Part shown: piece after piece, positions 1 to 64,000 of the stretch | Layout: each line of letters opens with the position of its first letter | Position numbering within the stretch: the first letter of the stretch is position 1 | Source of the DNA: Octopus vulgaris | Lineage: Eukaryota | Direction: 5' to 3' | DNA length: 64,000 nt | Assembly (NCBI GenBank): GCA_951406725.2 | Contig: OX597815.1 | Location: forward strand, 94,922,001-94,986,000 | Position numbers and translations under genes: made by a program | The notes under the pieces: generated by a model | The model's input: the letters and a program-made list of their open reading frames with translations, nothing else | The model's database searches: none | What the model was told of the DNA's origin: nothing

Positions 1-574
1 GACGATTTAATCAAGGATAAATCACATCTATCTTAATTAAGTTTTCAGAGAATGTACAATTTGTAACAACTGCTTATTCTCACTGAATATTTTGTGAAGA
101 TGTTTATGCATTTAAGCCTTCTGTTTTTCTTTATCTTCGCGTGTTTCTTGCATTGAACTGCACATTTCCAAGTGTAACCAGTTAAAGGGACCTAATAAAT
201 CATACTGACCGCTTACGTATATCAATCTGCTATTTAACTTTATGATATGGGTTTGTTGATTCGTGAAATTATGCTTTATAGCACAGGAAAAGTTTTACAC
301 CGATAAACATAACCACAAATATAGATGCAGACAAAAGCACGCATACACTCACAGACACACACATACAAACATACAAACACACATCAAACGCACACGAGCA
401 CACGTATATATGAGAACGAGGGGTGTTCGTCAAGTGGTGATTAGTCAATAAACTTATATGTAAGGACAATATGTTGCAACGATTTTAGAGGCGAAGTAAC
501 AAAGTATATTTACATCTATAATATTTCGCAGATGTTGTTTATGTTTCAAGTCTCGAGTATAAAGAAGTTGCTTT

Positions 575-743
575 AAACACACACATATTCATATATATAT
601 ATATATATGTATATGCATGTGTGTGTGTATGTATGTATGTATGTATGTATGTATGTATGTATGTATGTATGTATGTATGTATGTATGTATGTATGTGTGT
701 ATGTATGTATGTATGTGTGTATGTATGTATGTGTGTATGTATA

Positions 744-788
<45 letters not shown>

Positions 789-793
789 ATATA
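575..793. repeat. Compound microsatellite (TA)n/(TATG)n/(TG)n
   Basis: Directly visible tandem repeats; source of the YIYI/MYVC ORFs. Confidence 0.95.
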
Positions 794-811
794 ATTCTTT
801 AAACTGTTTCT

Positions 812-900
812 GCTTTAAAGCTGCGTCATGCTGGGACACTACCGTTATATTCTTTTATTCGTTTACCGTGCAACTACAGTCATGCTGGAGCACCACCGTG
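812..900 (-). mobile_element. Two SINE 3' tail fragments
   Basis: gtcatgctgggacactacc and cagtcatgctggagcaccacc match the tail of the SINE at 37232-37574. Confidence 0.55.
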
Positions 901-1004
901 CTATAAGCTAAGAGATTAGCATACTTTCACTAAATAATGACATTTGGTTAAACAGTATGAGCAAACGACATTTACTTGTGATGAATATAGTCTACATTTC
1001 ACTG

Positions 1005-1049
1005 GTATGTATGTATATATGTATGTATGAATGTATGTGTATATCTGTA

Positions 1050-1112
<63 letters not shown>
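1005..1112. repeat. (TATG)n/(TA)n/(TG)n microsatellite
   Basis: Direct observation. Confidence 0.9.
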
Positions 1113-1114
<2 letters not shown>

Positions 1115-1713
1115 AGGTGAGTATATATATTTATGTATATACACACATATATGCTTTCATACGCAAATGCTTATGCATTTATACACACACACACTCACAC
1201 GCATCACACAAGGAAAGAAAACCGAATTAATTTGGACAGGCAGCAGCAAACATAACAATATATGAATTTAGAAACGTAGAACAAGTATTAGAAACATATA
1301 GGTAAATAACGCTGTAAAAGTCAAGAATTGAAAATTAATGCTGGAATAACTGAGAAAATGTAGTAGTGGTTCATATGTAAAAAATAAAATAGATCTTAGT
1401 TGAGCAAGAAACTGAATTGATATAAAATTTACATGCCTTTGCGTTGCAGTCTTAGTGTAAATACATATATTTGGATAGTCGAATACTAGGGTCGGATGTG
1501 AAAGAAATATGATTCTGAGTGGGAAGAATGAGAATGAAGACGAAAGCAATGAGAAGGGGGTATGTAGGAGTAGAGAGAGCTGAACTTTTTAGAGATGTTA
1601 AGAAGGAAGCGTGTCAGGATAAAGGGAGAGACGGGTGGAAGAGTTGACGAGGGAATCGTATGAGAGCATTGTGTACAGTGCAGCATTAGCTAACATCTTA
1701 TGTTGTTGCTAAA

Positions 1714-2642
1714 TATGAAGATAGGCCGAAACGTTCCTGGGTGACTATGAAAGAGGGATGCTCGAGCTATGAAATCTTGCATGTATTTCATCACCTCTTA
1801 TTAAAACTATTGTTTTATTCAAGGTAATCTGATTGCTAAAAGAAGGATTTAAAGGTAACTAGTAGCGACATCCCTTGAAAATCGACAAAATTTGGTATCG
1901 TAGTGTTAACAAGTACCTGCAGGAAAGAAAGGATTTAGCTCTTAAGGTCATTCATGCTACCATGCTTACTACAGTAAAGGATGACGCTCCAGCTTTATCA
2001 ACAGTGCAAAAGTGGGCGGCTGAATTAAGGAGGGGAAGGGAGAGTCTTGAAAATAGTGCACGGTCTGGACGTTATGCTACTGCTACTACCGAGAAAAATA
2101 TTGATCGTGTTTTTCACATGGTGATAATTGACAGGAAATTGACTATAAAATCAAACAGCCTATTAGCATAACCCGTGAGAGAGTTGAGAATATTCTGCTC
2201 AATGAACTTGTAATGACGAAGTTTTCTGCTCGCTGGTTGCCACGTCTTCTCTCACCTAATCCAAAGTGAACCAAGCTGATCACATCACGGGAACCCCTGA
2301 CATTGTTCGATGCTGGTCCAGTTGATTTCGTCGAACATTTTCCACGTCAGGATGAGGCTGGGTTCATCAATTTCAGCCAGAGACAAAAAGGCAATCCATG
2401 CAGTGGTATATCCCTCTTCATCTAATTTTGGAGTCCAAAGAAAACTAACATCAGTTCGTAGCAGGGAAGGTGATAGCGTAAATTTTGGTGGGATGCGAAA
2501 GGCGTTGTGCTTATTGACAATCTTGACATAGGCCATAAAATCAATGGACAATATTATACCAACTATGACAGGCTATCAAGACCAAACTCCCAGGAAGACT
2601 GACGCAAGGGGTCTTTTTCACCACGACAATGCACCAGCATAC
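1714..2642 (+). mobile_element. Mariner (DD34D-type) transposon relic, 3' truncated, frameshifted transposase
   Basis: ORF 1875-2171 has an HTH N-terminus (DDAPALSTVQKWAAELRRGRESLENSARSGR); later frames give SARWLPRLL (WVPRLL motif) and LFHHDNAPAY; TIR-like tatgaagataggccgaaacgttcc at about 1714. Confidence 0.9.
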
Positions 2643-2696
2643 ACACGCACACACATGCACATACACGCGCGCACGCACACATACACACACACACGC

Positions 2697-2825
2697 GACG
2701 GGGTTCTTTTAGCTTCCGTCTACCGAATCTCCTCCAAAGCCTTGGGTCAGCCCGAGGCTAGAGTGCCGAAGATGTCAAACAGCGCGACTGAAACGGGAAC
2801 CATGTAGTTGGGAGTAAAAGTATTT
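2697..2825 (-). mobile_element. tRNA-headed SINE fragment (family of 37232-37574)
   Basis: cgacggggttcttttagcttccgtctaccgaatc...ccttgggtcagcccgaggcta aligns to 37437-37510. Confidence 0.7.
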
Positions 2826-4151
2826 GTGGCCTTCATACCCAAATCCAGTTTCAATTGATTCACGATTAGGATCATTCGTTTGTGATTGGGTCCTTTTTGC
2901 TCATCGCTATGCGTGTAATGTGACCCACTAGATTGCAAATATACTGTGAATGTTAAATTATTTGTTTCCTAGTTAATTTTATTATATCAATTATTGCACA
3001 TCACTTAATGGTTCACTCTTCACTACCTTGCTATGTTACGTTCGATACTACATTTCGCTGATATGGTCATAAATTCCAAAATATGGCCTTAGATGTCTCT
3101 CATACTGGAAGAAATAATTAAAGTACTGTTAATCCTTTGCTATTATTCTTCCACATAATTACTTTGTGCTAACTTTAAGTACATTAACTCTAACGATTAT
3201 CAATTTACTTCGAAATTCAGCCCAAGCAAGGAATAGTAAACAATATTTGCATGGGCTAAATTTAAGATTCTTAACCACAATTTATTACCGATTTTCTAGA
3301 TAATTGTTTAAGTGAATAGCTTTTCTGACATTCATTATTAATGAAAACATTATCTAAGAATAATCTCTTCATCAGCCGCTGTGTTTCCTTCTGCAAATAG
3401 TGGAACATAATTATTTCAAGATCATGAGAAATGTTTCAGCTTAATATTACTTGTAACTAATGAATATGCATACATGCCTCATATCTGTGACTTTTCACCA
3501 TGACTACATTTGTCAATTTATCGACAAAATTTATTAAAAATCAGAAGTAAAAAATGCGTATATAATTATGAATTTTCAGGCAATTAATCTCATCCATTTA
3601 AAGTTGAAGTTTTTTTCAAATACTTGCAACTACGCTACGTTCCAAAAGTTTGACCACCAGTCACCAGGTATTAAAGATAGTGCACTAAAGTTTAGATTTC
3701 GTTTCACTTGATTTCAATAACACCAAATTATGTCTGGAATAGTTACCGAAGTGCAAGAGTTCTATACATTTCTCCTTGATGCCATATCGTATTAATCTTA
3801 ATGAATTTAGATTCTGTCCGTTTTTACCATAATTGTTTTAATAACGACTAATACGTCTCACTAGATAGATTTAATTAATTAACATTTATTGGTTAACTAC
3901 ATCAATTATGTTAACGCCCGTTTGATTGTATTTGTTGGTGTGCGTATAAATCCAATCAAGTTCGATAACAGGAACCTGACATCAAACTTATCCAGTTGCT
4001 CATATACACCCACCCATACAAAGAAATGATATAGCTGTTGACAACCAAAGATAGAACAGACTCCGGAGTAGACTAGATTAGCCTCAGATGCGGTAAATAG
4101 CCTTAAATTTACACATTCAAGAAGTGGTTGCGTTGCTAACGATTCTGCACG

Positions 4152-4360
4152 TAAGGCAGGATCGTTAGCACGTCGGGCATAATACCTAGCGGCATTTTTT
4201 CCGTCTTCACTTTCTGAGTTTAAATTCCACTGCGGTTGACTTTGCCTTTCATCGTTTTGGCGTAGATAAAAAATGAATACCAGTTGAACACTGACGACGA
4301 TCTAATCGATTTATCCCCTCTCTCAAAATTGCTGGCCTTATACCAAAATTTGAAATCAAT
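4152..4360 (+). mobile_element. SINE of a second family (central tttgcctttcatc...gataaaa...taccag domain)
   Basis: Related degenerate copies at about 26385-26600 and 38080-38245; B-box-like gagtttaaattcc. Confidence 0.7.
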
Positions 4361-4383
4361 TATATAAGCATGTACACGTAAAA

Positions 4384-4520
4384 ACACAGAGAGAGACAGA
4401 CAGACAGACACACATACATACATACATACATACATACATACATACATACATACATACATACATACATACATACATACATAAATGAATACATACACACACA
4501 CACACACATATATATATATA
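4384..4520. repeat. (CAGA)n/(CATA)n/(CA)n/(TA)n microsatellite
   Basis: Direct observation. Confidence 0.9.
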
Positions 4521-4599
4521 TGAGTAAATGTAATGTTAAGCAAGTTTGGCAAGTTGACATACAAAGAATATTAGATACATTTAAAACAAAAAAATGTAC

Positions 4600-6060
4600 A
4601 TGTGTTTACATATAAGAAAGTTCGACTATTACAGAATAGAAATAATATCAGGAATTAAAGGGGTTGAATAAAAGTTTTACGAGTTCAACAGCTGTTCCTG
4701 GGGCCTGGTGATCCAAAATAATAATAGTTAATTGATTCCATCATCGGATAATACCAGGCTCCATCTTCAGGGAAGAAGTTTTACATCTGTGGTGTTGACA
4801 GAAAGGAGATTAAAGATGGTATGATTTTGTGGAGAATTAAGTGTTTTAAGCAGAGTAACGAGATGAGAAAATAAATTTCAGGGTTAGGGGTTGGTAATGA
4901 GGCTAGTAGAAAGTCATAGTGGTAGAGGTTGAAGGTGGAAGGAGGAAGGAAGGGTGGTTTAGGTAGTATGTGAATGGTAACCTTTGTGTTAGTTTGTATG
5001 AAGACTATAGATTTAAAGGTTGAAATTGTGAAAATGGGAATGGTCATTATTTGAGGGAAATATGTTGATGGGTTCAGTGGTTGAAGGAGATTAGTAAGGC
5101 ATGTAGAGAGGTATGAGTGAAGATAGATGGGGATAGAATGGGGGTTGAGTAAGTGGTCACAATAGCAGTTGCTAGTGGGGCAAAGGAATTGGGTTGGTAT
5201 TGGAGGAGTGTGTTATGGTATGAAGAGGTGTATTAAATTGAATAGAGGGATATGTATAAGGAGGGGAAGATGTAAACTGATTAGTTTTCAAAGGGGTTGG
5301 GTAGTGTTAAGCACCTTTGAAGTTGGGGAGGGTGGCGAGGCTAAAAGGAAAGTGGGAAGTAGTGGATTAGAAGAATTTGGAAATGAGTGTACGAGAAAGA
5401 ATGAGAGGTTAGTATTTTTTAAGTAGTAGGTTGCTAGGCTGACTTTGTCTTAGTTTAAGGTTATTTGGGGTATAGATACTTAAAGTTATGGGATTATATA
5501 GATTTAGTAAAGTGCGTGAAAGATGACTAGTTCTTATGTTTACAAGCATAAATTACACCACAGAATCGATTAAGTAATGAGGAAGTATGAAGGCGAAGAA
5601 TGGTTAATGATTCTTTCTGACATATCTCAGACTCATTGATATTTGCATTGCATGGAGGGTCCTCCCTTACTATGGACTAGGATCGGGTGTAAGGAATGTT
5701 TTGAGATTTAATGTCGTGTATATAAGTTGCTAAAGAGGATGATAATTTAGAATTTGCATTAGAGAAAGAATTCATGTATGCACGGTAGCGGCGCTTGAAA
5801 TCTACAGTAACGCCGATATATACATTTGCCTGTTGGGAGTGCGGTGTTATAACACGGCACGTGTAGACTGCATGTTTACGTAGACAGAAGCCTCCAAGAG
5901 GGCGTGGTTAAGAAATCCGACATTTGCAAATTTTCCTAAATACTCCATGGTTGCAGTTTACTGCTAGAGCGGTTGAGCCCCGTTCGTTCACTGTTAGTGG
6001 GAGAAAATCTGAAATGCAAGCTGTATTAGTATTGGATTCGGAGGTGACATTGCAGCTAGT
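4600..6060 (-). mobile_element. Decayed Penelope-like element 3' portion: GIY-YIG endonuclease, 3' region and pLTR
   Basis: Minus strand 5930-5690 translates (with a frameshift) CKCR...PLGGFCLRKHAVYTCRV...VYIGVTVDFKRRYRAYMNSF...SSLATYIHDIK, a PLE GIY-YIG signature; HHR motif near its 3' end. Confidence 0.8.
4684..4774 (-). ncRNA. Type I hammerhead-like motif with long stem II (degenerate)
   Basis: ttcc-CTGAAGA-tggagcctggt...accaggcccca-GGAAC-agct-GTT-gaa; palindromic stem III ACAGCTGT; A13G change and shortened stem I. Confidence 0.7.
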
Positions 6061-6099
6061 ATACACACACACACACATACACACACTCACACACTCGCA

Positions 6100-6365
6100 T
6101 TAGCATAATTATACCTAATGTGTCCATCTGTTCTAATTTAATTAAGTTTTATGTCTTTGTGCAGCTGAAGATTGCTCTACATTTTAAATTGATGTAATGA
6201 TTGCATTGTTCAATTAAATGGAATTGCATGAAACGATCGTACTGCATTACCTCTGGATATCCTTGTTGCTTATTCTGATTTTAACCACCTTATTTTGAAA
6301 TTGTATGGATAATACCGTACCAAATTCTGGTGCCTCAACTTAAGTACCATATTCATCTGAATCTA
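6100..6365 (+). mobile_element. Short HHR-bearing repeat (pLTR/retrozyme-like), family shared with 24590-24960
   Basis: Aligns to both arms at 24.6-24.96 kb (aaattgatgtaatg.ttgcattg, atccttgtt, cctcaacttaagtacc); bounded by microsatellites. Confidence 0.75.
6160..6246 (+). ncRNA. Type I minimal hammerhead ribozyme, extended stem II, GUA cleavage triplet
   Basis: tgcag-CTGAAGA-[about 58-nt hairpin]-GAAAC-gatc-GTA-ctgca; perfect 5-bp stem I, canonical core, palindromic stem III ACGATCGT. Confidence 0.85.
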
Positions 6366-6381
6366 TCTATATCTATATCTA

Positions 6382-6443
<62 letters not shown>

Positions 6444-6445
6444 TG

Positions 6446-6481
<36 letters not shown>

Positions 6482-6560
6482 TACATATACACACATCCAC
6501 ACATCCACACACGCATACACAGTCAAACTCATGCACACACATTTACATGCGCACACATTA
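6361..6560. repeat. (TA)n/(GA)n/(GATA)n/(CA)n microsatellite
   Basis: Direct observation. Confidence 0.9.
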
Positions 6561-7014
6561 TTTAAACATTAAAGATTTATTTTGAAACATTTTGCTTGAA
6601 TTATTGAGAATTGAGTACAAAAAAGAATTTTTGACCATTTTATTAAATGAATGAATCATTTCACCAACGTTCATCTAAACTATATGGTTATAGAAAACAA
6701 TACATTTCGGCGAAAATTACCACCAAGATTCGTTTGAATTCTAATACTTTAGATATTTGCTTTGAACTTTATTCTAACTTATAATGTTGCCTTGCAGCCA
6801 TGATTTTTATGTTCGTCTCTGACGAACGTCACTTAGCCAGACAGTGAGTCAGTCAGCAAGTTTCGGCGCCATCTCATCATTAGCTTCCTCGCTTCAGGTA
6901 TAAGTGAAAGCCAGGTCAAAAATATTCTTTGTCTATTGCTGGTGTTAACAGCAGTATGTATACATACGCAGACACTCACATGCACGCACAAACAAATACA
7001 AACACACACAGACT

Positions 7015-7168
7015 GCATCATTATCACCATCATAATTTAACGTTTGCTTTTCTTCCTGGCACGGGTTATACGGTTTGGCTGAAACTGGTAGGCTGAAAAG
7101 CTGCACCAAGTTATAATCCGAATTGCCAGAGTTTCTACGGTTGGATGCCCTTCCTAACGCCAACCACT
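7015..7168 (-). mobile_element. SINE or non-autonomous RTE-related fragment
   Basis: Minus strand ggttggcgttaggaagggcatccaaccgtagaaac...aaacgttaaattatgatggtgataatgatg resembles RTE-type motifs with a (GAT)n-like tail. Confidence 0.55.
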
Positions 7169-7989
7169 GAAACAAACAACTAAGAGGTAGAAGATATTGT
7201 ATATTAAAATACTCAGAAAATGTTCAAGGAATTACAAATTTTTGCCCCTAAAATTTTGAAATACTTAACTCTGAGACACTACTAATTTTATCACGATACA
7301 GGAATTTTGAGACAACTCAGAACTGAAATATAATACGTCGTATTGCAATTTGAATTTTGTGTGGTATTTAGCGGTAGCTGTTTCACTTGAGGCGGCTATT
7401 TTCATCTTCTAATAAAGTAAAATATCTTCCAGTCTGATCGTTTTTTGTTGTGTGCGATCTGATGTTCAAAATCTTATATCCATTTCCATTTAAGATATAT
7501 CGGGAAAATTTATAACATCTCACAGAAGGACAACGTTCCTAACAGAGCTGTGTTTAAGCAGTGTGAAACAATAAGGATTAAAAATCACTTCATCAAGATG
7601 CATATATTGTTAGAATGGATGTCAATAGAATAACAAAGGATGTATTATAGAGGAAGCTAGGCACAAACCGGCGTTTACAAGGCGGCCACCATAACACTTG
7701 TAATAACATTTTAAAACTTAAACTTATGACTTCAAAAAGGCGAGGACTTGTGCAGTCAGCGTAGTGATCAATGTGATATGCTGGAAAAAATGTTGTGAAT
7801 GTCACTGCATGGGTCAGTTATTTAAAATTGCTAGAAATGATTAAGTTTTGGCTTATATTTTTCAATGATGTAGATTTCCTTGTTTAATCTAACTTGTCTT
7901 GGTGTCCCAATGGCACATTGATAGAATGGAAAGATTAAAAATTATGATAGCAGCTACTTTGCGCATTTCTCAATGTGTTCATTAAAGAT

Positions 7990-8922
7990 TATCATTCTGT
8001 ATTCTCGGAGTGCATCTGCGTCTGAGCCATAATCCCGTGGACCCTATGTGGATTTGGTGGCAGCCTGAGCATCTTATAACATAAATCAGGTTTTCTGAGG
8101 CACAAATACAGTCAGATTTGATTTTGAATTGTTGTCCCTCTTTGAAAAGGAATTCAGATCCTTCTAGAAGGTTTGGACATGTTGCGCAATTTGGTCGACC
8201 ACATTTCTTCCCTTTTGCGTCAGTTATTTTAGAAAATAATTTTGACTTTGTGAGGACCTTTTTTTAGTGATTTCGTTTGTTTGTGGCTTTAAATGAGCTT
8301 ATGTGTGTGTAAAATTTCCTTTAATTTGGGGTCCTTATGTAGCATTGATATATTTTGGATGATGATGGTGAAGGCTTCTTTGTTTCTGGGGTTGTATGTG
8401 GATATGTATGGCAGTATTTTAGGGGAAGGTGTGTTGCTAAGTTGAACTTTTCTTAAGGTCGATTTGTGTCGCACGTCTGATTCCATCCTCTATGACTTGA
8501 ACTGGGTAGTGTCTGTCAATCAGGGTGTTTTTGAATCCTTGCAGTCTAAAGTTTCTGGTATTTTTTCTGACACTATTGCATATATCCTTCTTGCAAGGTT
8601 GAAGGGGATGTTTGTTTTGGCGTGTCTTGGGAGGCATGAATTAAATAATAGATATTGTTTGGCGTCTGTGGTTTTGTAGAATATGTCTGTTTCTAGTTTT
8701 ATGTTCATTTTGTTTAATTAGTATATCCAAGAATGGGAGCTACCTTTGGTTGCATTCCATTGTGAACTGTATGTTTGGGTTGACGCTGTTCAATAGTCTT
8801 TTGAATTTCAGGAGTTTATCCGTGTTTTCATTCCAGAGTACAACACAGTCGTCTATGAATGTTTTCCAATTTTCTTTTATATATTGGGAAAGAGCGTTTC
8901 CAAAGGTAGATAAAGATTCTTG
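7990..8922 (-). mobile_element. Penelope-like element fragment (RT C-terminal half, thumb, linker), frameshifted
   Basis: WKTFIDDC...NSVNPNIQFTME...TDIFYKTTDAKQYLLFNSCLPRHAKTNIPFNLARRI...ISTYNPRN; homologous to 62637-63717. Confidence 0.9.
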
Positions 8923-8950
8923 GTATATACATACATACATACATACATGC

Positions 8951-9011
<61 letters not shown>

Positions 9012-12000
9012 ATCCAAGAATCGAGGTGCAGGAAGACAGTTAGCTTCAAGCAAACCGTAGTAAATAAAAAAAAACGCTTTTCAGGGACAATAATGGTTTA
9101 TTGAGACGAAAGGTTGCGGATTTTCTTCTTGTCGAAGTTCGATAAATTGAAAAGAGTTCTATTTATATTTCACGGTAGGCAACCAGGGCTATCGGGTATG
9201 CGAATAAGAATACAAGAGTTAAGGAAAAGAATATATAAGATCCGGACTACATATGTTTCATAGCGAGCGGAAACTCGGAAGTGGTAAATATCCGAGCGAG
9301 GTGTATACCGTGGACTACTAATACAAAAAATATTTATATCCAACTTAACGTGGACGTGTTCTAAGAGCACCGAACTTTGCGTCATTTATCTTGAGAGAAC
9401 CTTTTATATGAACTCGTGGGGTAAAGAGCATATTCATTTATATCACTGGCAGACGAAAATCATCCGTTATGGGCGCCGCCGGAGATGCCAGATCACGGGA
9501 TTTCGACGTGCCTTGTCTCTTCAGTGACAGACGTCCGGTAGCCGCATGCAATCAAATTTCACTGCCAGCGATATATGGATATTTTTAGTGATCGTTTATG
9601 CACTGATATCGCAAATATCAAACAGGGTTACTGAAAAAAAATTAATAGCAACAGCAGCAGTATCATTACAAAAAGGCAATCTTTATATTTCAACTTGATG
9701 TGGATGCATTGTTAAAACGCCGAAGCTAGGAGGACGTGGTCTTGGTTATCTGTAAATGCCTAACTTTTAAAACCATGCATTACTCATAATTGATTTGTGT
9801 ATAAGCAGGACTTTTGAAGATAATGCATTTATATAAAATATTCTTATTTTTTCGATGCATACATTTATAAATGCTTATTTATTAAAATAAGTCTCCATTT
9901 TACCCCATAATTAACACATTTATTCTTTAAAACACACTTTCAGTTTTAAAAGGATGGGAGGAATACCTGCCAGGTGTCATAAGGAATGAAGTTGAATTAG
10001 CATAACAGGATATTCTTCACTTGCGTTTTATTTCATAAGCAGGAAGAAAATTTAATTCCAAAAGACATCAACGTGATTAAATGTGTAAAACAATGCAATT
10101 ATACATTCACAGCTCCAAAGGGTTTTAAACAGGAATTGGCTTGTGTTACCATGTAAACCACAGCAATTGAATGCTATCCAACAGAGCGATGAAAGAAAGG
10201 GATTAAATTGGAAAGGAAGAAGTTAGAAACCTCGAGATGTGTTACTGCGGAGATGGCAAGCAATGTAGGAAGACAAAGCCAATTGTAAAAGCTACATAAT
10301 AGACGGTGTTAATTAGCAGAGCAATTGCGATAGAATTGCTGGCGAATCAATAATTACAAATAGACTGAGAACACCATCAAATCATCTGTGAAAACAAAGG
10401 CATAGTCGTTTGAGAACAGCAAACAAGGGAGACATTCAGAGAGGCAAAGCTGTTGAACGTGCTCAACAAACGAAAAGATGCTTCGTATTAAAAGTTTAAA
10501 TAGAACTGAATGCCTCTCTCTCTCTTTCTTTATCTCTCTCCTGTGTATACACACGCACACATATATACACAAACACACACATATACATGTATATGTATGC
10601 ATGTATGTATAATGTTATATGTTAGCGATAAGGACCTGAATGAGTGCATCACTACGACAGCACTGGTATCTCAGTATGGTACTCATATAAAACAAAAGGA
10701 GTATAGTACTGGAATACCAGTAGTTCTGTGCTGGTGAGTTCATTCCGGCCTTATGTTACCCTTTAAGTAAGGTCACTCATAAATTCAACTGCTGAAAAAA
10801 CTTTAGTTTAGTACTAGTATGTTTGAATCCGGTACAACCTGTTACATAGTCGAGTTGCAAGTAATTCAACCGGTATCACCACGAAGCAGCCTTGGTGTGA
10901 AACGTTTCTAGAAATTGACTACAACAAAAGCACCTGTCAAAAGATCAAATAAAATCTCATAGAATCAATATTTACTGTAGCAATAGTGCGAGAAGAAAAA
11001 TATTCGAGATCATACCACAAAACTGTAAAAAATCATCAAGCTTAAAAAGAAGTGACACCCAAAACTATAAGAAATTTACACAACACTGGCTTACAGAACT
11101 CTCATCCCTCCCGCCACAATCCACATAGACTATTATCTACATAATCATTACCCTTCACACGCAATAGAACATGCAACGCATACGAAATGCAATCACCACA
11201 TAACATAATAATACAACTCACATAAAGCATCTTTATTAGAAAGAATATAGTACTAATTAAGACTATCGAAATTAAAACAAAGCCCATAATTAAAAGAGAC
11301 TCAGAGACCTAATGTTATCCTGACTAGCATCGAATGGGGCCTTCTGACTGTTGTGTTCTCCGGCCTAAATGCTCATACTGAGAATAGACATCTTTATGCA
11401 GGCTATCTTGCATAAATATGTCTATTCATCCCAGGTGAAAATAACCCATTTACTTGTCAGGAAATTTACTGCAGAGCACCATCTCTCCCTGTACCGCCAC
11501 CTTCCACATTAAATTAATAAGGGCTTTCTCGAGGAACAAGCTGTATGTCCTTAGAAATTGTGAACAACAGAACAAGAAAATTTCATGTTTTTCACAGACT
11601 AATGAATGTGGCAAGACCGTTCTTACAATAAATTCGGATACATTCTACATGCGACAACAGCTGTTCAGCAAGCTCCATATGTCGGCGTACTCACACACTG
11701 AGTGAGTGTGAAAAGGTTCAAATGAACGTGACTTAAGCTTTTACTTTATCTTCAGTAGAATTATCTCGAGCATTAAAATATAACTCCCCAATCAATTTAC
11801 CTCGTCCAAGCTCCTAACTCTGGAGGTCTGGCTCAAACCAAGGACCATCATTGCAGAGGCCCACATTACTGCCACACATGACTTTGCCTCTCCAATTTCC
11901 GAGTTGATGTATGTATGTATGTATGTATGTATGTATGTATGTATGCAATGTGTATGTGTGAGTGTATGTGAGCGCGCGCATCTGTGTATGTATTTGTGTG

Positions 12001-13900
12001 TTCATGTGTATGCACACTCATTCTCATACACACATACTGTTTCAATGGGTCAAGTTGACCATAAGTATTAAACATCTAAAGACTATAAAATTCTAACTCA
12101 CAGTCCACCGTTTATAATAATATAAAGACTATTACGAAAAATAAATAATTTGAAAAGGGCAAAGATTTTAAAAACCATAAATGAAATATTTTTGCGTTTC
12201 TTCATATAAATGACTGGATACAATAAATTGAATTAATAGCTGAATCCTTCGAAGTATTTTTCCATGTATAATGTAATGGAAAATAGAATAGTTAAAAATT
12301 GTAGTATAAAGGTAAAGAGAAATAAATTAGTTTGGACAGCATTGGCAAATATACGAATGAAATTTAAATAAATCAATGAAATAAGCTTTGTATTTTAATA
12401 TTTTACAGTAATGCAATTATTCCGTTTGGAATTCTCATAACTACTTTTGGAGACATTGCACACACAATGGCCAAATCTGTAATGAGAATAGACGTTCTTC
12501 GCTGATATTCAAAAGTCACGTCACCTTCAATGTCATTTGAGAAAGATATGTATATATATTAGATACTGAAATATAGGAAGAGGGGAATACAAGAAGAGAG
12601 AAGAGACATTCATTTAAAGTATATCTTCATAGCCGGAAGAATATGATTTACATAACAATAAACGACAGTGTACATAAATAGACCTGCTTTTATGGATTAT
12701 TGCGTGATGTATGGTCAGTTTTTAGCTTAGGTATATTCACTATTCCTGCAAATTGCGTATTCGGTATCAAAACTGTTTTATTAAATTTGATGTTTTTGCT
12801 CAGCCAATGAACATGTCCCCTTTTATCAATGGCTCTTGACGTTGCTAATAAATAAGCGAATAATAAAAAAGAAAATAATAAAGCTTATCAATAATCTTTC
12901 TCACCTATGGCTTTTTGTCAGTTATTTTTGAACAACATTCCTATTTTCTATAGTTCTTAACGTCACTATTATTCTTTGTTATTTATCACTGCGTTTTTCT
13001 TTGAATGCGATTCTACAGTACGAAATCCTTTGTCCATATAATATATTTTTGTATGATTTCTGTTTCTAATTGTGAAGCGTTTGAATAGTATATTTCTCCA
13101 TTCAAAGGTATCTTCTTCCATGTATAAATGGTAACTGCTGAACCGCGTTATTGTTACCAGCTCCATTCTCTGTTGAGGTTATTTTACTGACTACCCCTAT
13201 ATTTGGGCAATTCTGAATGACGCATTGCTGTTCAACATGTTTAAAGGGATGAGAACGTTTTTTTCTGAATACTTGCTGTTATTGCAGCTTCACGTATGTC
13301 ACATCTCATCGAACAGGTCCATGAGTAAGCTATTCAAGCCGTAAACATTTTAGCTTTTCCGTAGGTACCTTGAACCCAGCATCTCATTATCCAGCTCTCC
13401 TTTTGTATGATTTTAGGGTGTATTTTGGGAGATGTGTGGCTAGTATTTCTGGCATATCTAATATACGGCATAAATGCTTAAAAGGACCATTTACTTTAGA
13501 GTAATAAGTAATAACATTTATGAATATTCTAATCTCCTTTATAATTCTTTATAATTTTCTCTTGTTTTGTTCTTTCTCGATTTCCCTGAGAGCAACAAAG
13601 TGAAAGTAACATTGACCAATAATAATGGTCAAAGTAATAATGACCAATAATGTTTTATTGTGAGCAACAAAGTGAAAGCAGTATTATCTAATGACCAATA
13701 ATATGATTATTTTTAGTTAGATTTTGCATTCTTCTTTTATTAAATATTTTATATCGAACTTACCTGGTTTTCGCAAAAGTGGCGTAGTTAGTTAATCATT
13801 CTCTATACAATTTAATATTCTACTCCAAACAGTGTACACTCTTTTGCATTTACTCCGTGGTTCTTTCAAAATTTCGTTGCTCCGTACGAAGAGAATCTAT

Positions 13901-13945
13901 AATTCGCTGATGATATCATAAAAATACCGAAACATGTTCCGAGTT
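13901..13945 (+). ncRNA. Degenerate minimal hammerhead motif
   Basis: aattcg-CTGATGA-tatcataaaaatacc-GAAAC-at-GTTc-cgagtt; 6-bp stem I, palindromic AACATGTT; stem II eroded, one extra nucleotide at the cleavage site. Confidence 0.55.
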
Positions 13946-15990
13946 TCTTCATTTGTTGCCAATATATTTGATAATATATTGCCTATGGCAATATATTTTT
14001 CTTAACGCATAGTTAGTATGTTCACAAATTGACTTTCAATGCCCCTGCATTAAATACATCAATATTAATTGATTAATATTTCCGGATAAATGATCTCAGA
14101 GGCTATTCTTAATATATCACTATTAGTATGCACGAAAACAGACCCTATGCAAAGCCAATAAAGAAACTTCTAAATTTCTATGGGCATTATAAATTACTTT
14201 ATCCGTTAATATCTTGACCACGGTTAATCAATTCTTTCTTTCGAAAGTCAATTATCCTGAGGCTAGGCTATAATTCTTATGCAATAAAAAACATTCCTGA
14301 ACTTACATTGTTTGTACTTCACTTTTCATATAAATATGTTACTCATTGTCTCAGATTTTCTACTTAGATCCCCTCACTATTTTCCGACAATGCAGATGAA
14401 CAATAGGAATTATAACTCGTTGGCAAACATATATCTGCGAGGAAAAAAATATATTAAACTTAGATATGCCCATTCCCTGCAATTACGGGGCTAAGAGCCA
14501 TTACTTATTGCATGTATGCGTATTGATTTGTACAAGGAAATGCCACTGCTTAACACTCTGGAAGTAGCATAAAGATTTCCAGAGATACTGCATTACTTCC
14601 GTTCTTGCTAGTGTGAAATTCAGTGTATAATAAATATATTGCTATTTTTGAGTAGTATTAGTTTATATAATAGTCTCTTTTATCAGCAAATAGTACAGAC
14701 AGTGTTTTCATTAATTCACCTCTACTGAAAGATGACATAATGCCATCATTCATATCAGGATGAAAAATATCTCTAGTTTATTTCCTCTTCTTTGTTCCCT
14801 TCAAATGTCTTGGAAGAGTTGTTTTTATAGCATAACCAGGTACCAGTGCGGACAAGCAGAGCCAATATCTAAATAATATTTCGATAATTTAAGGTATCCA
14901 CATACACATGATCAAATTTTTGTTGGTGTTAGACGGACATCCTATTATAGCTCAGCAATGTCGTTTTGTCAGTGTCAGTTAATTTCAGATAAAATTCCTA
15001 TCTTCAATAGCTTTTCCTATTGTAATGATTTGTTATTTACATTTATTTAAATGGTATTTATTACGCTGAAAGATGTTTATCGACTCCGTACGATGAAGAT
15101 AAAGTGAACATTGTTGGGATTTGATGATAGAACATAAAGGACCATTAGTAAATAATGATAGTGCGAGTTCATTGTTCTTGCGGTTGTTAACGAGAATATA
15201 TATCCTGTTTACGATATTTTTATTACCATTACATTATTTTTAACCGATTAGATCTCCGAACGCCCACCTTTAGTTTATTTCTGGTATAAATATCTATATA
15301 TTAATACCTCCAGGCCAAATGTATGACAATGTTGTATAGATAGGTGAAGGAAGATAGAGAGGGTAAGAGAATATCATTAGTGCTATGAGCTACCAATAAG
15401 AATTGGTATATATTATGTGAGGAAATATTTAGACGAAAGACGAGTTAGGGAGAGAAGTAGAACTAATTTAGCATATGAATTTGTGGTATAGTTAAAAAGG
15501 GAAAGTGTGTGTGTGTGAAAGAGTTAGTAGTGAATGCCTGTTTATAGCAGGGACGCGTTGTAGATATATCTGTCTGTTCATATAGATAGCTGCATCTGCA
15601 GATAGAATATAGTAAGATGGATGGATTATTATATCGCTAGATAGTTAAAGCAATGTGAAATAATCTTAGATATGAAATAGCTCTGGATGTTTCTCTTTTT
15701 AACTCTTTTGCATGTTCCAGTTCAAAGTCTGTGGTCATGCTGGGGCTCTACCATTATTCAGCTGGGTTTTTTTGTAGGTTTCAATGCTTATTTATTTCGA
15801 CATGCTAGATAGATAGGCAGGTCGACAGGTGTACAAATATAGCAGCAGATATGCAGAGAGATAGATATATCAATATATATATATATATACATATAAAAAT
15901 CAAATGAAAAGTGAAAATAATCTTGATTGGCAAATAACTTAGATTGAGGTTTGTTACTCATAAGAATAGTGACAGAAAGTGTGAGAGAGA

Positions 15991-15994
<4 letters not shown>

Positions 15995-16069
<75 letters not shown>

Positions 16070-16120
16070 TGGATAGACAGATAAATTGATAGATAGATAA
16101 AGAGAGAGAGAGATAAAGTG
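15995..16120. repeat. (TA)n/(GA)n/(GATA)n microsatellite
   Basis: Direct observation. Confidence 0.9.
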
Positions 16121-16971
16121 AGAGACAGTCAGGAGAGTTAGAGAAGAAAATTTTGGGGTGAGAGTAGGAGAAGGTACAGATATATGACACACACGCACGC
16201 ACACGCTCTAACATACATTGCTATAATACTGAGAACTGTAGTAGATTTTATAGTTGTGATAGTTACATCGGTCGGGATATTGGTTAATGGAAGTGAGGAC
16301 ACACAAAGAGTATATTTTATTGACAAATTTTTCAAATAGTCAATCACTGAAAGTATGCGCTTTAATACAATTAATTGTTGCCTGCTTTATTCGATTATTT
16401 CACATTTGATTATGTCGAAAATATATCCAGCTTTTGTCTAGGTATATAATGCTCTAACTTTGGAACGAAATGGATGATGTAAAAGTTAGATTATTCGCAA
16501 GGCAGTCGAGTAAAAACTATTGAAAGAATTGAAAGGCACAAACTTGTAGAGATGCCACATGTTCCTATTATTCGTAATGACATTGTTTGATAATTGAGTA
16601 GATAAATATTTAAAATTAATATTGTATCCATCCATCCATCCATCCATCCATCCATCCATCCATCCATACATACATACATACATGCAAAACACATTCATAC
16701 ATACACACATCAAGTATATATCAAGTTTTGTTAAAGATTTACCGACGGAGTTGCACAGTAACAGGATAATACTATAGACAGATTATGTCTTAGGTTTCGT
16801 TGCATTGTTTAGTTGTTGATGTAAAGTAAAATACAGAATATAACAATTTTCAAGGTAGAAGAGGCATGAGTACAACTTTCAGAAAAGCGGTTTCTTCAGA
16901 CTGTCCATCCAATACTACTACTTATGTAAAGTTTTATACTATCTAAAGTAAAAATAAGATGAACTTTCAAA

Positions 16972-17356
16972 TCTCTCTCTATTATAAACGGCAGTTTGTC
17001 TGTGCGTGTTTCTGTGTGTCTGTTTTCTTGTACCCTCACTCTGACCACGGCTTTCAACCGATTCTGATGAAACTTGACACACACATAGCCCAATGTCATA
17101 ATTCAAAACTAACGCAGCGAAAATTTTGAAAAGTTCCCCCATTTCTGAAAAAAATCGATAAATTCGACATGGGGTCGAGAATCAGAAACACAAACCGCAA
17201 ACTGTCTAGGGGACGCAACTCCACCTTTTTTAACTCTCAAAAAAAAATTACCATCATTTTTTTCCATTTTTTTGCTATTTTTTGGCTATAACTCTCTAAA
17301 AATGCTTTATAGTTATTTCCCTTACAAACCTGAGCAACGCCGGGCGATACTGCTAG
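16972..17356 (+). mobile_element. Non-autonomous Helitron (385 bp)
   Basis: A|TC 5' end, GC-rich subterminal hairpin cctgagcaacgccggg, CTAG|T 3' end; 5' part homologous to 33503-33717(-), 3' part to 19713-19781. Confidence 0.85.
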
Positions 17357-18153
17357 TACATTATATATTTTATTGTTCTTTATAAACTTTCATGCATCTT
17401 ACAGTTTTCAAAATGACCGTGGGCAGTTTTATGATATCAGAAAAAATTCGAAATATGGAACGTTCCTCAGAGAAAAAAATTGCAGTGAATGTCACTAGGA
17501 AGCAGTTATGTGTAAAATGTACCCGAGCAAGTATAACAAAGAAAAAAGTGCCTTAGTAATAGGTAGAGCCTGCGGAAGCAAGAGCTACTCTATTGTATGA
17601 TTTCAGACTATGATCTCTGGCTTAAATTCATTCTGCTGTATGCCTAGGAAGAGTGTTTTAATTTTATTTAAAGTTTATTATACACCTAGTTCAATAATAA
17701 TTACTACATATTCTGTGACTGATATTCGCGTACATATTTGTCTTATCTCATCAGTCCATCACCTCTCATCAGATCAACATTAAACATTATGAACTAAAAT
17801 ACCGTTTCTAAGAAACTGTTGCAGTTCATAGAGAAATTCGTTATCATTCAGACAATTTTCACCGGTCAAAAGGCTACATTAGCAAGACAGACACATAATT
17901 TCCGGTATAGAACATAAATTAATTGATCTATTGTCTCGGCTATTTATTTCCCTTTATTTTGAATATGAAATAATGGCAAATGATGGTTTTCTTTAACGAT
18001 TTAACAACACATGGCGTTAAGACTACACCACAAAGCGAGCTGTTTATAAAATGATAATACCAGAACGTAACATTATAGTGTTCAAAGTCATAGTTTGTTG
18101 TGGTGTGTATGCGTGTGTATGTGTATGTATGCGTGTGTGCGTCTGTGTGTGCC

Positions 18154-18256
<103 letters not shown>

Positions 18257-19071
18257 ATTTATACATGCATATGAAACGCCTTATTTTAAAAACTTCCTAG
18301 AATAAATAAAAATCTTATATTACTACATGGAACAAATAAATGTATTACGCGACCAAACTATATTTTGATTTATATAAATTTATCGATTTTTGCCACAAGA
18401 GTAAAACAAATCAAAATTTTGCGTTTATTATTCTCAAATTTGTTTGATATATAATGTGTGGAGTCAGATCGTCACGAGAATAACATTTGTTGATTATAAC
18501 AAAGCACAATAAACCCGTTGACTGTTATATATATAGAGAGGTGTGGAAGTGCTATTTTTCTGCAAAATAATGTTTGTTCCGTATCGATTGGATGGGGAAA
18601 TATTTTTCTTAAAATAATGTTATTTATTTGGAGTAGGAATGACAATCCCTTCGAAATTTTCAGCTGTTCCTGATTAATGAAGTTGGTACGGTTGAGGAGC
18701 AAATTAAAAGATATTCCATTTGGTGACTCGACCTGGTAGAAATAGCGACCCAGACGCTCTTAAATTGGAATCTACAATGCTGAAAGAAGAAACAAACGTA
18801 TTAAACGATGTGGTCCTTGATACACAATATCTAAATTAAAGATGGAATTTTCAAGAGATGATCTCCTCAGTCAGTCTGTTTAATTTGGAGCGACATAGGA
18901 TTAAACGTCATGGCCTTCAGAGAGATAACATAAGACAGAAATGTGTTTCAGAGACCAACGGAGTGGGTAAGGATCGTGAGAAGGAAGAAGTAAACTTGTA
19001 AAATTTTGAGAAGAGCAGTAATGTTTACTATTTCCGCAGAATATAGAGACAGCGTAAAATATGTATTTCTG

Positions 19072-19129
<58 letters not shown>

Positions 19130-19268
19130 TATATACACACACACACACACACAAACACACATTAGACTCCTCACTCGTATCACTATCGAACCAAGAATTT
19201 AACCATGGTCTGTCTATAGCACTTAGTAAGCGTTACCCGCCACTCTTTGGGTCTTCTAGATACCTATA

Positions 19269-19780
19269 TCTATATATATAAAACTGTAGTTGTGTGAGTG
19301 TCTGTCCCCTTCGATTTAGATTCCTAACTACTCCCACATTTTGCGGTGCAGTTTAACCAAATTCGGGTATCTTATAGTCGTGATTCATATCGAGCCCGTC
19401 TGGGTATTAGCGCGCATCTACGATGAGTCTACGATTTTAAAAATAATTTAACATCATTTTTTATTCCATTTTAATGCATAATTTTTCGTGTGTCGATGGC
19501 GGCGGAGTTATCGTCCACGCTCACATCTGCACCTGTTTGCTTCTCCCTCTTCTTCCCTCCCTCGTGAAGCTGTGGGGAAGGGAGTGTAAGGAAATCAACG
19601 TCGTAAAGCGTTGTCAAGGAGACCAGCGTTCTTTTAGAACAACGACTTCATGGCTTGAAGACACCAAAACAGAAATGGCTAAGAAAGCCCGAATTGGCAT
19701 CTATAAGGGAAGTAACTCTCTAAAAATGCTTATATAGTTATTTCCCTTACAAACCCGAGCACCGCCGGGCGATACTGCTA

Positions 19781-19781
<1 letters not shown>
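19269..19781 (+). mobile_element. Non-autonomous Helitron (513 bp)
   Basis: A|TCTATATATATAAA start, hairpin cccgagcaccgccggg, CTAG|T end; last about 70 bp nearly identical to the 16972-17356 element. Confidence 0.85.
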
Positions 19782-19816
<35 letters not shown>

Positions 19817-19817
<1 letters not shown>

Positions 19818-20076
19818 AGGCGTAACTGTGAGATAAGAAGCTTGCTTCCCCACCATATGGTCTCGGGTTCTGTCCCTCTGTGCGGCACCTTGAGCAAGTC
19901 TCTTCTACTATAGCATCGAGCCGACCAAGCCTTGTGAGCGAATTTGATAGACGGACCGAAATAAGCCCGTCATATATATGTGGCCTAGAGTTGATTTCTT
20001 CGACTGAAAACATTTAAGGTGGTGCTACAGCATGGTCACAGTCAAATAACTGAAGCAAGTAAAAGAATAAAAGAAT
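19817..20076 (+). mobile_element. tRNA-headed SINE with CORE-like ccttgagcaagt segment and LINE-like tail (internally deleted)
   Basis: Reverse-complement match to 37232-37574; tail ggtggtgctacagcatggtcacagtcaaataactgaagcaagtaaaagaataaaagaa. Confidence 0.8.
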
Positions 20077-20282
20077 ATATATACCTGTGAGTGTGTGTGT
20101 GTGCGCGCTTATATTTGTGTGTGTGTGTGTGTGTGTATGTGGTTCTGTCTTCCCATCACTACCACATTCTTTCAGCTAAAATTCTTCAAAACAGTGCACC
20201 AGCATGACCGCAGTCTAATAGCTGAAACAGGTAAGAGGTAAAAGATATCTTTTAGTCTGTCTGTGCGTGTGTGTGCATATGT

Positions 20283-20336
<54 letters not shown>

Positions 20337-20697
20337 GTATGTGTGTGCACGAAAATTGCGTGAAAGCACCAGATGTGTTATAAAATGCTAAGTCGTTTCC
20401 ATCACATGAAACTGTTATATATATATAGAAAGAAAGAAAGAGAGAGAGAGAGAGACAGAGAGACAGAGAGCGAGAGAGAGAGAGAGAGAGAAAGAGAGAA
20501 TGGTACGAAGGGAATCGATAAAAAGCTTGAGATCATAACCACATTTATGTGAATGAGAATGACCATTTTTAACTTGCCACAAATATTTGAATTTTCGCTG
20601 AATATTTCTTGCTTACATATGGGATGTTGAGTAGATATACGCGAGTTGTTTCGTGAGAGAGTCTTGACAATTGTGCATGGTGGTGGCTTTGTATGTA

Positions 20698-21970
20698 TCA
20701 GGTTGAGTAAAACGTAAGCAACGATTTGAAACATGAACTTCACCACAATATATTTCAACAATGCGGAAATTTTATTCAGCAAAGTACGTACCATTACAAT
20801 CAACACACTTTTGCCAACGAGTTACAAGTTATTGTAACATAAATGTCTGGTGTTCTAGAACAGATGAACTCTTTGAATGCACTTTTGATTTTTGAACTCC
20901 TACTCTCGCAGAAAACCATCAAGGTGTTTGAAAACGTTGTAGTCAGTAGGAGAAAGGTCTGGGGAATAAGCTGGGTGGGAATGAACTTCGTAGCCAAGTT
21001 CCCTCAACTTCTGGAGCGTCATTAGTGAAACATATGATCTAGCATTGTCACGAAAAATGATTGACACTCTTCTGTTGACCAGTCTGGGAGGGAGGAGTAG
21101 TAGTTTTTCATTCATTTTGGCAATTTCATAGCAATATGTTTTTTCCTGGTTTTAAGAAGCAAAATGGCTTTTCCTCGTTTTAAGAAGCTATAGTGGATGG
21201 GTCCAGCAGTACACCACCATACTGTTACCATAACCTTCTTTTTGAAGACCTATGATTTAGGGAAGGTTTTCTGCGCTTCATTTTTGTCCAACCACTGCGA
21301 GGAACGTTTTTACTATTGTACAGAATTCGCTTTTATCGCAAGTTACAATACGGTCGAGAAATTGATCGGTCTGGTTACGGAAAAGAAGCTACGAACAAAG
21401 TCCATACCTGTGCATTCTCTAAATTTCATTCAAATCGTGTGGTACCCATTTATCAAGCTTTTTGGATTTTTCCGATCGCATGCAAATGGTTGCAGGCAGT
21501 TTTCTGGCTAAGCTCTTTTGCCATTTCTCGGATGGTTTTACGTGGATCTTTCTCAATGACGGTCTTTAAATAGCCTTCATCAATGACAGATGGGTTTCCA
21601 CTACGCTCACGATCTTCAAGGCTCAGCTTTCCATTACGAAATCGTTTAAACCATTTTCGAGCTGACCACTTACTGGTCATTTCCTCACCAAATTTTTCGT
21701 TGATATTGCGAGCAGTTTCAGCTGCTTTACGTCCTTTTTTGAAGTTGAATAGCAAAATTGTTCTAATATCGCGCATTCACAGTTCCATTTGAGATGATTG
21801 TAACAACAGTAAGAAAAATATCAATGTTAATTTATTGATGCATTTGGGCAAGTCTATGTCTGTATTATCAGACAATTGCCAAAAAAGTTTTTAAAAAATC
21901 AAAAACTCTGTAAACATCTGTTACAAATTCTTCATGGTTCAAAATATTGCTTACGTTTTAATCAACCTGA
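20698..21970 (-). mobile_element. Full-length mariner transposon (1273 bp) with TIRs and flanking TA; transposase pseudogene
   Basis: TIRs tcaggttgagtaaaacgtaagcaacgatttgaaacatgaa versus reverse complement tcaggttgattaaaacgtaagcaatattttgaaccatgaa, each flanked by TA; motifs WFKRFRNG, WVPHDL, DNARSY, HPAYSPDLSPTDY; frameshifts. Confidence 0.95.
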
Positions 21971-23319
21971 TACATAAATTGAAATCTAGCGTTAAAAAAG
22001 ACTTCAATATGGATGACATAACTACTTTATTTCTTTTATAAACATTTCTATATACAACCAGTGTATATTCTTGTAGGTTCACTCAAAGTTCATTTTATTG
22101 CTAAGACAGAAAGTTGTTTCATTGGGAAAGAAAGAAATCCAAGTATATCCTATGTTGCTTCTTGTAATTGTCTAAGACAAAAAAATTAAAATACTATAAG
22201 TCATTGAAAAGTATTGCTTCTTTTCATCTCTGTTTAATATACTTCGAGTTTATTTTCTTATTTATATTATGCATATTCAACATGTTAACATTGCCGCAAA
22301 AATTGGTTTTCGTGCAGTGGCGCCTAAGAGACATGCTTTTGAAGAGATTCTATTTGTCTGAATTAGGTAAAATACAGTGTTTATATTTCACTTAGTAATG
22401 ATTGATATATCACTATCTCTGCAACTATCACAACTCTAACTTTGTAAAAGTTAATTCTAATCTAGTTCCTTAAATGAAAACAAGCATAAATGCAGAGCAA
22501 ATAAATTCAATTAAAACATTTTGGAAATTATCACTGGAAATATCAGACAGAAAATAATATTTACATAGCTAAATTGTTTGTCGCTCAGTGAGTAAAGAGA
22601 GAAGTACCCATTACTCACGGCAGAACCTTGGAGTCCGGTGTTATGTAGGTTAGAATATATATCCAAACTGGGGACTTTGTTCGAATGCTTACAGCAGAGT
22701 GGAGTCCATCAAATGTAACTAACCGCCAGGTGGTAATGTTAAACAAAACAAGAGCTTAAGTCTATCACCAAAGGGAGGTAACTAATCAATAACTTAAGTT
22801 ATTTTATTAAATTCATCAATATTAAGCGATCGCATGTATTAATGTGTATGTTTTTGAAACGTAAGCAAAGTATCTATAATCTGCAAGTAGCATTGATTTG
22901 CAGATTGGGCATGCAACATACTTGAAGACCTAAAATACAACGCTCGAGATAAGCAAACATGGTCATGTATTCACCAATAATACATAACATGCATAAGTGC
23001 ACACAATTAATTTGAAAACTTGATCTTAACTAGTAATTTACATTTTCAACCAAGATCAAAGATGTACAGGGTTGGGTAAAGAATAATGAATTCTAACGTG
23101 TATTTTTTATGACATTTGTATCAGACTGTCAGAAAATGCCACGTGAGAATCTCTAACAATGTTATCTAAATTGCAGTGTTGGAGCTTTATGACTTACTAT
23201 GGGAAAAATACATACATACATACACACATACACACACTAACACACACACATACACACACATACATATACACTTTAAGTTCGTTTATGCTAAACGTTTTTG
23301 CGTGTACTCATAAAAAATT

Positions 23320-24480
23320 CTCATGCTATTTCTTCAGGCTACCGTTATTCCCATCTTCCAGAGTCATTATATGGGTACCGCTGTAGCGTAGGGTAAGTAT
23401 AGTAATAACGAAAACTTTCGGATGGAAATTCCTAAATACTTTAATGCATTGCTACGTACGTTTCCACAAAGCACGTTTCCTGTGGATGTATTCCCCATTT
23501 ATAGGACACGGCAAATATGATATGCAATATCCATAGATTTTAAGGAGAGCTATTATTACATGCATTCATTCCTTCAGGGAAAAATTGCATTAATGTTCTT
23601 GTTGATCTGAATATTTTGACTTATGATATAAACAGATATATAGAAACAGTACGGGAAGGCGGACATAGGTAGAATTTTACTTTGTATCTAGATTTTTACA
23701 AGTAGGCGTGTGTGGATAGGAAGAAGATCAGAGATAACATAGATAATATAAGGAGTGGGTGGGAAAAGAAGATGGTAATGATTTTCCTTGTCTTGATTTC
23801 AGTGTTTATGTACTGTGAGAGGGGGAGCGCGAGCATTTGATTTAGCGTAAACCTCACCATGATACTACATTATTGATTTTACAAGCTGTAAGAGCAAGGG
23901 AATAAATTTTTACTTAGATATTAACAGCTTGAGATTTCTACTCCGGCGCTGGTTTTGTTGGAGATTTGGATTACCTTGGTATCCTATATTATTTTACACG
24001 GCTCCCTGCTGTGCTGTCAAATATTGTTGCTTAAAGGGTTGTGTTTTTGTTAGAGATGCTACTATTCGTTCTATGGTGGTGTTAATTTTTTCTGTAGAGA
24101 CAGCATATTTGTCTAGTATTATTTTTGTAGTAAGTTCAATAATATGATAGTAAGAAGCATTTATGCACATGGTTTATGCTGGAGGTCTTCAAAATACTCA
24201 TAGGAACCAGCCATAAAATTTACAGAAAATTCCCATCGTTGTAAATTGGTAAGTATTCCATGGCTAAATATTCGATACAGCTAGAACATAAATGCAGTTT
24301 TGTCTGAAGAAACGAACACATGTAATAATGATTCCCATTAAAATGAACGGATATTGCAAAGCATATTTGTAATGTCCTGTGGATGGGAAACGTAGCCTCA
24401 AAAGGCATATACTTTGTGAAAACACGTAGTAATGCATTAAAGTATTTATGAAATTCCATCCAAAAGTTGTCATTATTTCT
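23320..24480 (-). mobile_element. Decayed PLE-like 3' fragment bracketed by inverted pLTR-like repeats (23410-23620 vs 24260-24475)
   Basis: About 200-bp inverted arms; interior minus frame KIILDK...IERI...TQPFKQQY weakly resembles a GIY-YIG C-terminus; third direct copy at 25040-25232. Confidence 0.55.
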
Positions 24481-24505
24481 CCCTCTCTCTCTCTCACTCT
24501 CTCTC

Positions 24506-24588
<83 letters not shown>

Positions 24589-24589
24589 G

Positions 24590-24959
24590 ATTAAGTTTCA
24601 GTTGAATTAGGTACTTAAGTTGAGGAAACAAGGATGTCAAGGTATTAGGGCATTACGGCTGTTTCCAGCAGCTCCATTTAATCGATAAATGCACGCATTA
24701 CGTCAATTTGAAATACACCGCCTTCCTCGGACGCATAAGACCATATAGGTGTTTAACATACAGGATACTCCTTTATAAATTTTTAGCAAACTTTTCATCA
24801 GAACTAGAGAATAAAAGAATTACATGTCTGTTGCTATTATTGTAGTTATAAGAAATGCGGTGTGCTTCAAATTGATGTAATGCTTGCATTGATCGCTTAA
24901 GTGGAGCCGCCTGAAACGGCCGTAATGCACTAATTCCTTGACATCCTTGTTACTTATTT

Positions 24960-24960
<1 letters not shown>
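24590..24960. repeat. Inverted pair of HHR-bearing repeats (HHR 24649-24735 minus, 24841-24929 plus)
   Basis: Arms 24625-24722 and 24857-24953 are reverse complements; GAAAC-(a/g)gcc-GTA-atgc in each; flanked by (TA)n. Confidence 0.8.
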
Positions 24961-25014
<54 letters not shown>

Positions 25015-25039
25015 ATGTGTGTGTGTGTGAGTGTGTGAA

Positions 25040-25232
25040 GCTCACGCTATTTCTCCCAGTTACCTCCATCTTCCAGTGTAATTGTATGGGTACTGCCATA
25101 GCGTAGGATAAATATAGTAACAGCGAGAACTTTTGGATAGATATTCGTAAATACTTTAATTCATTGCTACGTACATTTCCACAAAGCACATGACTTTGTG
25201 ACTGTATTCAACATTCATAGGACATGACAAAT
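25040..25232 (-). repeat. Third copy of the 23320-23520 repeat
   Basis: ccatcttccag...tatgggtac...tagcgtagg...aaatactttaat.cattgctacgtac.tttccacaaagcac shared. Confidence 0.75.
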
Positions 25233-25247
25233 ATATATATATATACG

Positions 25248-25291
<44 letters not shown>

Positions 25292-25294
<3 letters not shown>

Positions 25295-25407
25295 GTCCAT
25301 ATCACGTTGAAAGCACTGGTTCTCGTCCGATCACCGAAGTTAAACAACGTCGAGCCTACTCAGTACTTAGATGGGTAACCGTTTGGGAAACCTAGGTGCA
25401 GTAAGCA
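25292..25407 (+). pseudogene. 5S rRNA-derived sequence (pseudogene or 5S-headed SINE)
   Basis: tacgtccatatcacgttgaaagcactggttctcgtccgatcaccgaagttaaacaacgtcgagcc...agtacttagatgggtaaccgtttgggaa...ggtgcagtaagc matches metazoan 5S; first bases missing, no oligo-T terminator, solitary copy. Confidence 0.9.
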
Positions 25408-26384
25408 TAACACATTGTTTAATGGCGGTTCCCCATATAAATATACGCGAGATCACACGGTCGGTGTGCAATTGCTTACGCTTGGTTTTACTTACACATC
25501 CTGTATCTCAGGTATCTTCAAATGATGCGATGTTATAGTCAAACCAGTTGACGTGTAGGATCAAACAAAATGAACTGCAGTGTTGGTGAAAAATTACAGA
25601 GTAGTTTATAAATATATAAATCTAAGCACTTCCCACACAAATTCATAGTGATTATCTTTAAGTTACTTTGAACGACATAAATAATGACGTACTAAGGCAC
25701 ACATACACAGCCACACGCACGCGCACGCACACATACATACACAAATAACTCACACACACACACGCACAGACATATACACACAGATATAGATAGATAAATG
25801 CACATGAATACAAATTTATATATTTCTATATGTGTGTATACATGTATATATACATATATATAAATTAATTTAGAGATAATTAAAATAATTAATATAATAT
25901 ACAAAATATATTTTGTATATTATATTAATTATTTTTATTTTTATGTTTTGTTTTATGTTTTTCACTGTTTGATTTGCCTAATAGTGGTTTTATCTCTAAT
26001 TTAATTTATATTTATACTGTGAAATTGGATTTAATCCTAAATCTATTTTTTCCCTGTAAGTTTGTATTTACTCCCTAATATTATATATATATATATATAT
26101 TATATATGAATATACGTCGGAGGACTTGAAATGACGTGATAAAGAACCACATTATCTTTAAGATAAGAACGGAATCGTATAGATTCTTTGATTAACCCAG
26201 GAATGATATTGCTCGAAACTACATTTCTGTAAACATTGTGGTTCAGCTAAAAGAGAATACTAAAATAAGAACCAGACTTAAAATAATGCAAATAGTATGG
26301 TAGATTCAATCGAATAAATCTGTGACAACTGTGTCCCACCAGGCCTGAAACAGATAAATGAATCAAAGAGAATATATATATTTA

Positions 26385-26600
26385 TATGGCAGGTGGATTG
26401 GCAAAATTGTTAGAGCATCAAAAAAGGTGCCTTACGGTTTTTGGTCTGCATGTTCTAACTTCAGATTACGTAGAGAGCAAGTTTTCGTTATGTCCTCTTA
26501 TCTCTTGGTCGATAAAATGAAGTACCAGTCAAGTAATGGTGCTGGGATTGATTTAATCGACTCATTTCCACCTCCAAATTTCATACCTTGCGCCTCTGTA
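26385..26600 (+). mobile_element. Degenerate SINE (family of 4152-4360)
   Basis: ggtcgataaaatgaagtaccag...gatttaatcgactc shared motifs. Confidence 0.6.
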
Positions 26601-26614
26601 ACATGCCTGATGCC

Positions 26615-27845
26615 ACCTTGACTGCATCCTCCCATCCCATATACAAGACACAAATCACACCCTTCGCCTTTTCAATTTCTTCTCCTTCCATCCGGCACCT
26701 TACACCTCTTCACCTTGGACATCAAATCCCTATAAACGGTGATTCCCCATAGCGACGATCTCTTAGTCCTCCAATACCTCTTCGACCGTCGCCCCGACCT
26801 TGAACCCAGCACCCCCACCCTTCTCCGTCTGGCAGATCTCGTCCATCGATTTACTTCCATCGGGTAGATCTACAAATAGGTGTCTGGGGTCACTATGAGA
26901 ACGAGAATGGGCCCCAATTTCGTCAACCTATTTGTTGGTCACATTAAGGGCCTAAGTATTCTAATTCTTCGGACCAACCCCAGAGCTATACGGCTGCTAC
27001 ATAGACGACTGTATAGGCCCCCACCTCCCTCTCTCACCACTTCATCTCTTTCCTCTCTAACCTACACCCTTTTCTCCAATTTACCTCTACCATCTCCAAC
27101 ACCTCTGTAAACTTACTAGATATCTCTCACCATTGACCTCCCCACTCACTCGCTCACCACCACCTCCTTCTTTAAAGCCGCGGATCCCCACCTCAACTTC
27201 TACTTCCTCCATGCCTTCCACACCAAACGGGCCACCCATACTCCCAGTTCCTTCACCTCCGACGCTTGGGTAGCCGGGACCAGGATTTCGAAACTCTGTC
27301 CCATTACCGTGCCGACCTATCATGCATCGAGGAAACCCATCAACCCTTGTCCAAACCGCCCTTGCCCGCGCTCATCTAATCGATCGCACCACCGCCCCTC
27401 TCCTTCCCCACACCAATTCCCGGCTGCACCCTCTTTCCCCACCTTTTCCCTTCCACCCTTCACTCAGCTAAACCCCACCCCCATTTTCCCCAACTCACTC
27501 TTTCTCTCCCTTAAATGCGCCCGTAACCTAAGCTATCTGCTGGTAGCACCTTCCCCTCTTCCATCCAGGCCCCATACGGATCCTTCCCTTGCTCTAGATC
27601 CCGCTGCCACACCTTCCTTTCACCACCGACACCACCTCCCTCACTGGATCCAACCAGCACACACTCGACATTAGAAACTCCTTCTCCTGCACTTCTTTCA
27701 GCCTTATAATTGTATTAGATGTAATCTCTGCAATAAAATCTACGTTGTTTAGAGCAGTTCACCAAACATCTACGTGATGTTCGGCAACGTACGAACAAAT
27801 TCGTCACCCGTCATTCCGCTTGGTCAACCACTTCACCTCTATTAT
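26615..27845 (+). mobile_element. Decayed Penelope-like element of a GC-richer lineage: RT core to GIY-YIG
   Basis: LFTLDIKSL*TVIPH...PSTPTLLRLADLV...GVTMRTRMGPNFVNLFVG...YIDDC; FSCTS near 27685. Confidence 0.85.
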
Positions 27846-27864
27846 GAACACACACACACATACA

Positions 27865-27953
<89 letters not shown>

Positions 27954-27954
27954 G

Positions 27955-28102
27955 TTTATATCAAGGTGATTACTATACATAAATGCCTCGCTCTAGGAGG
28001 GAATCTTAAAGTCAGAACTACCATGTTTATTATGGAATTTTTTTCCTTTAAGAGTCCCCCTTAGCGTGTGGCATGTATGTATAGTAATCCCCTTGATATA
28101 AA
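27955..28102. repeat. About 150-bp imperfect palindrome (MITE-like or fold-back)
   Basis: tttatatcaaggtgattactatacat...atgtatagtaatccccttgatataaa; pairing continues to tcttaaag/ctttaaga. Confidence 0.8.
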
Positions 28103-28210
28103 TAAATATATTTACAGGGAATAATTAATAAATTTTTCCCTTATGAGGTTTTTCGCGCTAACTATTTCATAAGTTCTTATGAAGATTTTATCCTATTTTT
28201 AAATTGTATA

Positions 28211-28559
<349 letters not shown>

Positions 28560-29403
28560 TCTTACACAAAATGATTCACATTACAACATGTTTATATTCT
28601 CTGAAACACTAAACTTTTATGAAGCGTAAGTAGATTTCACAAAGGAATACGAATAAATATTTTAGCATAAGATAATAAATCAGTTTTAATGCATTATTCT
28701 GTTTTCAACGCGCTAAATACTAGCTTTATTCAAAGTGTTTGCCTCATGCTTTAATTTTGTAGATTTCTCCGTTATATGCTGCATTTATTGAAATTGAAAT
28801 GATTTTGATATTAGATGTATTTTATTAAATCTGTTAAGCTTTTATCAAATCTAACGTTAGGAGTTAAATAATGAACTATAATTAAATTGGTTTTACTCGT
28901 TAATATTCAGTAAAATGTCAGTAATACAATACATTTCAGAAATGTTTTAGTACATCGCAGAGCGGAAAGTAAAATTAGTAAATCAATTATATTATAATTT
29001 TGTACTTTATAAATTGAAAGAGTAATTAAATTAAATATTCTGTGGTCTAATGTCCTCTTTCCTCTTGAAAAGAGTATATATGAATGGTAAAATGATGTAT
29101 TATCATTCTACCACTTTACTCTTTTGTTAGTACAACGAAAATGTGCATCAATAAACACAAAAGTTTGAAAATTATAGAGCAACTTGTTTTCAGAATGATA
29201 AAGCGTAAAATTGACGTCATATATTCACGAGTAGAATACAATTCGATAAAGATCCAATGAGATACTATTTTAAAGTATTTTTAATTAAAAATCAATTTTT
29301 TGCTACTGTAATGTTAAGGGAATCGAAGTTCACCAATTTTAATTACTATTTTCATTAAAGTTAACTCTCAATATTAGATTAAGTTAAATTAGGTAGGATT
29401 CAG

Positions 29404-29592
<189 letters not shown>

Positions 29593-32510
29593 ATAGGTGT
29601 ACATGACTGCGCGCGTGTGTGCGCGCGCATGAATGTTCGTTTATGTTATATGTGTACGAGTGTATAAGAAATGAGAAGCACTTACTATCAATGATTCCAG
29701 CAAACGAAGGTTATTGGAAGAACTCCAAATATAAAACAATGCCCGATCTCTTGTTTTGTTCTCTTTACAGTAAAGTATGTGTCATTGTTTCTAAGTTGTT
29801 GATAATTGAATTTCCCGAAGAGGAGTTGGGAACCAGCGTATGATGTAAATTTAGTTCTCTCAGTGATATTCAATAAATAATTCCATATATAGAAATATAT
29901 TACTATAAAATAAAGAGCTAAGAATATCACAGGAATCTAAATAAAATTCATTGTGTTATAAACCTCAAAGGTTGCACTAAAATTGCCATACATTAAGGAA
30001 CGTGAAACGAAACAGAAATCTAACTTGCGTAACTGTGATTAAAAGAAAGCATAATTACATGTTTTTCTTTCCATTTTTAACAGTGTTTTATTAAAATCAA
30101 ATCAGTTATTGTGTTCAGTATCTAAACAGTAAATGAAATATTACTTTATTTCTTCATCATTAGTAATTAATCAAAAATGTTTCTGAAATTATATTAATAT
30201 AGTTTTATTTTAATTGTTTAATCGTATTGTCAGTAAAGATACAAGCTAAAATTTTGGCAACATTCCTCAGCTAGCACAATGAAAGATTTAACGCTTTTAA
30301 AACATTTTTTAAATTTCATCTTTGGCGAAATGGCAGAGTAATATTTCAATACTTCAACCTCTAACTCTATTTTACAAATCTAGTAATATGTTGGATTAAT
30401 TATAGACGTCAAATGGAAGCTTTTCATATAAGATTGAAAGCTTTTTTGTGCAATTCCTTCTTTTTAATATCGTGCTCGTTTCCCAGTGAATAGATGGTTC
30501 AACATCGAGATTGGTGAAGCATTCCATGTCATAAAACCACGACTACAAATATTCTCAACATAGACTTCCATACTTGATAATTTCATTTGAACATTTCATA
30601 TAACATCTGTAGTTATTTGGCAGAAGGTAAAATTTCAATTGATCTGAGATTTTGAAAGAAATAATGAAACACAATTTTGCAGAGTTCCAGAAATTGCTTT
30701 CTGCTATCAATAAATTGTATTCGATAGCTGAGACTCTCTGGTATAAATCTTGCTACAAATTCTAAATACATTTACGTGACATTTCTTAATACAATGCTTG
30801 TATTATCAAAGACATTTGGTCGTATATCTAAAATACATTATTTTGTACTTGTAGTAAAATCCCTTGATAATAAAATGATAATATATGTCAGATGAAGCCA
30901 TTATTCTGGCATTTATATAGATCTACAACGCAAAATGTTTTTTCTATCAGATATAATTAGTGCAGTTGTCATACATTCTTGATTTCAATGCGTCATCTAG
31001 ATACAGCAGATGTTTAATGTTCCTTCCAAGTGCATAATTATTATGAACCGTATCTGTATCATAGAGCTGAAATATCGATCTTTATTTGGAAAGAAAACAA
31101 TATTTACTCTCACGAATAAATAGTATTTGCAGTATTTTATGTAATTAATAAATTAATAAATTCAGCGGTGTTTTATATTAGGTAATAAAGCTCAAATTGT
31201 TTCTATGACAATGTGGTATTGGCTACATCATCGTAATCTAATTACTATATAATAACACCGTGAATATAAAACAATTTAAAAAATCTTCGACCTGCATTTG
31301 GTGTGTCTTATTTCTGACCACTCGGCAGTTACCACCTTTCGTGAATTCCACGAATGCACCTCACCCTGGCTTCCACACACATCCGGATCTGGTATGTTTA
31401 GTCTTTCAATCATCACTCAGCTAATTTAACGTCACAAATCATCATGCAATGCACAAATTCCGTCTCCTATATAAAGTGCACAAATCAGATGATTGATTAG
31501 ATTTTTGGTGGGTATTTGCTATCTTTTACAGGATGTGTGTTTTGTACTTAAACAATCACTACTGGAACCGTATTCTTAGACATGTGTTTCCATGTCTCAC
31601 AGAGAAGGAAAACTAACGTCCCCAGTGCCACAAGTAGTTCATTCATAGCTGCGCAGTAGGTTATCAAGCTATTAAGACTCTGGGCATCTTTTACTTAGCA
31701 ATGTTCTTCATAGAAAATAATAACCAAACCGTGGAGAATGACTGCGTGTATTGTAGACCGATAAGACCTTTTGCCTTTGAAACTGAAGCCTATTTTTATA
31801 TTATATTCCCCAAACAAAATCTAGCGACCTTGCGAAATGTTATCATTTCAGATCAAAACAATGATCATTTGTTGATATTACTTTCAGTTGAAAAACTCCA
31901 CACCTGCCGCTCGTTTTGCATCCACCGTCACATATAACATATTAAATAAACCTCAGGCAATGTTATCAAGTTCCATACTCATCACAATGCAAACTTTATA
32001 CACCATACTCATCACAATGTACACTTTATACATCAAGTAATATAGATCTTCCGACTGGTTCAAATGATCAACCTCAACAGCCTTCAGAATGTTCTGTCCA
32101 TTATTCTCAAAGAAAGCAAGATTTTGTCCCATTCACACCGGAGATTTTAATCTCTGTAAATAAATACATTTTGTTTCCAGTTTCAAAAGAGTGGAACATA
32201 TCGCTTACAAAATAATGAAAAAAATTAAGCTCTATTTTGAAAAATTAAGCTCTATTTTGAAATACTTTTGTTCATATATATGTTCATATATATTTTTTTA
32301 AAATAATACTAACATATATCATATACTTTCTTGTTCAGAAAGAATAAGTACATCTTACGACATTTTAAATGTTTGATTCTGAATCAAACTCTTGATAATG
32401 TGCGTATTTCATCACACACACACACGCACACACGCACACACACACACACATGCACACACACACACACACCACACACTACACATACACACATACACGCGTA
32501 TATATACCTA

Positions 32511-33717
32511 CTAGCAGCATAGCCCGGCGTTGCCCGAGTGCGTATATATACCTACTAGCAGCATAGCCTGGCGTTGCCCGGGTATGTAAGAGCCCCTAGT
32601 AGGCAACGACTAATCCCAATCTAGTCCTTTCCATCTAGGGAACGAAGGCGCATGTGTAGGTTGCAATGTCTTCTCTTCACTCCCGAATAACTATCAAACA
32701 GCTATCGATAATTCAACCCAACCAATTCCTACCAGGAAGAAATTACATTCGAGACTTTACCCCCAACACCGCCACTTCTGCTAATAGCTGCTGCAGCCGC
32801 AAGTTATTCGAATACTTTTTTTGTTTAAACTTTCTTTATAACTACCACCCCAAACGTTTTACCTTAAATTTTTGAGGTACCCTAAGGGTCCTCGGACGCT
32901 ACTTGCAAACTCTTGGTTTATTATAAACCGCTTTTGTCGTGTGCACCAAAAACCTTTTCCATTCGTTTGTTCAGTTGGGTCACGTCTGACTTTTTCGTTG
33001 TTGTCACTCACATTGCTGCCAGCTTTTTTGCCGTTTTTGTACATTTTTATACATTTTGGGATACTTACCCCACGTGTTCCGAGAGTTAAAAAGGTCGAGT
33101 TGCGTCCCCTAGACAGTCTGTGGTTTTGTGTTTAATACACAAATCGGTTTGCTATGTGTGCCACATATGATTTAATTAACCGATTTTTTCCAGTAATAAT
33201 GTATCCTATTGGAATAAAAAGGGCCATATAGCTCCTTGGAGCAGACATGATGCTCGCTGTGAATTTAAAAAAATTCCTGCCAATTTGTCGAAAATATTGT
33301 CGAAAATATGTCATCTTGAATTTGAACCCGATTTCCCAAAATAGCATGATTTTATCGATTTTTTCTGATGGTAAGGTATTGCATGGAAAACTACCGTCAG
33401 AATTAAGTTCCTTAGGGTAACATTAAGCTTCACCATGAGTTTAGTGAAAGTCGATTGCAAGTTGCGAAAACTACAACAGAAAATGTGTTGCATATAAAAA
33501 GCTTAGATTCTCGACCCCATGTCGAATTTTATCGATTGTTTTCAGAACTGGGGGAACTTTTCAAAATTTTCTCTGCGTTAGTTTTGAATTATGACATTGG
33601 ACTATGTGTGTGTGAAGTTTCATTAGAATCGGTTGAAAGCCGTGGTCAGGGTGAGGGTACAACCTGACAGACACACAGACACACAGACAGACAAACTGCC
33701 GTTTATATATATAGAGA
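32511..33717 (-). mobile_element. Non-autonomous Helitron (about 1.2 kb) with duplicated 3' terminus
   Basis: Minus strand A|TCTCTATATATATAAACGGCAG start; hairpin cccgggcaacgcc(a/g)gg plus CTAG|T ends at 32555 and 32511; shares 5' about 215 bp and an internal block (33080-33132) with 16972-17356. Confidence 0.85.
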
Positions 33718-34506
33718 TATATATAGTTATATATCTATATATATCTATCTCTATGATCATATACGCGTATATATCTAGAGAGGAGTATAAGAGAGAGACA
33801 GAGAGCGAGAGAGAGAGAGAAAGAGAGAGAGACTGAAATAATAAGTTATATTTAAGGTTAAAATACCTTAAAAACCACTACAAATTAAAAATTGGAATAG
33901 AATGAAAATTCGAGAACGCAAAACACATTCTGCACATTATTCTACATTCCAGTATATGTGGGAATATCACTTATGGATTAACACAAATAACTTTTAAAAT
34001 CTATATTATACCTCCTAATTTAATATCGAGATATAATTAGCATGTCCATTTAACAGAAATTATTCTTTTAACCAATACCGGGTTTCAGTCCTGATTATAA
34101 TAAGCTAAATAAGTTAACAATTTTTAGTTCATAATACTTAAATTATCATACATTTTCTATAAATTCTTGCTATTGAAATTAATAAGGTATGGATATTTTA
34201 TCATGGTTTTTAGTAATTAGGCTGTTTTTATTCCTTTTCTATGATGCTCTACCGTAACTGATCATTTGATTATTATTGTTATTATTATTTTATAGTAGCC
34301 TCAATAAATCTAATCTTTGTACCCCTATTAATTTGAGCTCAGCTTATATAAGGTAATACTAGTATCTCGACAACTTATATAACATATAAAAATATACTAT
34401 ATATAATATATATAATTGCATATACGTATATATATATAACAAATTAAAGAAGGAAAATGCACTCTCTACATAGTTTTCATATATTTAATATATTTTGTAT
34501 TGTGTC

Positions 34507-34539
34507 TGTCGACCGGTTTCGCTTTCGTTATTCATGACA
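34507..34539 (-). ncRNA. Minimal hammerhead variant (A3-U8) in inverted pLTR
   Basis: tgtc-ATGAATA-ac-gaaa-gc-GAAAC-cg-GTC-gaca. Confidence 0.7.
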
Positions 34540-34705
34540 TTAAAATTTATTGAAATACGCATTTTCTTATGAAGAGTTTTTTCTCCATGTTGCGTGTGGG
34601 GTTTATGAACGAACGACTCAACAATTAGAAGAATCTAAGTGGAGATAATTGGTCATCGCTATTATTGTGGACACGGGAGATAATTGTTCAGTTTTCGGCA
34701 GTGGG

Positions 34706-34760
<55 letters not shown>

Positions 34761-36986
34761 ATGTGTGTGTATACACACAATTGTTTTTTAAAAAGTGATG
34801 GGAGAAGTATATACAGTGATGGGTGTCTTTTTTAAACGTTCTTGTAAAGAAATTGTATCTTTGTACTGGTAGAAGGGGAAAACTGAAATTTGTTTTGATA
34901 TTACCTGCACAAATAAGAAATGCTAAAAGAAACCAACCTAGGGTTAGGAGTATTTTTTTCTCCCCACCAACTAGACACGTCGTAGAGACTTCCTTTATCT
35001 TTCGACGAGGAAACTGAGCCTAGGGATTCTCAACCTATTTACCCAGATAGCACAACCAACTCCCCAGCATCCCAAACATAATTGAGGACCTCAACAATTT
35101 ATTCCAACGAAGAAACCCGAACTGCTTACTTCCAACCAGCTTGCCAAGATAGCAAAATCAACCTTCCAGGAATTCCCGATATAATAAATAACAACAATAA
35201 TACTGATTTAATTAATAACAATAATGATCCTAATAACTTTCACCAACAAAATTACAGTAAACATTTTTAGACCGAATGGAAAGAAACAGGGGCACGCTTT
35301 GGAACAAAATTTACAGGAGAACCCCAAAGTAATAAATGTATAAACAAAAACTCTATCTGCAACAAAAATCAGTATACTAGCTAAAGGATTAAAGTTTATT
35401 CCAGCCCCCGAAGATCTAACCGTAATAAAACTAAAGACAATATTTCGGAATTCTGCAGAAAACTACGACTCGCAGAAGCAATAACTGACTACAACAATGA
35501 GTGATTGGTTAAAAACAGAAGTAATTACCTTCCACATAAAGGTAGGAATAAAACACTAGATGACGTCTGCGACCTTATCCAAAGCTTCCCATATACTTTC
35601 CATAAACGAAAAATTAATTCAAACCTCAACAATCTAGAATGGAAAAATCTAATTGAAACGACAAAGTCCTGACAATTAAAGAAGCAGACAAAGGAAGTGG
35701 TGTAGTTCTGATGGACACAGAATACTATTACTCATGCTAGAAAACGATACCTTCTACGAAATAGTTGTAAACTATAAACAGCAAAAAACAATAAAAAATC
35801 TTGCATCCTTAATACTTCTACATGGAAAAGTCCTGACACAAAAAGAAACACAACATCACGAACTTTAAATGTAAACCTAGTCTTTTTTACGGCCTACCTA
35901 AAATGCGCAAGAGCAAGATAATTAATGAAGCCTGCAAAGAATCACCAGGCAAATACATAAACATCCAAGCGCTTGAAGACTTAACGTTAAGGCCCATTAT
36001 AGCTGGCTGAATCTGTGAAACCCACTGCCCTCACTTATAGGCGATGTAATTAAGCGTGCCAAGAAATTAGACATAAAAACACTAAGGACAACAAAACATA
36101 ACACCACACCTCATCTCAAAACACTACTATATACATCCACCCACAGCCCTAGAAACAATGAGCGTACAACATTATTGTGCAAACTCTCCCATTACTAACT
36201 AGAGACCCAAAAATCAACAACATCCTGAAATCGCATAAACTCATCAAATGCAAAAAGCAACTCAAATCGCCAAAGAGACTTCTAACAAATGCGAAGCTTT
36301 ACGCAACAACCACGAAACCAACAGTTAAACAATGAGGACGCCCAAACTGTGGAACATGCCCCAACCTACTTGAAGGTGCGGATTTCCTTTTCACACAAGG
36401 AGAAAGGTTCACAATTAGAACTAACTTCACCAGTGCCCTTGAGAACCTGCTCGGGTTGTGGACATCACTATATAGGACAGACGAGTATGACATTGAGACG
36501 GAGAATCACTCTACATATAGAGCAGATCCGATTCCCGCAATACAGACAAATCCCTTATGTGAACACATAGAGAAATGTGTAGGTAACATCAAACCAAATT
36601 TCACAGTTTTCCCCTTCTACCAGTGCAAAGAGATAATTTCGTTACAAGAACGCTTAAATAAAGAAAATTTTTTCATCGAAACATGCAGAACACGTCTAAA
36701 TATACACGCATAATTAACTTTGATCTCTAAACATATTTTAATTCACGATTACAGAATCATCATTGTAACTATTTCTTCCCACCACTCTAGTTTTTGAATT
36801 TTTGCGTGTGTGTATATCCACCCCCTGCCGAAAACTGATCAATTATCTCCCCTGTCCACAAAAATAGCGATAAGCAATTACCTCCTCTTAGATTCTTCTA
36901 ATTGTTGAATTGTTCATCCATAAACCCCAGACACAACACGGACAAAAATACTATTCATAAGAAAATGCGTATTTAAAAAATTTTCA

Positions 36987-37019
36987 TGTCATGAATAGCG
37001 AAAGCGAAAGCGGTCAACA
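36987..37019 (+). ncRNA. Minimal hammerhead variant (A3-U8) in 3' pLTR
   Basis: tgtc-ATGAATA-gc-gaaa-gc-GAAAG-cg-GTC-aaca. Confidence 0.65.
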
Positions 37020-37090
37020 AACACAATACAAGATATGTTAAAAATTGGATGAAAACTATGTAAAGAATGTGCATGTTCCTTCTTTAATTT

Positions 37091-37143
<53 letters not shown>

Positions 37144-37151
37144 GTATGTCC

Positions 37152-37213
<62 letters not shown>

Positions 37214-37231
37214 CATATTTTTTATTTTTTA

Positions 37232-37572
37232 TTTTTTATATTTTTACGTGTTTCAGTCATTTGACTGCGGCCATGCTGGAGCACCGCCTTTAATCGAGCA
37301 ACTCGAACCCAGGACTTATTCTATCGGTCTCTTTTGCCGAACCGCTAAGTAACGGGAACGTAAACACACCAGCATCGGTTGTCAAGCAATGCTAGGGGGA
37401 CAAACACAGACACACACACATACATATACATATATACGACAGGTTTCTTTCAGTTTCCGTCTACCAAATCCACTCACAAGGCATTGATCGGCCCGGGGCT
37501 ATAGCAGAAGACACATGGCCAAGATGCCATGTGGTTGGTTAGCAAGCTACTTACCACACAGTCACTCCTGCG

Positions 37573-37574
<2 letters not shown>
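37232..37574 (-). mobile_element. tRNA-headed SINE, near full length, between (TA)n runs
   Basis: Minus strand ggcgcaggagtgactgtgtggtaagtagcttgc head, internal (TG)-rich segment, tail ggcggtgctccagcatggccgcagtcaaatgactgaaaca. Confidence 0.85.
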
Positions 37575-37631
<57 letters not shown>

Positions 37632-37634
37632 TTG

Positions 37635-37707
<73 letters not shown>

Positions 37708-37777
37708 GGCTCTTGATTTACATTGTGTATTTGTATTTATGTATTATGTAACTGATGTAGTCTATATATAATCTAGA

Positions 37778-38076
37778 TGGAACTCCATGGATTACGGCCA
37801 CGAGTGTTTCAGTTGATCCGGTCAACTTAACAACCTACTCATGAAATTAACACCACAGATATGCGTACCCTTAACGTTGTTCTCAGGGTGATTCAGCGTG
37901 GCACAAAATGTGGCAAGGCTCGCCACTGAAATATCGGTACTACTCATTTTTGCCAGCCTGAGTCAACTGGAGCAACGTTAAATAAGGTGTGTTGCCCAAA
38001 CGCGCAACAGGGAATCGAACTCACGACCATAGGATTTGAGTAAAATCCCCCTAAGCAGTAAGTCACGTGCCTTCAC
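37778..38076 (-). mobile_element. tRNA-headed SINE of a third family
   Basis: Minus strand head with B-box gagttcgattccc followed by ttgggcaacacacct (CORE-like). Confidence 0.7.
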
Positions 38077-38079
38077 TTA

Positions 38080-38245
38080 GTGGCATTTCTTCCGGCTTTA
38101 CATTCTTTGCCAAAATTACAGCAAGATCGACCTCGCCTGTCCTCCCTTCAACGTCAATGGAATAAATGCCAGCCAAACACTTCGGTCGATATAATCGACG
38201 AGCAACCCTGTCTTCCTAAAAGTCAAGTCTTGTCCTTATATTTAC
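38080..38245 (+). mobile_element. Degenerate SINE (family of 4152-4360)
   Basis: tggcatttcttccggcttt...ggtcgatataatcgac colinear with 4190-4350. Confidence 0.5.
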
Positions 38246-39145
38246 AAAGAAAAATGTTTCCTACTCTTTTCTTTTGTTTTACTTTATATTTATGTCGCTA
38301 TGACGCTAAATGCATTCGTTTCAACACACGGCAATAAGTTGCTTTGTTTATAACCTCCAATTTAGTTAACCAAGTCTATCAAACTGAATATTTCAGTTAT
38401 TACAACTTTAAATATATATTCATTTCTTGACAAATCCATACCTTGATCGTTAATTATTTATCTTGGACCAGTAACTCGAACGTTCGGTATGGGATATTCC
38501 TATTGTATAGAAAAAATTAACACTTTCCTGATTTACGTTTAGAACACTAAAAAGAAATTTTTTTAGCTGTATGCTACTTTTACACGTATTAATTTTTACC
38601 TGTCACCTAATAAATGTAATCAAACCTTCACAGCAATAGCCACTTACTTATAACTAACTTCCACAAATAAACAGATTAAACATATTGACCTTATGTAACT
38701 TTTTAACTTCTATTCATAGTCACAGTTTTTGATAAAAGCGTTACCTTATAATTAGCATACACACATTACAACATGAAACATGCAGGTTCTTCCAAAATAT
38801 GATAGATATTTTGATAACATAGAATTAAATTTCTTTAATAATTCATTGCCAGAGAAAATGTGTTTGAACAATTCCTCTCGAAATATTCGTTTGATTTTCA
38901 AAATTTCCGTACATATGTACACTAATTTCCTAATTGGAACAATCAATAATATTTACTGACGCATCTAGATATTTCATCGTGTATTCTCATCCAGTAAGTT
39001 CTAACAGCAATTTAGAATCACATCTAAGGTTGAAAACTTTATTCTACCTTATATTATATTTTTATATACCTTGTATTTTCCGTTCGTATAATGTTTGTTT
39101 CAGTTGGCGTCCGTCTTTTTCAAATGTGTCAGTACACACATGCTA

Positions 39146-39229
<84 letters not shown>

Positions 39230-40067
39230 CAAACAATATTTCTATTTCGTTTCCTTTTCTAATATATACATAATATATCATGACTTAACCACCTGCAGAT
39301 TTAACATAGGTCTTATCTTATGAATCCGATGAAATTCTTCCTCCCAAAATTAGTCTGTAACATATATACATAGGTACACACGCACACGCATACACACACG
39401 CATATATATATATATATATATAACTTTCAGTCTTTCATTGTTACTCTCTGTGTGTATATCTGCTTGTATATGTATGCATATATTTTCATATATATATTTA
39501 TATATGTATATATAAATACGTACACATGCATCACACGTGAGCGTGCATGCGCACATAAATTCGCATTTTTATTCGCTATTTCCAGTAGGTAATTAATATT
39601 GTATTATAAACTAACAATAATTATCAGGCGCAGTTACATTTGACTCAGATACGTAACCACAACGATTTCCTGCCTTATTCCTTATTATCTAGGTAATTTA
39701 AATGAGAAGCAAACTATACGTTTATATAAATATATATATTAGACTTTCTATATAACATCTTGTAATACGACATATTTGGCTCTAATTCATAACTAAATGT
39801 TTTCGGCAAATCCTTATCTTATTTTGTCAACCTTAAGCCGATCTGTAAAAGCAGCTCTATCTTTATTTCTGCATTGAATCGTAAAAGGGCAAAGCCTAGA
39901 ATTACTGTATCTAGTTCCATGACCATGTACATACAACATAATTCATACGTTTCAGGTCTATTTGTTCGCTTCTAATTCTCTACACCTACGAGAAAAAGAA
40001 TAATGTATAAAGCATATATATAATTACATAAATGTATCCCTATACATACATATATCTACGTATATAT

Positions 40068-40136
<69 letters not shown>

Positions 40137-42361
40137 ACTCAATTTCAAAACTCCGTATTCCAGTCTGATCACTGCTGAAAGCTACGCACACACACACACA
40201 CACACACGCACGCGCGCACGCACACACACATACACACCACACATATATGTATGTATTGCTTAATGAACAGAATATATATTTTTCATGAGCTACCAATAGC
40301 ACATTTCCTTGGAACAAATAAGTATTATAAATTTTTCAAACCCCACTTCGCCAAAGTCAGTTACTCCTTCTAACAAAACATCGTTTTTAACGTCGCATGC
40401 TACAATAGATGCTAGCACACATCTAAACAGCCTCTAGTATACCCCCAACCTGTAGCGGTCGAAAACATATCAACTGATCACTTGGAGGATCGTGTTTCTC
40501 AAATGCTGTAGGTTATAAAGCAACCATCACACCAGCCAATGGCATTATAGATACTGCAGGTGCATAACAGGCAATGATTTGAATGTGAAGGCATGCAAAA
40601 CATATGCAATTCTTCAGGTGCAGAAACAGGGGAAAGCTTACCTCCCTTTTTCGTTTTTGAAGAGAATTCACGGCCATCGGAATAAGTTCTCAACATCAAA
40701 TAGAGTATCATTGATAGGACCCCTTCATCATCACCTTGAACTCGCAATTACCAAACTGCAGTATCTCTCAAACAGGAGGAATGTACTCTCTTGTTGCCAC
40801 CAGAGGTATGGCCTACTGATGAACTTCAATCCACTAGCAGCTGACAATCCAGGTATCCAACTGACGTCTTACTGCCACATACACAAGAGCATAGCTCAAT
40901 TCCAGCAGCATCTATAGACTATGGCTCCATCCATCCTGATAATCAAATCTAGTACTATGAAATTTTAATACAGCAGCACCCAAACTGGTTACTCCCAGGA
41001 AAGTCTGTTGTCCTTTACGCATTAGTATTTCTCTAACAATAGACAACATTTCCCCCTGCCATGTGGAGCACCAAATGCTACTTATGTTACTAAATAAACT
41101 ATACCCTAACTTCCAGATTGTGACGACATCTCAGACCACGTGAACCTAAGAACAAAGAATATAATTGGTGTCGCTTCCAGAGCAAAATAACAGAATAACT
41201 GAGTTGGTAAATAATGGCTTAATATCTAAAAGCCGTCTTGGAATTGCCTCATGTCCTGTTACACTTTCTATATGCACAAGTTGCGTTCATTCTACAAACC
41301 TACACAATTTTAAGTTGTACGGATCTGAGTCAAAATGCTATTAATAACATAAGTCCTTTTAAATGTCCTGAGTGTTTCTTTCTTCTGTTTGGCAAACTTA
41401 TGCCATAGGGTATTTGCACGTTGTAAAAGAAATGCTTTGAGAAACAAATCAAGGAAGCTGATGTCAAGAAATGGGTAATTTACTGCGCAGTGTACTGAAA
41501 CAGTCAAATGCACAATAAAATCTTAATCTATTGAAATTTATGTCATGTGAGTTACTCAATGCGAAGAGAATTAGGTTTAATTCACCAAGAACAAATTCTC
41601 ACCTGAATGCACGTAGTACGGAGAAAAGAATTAAAATTGTGCAAAACTAAGCAGATATAAAACACTGAAATACATATAATTCTCTTTTGCTGGTACAAAA
41701 GATCTGACGATTCTTTCCCTAACATTAACTTAATTCTAGAATATCCTACATGAACATTTTTTCATTTAATTATTGAAATCCCTGAAATTGCACTTTATGT
41801 CGCTTTCCTACCTTGTACATTCACATGAAAATTCATTTTTAATTTAGTGAAATTATCTACATTTCTCCTTGTGAGTAAATTTCATTCACAGGCAAATTAA
41901 AAAAAAAGCACAAAACAAATTCATTCTGTATGGCATTCAGTAACGCTCACTTCGAATGAAGTCTCTATCATTTTTTATATATTTCTCTTAGCTCTTTTTA
42001 TTTTGCATTATACAAATAGTAGTCGGCAAAAATTTGCCAGATTTTGAATCGGGAATGGGACATATTTTCTGCAAGCATGGTGGGACTGCATTCTACTAAC
42101 GCTGCAGATTAGACAGAAATATGTAAATATTTCTCCTATGATTTCAGAAAGGATTAGGCTACCTCATGACTTGCATGAAAATTGACTGAAGGATTTAATT
42201 TTTATTTCTTGAAATTATTTTCCTTCGACCTTCAATGTAGCTAATAATTGCTTCTTGTTTTGACTTGCTGTCTCCAAGACAGAGAAGAATTTTCAAAAAT
42301 GAAGACTTTGCACTTCAACCGGTAATTCCGTATATACCCTTTAATGTACAAACACACGCAC

Positions 42362-42459
<98 letters not shown>

Positions 42460-42876
42460 ACACTCTAAATGCACCTATATAATTAAACTGTTGTAATTTG
42501 TTGGGAAAATTTATAATAAAATTATCTGCTATGAAGTTGGGTTTAGATTAACAATAAATAGAACGAAATCTGAGCTTTCATTTTAAGATATTTATAATCA
42601 ATATTGTTATACTTCAAAAACATCATAATTAATAAAGGCATAAATACACCTACTCGTTGTTGTTTGTCTATATTATTTATTTCAGAATACTAAAATTATA
42701 ATAATATATATGAACAACAAATGTAGGGAAAAGCAAAAAGGAAATATAGACAAACACCTATCGCTGTATTGCAAACGCATTCATTATTACATCACAAACT
42801 TATTAGTAATATTAATAATCTGATAGATCAGATTAAAATAAAATAGAGTGAGAGAATATATTTAGACTCAACTAAT

Positions 42877-42916
<40 letters not shown>

Positions 42917-42983
42917 GCAAAGAAAATGAAGAATAATCTATATAGTTAATCTATGTAGTTATTATAATAACAATCAATTGATG

Positions 42984-43079
42984 TTGCCTATACGCATTTC
43001 GCTTTTAATTACTTAAGTCCATATAATGCAATTAAATTGCATTATGAATTTAAAAAACAAAAAACCTTCACCAGGGCAA
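42984..43079 (-). ncRNA. Degenerate long-stem-II hammerhead motif
   Basis: ttgcc-CTGGTGA-[hairpin incl. ataatgcaatt/aattgcattat]-GAAAT-gc-GTA-taggcaa; more decayed partner at 45419-45515. Confidence 0.55.
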
Positions 43080-43635
43080 GAGTTCATCGAAGTAATTTTT
43101 TCCATATATCTTTAACGGATGGAGAGTTGATACTAATTGAATTTTAGTCTCTACGTCTTGGATTCCGTTCTAAAAATAGCTAGAAACTAATTCTGATCAC
43201 TGGACATGGGATAGGCATAGTTCAGAAGAGCTAGTTCATATTACTATTCACCCTTTAGGGTGACGCAAAAAGACAGCTTTTTGTACAAGCTGTTCCTAGA
43301 AATATAACCTGTGATTGTACCAAGGAGAATCGATGTGCATTAAGGGATATTTATAGTGAAAAAGGTGTTACATTCGAATGTACATCAAAAGACAAATTTT
43401 TAAACAATAAGAGGAAAAGAGGTTTTTATTGTGTGCATAAATAAATATAATTAAATAGAAACTGAGTGAATAATAAATCATACATAGGAATAATTATTAA
43501 AGTCAAATATACTTTCACTATTTTTAAATAGTTTCTGTTAAAGAATTAAATACGATGTATATGCTACCAAAGAATTGTACCTCTATACTATTAATTAAAT
43601 TGACGAATACTGTAAGAACCCAAACCATCAACCAA

Positions 43636-44676
43636 TCTATATATATAAAGAGGCTTTGGGTCAAAATTGTGTGCACATTTTGCTACGTCAGAGGTTGGCC
43701 GTCAGACCAGTGGTCGGATCGAGCTGAAAATTGATACAGGCATAGAAGGCATGACGAGACAGAGTGCTGAGTAGGTTAAAACTCGCCATCTTGAAAGATG
43801 CAGTTGCTATGGTGAGAATAGTGATTTTTTTATCGATTCTAAGCCCCTCCAGATTGGCGCGATTGGCATCTAATCTAATCTATAAAATGAAGAAGGCGAC
43901 CGTTGATACAAATTGGATTTTTAGGTAAAAAGGGGTCTAAATGGGACTGGAAGGGGATTAAAATTTACAGGAGGGGGTAACTTGAGGTGAGAAATTGATT
44001 GGGAGACGTGTTGAGGCGCTTACAGTGGATGCTTTGCTGTGTAACCGGGGATTATATAGATTTTGGGGGATACATTTTGCGCGATTTCAATCAAATTTTC
44101 AACATGGTAAAGTGGAAGCGGATTTGTAATTTAAGCGCGGAAAATGGGTTCAAAATTTTGAAAATTAAGGCAAGGTTTTTGAAGTTGAAAAAATATGTAA
44201 TTTTTACTATTTCTTGCCTTTTATTTTTTATTGTTTACAGTTTTCATTTTTTCTGAAAGAAATTTACACCTGCATGTGGCCCGTGTTTAGAGCTTTCATT
44301 TGCGTGGTCAATCGTCGAAAAATTCCCCAAATAAGTACTAAACTTAACAAAGAAATCCTTTTTTCCTTATTTTTAGTCGCTCAAATAGTGGCACGTACAA
44401 AAGGCAAGTGTGCTTTCCGTTGTCACTGCCTGATATTTAAGACTGATCTTTCAAAATATTTTCTTTCTCAACTTACTCAAGATCTTTTGTTTTTTATAAA
44501 TGGGAGAGAGATAGATAGAGAAAGATAGAGAGTAAGAGAAAGCGAGGGAGAGTCCGAGAGAAAGGAAGAGTAAGAGAGTGAGAAAGTGAGAGAGAAAGGA
44601 GAGAGAAACAAAGAGGGAGAATGTGGCGATAAGAAACATAAAGGAATCAACAGAAAGTAACAACCACACACTCAGG
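43636..44676 (+). mobile_element. Helitron-like insertion (5' end only recognisable)
   Basis: A|TCTATATATATAAAG start like the other Helitrons; removing it rejoins caaccaa/tatctaaataaat, matching the uninterrupted unit at 44960-44995. Confidence 0.55.
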
Positions 44677-45796
44677 ATATCTAAATAAATTATGATATTA
44701 ATAAGAAGGAAAGGGATTTTTGTCTATTCCTAAGGTTAAAACATTTATATAGAAATTTATATTTATATTTGTATTTATTGAACTTAAATAAATTTAATCT
44801 AAATAAATACTGTATGAATAATATAATACCTAAGTTCCTAAAGTTAAATATACCTCTTTTTTAATTAAATAAATTTGGATAAAAATAAGCACTGTGTACA
44901 TTGTAAAAAAGAGTCATGCATCTATACTATTAATTAAAGAGACAAGTATAGGTACGAACCTAAACTATCAAGTAATATATCTAAATAAATAATTTATATT
45001 AGTAACAACTAATATAACTCCTTAGAATAAGAATAAACAAAAATGAATAAGTAAAAGATAACAAATATGTAGATACCTAGATTTATATTTTACCAATAAA
45101 TAAGAACCTTTAAATATATTGTGAACATGATAACTAGTACAAAGTCGTAATGGGAGGTATATAAACTTATATTGAGGAATGTGTTTTAGAGATAATGATA
45201 AATGACCAGCTTGTGAAAAAAGCTGTCTTTTTTACGCCACTAAAAGGGTGAATATTAACATGACTTGGTTTTGAACTATCCCTATCCCATGTCCAGTGGT
45301 CAAAATCAGCCTCTGGCTATTTTTAGAACGTAATTCAAGAGGCATGACTACAATTCAGTTAGAATCAACTCTCCATCTGTTGAGGATGTATGGAAAAAAA
45401 ACTTATTTTGGTAAACACTTACCTCGACAAAGGTGTTTTTGATTTTTAAAATTCATAATGCAATTTAATCGCATAATATGAATGTAAGTAATTAAAAACA
45501 TAACGCGCGAAGGCATCATGAGTTGACTGTTATAAATGTATTGATTATTCTGTGTACACATTTTCCATTTTCTTTACATTGTTAACATTTTTCTCTTATA
45601 TGAAAAAATTTATAGCGAAAACTGTGACTTCAAGAGTGTAAAGGTTCGAATTATCGGAGAGCCAACGATAAGCACTAGTACATATGCACATGTAGAATTC
45701 CCAGTATCGTTATTTAGTATGGCGCTCAACCGGTGTACGCTTGGCTAACTAACCCTAGGAAAGAACAACCACTTATTTAACACTCGTTATATATAT

Positions 45797-46876
45797 ATAA
45801 AACTTAGATAAAACTTAGATATGTTTCGACCAGAGATTGGTCCAGGCCATGTCTAACTTAATAGCACCACCTGATAGGATTATTCGAATCCTGTTTAAGT
45901 CAAGTTTTGTTCAAGTAGTGAGTTATTGTTGGGTGAGTTGTATCCAATTATGGGTGGCTTGTCTGGTATTCTTTGAAGGAATCTATCCAGACTCTGTTTG
46001 AAGTTGATGGGATCCTTTTCCTCTTTGATCTCCCTCGGGACAATGTTAAATAGGGCAGGGCCTGTTGAGGAAAAGAAATTATGTTGCAGTGTACATGTAT
46101 GTTGTGATCTTGAATTTGGCAGGGGACGTATAGCCCGTGGTCCCAGTCTCGGATGAACCTTGAAGCTAATGTTTAGGTCGTTTGGGCAAAGTTGGCGGTA
46201 TATTTTCCACATCGTACAAATGATGTACCGCTCACGGCGACGCTGGAGGGAGTAAAGTTTCAAGGCTTTAAGGCGATCCCAATAGTCGAGAGCAGCCATG
46301 CCTTCAATTTGTTTAGTGAGAGCCCTCTGGGGTGACTCAATTCTGGAGATGTTTTGTCTTGTGTGAGGAGACCACAGTGGGCAGCAGTATTCAAGGTGTG
46401 GCCGTACAAAGGATGAAAAAAGTGGTATGATGACACCTTGTTCTCCGGACCGGAAAGTTCTTAAGATCCAGGAACTCATCCTACGAGCTGTATCGACCTT
46501 CTTGTTGATGTGTGCACTCCAACTGAGATCGTCATCAACAATTACACCCAGGTCTCTGATATTGTTAGAGGCTGTGAGCGGTTACCCTGAAGGAAGAGAG
46601 TATGGTTGTTTTAGTGAGGAATTTCTTCCAAAATGCATCAGCTCAAATTTTCCCTCATTCAGTTGCATTTTGTTTCTGTCTGCCCATTGACTCACAGCAT
46701 ATAGGTCAGACTGGAGTTGAGTTCGGTCTGCTTCTTCATTGACGATTTGCTGGAGCTTAGTGTCATCAGCGAATATTTTCACTTTGCAGTGATGTACGGC
46801 ACTGGAAAGGTCGTTTACATAAATTATGAAGAGTAGCGGACCCAAAACAGTTCCCTGGGGAACACCGCTGGTGACT
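45797..46876 (-). mobile_element. CR1-group LINE 3' fragment (RT C-terminal half and 3' UTR)
   Basis: GVPQGTVLGPLLFIIYVNDL...IFADDTKL; 194-aa ORF RPHLEYCCPLWSP...LYSLQRRRERY...FKQSLDRFLQRIPDKP; tail repeat (atctaagtttt)x2. Confidence 0.92.
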
Positions 46877-48133
46877 TTTGCTGACTATATATATATATAC
46901 ATGTTGATTTGATACAGATGCGATGAAGTTAGAAAAAAATAAGGCCTTTAAATTTACTGGCGATTTTTGAGAATTGCTCCATACCATGCAATTTAAAAAT
47001 TAATTTTCGGTACACTTAAAATATATACAATTTTAACTCGCCTTACAAAATAGATATCAGATTTTTAAATAATTGACCAAACTATCTCAATTGTTGATAG
47101 TAGTAGTAGTAGTAGTAGTAGTAGTAGCTGATGTTGTTATTGCTTGTGTTGTTGCCTCAAACTGGAAGCCACCACCAGCTCCGGATTCAATAGCTATCTC
47201 ACAGACTGTATCCTTCTCTCGCTGGATTAATTATGATTTCTACGAAGAAGATGAAGATCACAGTTTTCTTACTTGTCTTTTCTTTCTTCTCGTCCCACTT
47301 TTTGCATCAACCTTCTTCGCGATTTTTCTCCTCGTTTTGTTTTGCTCACGTTTACTCATGGGACCAGCGTCCTGGTTTTAAGTACATCTCCCGACATGCA
47401 CTGTACCTGAGCATTTGTGGGTACATTGCAAGTTATATAAATCTGCCAAATTATTGTGTATGAAAAGCATGAAACTATTAGTAACTCTATTGTGCTTATA
47501 TCGCAATTTCTGTCATCAATTCCTTCTCTTATGGAAAGGCATAAGAAAAATGCAAGCTGCTAATCAATCAGGAAGAAATGTTATCGAAATTAGGCCGATT
47601 TTGAATATAACTTGACGTTATTTTTTTAATAAAAATCTATTTATTCTGAAAGTTTAAATTAAAACAATTATTAAAGATAAATGAAATTCTTCAAAATTTG
47701 TTACTTAATGTCGCTTCATCTTCAGAGTATAATTCGGAATGAGAATAGAAGATTTTTGCTTTAAAGAGGAGTAATATACACGTTTATATGGCAAAAATTA
47801 TGACAAAGTATATGGTAAAATATGCAAAAAAATATGGCAAAATATGGAAAAGTAGAGTTAGTGGCTCAATTTTGTTTTACAACTCTCAGCTATTCTGCAT
47901 GGAGCTTGCCTATAAGAGAGCCACTGACTTGTGACTTGACCTACAAAAAGTAGTAGCCAAATTTCCATTGAATAATAACATTCTGATACAGTAGACAAGG
48001 CAGCAATAGATAACTATGAGAAGTAGACGGGGCGGTCATGGACTGAACGGTCTCGATCATAGAACTGTGTCAACCAAAGGCAAAACAGCAGCAGCAGCAA
48101 TAACGACAACAACACAAGCAATAACAACAACAG

Positions 48134-48151
48134 CTACTACTACTACTACTT

Positions 48152-48225
<74 letters not shown>
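48134..48225. repeat. (ACT)n trinucleotide repeat
   Basis: Direct observation. Confidence 0.95.
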
Positions 48226-48837
48226 GGCATTAAAAGAACTGAATCATCTATGGTACAATACACAACGAGTAATATTTTCTATATATTTTTCTGTCATTCA
48301 ATTTTATCATATTTGTTACAGTCTTTGAGAATAATAGTACAACTAAAGTCACTAAAGGAAAATTTTTTTCCTGTGCTTTCAACGATAAGAAATTATTTAT
48401 ATATATTACTGATAAATAAATAAAAACACGAAATTAAATTGTAAAAAAATGAAAGGATTATTCGTTAAAACGTATCCAAAATAGCGTTATGATCTGTCCG
48501 AGGTTCATCCGAATTCATCCAACTCCATGAGCAGGAACATAAAATATTTTGATATACGAATCTAGTGAAAACGCTTCAGTGGCACGTATTATCATGAAAA
48601 AAGAAAAGGAGAGAAGGAGGTCAAATTTATATCAACATGAAACGCACGTTTTGAATATACTTCAGGCAACGAATCAATACCATACCCTGAACACAACGTA
48701 CTTACCCTATGCTATAGGAAAGTATCATTTTTCAAACGTACGTTCATTATTTGTATTTGTCGACCTGGAATTCAACGCAGACTCGTCCTGCATTCTTCCC
48801 AAACACCCACACGTTCTTCACACACACTCCTACGTTC

Positions 48838-48880
<43 letters not shown>

Positions 48881-49421
48881 ACATACGCGTGCGTGCGCAC
48901 ACACACACGCAACTATGCATATGTAACTATATATTGATCTATCAAATATTCTAAAGATATGTATATCTTCATGGTATTGTCTCATTCAGCCTTTGTTTCT
49001 CTCTCTCTTTCTCTATCTTTCAGTCTCCGCACGCGTGCACACACACACACACACACACAAAACACGTGTGTAAGTGTGGGCGCCTGAATGTTTTTTAACG
49101 TAGATAATTACACAGATATATGCACATATACAAATACTTACCCAGGAGTATACTTGCGTAAAACATCCAATTATTGTTGAAAGCAATATTTTTTAAAATG
49201 TCTGATGAATAAATATTCTGATCCGATATCGATTTTAGATCCTTCAAAAAGTAACTGGCTATCCTTTATAAATGTAATGAACACAGAATGTAATTATAGC
49301 TTAAGTAAATGTGTGTGTATCTGTGTATGTGTGTGTGCTAAAGTTAAAATTATTTAAGTTTATGGTTTATGTTTGTATACAGAAGTACATACATAGACAT
49401 GAACACATCAGAACGCATACA

Positions 49422-49458
<37 letters not shown>

Positions 49459-52289
49459 TAGATAGATATATAGATATATATACACACATATATATATGTA
49501 TGTATATGTATACATTTAACATTACCACACACACACATGAATATATATATGTATACGTGCGTACGTGTGTGTGTGTATATACACACATATATACATATAT
49601 TCATGCATATACACATATAAATCTGTATATGAATTTATATTTATTCGATACAGGAGACGATATCAATAAATAAAATTAATATATGTGAATCTGTTGATGT
49701 GACTATGAGAGTTCATGAATGCGATGAAATAGAAATATTAAAGTTTTCTGTATGAGATAAGTACGATATAAAACTTTTGTATGCTTACTTTTATCTGAAT
49801 TCCTTTGTGTTTTGGAGAACATAGGAAACACAAAAGATATAAACACTCAATTCTTAATATAAAAGCGTGTAATTATATTTTGTATATCCTATGTAGCATA
49901 TATTGCACGTAGCCAGAAACAAAATATGAGAGAATAATATCATACAAAAAAGTGTTATATTCTATTGATGAATGTAAAGTTGATAAAGCATATAAAATTT
50001 CTGTTTTTACTCCCTCTTTTTTTTACGATTGTAATTTTAGATTTGAAATTAAATTTGATGATTTTGAAGTTAACATCTTGAGCTTGGCAACAAAAGAACC
50101 AGTTACCAATAATAGAATGATACGTTAAAATATATTCCGTATATATAAACAAATGGTATTACATTACTGACAGTTGCTTATATTCTGAATGATAGTCTAG
50201 AAAATAAACTTTTTGAAAACTTTTATATAAACTTTTATATAAACATATAGAAAAAGCAATAGAATAAAGATGTTAAACTTATATAAAATACTTAGTTTAA
50301 ATGTGCAATATGTTCACGTATAATTAAAACGTACTTGTGAGGTTAATTAGCTAGCATTATGACAACTGAGTTTAATATAATTTGCTGTTTTCTTACTTAA
50401 TTTAAACGTAATTCTATTTATTACTGAATTTTTAATTTCACGTACATATATTTCAATTAGTGTCTGTTGCTGTTCCGAAAGGACGCTACTCGCAGGTAGT
50501 ATTCAATGAAACAATAACGATGATAGCAGCGATAATAACTATAACAATGCGATGGCACCAACATAGATAATGAAAAAATCGACAATGTTAGTTATAGATT
50601 ATTTACACAGCAATTGTAATGAAAAGAATTACGATTTACGTAAAACGAATATAATTACAAAGACAAGACATTGATGAAGAGAATTAAATTCATTGTAGGT
50701 ATTTGTATAGGAATGAAAAAAATATTATTTTTAAAATCAAATGGGATTGAAATGGAGACACACACATCCAAGGTAAAAGCATTGACACAGCTCCCTATCG
50801 AATTACTGAAGCAGAAATTATGGTTGGTCATTATGTAATTAGCAGACGATATATTGGTTTGCTTGCATGGTTGAGAACATGATTATTTCCTAGGTAAAAA
50901 CCTAAAAGTGTCTTATAACCTACCAAGAGAGGGAAATATCACTCTACTATCTAACGTCATTATACCATCACATGGTCTACAATGTTATATCCTCTGGTTA
51001 CAGAATCTCTAATGAAAAAAATAACATTATCTTAAATTTATTTGTCATATCTACACATTATTAAAGAAATATGAAATTAGTTTGTGGTATATTTTCTAGC
51101 ATCTTTATTCTATGCATTCAGTTGTTCGAACACCTGGATAGCTACTCAGTAAATTAACACCTAAGCTCTGATTATTTCAAGAGGTACGGGCATATTTTAC
51201 AAACATCTGGGAGCGAATCACCGTGATATAAGGGTACAAGGTGGATCTTGGAACGAGAGGGAGCGGGAGAAATGGGAGGGAGAGAGAAAGAGAGAGAATG
51301 AGGAAGAAAATTACTTAAAGGATGAAAGCCAAACGTCAACTCGACCCATCTCGCAGACAACCGGGACAACCGTTAAGTTGCACACCAACAGTGACTATGG
51401 CAGGAGGTATGTTGAATGGAGGAGAGCCGGAAGGAGAATAAAATCAGTCAAGACGGCCTTCGAGTGCAACATCGTGTCACTTAGGTTGTTCTTTAGCAGT
51501 AAAAAGAGAAATGAGTACAGTGGGCATATATTCAGCAGTAAAAATAACCAGTAGAATGTTATTCAAGGATGCATGTCCCTCAAGCTCGTGTAAAACGATA
51601 ACTATTGCCAGAGTGGCAAAATGTAACCTTAAGTTTACTTGTGATAACATTATGAAATACTATTCAAAATAAAGGTAGTTTTGCTCTATTTTGCAAATCG
51701 TCCTTTAGTTAATGTTCCGGTTCTCACCAGGTTATGTGTGGAATCAATGACGAACGATTCCATTGTATCCACTTTGTATTTAAAATTTCTTTCATTACTG
51801 TAGCAGATGTACGTTTGGATGAGCATGCTCACAATCTTCTATTAAGATGTTCCCATATCTGTTCTATTGGAATATTATCAGGGTTTTGAAGAAACTTTCA
51901 CAGAGATTTGTTTCCGAGAATTCTTTTCAAAACTGGTGATGGTATCACATTTCATCTAGCAAAAGATTGGTATTTGTATCATTTCCTATATAGAAACAGG
52001 TGGGTGATATATATACTTTCCAACTATTTTACAGTACTAAAGGCTATTTAAATGATTTTCAATCAAAATATACTCTAATTCTCTCTCTCTCTCTCTCCTT
52101 CTCTCTCTCTCTCTCCTTCTCTCTCTCTCTCTCTCTCCTTCTCTCTCTCTCTCTATCTACCTAAGTGTCTGTCTGGCTGTCTATCTATCTATATATCTAT
52201 CTATCTCTCAAGCAAACTGACGCCTATACAATAACTCCAAAACATCCATGTTTTACTATTCTCTGCAAACAGTTGGCCCCTCATCTTAT

Positions 52290-52800
52290 ACTTTAGTCGT
52301 CCCACCACACACATGTTTAAATTTAATTGGAAAATTTGTGGAACTTGCTTTCATGTGGCCATATTTTTAACGGCCAACACTGCACTCCAGTTGAATCTTT
52401 TGGTCATACTAGATTTTGGAATCTTTTTTGACTTTCTTACAAAGATGATTTCATACCCAAGGTTTATCGGTATTACATTTTTATGCAATACAACGAAATA
52501 TTCATGGAAAATTCAACATCTCTAAACTCTGCATGCTGCTGTGTAATAATTGTCTCCTTAATTGCCATCTTTGCATTCTCAGAAGCTTTCTTCCATATTT
52601 CAGATATCTTCGTATCTCTGTAATGTCCCTCTTCATTCCACTTCCGACCATATTGTTCAGTTTTGAAAACCCAGAATTGATCAATTTCTCGACTGAAATT
52701 TGTAAATTATTACCAAACAATAGATTAACTGCATGTAAATTCATCGATAACATTTTCCAAATAATTTTCGTTGTATTTCAGCAAATAGATGTTATACATA
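52290..52800 (-). mobile_element. Highly decayed RTE-like LINE RT C-terminal remnant
   Basis: Weak colinear resemblance of the minus-strand frames to an RTE RT tail. Confidence 0.35.
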
Positions 52801-53204
52801 ATCCAAACGCACAACTATATTTGTGCATGAACCACGAAACAAGTAACATATATTTAATTAGAAAATTAAGAAAATCAATGTGTGGCTAAAAGCATACAGT
52901 ACAATATGTATGAGAGAGAAAAATAGATATACTTCTACACTCACGGACACACACACGCACATACATACAGATATATTTTTCGAGAAAAGCAATGCTGGTA
53001 AGTTTCTCTTGATGATATCTGAATTAACACGCAGGTCTTCCCATTGTTTATATATATAATGTGTGATGTTTACAACCATAGAAAATAAGCGGCAACAAGC
53101 TTCGCCTAAATAGAACGAATTCTCTTCACATGTTTCTGTTTCGCATTATTGAAGAACAAATACAGTTCTAAACTTGGGTCATGTCCTCTCTGTGTGTGTA
53201 CATA

Positions 53205-53346
<142 letters not shown>

Positions 53347-53606
53347 ATATATGTTACCGACGGAAGCAGTTTTAAACCCAAGAAGCATACCACCCAAATG
53401 TCACTGCAAACTATATGTAAAGTGTTTTTTCAGTCACAGATATCGCACATTGCTCACGGACTGATGGCACCATTTATATCCTAGTAAACATGAATATATT
53501 ATAAGAACCCTGGATACTGGAGCATTCCTGCTGAGAGCTTCTGTCGCTTAGATATATCTTTGAATAAGCCTACTGGCAACTTGATAAACCAGTGACATTT
53601 AGCCTG

Positions 53607-53656
<50 letters not shown>

Positions 53657-54624
53657 CAGTGCCCTAGCATGGCGACAGTCTAATGACTTAAAAGAGTAAA
53701 TGATAAAAATATATCTATCTATCTATCTATCTGTCTGTCTATCTGTCTGTCTGTCTCTCTCTATCTATATATCTGTTTATGCACACACACATACGCACAA
53801 ACATGTGCACGCGTGCACACACACAGACATAGACAGACACACATTTACACACACGGACACACCTATTTATAAGTCATTGGATATAAATCACGAAGCTTAT
53901 GGCAAACTTACGAGTAACATGTGAAAATTCCATTTCTTAAAGGGAAAATTATACGAACAGGTACCCTGCCGTTACATTGACAACATTTTTATTTTATTTT
54001 ATTTTGTATATTTCTAGTAAAAGTGAGATCGTTGAAGTTTCATTTTGCCGAAAGAGAAATCCAATTACATTACGGATATCAGTATAGTTATAATGGGATC
54101 AGAAAATATGGTGAAAGCAGCAGACCTTTTCGGTTATACAGAATATAACACCTTATTAAACTTTTATTGCTTATCAGAAGGGGATTTTTTCTCTCAAAAT
54201 TGAATAATGGTTACACAATGTTAAAGTTTCCAATTTTATGCTACATAAAACCAAATTTACGTTTATGGATGTTGTGTGATAAGATTTATTTCATTTAAGG
54301 TTATAACATAAAGCACGTTAAGCACTATTAAATTAACTTAAGCGGAATGTAAATTTTGTATTTCACGTTTTTTTTTTTTTTCCAAAAATGAATTAACTGA
54401 GTATGAGTAATTGCTATAACCTAGGAGTGTGTATTTTTTGTCCTTTACACAAATAATCCTTGTTCTTTGAGAATCCATTGATATCTTTTGCAGTTGAAAA
54501 CAGGTTTTAAAATGTCAAAGAGGACATTTTTCTTTTTTTATATCAAGTTACTCTTCTCGCAGCAGAAGGTTTTTATTAAGTCCGAATGCAACCGAAAGGT
54601 ATGTATGTTTCTTCTATATTTTAA

Positions 54625-54835
54625 TTATTATAAATCTTCCACTGAGGAGAGAGCCGGTTTCCAACGAAGATAAAAGCCTCCATCTTTGGGATGTAATTAA
54701 CACTGATAAATCCACATTTGTAACATGAAAAAAGTCTTGCATTTGTAATGTACGAATTAGCCGGTCGATTTCACTTTCTGAAAATCCCAGTTTATCCAGA
54801 TTTTCCTTTAAGCATTTACTAACAAAACCAATTAA
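54625..54835 (-). mobile_element. 3' end of an RLE-type (R4/Dong-like) non-LTR retrotransposon
   Basis: IGFVSKCLKENLDKLGFSESEIDRLIRTLQMQ resembles the post-endonuclease C-terminus, followed by a short UTR and (TAA)-like tail. Confidence 0.5.
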
Positions 54836-55139
54836 ATATGTATGTATATATACATGTATGTATGTGTGTGTATACACGTGTGCAAACGCACACACACACA
54901 CACCCATATATACATATATATATATTCATTACAGATATAGGGTGAAAGATGATTAATTTAATAAAATGAACAAATTTAGTCCTTTGGCTGCTATTTCTAA
55001 AATTTTCGGTATGTGGTCATGCAACCTGTTGCAAACCCTTATTGTTATAATTATATATATATATATATAAGCAATAATAAATATCAGAGCGAGTTGTAAA
55101 CAGTAGCTACAACACATCGTGATGGCAAATTTACGTCAC

Positions 55140-55239
<100 letters not shown>

Positions 55240-55512
55240 CTTACACACACACACGCACGCACATGTATATATATGTATATATGTATATGTGTGTGAATAT
55301 ATTTATATCTGTATGTGTATTCACAAACAAGTATATGTGTATATATGCGTTCGAGTATATCTATGTTTATATACATATGTATGTGAGTGCGCGTACAAAT
55401 CCCTATATGTGAGCGTGTGTGCATAAACGCATATATATTCATGTGTGTATATATATATATAAGCATACACACACATATATATTCATGTGTATATATATAT
55501 ATATATAAGCAT

Positions 55513-55568
<56 letters not shown>

Positions 55569-55689
55569 ATATACGTATATTATGTGAATGTTTATATATA
55601 TATATATGTGTGTGTGTGGGCGTGTGTGTATGTGTCCGAGTGTTAGTACGTATATGGAAGTATATGTGAACCAACACGTATCTGTAAAT

Positions 55690-56130
55690 ATAGGCCGAAT
55701 CTTAAAGGTCAGCTAAGGACAATCGCACGTGTAACCAGCCAAGAAGAACAAATCAACAGTACAAAGAAATCAAATGCAAATTCTTTTAAAACGGCATCCA
55801 ATTTAACAGTAGCAGAATCACCATCCCACTACATCTGCACATTCAAAGGAGTTTGCCAAAGGCCCTGCACCAACAGAGCACCCTGATAAGCTCAGTGACT
55901 ACCATTAAATTCAGCCAAGGATTTTGAACATGTGTAGAGAATATTTACTTATCACTTGAGGAAATACAATTAAATATCATAAACGAGGGAAACGGTTGCA
56001 TAATCAAGTACCTGCACACCTGGAGAACTACGCTGCGTAGAAACAATTGTAGTGATTAAAAAATAAATGTCCAGCCTTACCCCTTCTATTTGACACCAAT
56101 TTTATCAATTATCTATTCATACACGACTAA
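55690..56130 (+). mobile_element. Decayed LINE 3'-coding fragment; near-identical to the insert at 58782-59060
   Basis: NIINEGKRLHNQVPAHLENY parallels FFSSTGPALFNIVPREIK of the 45.9-kb LINE. Confidence 0.5.
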
Positions 56131-57034
56131 TGCCCAAATGCAAACATAGAGGAACATAAAATACTACTACTGGATAGCTCAGGGTAAATCTATAGGTGGA
56201 CGAGTTCTATACTGTACTCTAGTACGCTCTTAACAGAATACACCATAACTATTCAAACATACACACTTAAGTGTGTAGACGAACGAAAGAAGGCACTCAA
56301 CGCGTTTATTGGGAGTTCATGTATGGATCAAAACAGTTCGAATCAAACTCAGTGTACCAAGGAATTTGAATCAAACTATCTTCATCTATATATATATATA
56401 TATTAATAAATAAAACATAAGCATATATATATACATATATGTACGTACCTACCTCTACATGTATATATACACGCATATATGAGTACAGGACACCAAAAGA
56501 ACGTCGTACACAATGAGAAACGAAAACATAGACACAAACCCAAGGAACTGGACATTTTTCTTAAACAACAAAAAAATAGAGTACAGGACAAATAACACAA
56601 GGAAAAAACACCTTCTTCAGTCGTCATGGTTTCATCTACTCTGCGTTTTCGAAGGTGAAGGTGAGACGCATCTTCGATAGAAACTTTCCTTCCTGCGAAA
56701 AGCAAATCAAATAAAATTTGAGATCTTTTTGCAGAGGGGTAAAAATGGTAACAAAAACAGGACAGTACAAAATATAAGCAGTAAAAGACAGGACAAGGAA
56801 AATAACAAGACAAGAAGGGCTGTTAAGCCGAACGAAAAAAAGTATTACGAACGCTGTTTCTGTGGACGGCAAAGGGAGCAAAGAAAATTGCCGTCGACAC
56901 CTCAAGAAGGTCAGGCGAGAAAGAAGGTGGCAAGGCTCTCGTCGCGGGTTAACGGCGGGTGGGAGGAGGAGGAGGAGTAAGAGAAAGGGAGAGAAGAAAG
57001 GGGAATGGTTGTGAGGAAACCAGAAAGAATGAAG

Positions 57035-57068
<34 letters not shown>

Positions 57069-57465
57069 AAGAATGAGAGAGAGGGAGAGACAGTTAAGTA
57101 GAAGAAAAGGAAATCAGAAAGAATGAAGGCTGAGAAAGGGAGGGGACAGAAAGGTTAAGAAGTGCATCAAAATTAATATCAAGAACAATCTTACTTAGAA
57201 AATATGTATGTATGTATGTATGTATACATATATCTCCCTCTATATAGGAGAACATATCTATACATATACTTCTTTTCTATCTTCAGATAATCAAAGCCTA
57301 ACACACATAAGAACATTTACATATATCTTAGTCAACCCTATACAAACAATCAAACATTCCAAAACTCACGCCCATAAGAGAGAATATATCTATATATACT
57401 CTGCTTGAAATAATCAAAGTCTCGCACACACAAGAAAGAATATATACATACATACATACATACAT

Positions 57466-57539
<74 letters not shown>

Positions 57540-57835
57540 GTAGATATAACAAAACTAAACCAAAAGAAAATAAACCATGCCGATTAACACCAAACTTACA
57601 AGAAACGAAATTGCTCTGATAATGAAATTGACCCCCTAATAAGCACATGGTTTTTTCTCTCCCATACAGAAAACATAAACATTTCGTGTCTAAATGAGAT
57701 TGCCGGAAAAACAACGCAAATACTCAACACGCGAACTGTTAAGCAGAATTGCAGCATACTAAAACACATCCAGGTTTCCTTCAACCTAATTGTGGGTCAT
57801 TTTGAAAAACTTCAATATATTTTCTCTTTAAATAT

Positions 57836-57839
<4 letters not shown>

Positions 57840-57868
<29 letters not shown>

Positions 57869-59765
57869 GCCAGAAAACTACGAACAGCAGCAACAAGCAA
57901 AGCGAGAAAAACAACAGCAGCCAGGAAATCATGAACAGTAAAAACAGCAACATCAGGAAGAGACGCTCCTAAATTCTATCAAAATAACTGATCTACTGAA
58001 CGATAGTATCTCGTCACCTCTCTCTCACTCACCACTCTCACAGCAGCCACCACAATTATCATCGTCGTATCTTCATCGTCATCATCACCGCTGCCATCAT
58101 CGTCTTCTACCAGCTCAAATACAAAATATAAACCACTGCTTTCTTCTCCCACTTCGCCACCTCAATGTAAAAAAAATCTAAAAAAAAATCAATGACGTGG
58201 AATGTGTCGCCCACGAAACCCCAAAATATGCCGTTATTCCCAAAGCACGCGAAGTGACTGCATCTTTACACATCTACCTGGCACTAGACGCACAATCCAG
58301 ACAAGCACTACCAGCCATGACCGAAGCACGCATCCCACAATTACATCAATATCAACACCACCAAATAGTAAATTGAATGCTAAAACACGTATAACACGGT
58401 ATCCCAGAATCTGCTGGTATTCCAAACGCATAACATGTCTGTTGTGTGACTGTCTCTTCACTCTCTTCCTAGGACTCGACGCACTAACAGAAAGGGGGCT
58501 CCACGCCAACACAGAAAGCCACAGTAAAGACACTGCCTACTGTAGTAATGCTGGTCCGGACTTTTCATGAAGACACAAAACCAGTCAAAACCTGCCACTA
58601 CGCTAGCGTCCACATTTCTACTCAATGCACAAGGTGTCAGTCTCTCCATCAATGCACAAAAATGAAACATCAAATTCATTGAGAATTGGATTGGTATCCA
58701 TCCACATCACATCCCTTTCTTCATTCTTACTGAGACCCATCTTGGCAATTCCCCGAAAGTGAAAGTGAGGAATATCACAACAGTAGTTCTCTAGGTGTAC
58801 ATGTACTTGATTATGCAACCGTTTCCCTCATTTATGATATTTAATTGTATTTCCTCAGGTGATAAGTAAATATTCTTTCCACATGTTCAAAACCCTCGGC
58901 TGAATTTAATGGTAGTCACTGAGCTTATCAGGGTCTTCTGTTGCTGCAGGGCCTTTGGCAAACTCCTTTGAATGTGTAGATGTAGTGGGATGGTGATTCT
59001 GCTACTGTTAAATTGGATGCCGTTCTAAAAGAATTTGTATTTGATTTCTTTGTACTGTTGAAGTGAAAGTGAGGAATTTCACAACCATCTGCGCAGATCG
59101 AGTCGACAGAAGGAAGGGTGGAACTACCAATTTCCTGTATGATTCCTTTTCGGCAGATGGGAATATGACATTCTCCAATAGCTACTGTGAATCGGTCACT
59201 GTTCACATCAAAACCAATGACCTGATAATAGTTGGGCTGTATAGGCGTCCTCAAACACCCATACTGCGCTTTAATGAATGCTTCAACAGCATTAAGTGCT
59301 TTATTCAACAGTGCCGTTCTAATAACACAATTATGATGGGAGATTTTAATCTACCCTGTGTTGATTGGTCAACAGTTTGAAATCAGGCACTCCCAGCTCA
59401 ACTACTAACAAAGAAGCAGTAGTCACTTCTCGACTTTATGAATGAGTTTTTCTTGTCCCAACGTGCCCTTGCACCAACAAGATATCAGAACATTTTAGAC
59501 CTTGTGCTTAGTAACTACACTAACATAATACACAATGTTTCAGTGAAAAAAGCCCTTCTTTCAGACCATGACATGATTCTCTGTTACCTGAGATTCCACC
59601 AGCCAATAGTTAACCCTAGTGACCTCTCTCCAGCTCACCCATTTGATACCATGGATCTCTGGGATGCCGACTGGGTTGCAATCATAGACGATCTATTACA
59701 TGCTGACTGGTCTTTCACACATACACACGTCACTGCTGAAAACCCTGAAAAATCCCATACCAGGG
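57840..59765 (+). mobile_element. CR1-group LINE 5' portion: ORF1 Cys/His remnants and APE endonuclease, interrupted
   Basis: PKICRYS...DCIFTHLPGT; LLNAQG, LTETHL, DRVDRRKGG, LYRRP, MGDFNLP, PTRYQNILDLVLSN, SDHD. Confidence 0.88.
58782..59060 (-). other. 279-bp inverted copy of 55754-56032 inserted in the LINE endonuclease with a 25-bp direct duplication
   Basis: aagtgaaagtgaggaat(a/t)tcacaac at 58757-58781 and 59061-59085. Confidence 0.9.
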
Positions 59766-59861
59766 ACCCACTACAAGATATAAAATACTGTATGTGTGCG
59801 TTTGTGTGTGAGTGTGGGTATATATATATATATATATATATATATTTACATACACACACAT

Positions 59862-59947
<86 letters not shown>

Positions 59948-60229
59948 ATGTGTGAGTTTGTGTATGGATAGAAGAAAGTGAAACTGAGGTCTGGTGGTAT
60001 AGGAAACGAGAACTTAAATTATGAGTATATACGAAAAGCATTCTAGAAATGTTTAGCCTTCTTTTATTAGTAGAGGCAGTTATGAGTGTCCTAGATTATT
60101 GTAATTTTTGTATATCATCACTGCACATCGAATAAGCTGACCAGTCACATTTTCTTTCATATTGAAGGAGACAATTATAATAAAACATTCAACACACCCT
60201 ACTGCAAAATGCTTGGCATATTCTACAAA

Positions 60230-60465
60230 AACCTACCCGTCACAATTCCATCATTGAAACCAATTACTTGATAGAGATAGGAATGTAAACTCTTTCTCAC
60301 CCTACCCACAGTCCAGAGCTTGACCCGTTGACTTTTGGTTGTTCCCTAACCTGAAGGAGAATCTCAGGGGCAGTCGTTTTGAAGATATTGAAAAGATGGA
60401 GCCTGTGACAGAGGTCCTAAACACTTTCACTTTGTAGGAGCCCCATAGGCATTCGTGACCTGGTT
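60230..60465 (+). mobile_element. Mariner transposase C-terminal fragment
   Basis: HPTHSPELDP/DFWLFPNLKENLRGSRFEDIEKM (YSPDLAP.DF.LF motif, frameshifted). Confidence 0.8.
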
Positions 60466-60692
60466 CTTAAATGGATAAACTTAATAGAGTGTTACTGAGC
60501 TTGATCATTTCTTCGTGACAGAGAACATCAGTGGAAAATGCGAAAACTAAAAGAAGCAGCACATATGCTAGGACTCAACAACCTCCTCAGCAGACCGAGT
60601 GCAGATATGAATAGCATATGGGAACCGGTATTAAAGAAAGATAGGAAAATATTAGATTTGTAAGCCCTAACATTCACTCCATAACTTCCCAC

Positions 60693-60890
60693 GGGCATAT
60701 GGTGTAGTGGTTAAGAGCGTGGGCTACTAATCCCAAGATTCCGAGTTCGATTCCAGACAATGACCTGAATAATAATAATAATAATAATAACAACAATAAC
60801 AACATATCTTAGGAATGAGAACCCAGGCTCGAAATTTTCTCAAGACACTTGATGAAGGCTGGAGGGCATATCAGCCGAAACGTTTTGTAC
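60693..60890 (+). mobile_element. tRNA-headed SINE-like element with (AAT)n spacer and 3' hammerhead motif
   Basis: A-box tggtgtagtgg, B-box gagttcgattcc, acceptor-like gggcat/atgacc; then TTGATGA-a-ggctg...cagcc-GAAAC-GTT. Confidence 0.8.
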
Positions 60891-61170
60891 ATACAGTTTG
60901 TATTTTCTTTAATGACGTAAGATTGGAATTCGGGCTTGATAGGTGTGCTAGTTCAATAATAAAACAGGGAAGGGAAAAGATATATGGGCAAGCAAGCAGA
61001 TTAGTTGAATATGAAAGGTGGTATAAATATTTGGGTTTAGTGGAAGCAGATAAAATAAAACACGGAGAGATGAAACAATAACAAGTAGAGATTATACAAG
61101 GAGAGTAAGGAAAACATTAAAGTGAAGGTTGAATTTTAAGAAATATTAAGGCATTCAACTGGCGAACTCT
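60890..61170 (+). mobile_element. R4/Dong-like RT fragment
   Basis: FFNDVRLEFGLDRCA...YKYLGLVEADKIKHGEMK. Confidence 0.75.
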
Positions 61171-62171
61171 GGGGTATATCGAAGAAAATTTCTCCTTGAA
61201 ATCAACTGACACAAGACAAAAATATGTTTACTCAGTAGTACAGTTCCCTCTTTCAACAATGTAAATAGATTTTGAATGGCAGTGCACCTAGTATACGTTA
61301 TGTCTGACGCAATGTTAGTTGGTAGCTAGTCTGCGTTTTTTTGAAACATTGTTATGTGGTAGTTATTTACTAATTCCCAAATATATTTTGAGAATTACTT
61401 AGATGCGTATGCGTCCGCAAATTGGTGTGGATAAGTATATATTTAGATATATGTGTATGAACGTGTGTGTATCAATATCTGTATATGTATATATATATAT
61501 GTGTGTATGAGTGCGCGCATGCGGGCGCGTGTGTGTTTGTGTGTATGCGCAGTCATATGGTAAATTGATAGGAAGGGTATTATTTACAAATAGATGAGAA
61601 ATAAATGAGAGAGAAATAAATAAACTGAGATGCCTTGTCTAATATATTGTTAAATAAAGAGAAAAACGAAAGAGGTAAAACAAGGAAAAAATCGACGTGA
61701 AAGATTTTGATGCGGTAATTTTCTGTAGACGAAAATATATATAATTTACAATAAACTAGATTTATGATCCCGAAAATTATGTGTATCGCTGGAAACGATT
61801 AAGATTGAAAAGAGTAAAGAAATCTATATACCTTTTTGTCCAAGAGAAGAGTAAGAAACCAATTCGTCGTTTATTCTTAAAAGTTACGCTTACTATAACA
61901 AATTTAAAATGTAGTCATATTTTTTGTGACCATTGTTTGGTGGCTTAATGGAAAGAGGCTGTTAGTTTTGATCAGTAACATTGTGTGTGTGTGTATGTGT
62001 ACGTGTGCGTATAGATATATTGAGAGATAAGTAAAATACGTTAATAGAAAATGGTTTGGTCAACGTTATACAATAATATGGCTGTCACATTTCTGTGTCT
62101 ATTCGCCTATTTCTTTATGTTTCACAGCCTCCCTTACTCACGAATGCACACATACACACACACAAACACAC

Positions 62172-62208
<37 letters not shown>

Positions 62209-62636
62209 CATACACACACATACACACACACACAAGTTCCCAACCACATGCTGGCACACACACATACACACACACACGCTCACACACATCTATATAAAGT
62301 TATAAATGAGAGGGAAATATTTTGATGAACTACTTTGATAATGGAAATATTTTGATAATGAATAAATTACTTAAATGTTTGCATTGATACAAAATGCAAA
62401 AAATTCGTTCAAAATGATTCAGAATTTGAGCCATGTCCTCAGGTGAAAGAAAGTTCTTGTATGTTACTATATATTCTAGCTGGTTGTGCAATGATACATT
62501 AAGGAGCTTTTTCTATGAGTACTACCGAATTACTCTAATTGATATATTGTGACACACACGCGCGCGCACACACACGCACATACACATATATAGATAGATA
62601 TGGATTAATATATATTTGTATATATATATATATATA

Positions 62637-64000
62637 AGAGAAAATTGGAAGCTATACCTGGATGACTGTTTTATCATCTGGAAGGAGAACATCGACAAAC
62701 ATTTTGGATTTCAAAACAACACTAAATGACATAAATAGTAACATTCAATTCACAATGGAATATAACAAAGAACAACTTCCATTTTTAGACATCATGATAA
62801 AAAAAGTTAACAATGAAATCATAACTGACATTTATTATAAACCAACTGATTCAAAACAATATCTTCTTCTTAACTCATGCCACCCGAAACACATAAAAAT
62901 AAACATCCCTTTTAACTTAGCAAAAAGGATCTGTACAATAGTGTCTGATAGAACAACCCGGGACCTTCGTCTTCAAGACCTCAAAACAACACTTATTTAT
63001 AGACAATATCCACCCGCTCTTATCGACGAGGGAATTAAATGTGCCAAACAATTAGACACAAAAACACTAAGAACAAAAAACATAGCACCACACCTCAAAC
63101 CAAAACATTACTTTTTATATCAACACACAACCCCAGAAACAGTGAGGCATTCAACACTATTGTGCAAACTCTCCCTTTACTAACTAGAGATCCAAAAATG
63201 AACGACATCCTGAAAACACACAAACTCATCAAATGCAAAAAACAAGACAAATCGCTAAAGAGACTACTAACAAATGCGAAGCTTTACAAAACAACCACGA
63301 AACCAACGGTTGAAAAATGTGGACGCCCGAACTGAGGAACCTGCCCCAACCTGCTTGAAGGCTCGGATTTCCTTTTCAAACAAGGACAGAGGTTCACAAT
63401 TAAAACTAGTTTCACCTGTGCCTCTGAGAACCTAATTTATATTAATAACCTGCTCGGGTTGCGGTCATTAGTGCATTGGACAAACGAGTTTGACTTTGAG
63501 AAAGAGAATCACTCTACATAAGGAGCAAATCCGTTTCTCGGAATACAGACAAATTCCTCTCAGTGAACACATAGAAAAATGTGCAGGTAACATCAAACCA
63601 AATTCCACAGTCTTCCCTCTCTACCAGTGCAAAGACGCAATCTCTCAACTAGAACGGTTAAATAATGAACCTTTTTTCATTGAAAAATACAAAACACGTC
63701 TTAATATGCACGCATAACCAACTTTTATATTTTTACATATTCCATTCACGATTACATCACTGTACATAAACCCCCTACTAAACAAGGTTTTTTAAAACCT
63801 GTCTTTTTTCTGTACTCATATTTAATCCTCACCTATTACCGAAGGCTGAACAGTTATCTCCCTTACACACAACAATAACAATAATAACAACCAATTACCT
63901 CCCTTTATTTGTCTACTTGTGAAGCCATTCACTCGTGAATTTCATCACTCACAACATGGACCAAATTTCTTGTTAAGAAAAAATATATATTCAAATAGAT
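62637..64000 (+). mobile_element. Penelope-like element 3' half (RT C-terminus, GIY-YIG, start of pLTR), runs off the window
   Basis: WKLYLDDC...NIQFTMEYNKEQLPFLDI...TDIYYKPTDSKQYL...SCHPKHIKINIPFNLAKRI; CSGCGH, GQT; 63830-64000 aligns to pLTR 36820-36975. Confidence 0.92.

Follow-up and report, generated by a model that had tools for sequence, protein, structure and literature searches.

Background

Hydra-clade Penelope-like elements (PLEs), Hydra-1_Obim among them, have been described as carrying a single ORF with RW(K/R), DKT and YRDD motifs, a CxCX5C linker and, at the C terminus, a GIY-YIG endonuclease, as targeting (TA)n, and as having a type I hammerhead in the pLTR, an inverted 5'-truncated arm and an optional tail (Craig et al. 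2021, PMC8557442). All of these features recur in the elements described here. The role of hammerheads in PLEs was called unclear in that work. Minimal type I hammerheads have also been described in PLEs of metazoans (Cervera and de la Pena 2014, PMC4209133). They likewise reside in pLTRs, have a short helix I and a weak helix III with a palindromic loop, and occur in many sequence families per genome and in opposite-strand pairs 100–700 bp apart; they were reported to have low activity as dimers. In the green anole, which harbours the Poseidon element PAc (Frangieh et al. 2024, PMC11167929), two internal starts of reverse transcription make the tail, both strands of AT-rich DNA are cut, and the hammerhead, located at the pLTR-ORF junction, is protein-assisted. 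Animal non-LTR retrozymes (PMC7229834; bioRxiv 10.64898/2026.07.22.740005) share with the elements studied here a type I hammerhead and a relationship to PLEs.

We analyzed a 64,000-nucleotide stretch of Octopus vulgaris DNA (the window), in which a sequence-only reading had pointed to a hammerhead with a long stem II near position 6100. We consider it quite probable that the sequence at this position is what is left of a Hydra-clade PLE, a dead tail truncated on its 5' side, and that its predicted hammerhead, with a stem II of 58 nt, cuts only a minority of element RNAs, probably as a dimer or with the help of a protein.

Predicted hammerhead in the window

The 5'-truncated 3' end (pLTR) of a Hydra-clade PLE, here called family A, was located by its sequence at 6105..6365 (plus strand), and was linked to an ORF via three other loci (L076, L119 and L138). 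It is a single arm with a 'long' 3' end, flanked by (CA)n and (TA/TC)n repeats, as had been noted of the microsatellites adjoining this unit. Within it, a type I hammerhead is predicted at 6160..6246 (plus strand) from the core pattern, a covariance model and covariation. Stem I is formed by TGCAG (6160–6164) and CTGCA (6242–6246), the core CTGAAGA occupies 6165–6171, and GAAAC (6230–6234, with GAAA at 6230–6233) is followed by the palindromic loop GATC (6235–6238) of a 2-bp stem III and by the cut triplet GTA (6239–6241), with the predicted cut after 6241. The layout proposed from the letters alone (tgcag-CTGAAGA-hairpin-GAAAC-gatc-GTA-ctgca) was thereby confirmed, and the motif has the type I core CUGANGA, GAAA and NUH with stems I–III. 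Stem II (6172..6229, plus strand, 58 nt) consists of a U.U at the base, which is known to be tolerated at this position (PMC3088659), a 3-bp basal helix, an irregular middle helix and a distal hairpin. Its length alters the geometry relative to the canonical loop 1-loop 2 contact of hammerheads.

The motif scored 96.7 bits with a covariance model that includes the window copy itself. In single-sequence folding, the hammerhead was not the minimum-energy fold (z -1.08) and cost 4.1 kcal/mol more, and none of the three copies in the window gave a significant result (z -1.08, 0.68 and 0.90). In an Rfam scan of the window, no hammerhead family was present among the best 150 of 176 matches (E up to 1).

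Identity of the element

The genome searched comprised 2.8 billion bases in 227 contigs. With the window copy as a query, 3,427 first-look candidates were found, and the best 39 other full-length matches were 94–96% alike and dispersed. All but one of the 29 other family-A loci examined extend at least 20 nt farther upstream than the window copy, and 7 of 30 extend more than 450 nt upstream of its start. The '260-bp repeat' seen by the sequence-only reading is therefore only the length to which this copy was truncated. The 5' ends of family A range from approximately -137 nt to over -6 kb, and the longest copies reach into an ORF. In L076, a broken ORF with DKT, RT motifs, the CxCX5C linker and GIY-YIG is continuous to the family-A end, and L119 and L138 likewise join this end to an ORF. 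Approximately 3 kb of AT-rich untranslated sequence, made of roughly 830-nt repeats that are 66% alike, separates the broken RT and GIY-YIG gene from the family-A hammerhead, and the element is over 6 kb in length. A long Asn/Asp-rich low-complexity stretch lies between RT and endonuclease in L076 (4080-4676, minus strand) and is typical of the Hydra ORFs of this group; it accounts for ORF sizes of up to 1,091 aa.

A protein search for related ORFs, in which the best 150 of 4,051 candidates were scored, yielded many open frames of more than 900 aa. Among 20 loci, five (L121, L122, L124, L125 and L136) had a 66–72% homologue of the window unit just 5' of the ORF; intact ORFs of 941, 976, 1090 and 1091 aa were directly preceded by homologues of 66–68%. 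In L122 the homologue is present at both ends, 98.6% alike, and direct pLTR repeats with a hammerhead were found in this locus as well as in L121, L131, L133, L134 and L139. Among the loci examined, none showed family A with a 5' pLTR of its own. In six elements the predicted cut lies 188–211 nt 5' of the ATG; thus, what follows the cut in the window copy is equivalent to the next unit's 5' untranslated region, an arrangement also known from the anole element (PMC11167929). L133 and L134 (family M) are intact elements of 960 aa, in which the stem II insert has 85 nt, stem I is weak and the cut triplet is GUC. We also observed clusters of regularly spaced Hydra copies (L127, C29:29.57-29.69 Mb and C4:130.84-130.97 Mb), which probably sit inside larger tandem duplications.

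The marks by which the Hydra clade is defined (section 11 of PMC8557442) were examined in these ORFs. By motifs, a single ORF contains RT followed by a C-terminal GIY-YIG domain (broken in L076; intact in L122, L124 and L125), and the endonuclease of L076 matches that of L122 at 56%. DKT was found in 11 of 12 ORFs longer than 700 aa, the twelfth being N-truncated, and the long ORFs have RIRW followed by K, R, A or L. Eleven of the 12 long ORFs, as well as L076, have the CxCX5C linker, which is absent in a further family, K. CxxC and CxH occur near the endonuclease end, and CCHH was absent as judged by eye. A TA repeat was located no more than 14 nt from the 3' end in 39 of 52 family-A arms and 21 of 37 arms of a second family, B; of 30 loci inspected in each of the two families, 8 in A and 10 in B had an inverted 5'-truncated arm. 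Pfam gave no RT match for three intact ORFs and only a weak GIY-YIG match for the L076 fragment (E 0.01), and a search of solved structures with the family-K ORF returned only noise. The class was therefore assigned by comparing motifs with the Hydra alignment in the literature. The element class is well supported: the segment at 6105–6365 is very probably a Hydra-clade PLE tail. A decayed GIY-YIG remnant of an older, different Hydra-type element (5509-5994, minus strand; ~30% to the intact ORFs) sits 110 bp before the family-A copy on the opposite strand.

The sequence-only reading had offered two interpretations, solo pLTRs or a retrozyme-like non-autonomous family, and had suggested that an autonomous PLE with this pLTR be sought. 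Such a PLE is now indicated by the three loci linked to family A and by the sister families with intact ORFs. The solo pLTR interpretation was close, the copies being more exactly 5'-truncated 3' pLTR ends of an autonomous-type Hydra PLE. The absence of coding sequence from the units holds for the copies in the window and fails for the long copies, which carry the RT-EN ORF. It could be argued that a ~260 bp retrozyme spreads via small circles, as the unit has a type I hammerhead with a palindromic loop III, exists in thousands of copies and lacks an ORF in the copies within the window, and as retrozymes derive from pLTRs (bioRxiv 10.64898/2026.07.22.740005). However, none of 30 A loci and none of 30 B loci had a second hammerhead in head-to-tail orientation within ~1.5 kb on each side (of 30 loci from a third family, C, two had a same-strand motif of another family), the 5' ends vary over kilobases, and long copies hold the RT-EN ORF. 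With no head-to-tail motif, no fixed unit and a coding parent, the element is not a retrozyme as this class is defined in the work cited (PMC7229834), and we regard the possibility as very remote and largely refuted.

Families and covariation

When 144 near-complete motifs were clustered, A (52), B (37) and C (34) emerged as families, along with smaller groups. When 22 copies spanning 8 groups were aligned, 89.7% of cells were paired in the hammerhead model. The covariation score was 0.452, compared with 0.241 +/- 0.015 for shuffled alignments (0 of 500 as high) and 0.08–0.11 for slid controls; the shuffle control ignores relatedness, and the structure was drawn from the same sequences. Four of 5 pairs in stem I, 4 of 6 at the base of stem II and both self-pairs of loop III had changed on both sides; the self-pairing loop sequences were GATC, GGCC, AATT and GATT. 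Support for the middle helix of stem II was only partial (2 of 5 pairs compensated). Unprompted, RNAalifold recovered stem I together with two parts of stem II, its base and its distal hairpin. G5, A6, G8, G12-A14 and the cut triplet were invariant in 22 of 22 aligned copies.

The decay of individual copies gave a different picture. In the 52 family-A copies, deviation from the majority was 3.2% in the core, 3.7% in the stems and 3.4% at other positions. Since core, stems and the rest deviate alike, genomic copies decay neutrally, and therefore selection acted during transposition, on the source lineages. Selection on structure, which had been proposed from the three copies in the window, thus stands between families, whereas for single copies in the genome we rejected it. 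As a copy, the one in the window is an unremarkable fragment in decay.

Two of the three proposed copies lie at 24.6–24.96 kb. Matches of the window motif to 24605-24745 (minus strand; 66%, E 3e-13) and 24866-24958 (plus strand; 78%, E 3e-16) are far above chance, so that the reported homologues are real. They belong to one family-B insertion, whose back-to-back arms are 24588..24850 (minus strand, located by homology; long 3' end, internal deletion in the tail) and 24851..24965 (plus strand, short 3' end). The three homologous segments therefore represent two insertions. The minus arm contains a family-B hammerhead detected by the covariance model (24646-24738), with the core CCGAGGA and several decayed pairs. 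This core, in which position 4 is C instead of U (U4C), had been overlooked. The inverted partner begins inside the core, without CUGA, and retains the 3' strand of stem II, GAAAC (24913-24917), GGCC and GTA (24922-24924). The other differences that had been read here are all the majority state of family B: the inner pair of stem I is U-A instead of G-C, the stem II base is AGGCGG/CCGCCT and the loop is GGCC. The base patched across the two copies is therefore correct. Family B was linked to an ORF at one locus (L137). Two further features lie in this part of the window: an isolated full-length 5S rRNA match beside a TA repeat (25289-25407, plus strand, 85.4 bits), which is a gene, a pseudogene or a 5S-derived SINE; and near-perfect short inverted repeats around (TA)n runs, two in tandem (28341-28546), possibly a small microsatellite-targeting element.

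Ends of copies and traces of cleavage

The 3' ends of copies are bimodal: relative to the cut, they lie at approximately +33 to +44 or at approximately +110 to +165, and most of them precede (TA)n. No end between +60 and +109 was found in 52 A arms or in 34 resolved B arms. At 15 of the 16 loci with two arms, one arm has the short and the other the long 3' end; the A loci were chosen for a long arm, and the B loci, which were not, show this pairing in 6 of 7. In the window copy, the position at which the short arms of the family stop corresponds to 6275..6285 (plus strand), which is likely to mark the first start of reverse transcription. Loose read ends at 6279-6280 were seen in raw RNA reads of another organism. 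A possible second helix has its 5' strand (TTAAGTACC) at 6340..6348 (plus strand) and its partner just before the ATG in intact elements. In a test with 7 sequences, 2 of 11 of its pairs were compensated, and 16 of 500 shuffles scored as high, a weak indication that the long 3' ends fall inside the loop of a helix closing just before the ATG.

At the 5' side, 18 junctions fell exactly at the predicted cut, compared with 1350 copies that read through it (~99%). Two upstream control sites gave 3 vs 762 and 6 vs 1093 (together 9 vs 1,855), an excess at the cut of ~2.5-fold (Fisher p 0.009 raw and 0.023 with the 16 checked independent events), where the junction calls carry 1–3 nt of ambiguity. 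Addition of +4 as a third control site (7 matches, of which 4 were true truncations) gave p 0.013, whereas a site at -2 (11 matches) was left out of the test because 7 of its 11 junctions could equally be read as +1 starts. For 8 of the 18 cut junctions, the mapped inverted partner arm is also at or after +1 (2 of these 8 being duplicates of one event), and for 4 of 18 the adjoining inverted sequence derives from upstream of the cut. A search for cut-site junctions in the young family F yielded 1 match. The excess at +1 hints at some cleavage in vivo; alternatively, it could reflect stalling of the RT at a tight fold.

We also inspected three runs of raw RNA reads from another organism (X21-X23). 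Family-A-like reads were present on both strands, no pile-up of ends occurred on 6100-6362, and no read joined back across the cut, with only old copies represented; family K, which was covered by contig set X1, a set that may derive from something other than RNA, was not present in these runs. A search of sequencing runs listed no RNA data set containing the sequence.

Taken by analogy to the anole element (Frangieh et al. 2024), these ends suggest the following scheme. The RT-endonuclease would nick both strands of a TA repeat, reverse transcription would be primed at two internal RNA sites (~+38 and +120 to +165), and the two sites would yield two arms and a variable tail. The templates would mostly be uncut tandem transcripts or re-closed circles, so that the cDNA would pass through the hammerhead, and a few cut RNAs would give the copies starting at +1. 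We thus infer slow, partial cleavage with internal priming at two sites.

An efficient ribozyme in the same element is the first alternative to be weighed. In this case, unit-length RNA would be excised and circularized by ligation, and copying would continue beyond one full turn, so that the cDNA would regain an intact hammerhead, as in the circle-copying model put forward for metazoan PLEs (PMC4209133). Intact elements do begin upstream of their own 5' hammerhead, pLTR pairs are 98–99.6% alike in young copies, and the core is kept in nearly all families. On the other hand, the anole element inserted in vitro without a need for cleavage, according to the experiments described (PMC11167929), and back-joined reads were lacking, although in RNA of another organism and for old copies; an activity-reducing core is, in addition, the majority state in two families (see below). 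We consider efficient cleavage possible and rather unlikely.

The U4C core variant

According to published work (PMC3088659), U4C lowers hammerhead activity in vitro considerably, yet a viroid carrying it stays infectious. Position 4 is C in 36 of 37 family-B copies and U in 30 of 34 copies of the sister family C. The first two stem II pairs of the 37 family-B copies are GA/TT (5), AA/TT (4), AG/TT (4) or AG/CT (17), and family C has GA/TT with U4. Compared in this way, stem II of family B has passed through compensatory steps while position 4 was already C.

When the genome was searched for the C4 pattern, 1,304 matches were obtained, compared with 513 for the control, and these led to family K. 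A young, intact Hydra-like element of this family (L139:2963-6612) has an endonuclease linker without CxCX5C and has recently spread. Its 778-aa ORF is intact and lies between pLTRs that are 99.4% alike, and copies of the family are 95–99.6% alike. The core CCGAAGA was found in 23 of 23 K motifs from 12 loci selected for C4; genome-wide, the family had 513 C4 and 148 U4 matches, and those with U4 may represent a subfamily of greater age or products of CpG decay. In an RT tree of 20 rows, built with elements of this genome only and with one short row dropped, B grouped with A and H at a support of 90, and K was joined to M (support 100). Therefore, U4C arose twice, and two lineages kept spreading with a core change that probably weakens cutting. 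This dominance of C4, in 36 of 37 copies of B and by 513 to 148 in K, is the further point against an efficient ribozyme.

The same observations bear on the possibility that the fold has been conserved chiefly as a platform to which the element protein binds or with which a second RNA pairs, with cutting being incidental. The compensatory changes in family-B stem II, which arose with C4 in place, and the read-through of the cut site in ~99% of copies fit this explanation. However, a platform does not agree well with the invariance of G5, A6, G8, G12-A14 and the cut triplet in all 22 aligned copies, nor with the small excess of 5' ends at the cut, and U4C leaves enough activity for a viroid in vivo (PMC3088659). 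We find a mere platform doubtful.

Long stem II across the genome

Plain pattern counts were made for three classes of insert between the core and GAAAC, and some matches overlap between the classes. Inserts of 52–64 nt gave 19,178 matches genome-wide, compared with 234 for a reversed control pattern; inserts of 8–30 nt gave 8,230 (control 505) and those of 65–94 nt gave 7,774 (control 504). In the families linked to an ORF, the stem II insert is 51–85 nt. Many of the long inserts are unrelated to each other in sequence. Among 40 hand-picked, dissimilar long-insert matches, stem I had at least 4 bp in 15 (4% expected by chance), the stem II base had at least 3 bp in 27 (17% by chance) and loop III was self-pairing in 29 (20% by chance); a Hydra protein match within 1.5 kb was found for none of the 40. 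Searches restricted to a short stem II would miss most hammerhead motifs in this genome.

The window contains two other motifs. A decayed long-insert hammerhead with an AATT loop (55948-56059, plus strand, 20.6 bits, E 0.012) is located within an inverted repeat (55753-56031 / 58783-59061; 279 nt, 95% alike), which is probably another two-armed PLE insertion. A short hammerhead-like pattern with a 13-nt insert and a 5-bp stem I (9483-9532, minus strand) may be due to chance.

A more far-reaching idea, which we offer tentatively and think improbable as a whole, is that the pLTR hammerhead of octopus Hydra elements is a deliberately slow switch, its cleavage rate having been tuned down by selection, with uncut or re-closed RNA as the template. 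Under such a reading, stem II would have grown to a structured domain of 50–85 nt in many unrelated families, and U4C would have been fixed twice in lineages that were still spreading and still repairing stem II. If this were the case, the natural U4/C4 pair in the young family K would make the purpose of PLE hammerheads directly testable. Independent of this idea, the genome supplies young elements with intact ORFs, many structural variants, the U4/C4 pair and a record of where copies start and stop. Slow, partial cleavage with two-site priming remains our preferred explanation.

Comparison with known systems

The literature searched yielded no account of hammerheads with a long stem II or with U4C in the PLEs of cephalopods, and supplements, Repbase and Dfam may hold these families; the main text of a 2026 octopus repeat annotation contains neither 'hammerhead' nor 'Hydra'. 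The anole element belongs to another clade, and its cut lies 26 nt after the start codon (PMC11167929) instead of ~200 nt before it; its mechanism was demonstrated in that study, whereas ours is inferred. Retrozymes are non-coding head-to-tail repeats of 150–450 bp in the descriptions cited above, whereas the copies studied here are dispersed truncations of a coding element. At the level of the motif they can be similar: helix III of the axolotl retrozyme Amex2 also has 2 bp, and the basal pair of its helix II is likewise U.U.

The metazoan PLE hammerheads described by Cervera and de la Pena (PMC4209133) have a helix II of 6–8 bp with a conserved G10.1-C11.1 pair, whereas those described here have a domain of 51–85 nt, the base pair of which is U.U, A-U, G.U or G-C. 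Among Hydra-clade hammerheads listed by Craig et al. (PMC8557442), several share with the present ones the base 'core-U-UGC...GCA-U-GAAA' with U.U. In these listed motifs, however, the distance from core to GAAA is 12–26 nt as counted by eye, compared with 51–85 nt here, and none has C4, which is present here in families B and K. According to the same source, Hydra-1_Obim has a different hammerhead with an 8-nt loop 2 and is 2.5 kb in length, whereas family A exceeds 6 kb; the tail of Hydra-clade PLEs is 30–40 nt, compared with ~80–125 nt here. A long stem II in PLEs is not without precedent, as the spike-moss PLE-X1 hammerheads have ~48–54 nt between core and GAAA and were marked as deviating from the canonical structure (PMC8557442). 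These, however, are two families of endonuclease-less, rDNA-targeted elements in a plant, whereas we observed tens of thousands of motifs, with covariation in the arm, in an animal. The long arm and the repeated U4C change are thus variants of a known system.

Follow-up and report, generated by a model that had tools for sequence, protein, structure and literature searches.

The pLTR hammerhead of a Penelope-like element (PLE) family in the Octopus vulgaris genome carries A-U in place of C-G at core positions 3 and 8. Its intact copies, which are predicted to fold as dimers, probably cut slowly after GUC, under selection that keeps the 3-8 pair while letting its identity drift. Sequence comparisons make a strong case, extending well beyond the locus studied here, that positions 3 and 8 are maintained as a pair. 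An earlier note on this DNA had proposed a natural compensated variant, and comparison supports the proposal well: A3-U8 is family-wide, homologous motifs in outgroup elements (loci L117 and L130) have C3-G8, and sister families swap both positions together. Repeated joint changes of this kind are comparative evidence that catalytic geometry constrains these tiny motifs during retrotransposition. Coordinates below refer to the window, the whole 64,000-nucleotide stretch of O. vulgaris DNA that was analysed.

Two hammerheads in a dead Penelope-like element

Judged by its linker, inner cysteines and (TA)n ends, the window element is a dead, RT-deleted PLE copy of the Neptune type, an assignment based on these features, with protein trees that contained no named Neptune reference elements. 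Its parts are as follows.

34391..34712, minus strand: left arm, an inverted pLTR copy (3' end of a 5'-truncated inverted unit); blastn 86% to 36812-37138
34507..34539, minus strand: minimal hammerhead of the left arm, A3 at 34535 and U8 at 34530, from family comparison
between 34511 and 34510, minus strand: predicted cut site of the left-arm hammerhead
34708..34779: (TA)n/(TG)n microsatellite within the inverted unit
34825..34910, minus strand: inverted copy of the end of the endonuclease region, in the same inverted unit as the left arm; blastn 88% to 36575-36663, and tblastn
35317..36025, plus strand: broken N-terminal region and RT start, with stops and frameshifts; tblastn with P0003 and the L100 protein
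36028..36713, plus strand: broken thumb, C-x4-C-x2-C linker and GIY-YIG region; tblastn 66-71% to L100 residues 398-631, and the ORF list
36812..37091, plus strand: right pLTR, without the optional ~55-nt tail of other copies
36987..37019, plus strand: minimal hammerhead of the right arm, A3 at 36991 and U8 at 36996, ~280 nt 3' of the ORF end
after 37015, plus strand: predicted cut site of the right-arm hammerhead
37092..37218: (TA)n tract at the element 3' end, the usual target of this element type

The window copy lacks the RT core with YLDD (residues 127-397 of L100), deleted just before 36028. L100 is a younger family copy with a 631-aa open frame that joins RT with a GIY-YIG at the C terminus in one frame; its GIY-YIG scores above the Pfam cut-off and its RVT_1 match (E=1e-6, 28.9 bits) just under the cut-off of 29.6. 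The endonuclease fragment of the window gave no Pfam match, and no relatives of the element were found on viral contigs. In the protein alignment, L100 has a C-x4-C-x2-C linker and a C-x2-C inside GIY-YIG; a C-x2-5-C-x2-C linker with cysteines within GIY-YIG is given as a mark of Neptune-type elements (PMC8557442). The Neptune EN+ PLEs of Craig et al. (2021, PMC8557442) likewise have RT followed by a cysteine linker and GIY-YIG with inner cysteines, and they share the pLTR, the inverted truncated copy and the TA targets. In that work the hammerheads are called canonical and the searches used cuganga strings, whereas the window family has A3-U8. By blastn the two arms match at 86%, as inverted duplicates of a single element, and so represent one lineage, as the earlier note had cautioned; each arm is ~87% identical to its subfamily majority, so this is one old insertion.

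Both arms hold the 33-nt motif that had been read from the window alone. The left-arm copy has helix I UGUC/GACA, core AUGAAUA and intact ACCGGU and GUC, and its lesion (G10.1>A at 34528) disrupts G10.1-C11.1, a conserved pair. Stem II is intact in the right-arm copy, which carries C15.2>G at 37010, with loss of the palindrome, and G1.1>A at 37016, with loss of the first helix I pair. The lesions thus fall at different positions in the two arms, as previously described, and since each strikes a conserved element neither window copy should be active; both are damaged and likely inactive. The core residues U4, G5, A6, A9, G12, A13 and A14, the A15.1-U16.1 pair and H17 are present in both arms and in the family majorities. 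G10.1-C11.1 and a palindromic helix III also belong to the family majority, the left arm being without the first and the right arm without the second. The perfect 33-mer put forward as consensus is real, occurring unchanged in four distinct copies among the fetched loci. Stem II had been described as GNRA-capped: the GAAA cap is seen here, and it is not a family trait in that form, younger subfamilies having GAUA or GAUU.

Unlike the PLE hammerheads of Cervera and De la Pena (2014, PMC4209133), whose published consensus has an extra base after A9 and a long helix II, those of the window family have no extra base and a stem II of only 2 bp. Rfam gave no hammerhead match in window positions 30000-42000 or on an intact family copy. 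A canonical C3-G8 outgroup hammerhead scores only E=6.2, which indicates that Rfam is blind to the whole size class and not just to the A3-U8 core.

A3-U8 as the family state

A family search pattern, N3-UGA-N-N8-A-GCGAAAGCGAAA, which leaves positions 3, 7 and 8 free and fixes the window's stem II, has 337 exact matches in the genome against 1, 0 and 0 for reversed control patterns, so the motif is not a product of chance. A3-U8 is found in 294 of the 337 and C3-G8 in none. The other 43 comprise 16 with A3 and a different base at 8 and 27 without A3 (10 G·U, eight C·U, six U·U and three others); in a flank-cluster sample deliberately enriched for 3/8 exceptions, they are scattered over several clusters, as decay after insertion would give. 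Tabulated genome-wide in this way, A3-U8 is not private to the locus and the family consensus is not CUGANGA. In a motif-independent sample, consisting of the 30 best protein-search loci (150 of 11,063 candidates were scored), the motif is kept in 28, with A3-U8 in 27 and A3-C8 in one, and the pLTR is lost in two. Across four subfamilies with 78-92% masked-flank identity the core is constant and helix I covaries (GUC/GAC versus AUC/GAU), while position 7 and loop II vary among subfamilies that share the A3-U8 core. Contigs from four public runs of three organisms, used as contigs only, have 3 and 8 unchanged at the 5% level, with variation in loop II and helix I.

Since every copy inherits the mutations of its founder, a high copy count is no proof by itself, and these numbers would also fit a dead ribozyme in which two unrelated founder mutations are complementary by accident, or in which A3 is kept as part of a start codon, A3-U4-G5 reading AUG. 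We regard this explanation as very improbable. The rest of the motif is intact across subfamilies 8-22% apart in their flanks, A3-U8 arose twice here and once more in the distant L147, families with G-C and U-A exist, and no mismatch family was seen. A dead ribozyme is already largely refuted by such repeated joint changes. The start codon was rejected on its own account: a frame opened at A3 stops after 16-18 codons, is not conserved and leaves U8 unexplained.

Hammerheads of outgroup elements

An alignment of protein relatives led to 86 loci outside the family, the closest outside proteins (P0001-P0015) being without DNA context. A scan of these loci that left 3 and 8 free yielded 17 motifs, spread over 16 loci and in every case on the element strand; the opposite strand of the 86 loci gave none, and 70 of the loci were without any motif. 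Twelve of the 17 motifs have C-G, three U-A, one A-U (L147) and one G-C, with no mismatches. L117 and L130 (41-46% protein identity) combine C3-G8 with a 2-bp stem II, no extra base and ACCGGU, and their hammerheads sit 88-117 nt after the ORF; in L117, at 46% identity, the motif occurs in both direct pLTRs. The A3-U8 motif of L147 lies 82 nt after its frame. Distant PLEs on metagenome contigs (L147:1969, L171:117, L145, L169 and L195) have A3-U8, G3-C8 or U3-A8 cores, so such swaps are met again well beyond this genome.

L117 also has a separate 434-codon open frame (L117:71-1375) between its 5' pLTR and its RT frame. PLE proteins further occur in bacterial MAGs or under symbiont names (L197-L202), probably as host DNA in these assemblies.

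A radiation of 3-8 pairs within the genome

A search pattern shared by all pairs (core, G...C stem, GAAACCGGT) matches the genome 5,463 times with U3-A8 (control 1), 1,225 times with A3-U8 (control 3), 117 times with G3-C8 (control 2) and 111 times with C3-G8 (control 1), counts that leave out the A3/non-U8 and C3/U8 cells. C3-G8 therefore makes up 111 of 6,916 Watson-Crick matches of this class, which bears out the expectation that CUGANGA-based searches miss such variants, here most of the class. Matches with neither A3 nor U8 total 6,047 (control 17), 356 of them being other combinations in that quadrant, and 303 matches (control 14) have G or U at both positions. A hand count of the first 100 of these gave 81 U·G, eight U·U, six G·U and five G·G, and about 62 of the 100 belong to one young U3·G8 subfamily.

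Clustering of 303 fetched motifs on their flanks alone yielded 13 group majorities (five A-U, four U-A, two G-C, one C-G and one U·G), most loci having been gathered by patterns in which the remaining core letters, and frequently one preset 3/8 pair, were fixed. No mismatch family at 3-8 occurs among these 13 majorities or the 17 outgroup motifs, and position 17 is C, A or U in 13 of 13. An A3-U8 and a G3-C8 subfamily have flanks that are 94% identical, and a 359-bp tandem non-coding repeat exists in a C3-G8 and a U3-A8 form whose flanks are 87% identical; such near-identical natural frames differing at 3-8 are suited to a clean rate comparison. When three contig runs were compared with the G-C copy L313, the unphased shares of G3>A and C8>U were 35 and 41%, 81 and 77%, and 89 and 89%, a fourth run not covering the core.

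The 359-bp repeat (L266-L294, for example L270:451-2469, and L346-L348) carries a hammerhead in each unit and is retrozyme-like. The G3-C8 families (L295-L323 and L343) are tied to PLE endonuclease and RT fragments, mostly have a GUA cut triplet and include copies that lie clustered on C17 near 67-69 Mb. Three further patterns were set aside. A3-U8 in one arm of a U3-A8 insertion (L240/L217p) and a single C3-G8 match inside a U3-A8 family are each a probable chance double change among thousands of copies. Avoidance of a 3-17 pair was suggested by A3 families never having U17 and G3 families never having C17, but the largest U3 family has A17.

Protein trees were built from stitched fragments, with 82 rows in the first, left after removal of 20 rows of the main family and of every row with <115 residues in its C-terminal half, and 43 in the second (40 picked from the 82, plus three U·G copies). 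L033, a lone C·U copy, was coded A-U like its family. The families of this genome group in a single clade that excludes the C3-G8 outgroups, and the 3-8 state changes at least six times on the tree. The second A3-U8 subfamily nests among G3-C8 copies, an arrangement with which the flanks agree, and a grouping of all A3-U8 rows is rejected (p-AU 1.9e-12), with the tested groups defined in view of the first tree and only 25% of the columns filled in the two nested rows. By these trees, A3-U8 arose at least twice in this genome. A single purine3-pyrimidine8 clade is not rejected (p 0.095), so that a single switch of Y3-R8 to R3-Y8 with later transitions may be enough. The young U·G subfamily, in turn, shows that a wobble stage can spread.

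This U3·G8 subfamily (L364-L391, for example L381, L384 and L374) is very young, with end branches of 0.004-0.011, and a base is missing at its first helix I pair, so that it offers a natural test of how far the motif may be weakened. In the majority sequences of this subfamily and of its U3-A8 sister that pair is absent. These two families warn that selection can slacken and that weakened motifs still spread in some lineages.

Predicted dimer folding and probable cleavage

In fold predictions on short fragments, an intact copy cofolded with itself has the double-hammerhead secondary structure as its minimum, with a helix I of 4 bp, a stem II of 2 bp and an inter-strand ACCGGU helix III at 0.97; in the predicted monomer A15.1-U16.1 is not formed. 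The inter-strand helix III reaches at least 0.77 in 14 of 19 folded sequences and is low in the right arm, the left arm, L095, L209 and L266. For some intact copies (L022, L095 and L266) the double hammerhead was not the minimum in cofolding.

We propose that in a tandem (pLTR-ORF-pLTR) transcript the two motifs would pair through the ACCGGU palindrome, probably aided by the element's protein, and that cutting would free unit-length RNA or permit a circle. Reverse transcription would then begin downstream of an uncut or rejoined motif. Selection would demand a 3-8 pair and be loose on its identity, and the pair would drift, via wobble intermediates where possible, toward A/U pairs in an AT-rich genome. 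Family copies run into (TA)n at one of two alternative ends ~55 nt apart, which is the PLE tail pattern, and these 3' ends lie 65 and 120 nt past the predicted cut, so that all copies extend beyond the cut site. The PLE hammerhead of Anolis Poseidon (PAc) is comparable in that it lies upstream of the start sites of reverse transcription and has two 3' ends with an optional tail (PMC11167929).

The 3-8 pair belongs to the active hammerhead conformation (PMC3884650), and its retention through repeated joint swaps points to catalysis. That the A3-U8 motif cuts in vivo is a likely reading of the comparative data, counting the case in which cleavage is tuned. A result that counts against it comes from a screen of a type III hammerhead, in which only the G-C swap rescued activity and other 3/8 double mutants were low (PMC9901934). 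The 2-bp stem II, the intact copies without the double-hammerhead minimum and the Anolis findings that insertion in vitro does not need the hammerhead and that no RNA reads end at its cut site (PMC11167929) weigh in the same direction. A role without cutting (protein binding, RNA dimerisation or packaging) could also keep the fold, with A3-U8 having lost cleavage at any useful rate. Minimal hammerheads of PLEs are poor cleavers in vitro, and their authors allow for other functions (PMC4209133), cleavage is dispensable for insertion in vitro (PMC11167929), and weakened motifs persist in the young subfamily. Such a role is nonetheless decidedly unlikely in our estimate: the pair kept through the swaps is one of the active conformation (PMC3884650), and position 17 is C, A or U in every family majority.

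The earlier note had also suggested a slowed or tuned ribozyme. This is a guess, neutral drift between pairs explaining the pattern equally; tuning is possible and drift more likely. In one form of the idea, slow non-canonical pairs are favoured as a brake that leaves the 3' motif uncut until downstream reverse transcription starts, and non-coding tandem repeats, which would need fast cutting, keep C-G. It draws on the C3-G8 matches of the ACCGGU class, which come mostly from the 359-bp repeat, coding families having U-A, A-U, G-C or U·G; on the extension of all copies past the cut site; and on reports that swapped pairs are only partly active (PMC11167929, PMC9901934). The 359-bp repeat family also has a U3-A8 subfamily, however, outgroup coding PLEs do well with C3-G8, and AT-biased drift yields the same picture, so we hold such a brake to be quite unlikely. 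In a bolder form the pair would serve as a rate dial: coding lineages would have moved among U-A, G-C, A-U (twice) and U·G for slow cleavage, reverse transcription then starting downstream of the motif, and tandem non-coding derivatives would have returned to the fast C-G. This is unlikely too; if true, a natural allelic series of a ribozyme active-site pair would be present in full in this genome, under in vivo selection.

Relation to known hammerheads

Swapped 3-8 pairs have been described before, both engineered and natural. In the laboratory, A3-U8 has reportedly been made by Przybilski and Hammann in 2007 and by Nelson and Uhlenbeck in 2008; any Watson-Crick 3-8 pair is said to have kept some activity, at context-dependent rates, in mutants that were reportedly of full-size ribozymes and not natural minimal ones. 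Natural U3-A8 hammerheads are known (Perreault et al., 2011, PMC3088659), and that work thus shares natural 3-8 covariation with ours; in the part of it available, only U3-A8 is named and the motifs are not PLE-borne minimal ones.

Minimal type I hammerheads, with weak dimer cleavage, are described in the pLTRs of animal PLEs, and the Cercyon elements of Schistosoma are a U3-A8 family (PMC4209133). U3-A8 is thus already in print, in PLEs too, which lowers the surprise of A3-U8. The window family resembles these hammerheads in its pLTR location, short helix I, G10.1-C11.1 and palindromic helix III for dimer folding, in the occurrence of motifs in inverted pairs, and in the covarying 3-8 pair of one of their families (PMC4209133). 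It differs from them in having purine 3 and pyrimidine 8 (A-U, and G-C in sister families) and in belonging to one radiation with all four Watson-Crick pairs and a wobble. Natural A3-U8 was not found in the literature searched, which covers hammerhead variants incompletely and includes PMC4209133 in part, and the available part of PMC13282606 does not mention ribozymes. The gain is moderate, since the 3-8 pair itself and one natural swap were already known.

A further comparison is PAc, which needs protein for hammerhead cleavage and in which single mutants at 3 or 8 are dead and an engineered G3-C8 double mutant partly restores cutting (Frangieh-type study, PMC11167929). PAc has the canonical C3-G8 and was assayed, whereas the swapped pairs described here are natural and known from sequence alone. 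In the same study no RNA reads were seen to end at the cut site (PMC11167929). The function of PLE hammerheads has been called unclear, possibly just riding along (PMC8557442), and tandem retrozymes have been linked to pLTRs (bioRxiv 10.64898/2026.07.22.740005).

Other repeats and signals

Another abundant repeat is inserted in copies of the window family (L093:1281 and L114, minus strand) and carries a canonical minimal hammerhead with an extra base after A9 and an ACGU helix III. In the youngest subfamily (for example L088 and L100) a GTAAGT resembling a splice donor is conserved ~30 nt past the cut; 5' introns are known from PLEs. Elsewhere in the window, positions 28324-28559 hold nested near-perfect inverted repeats around TA tracts.
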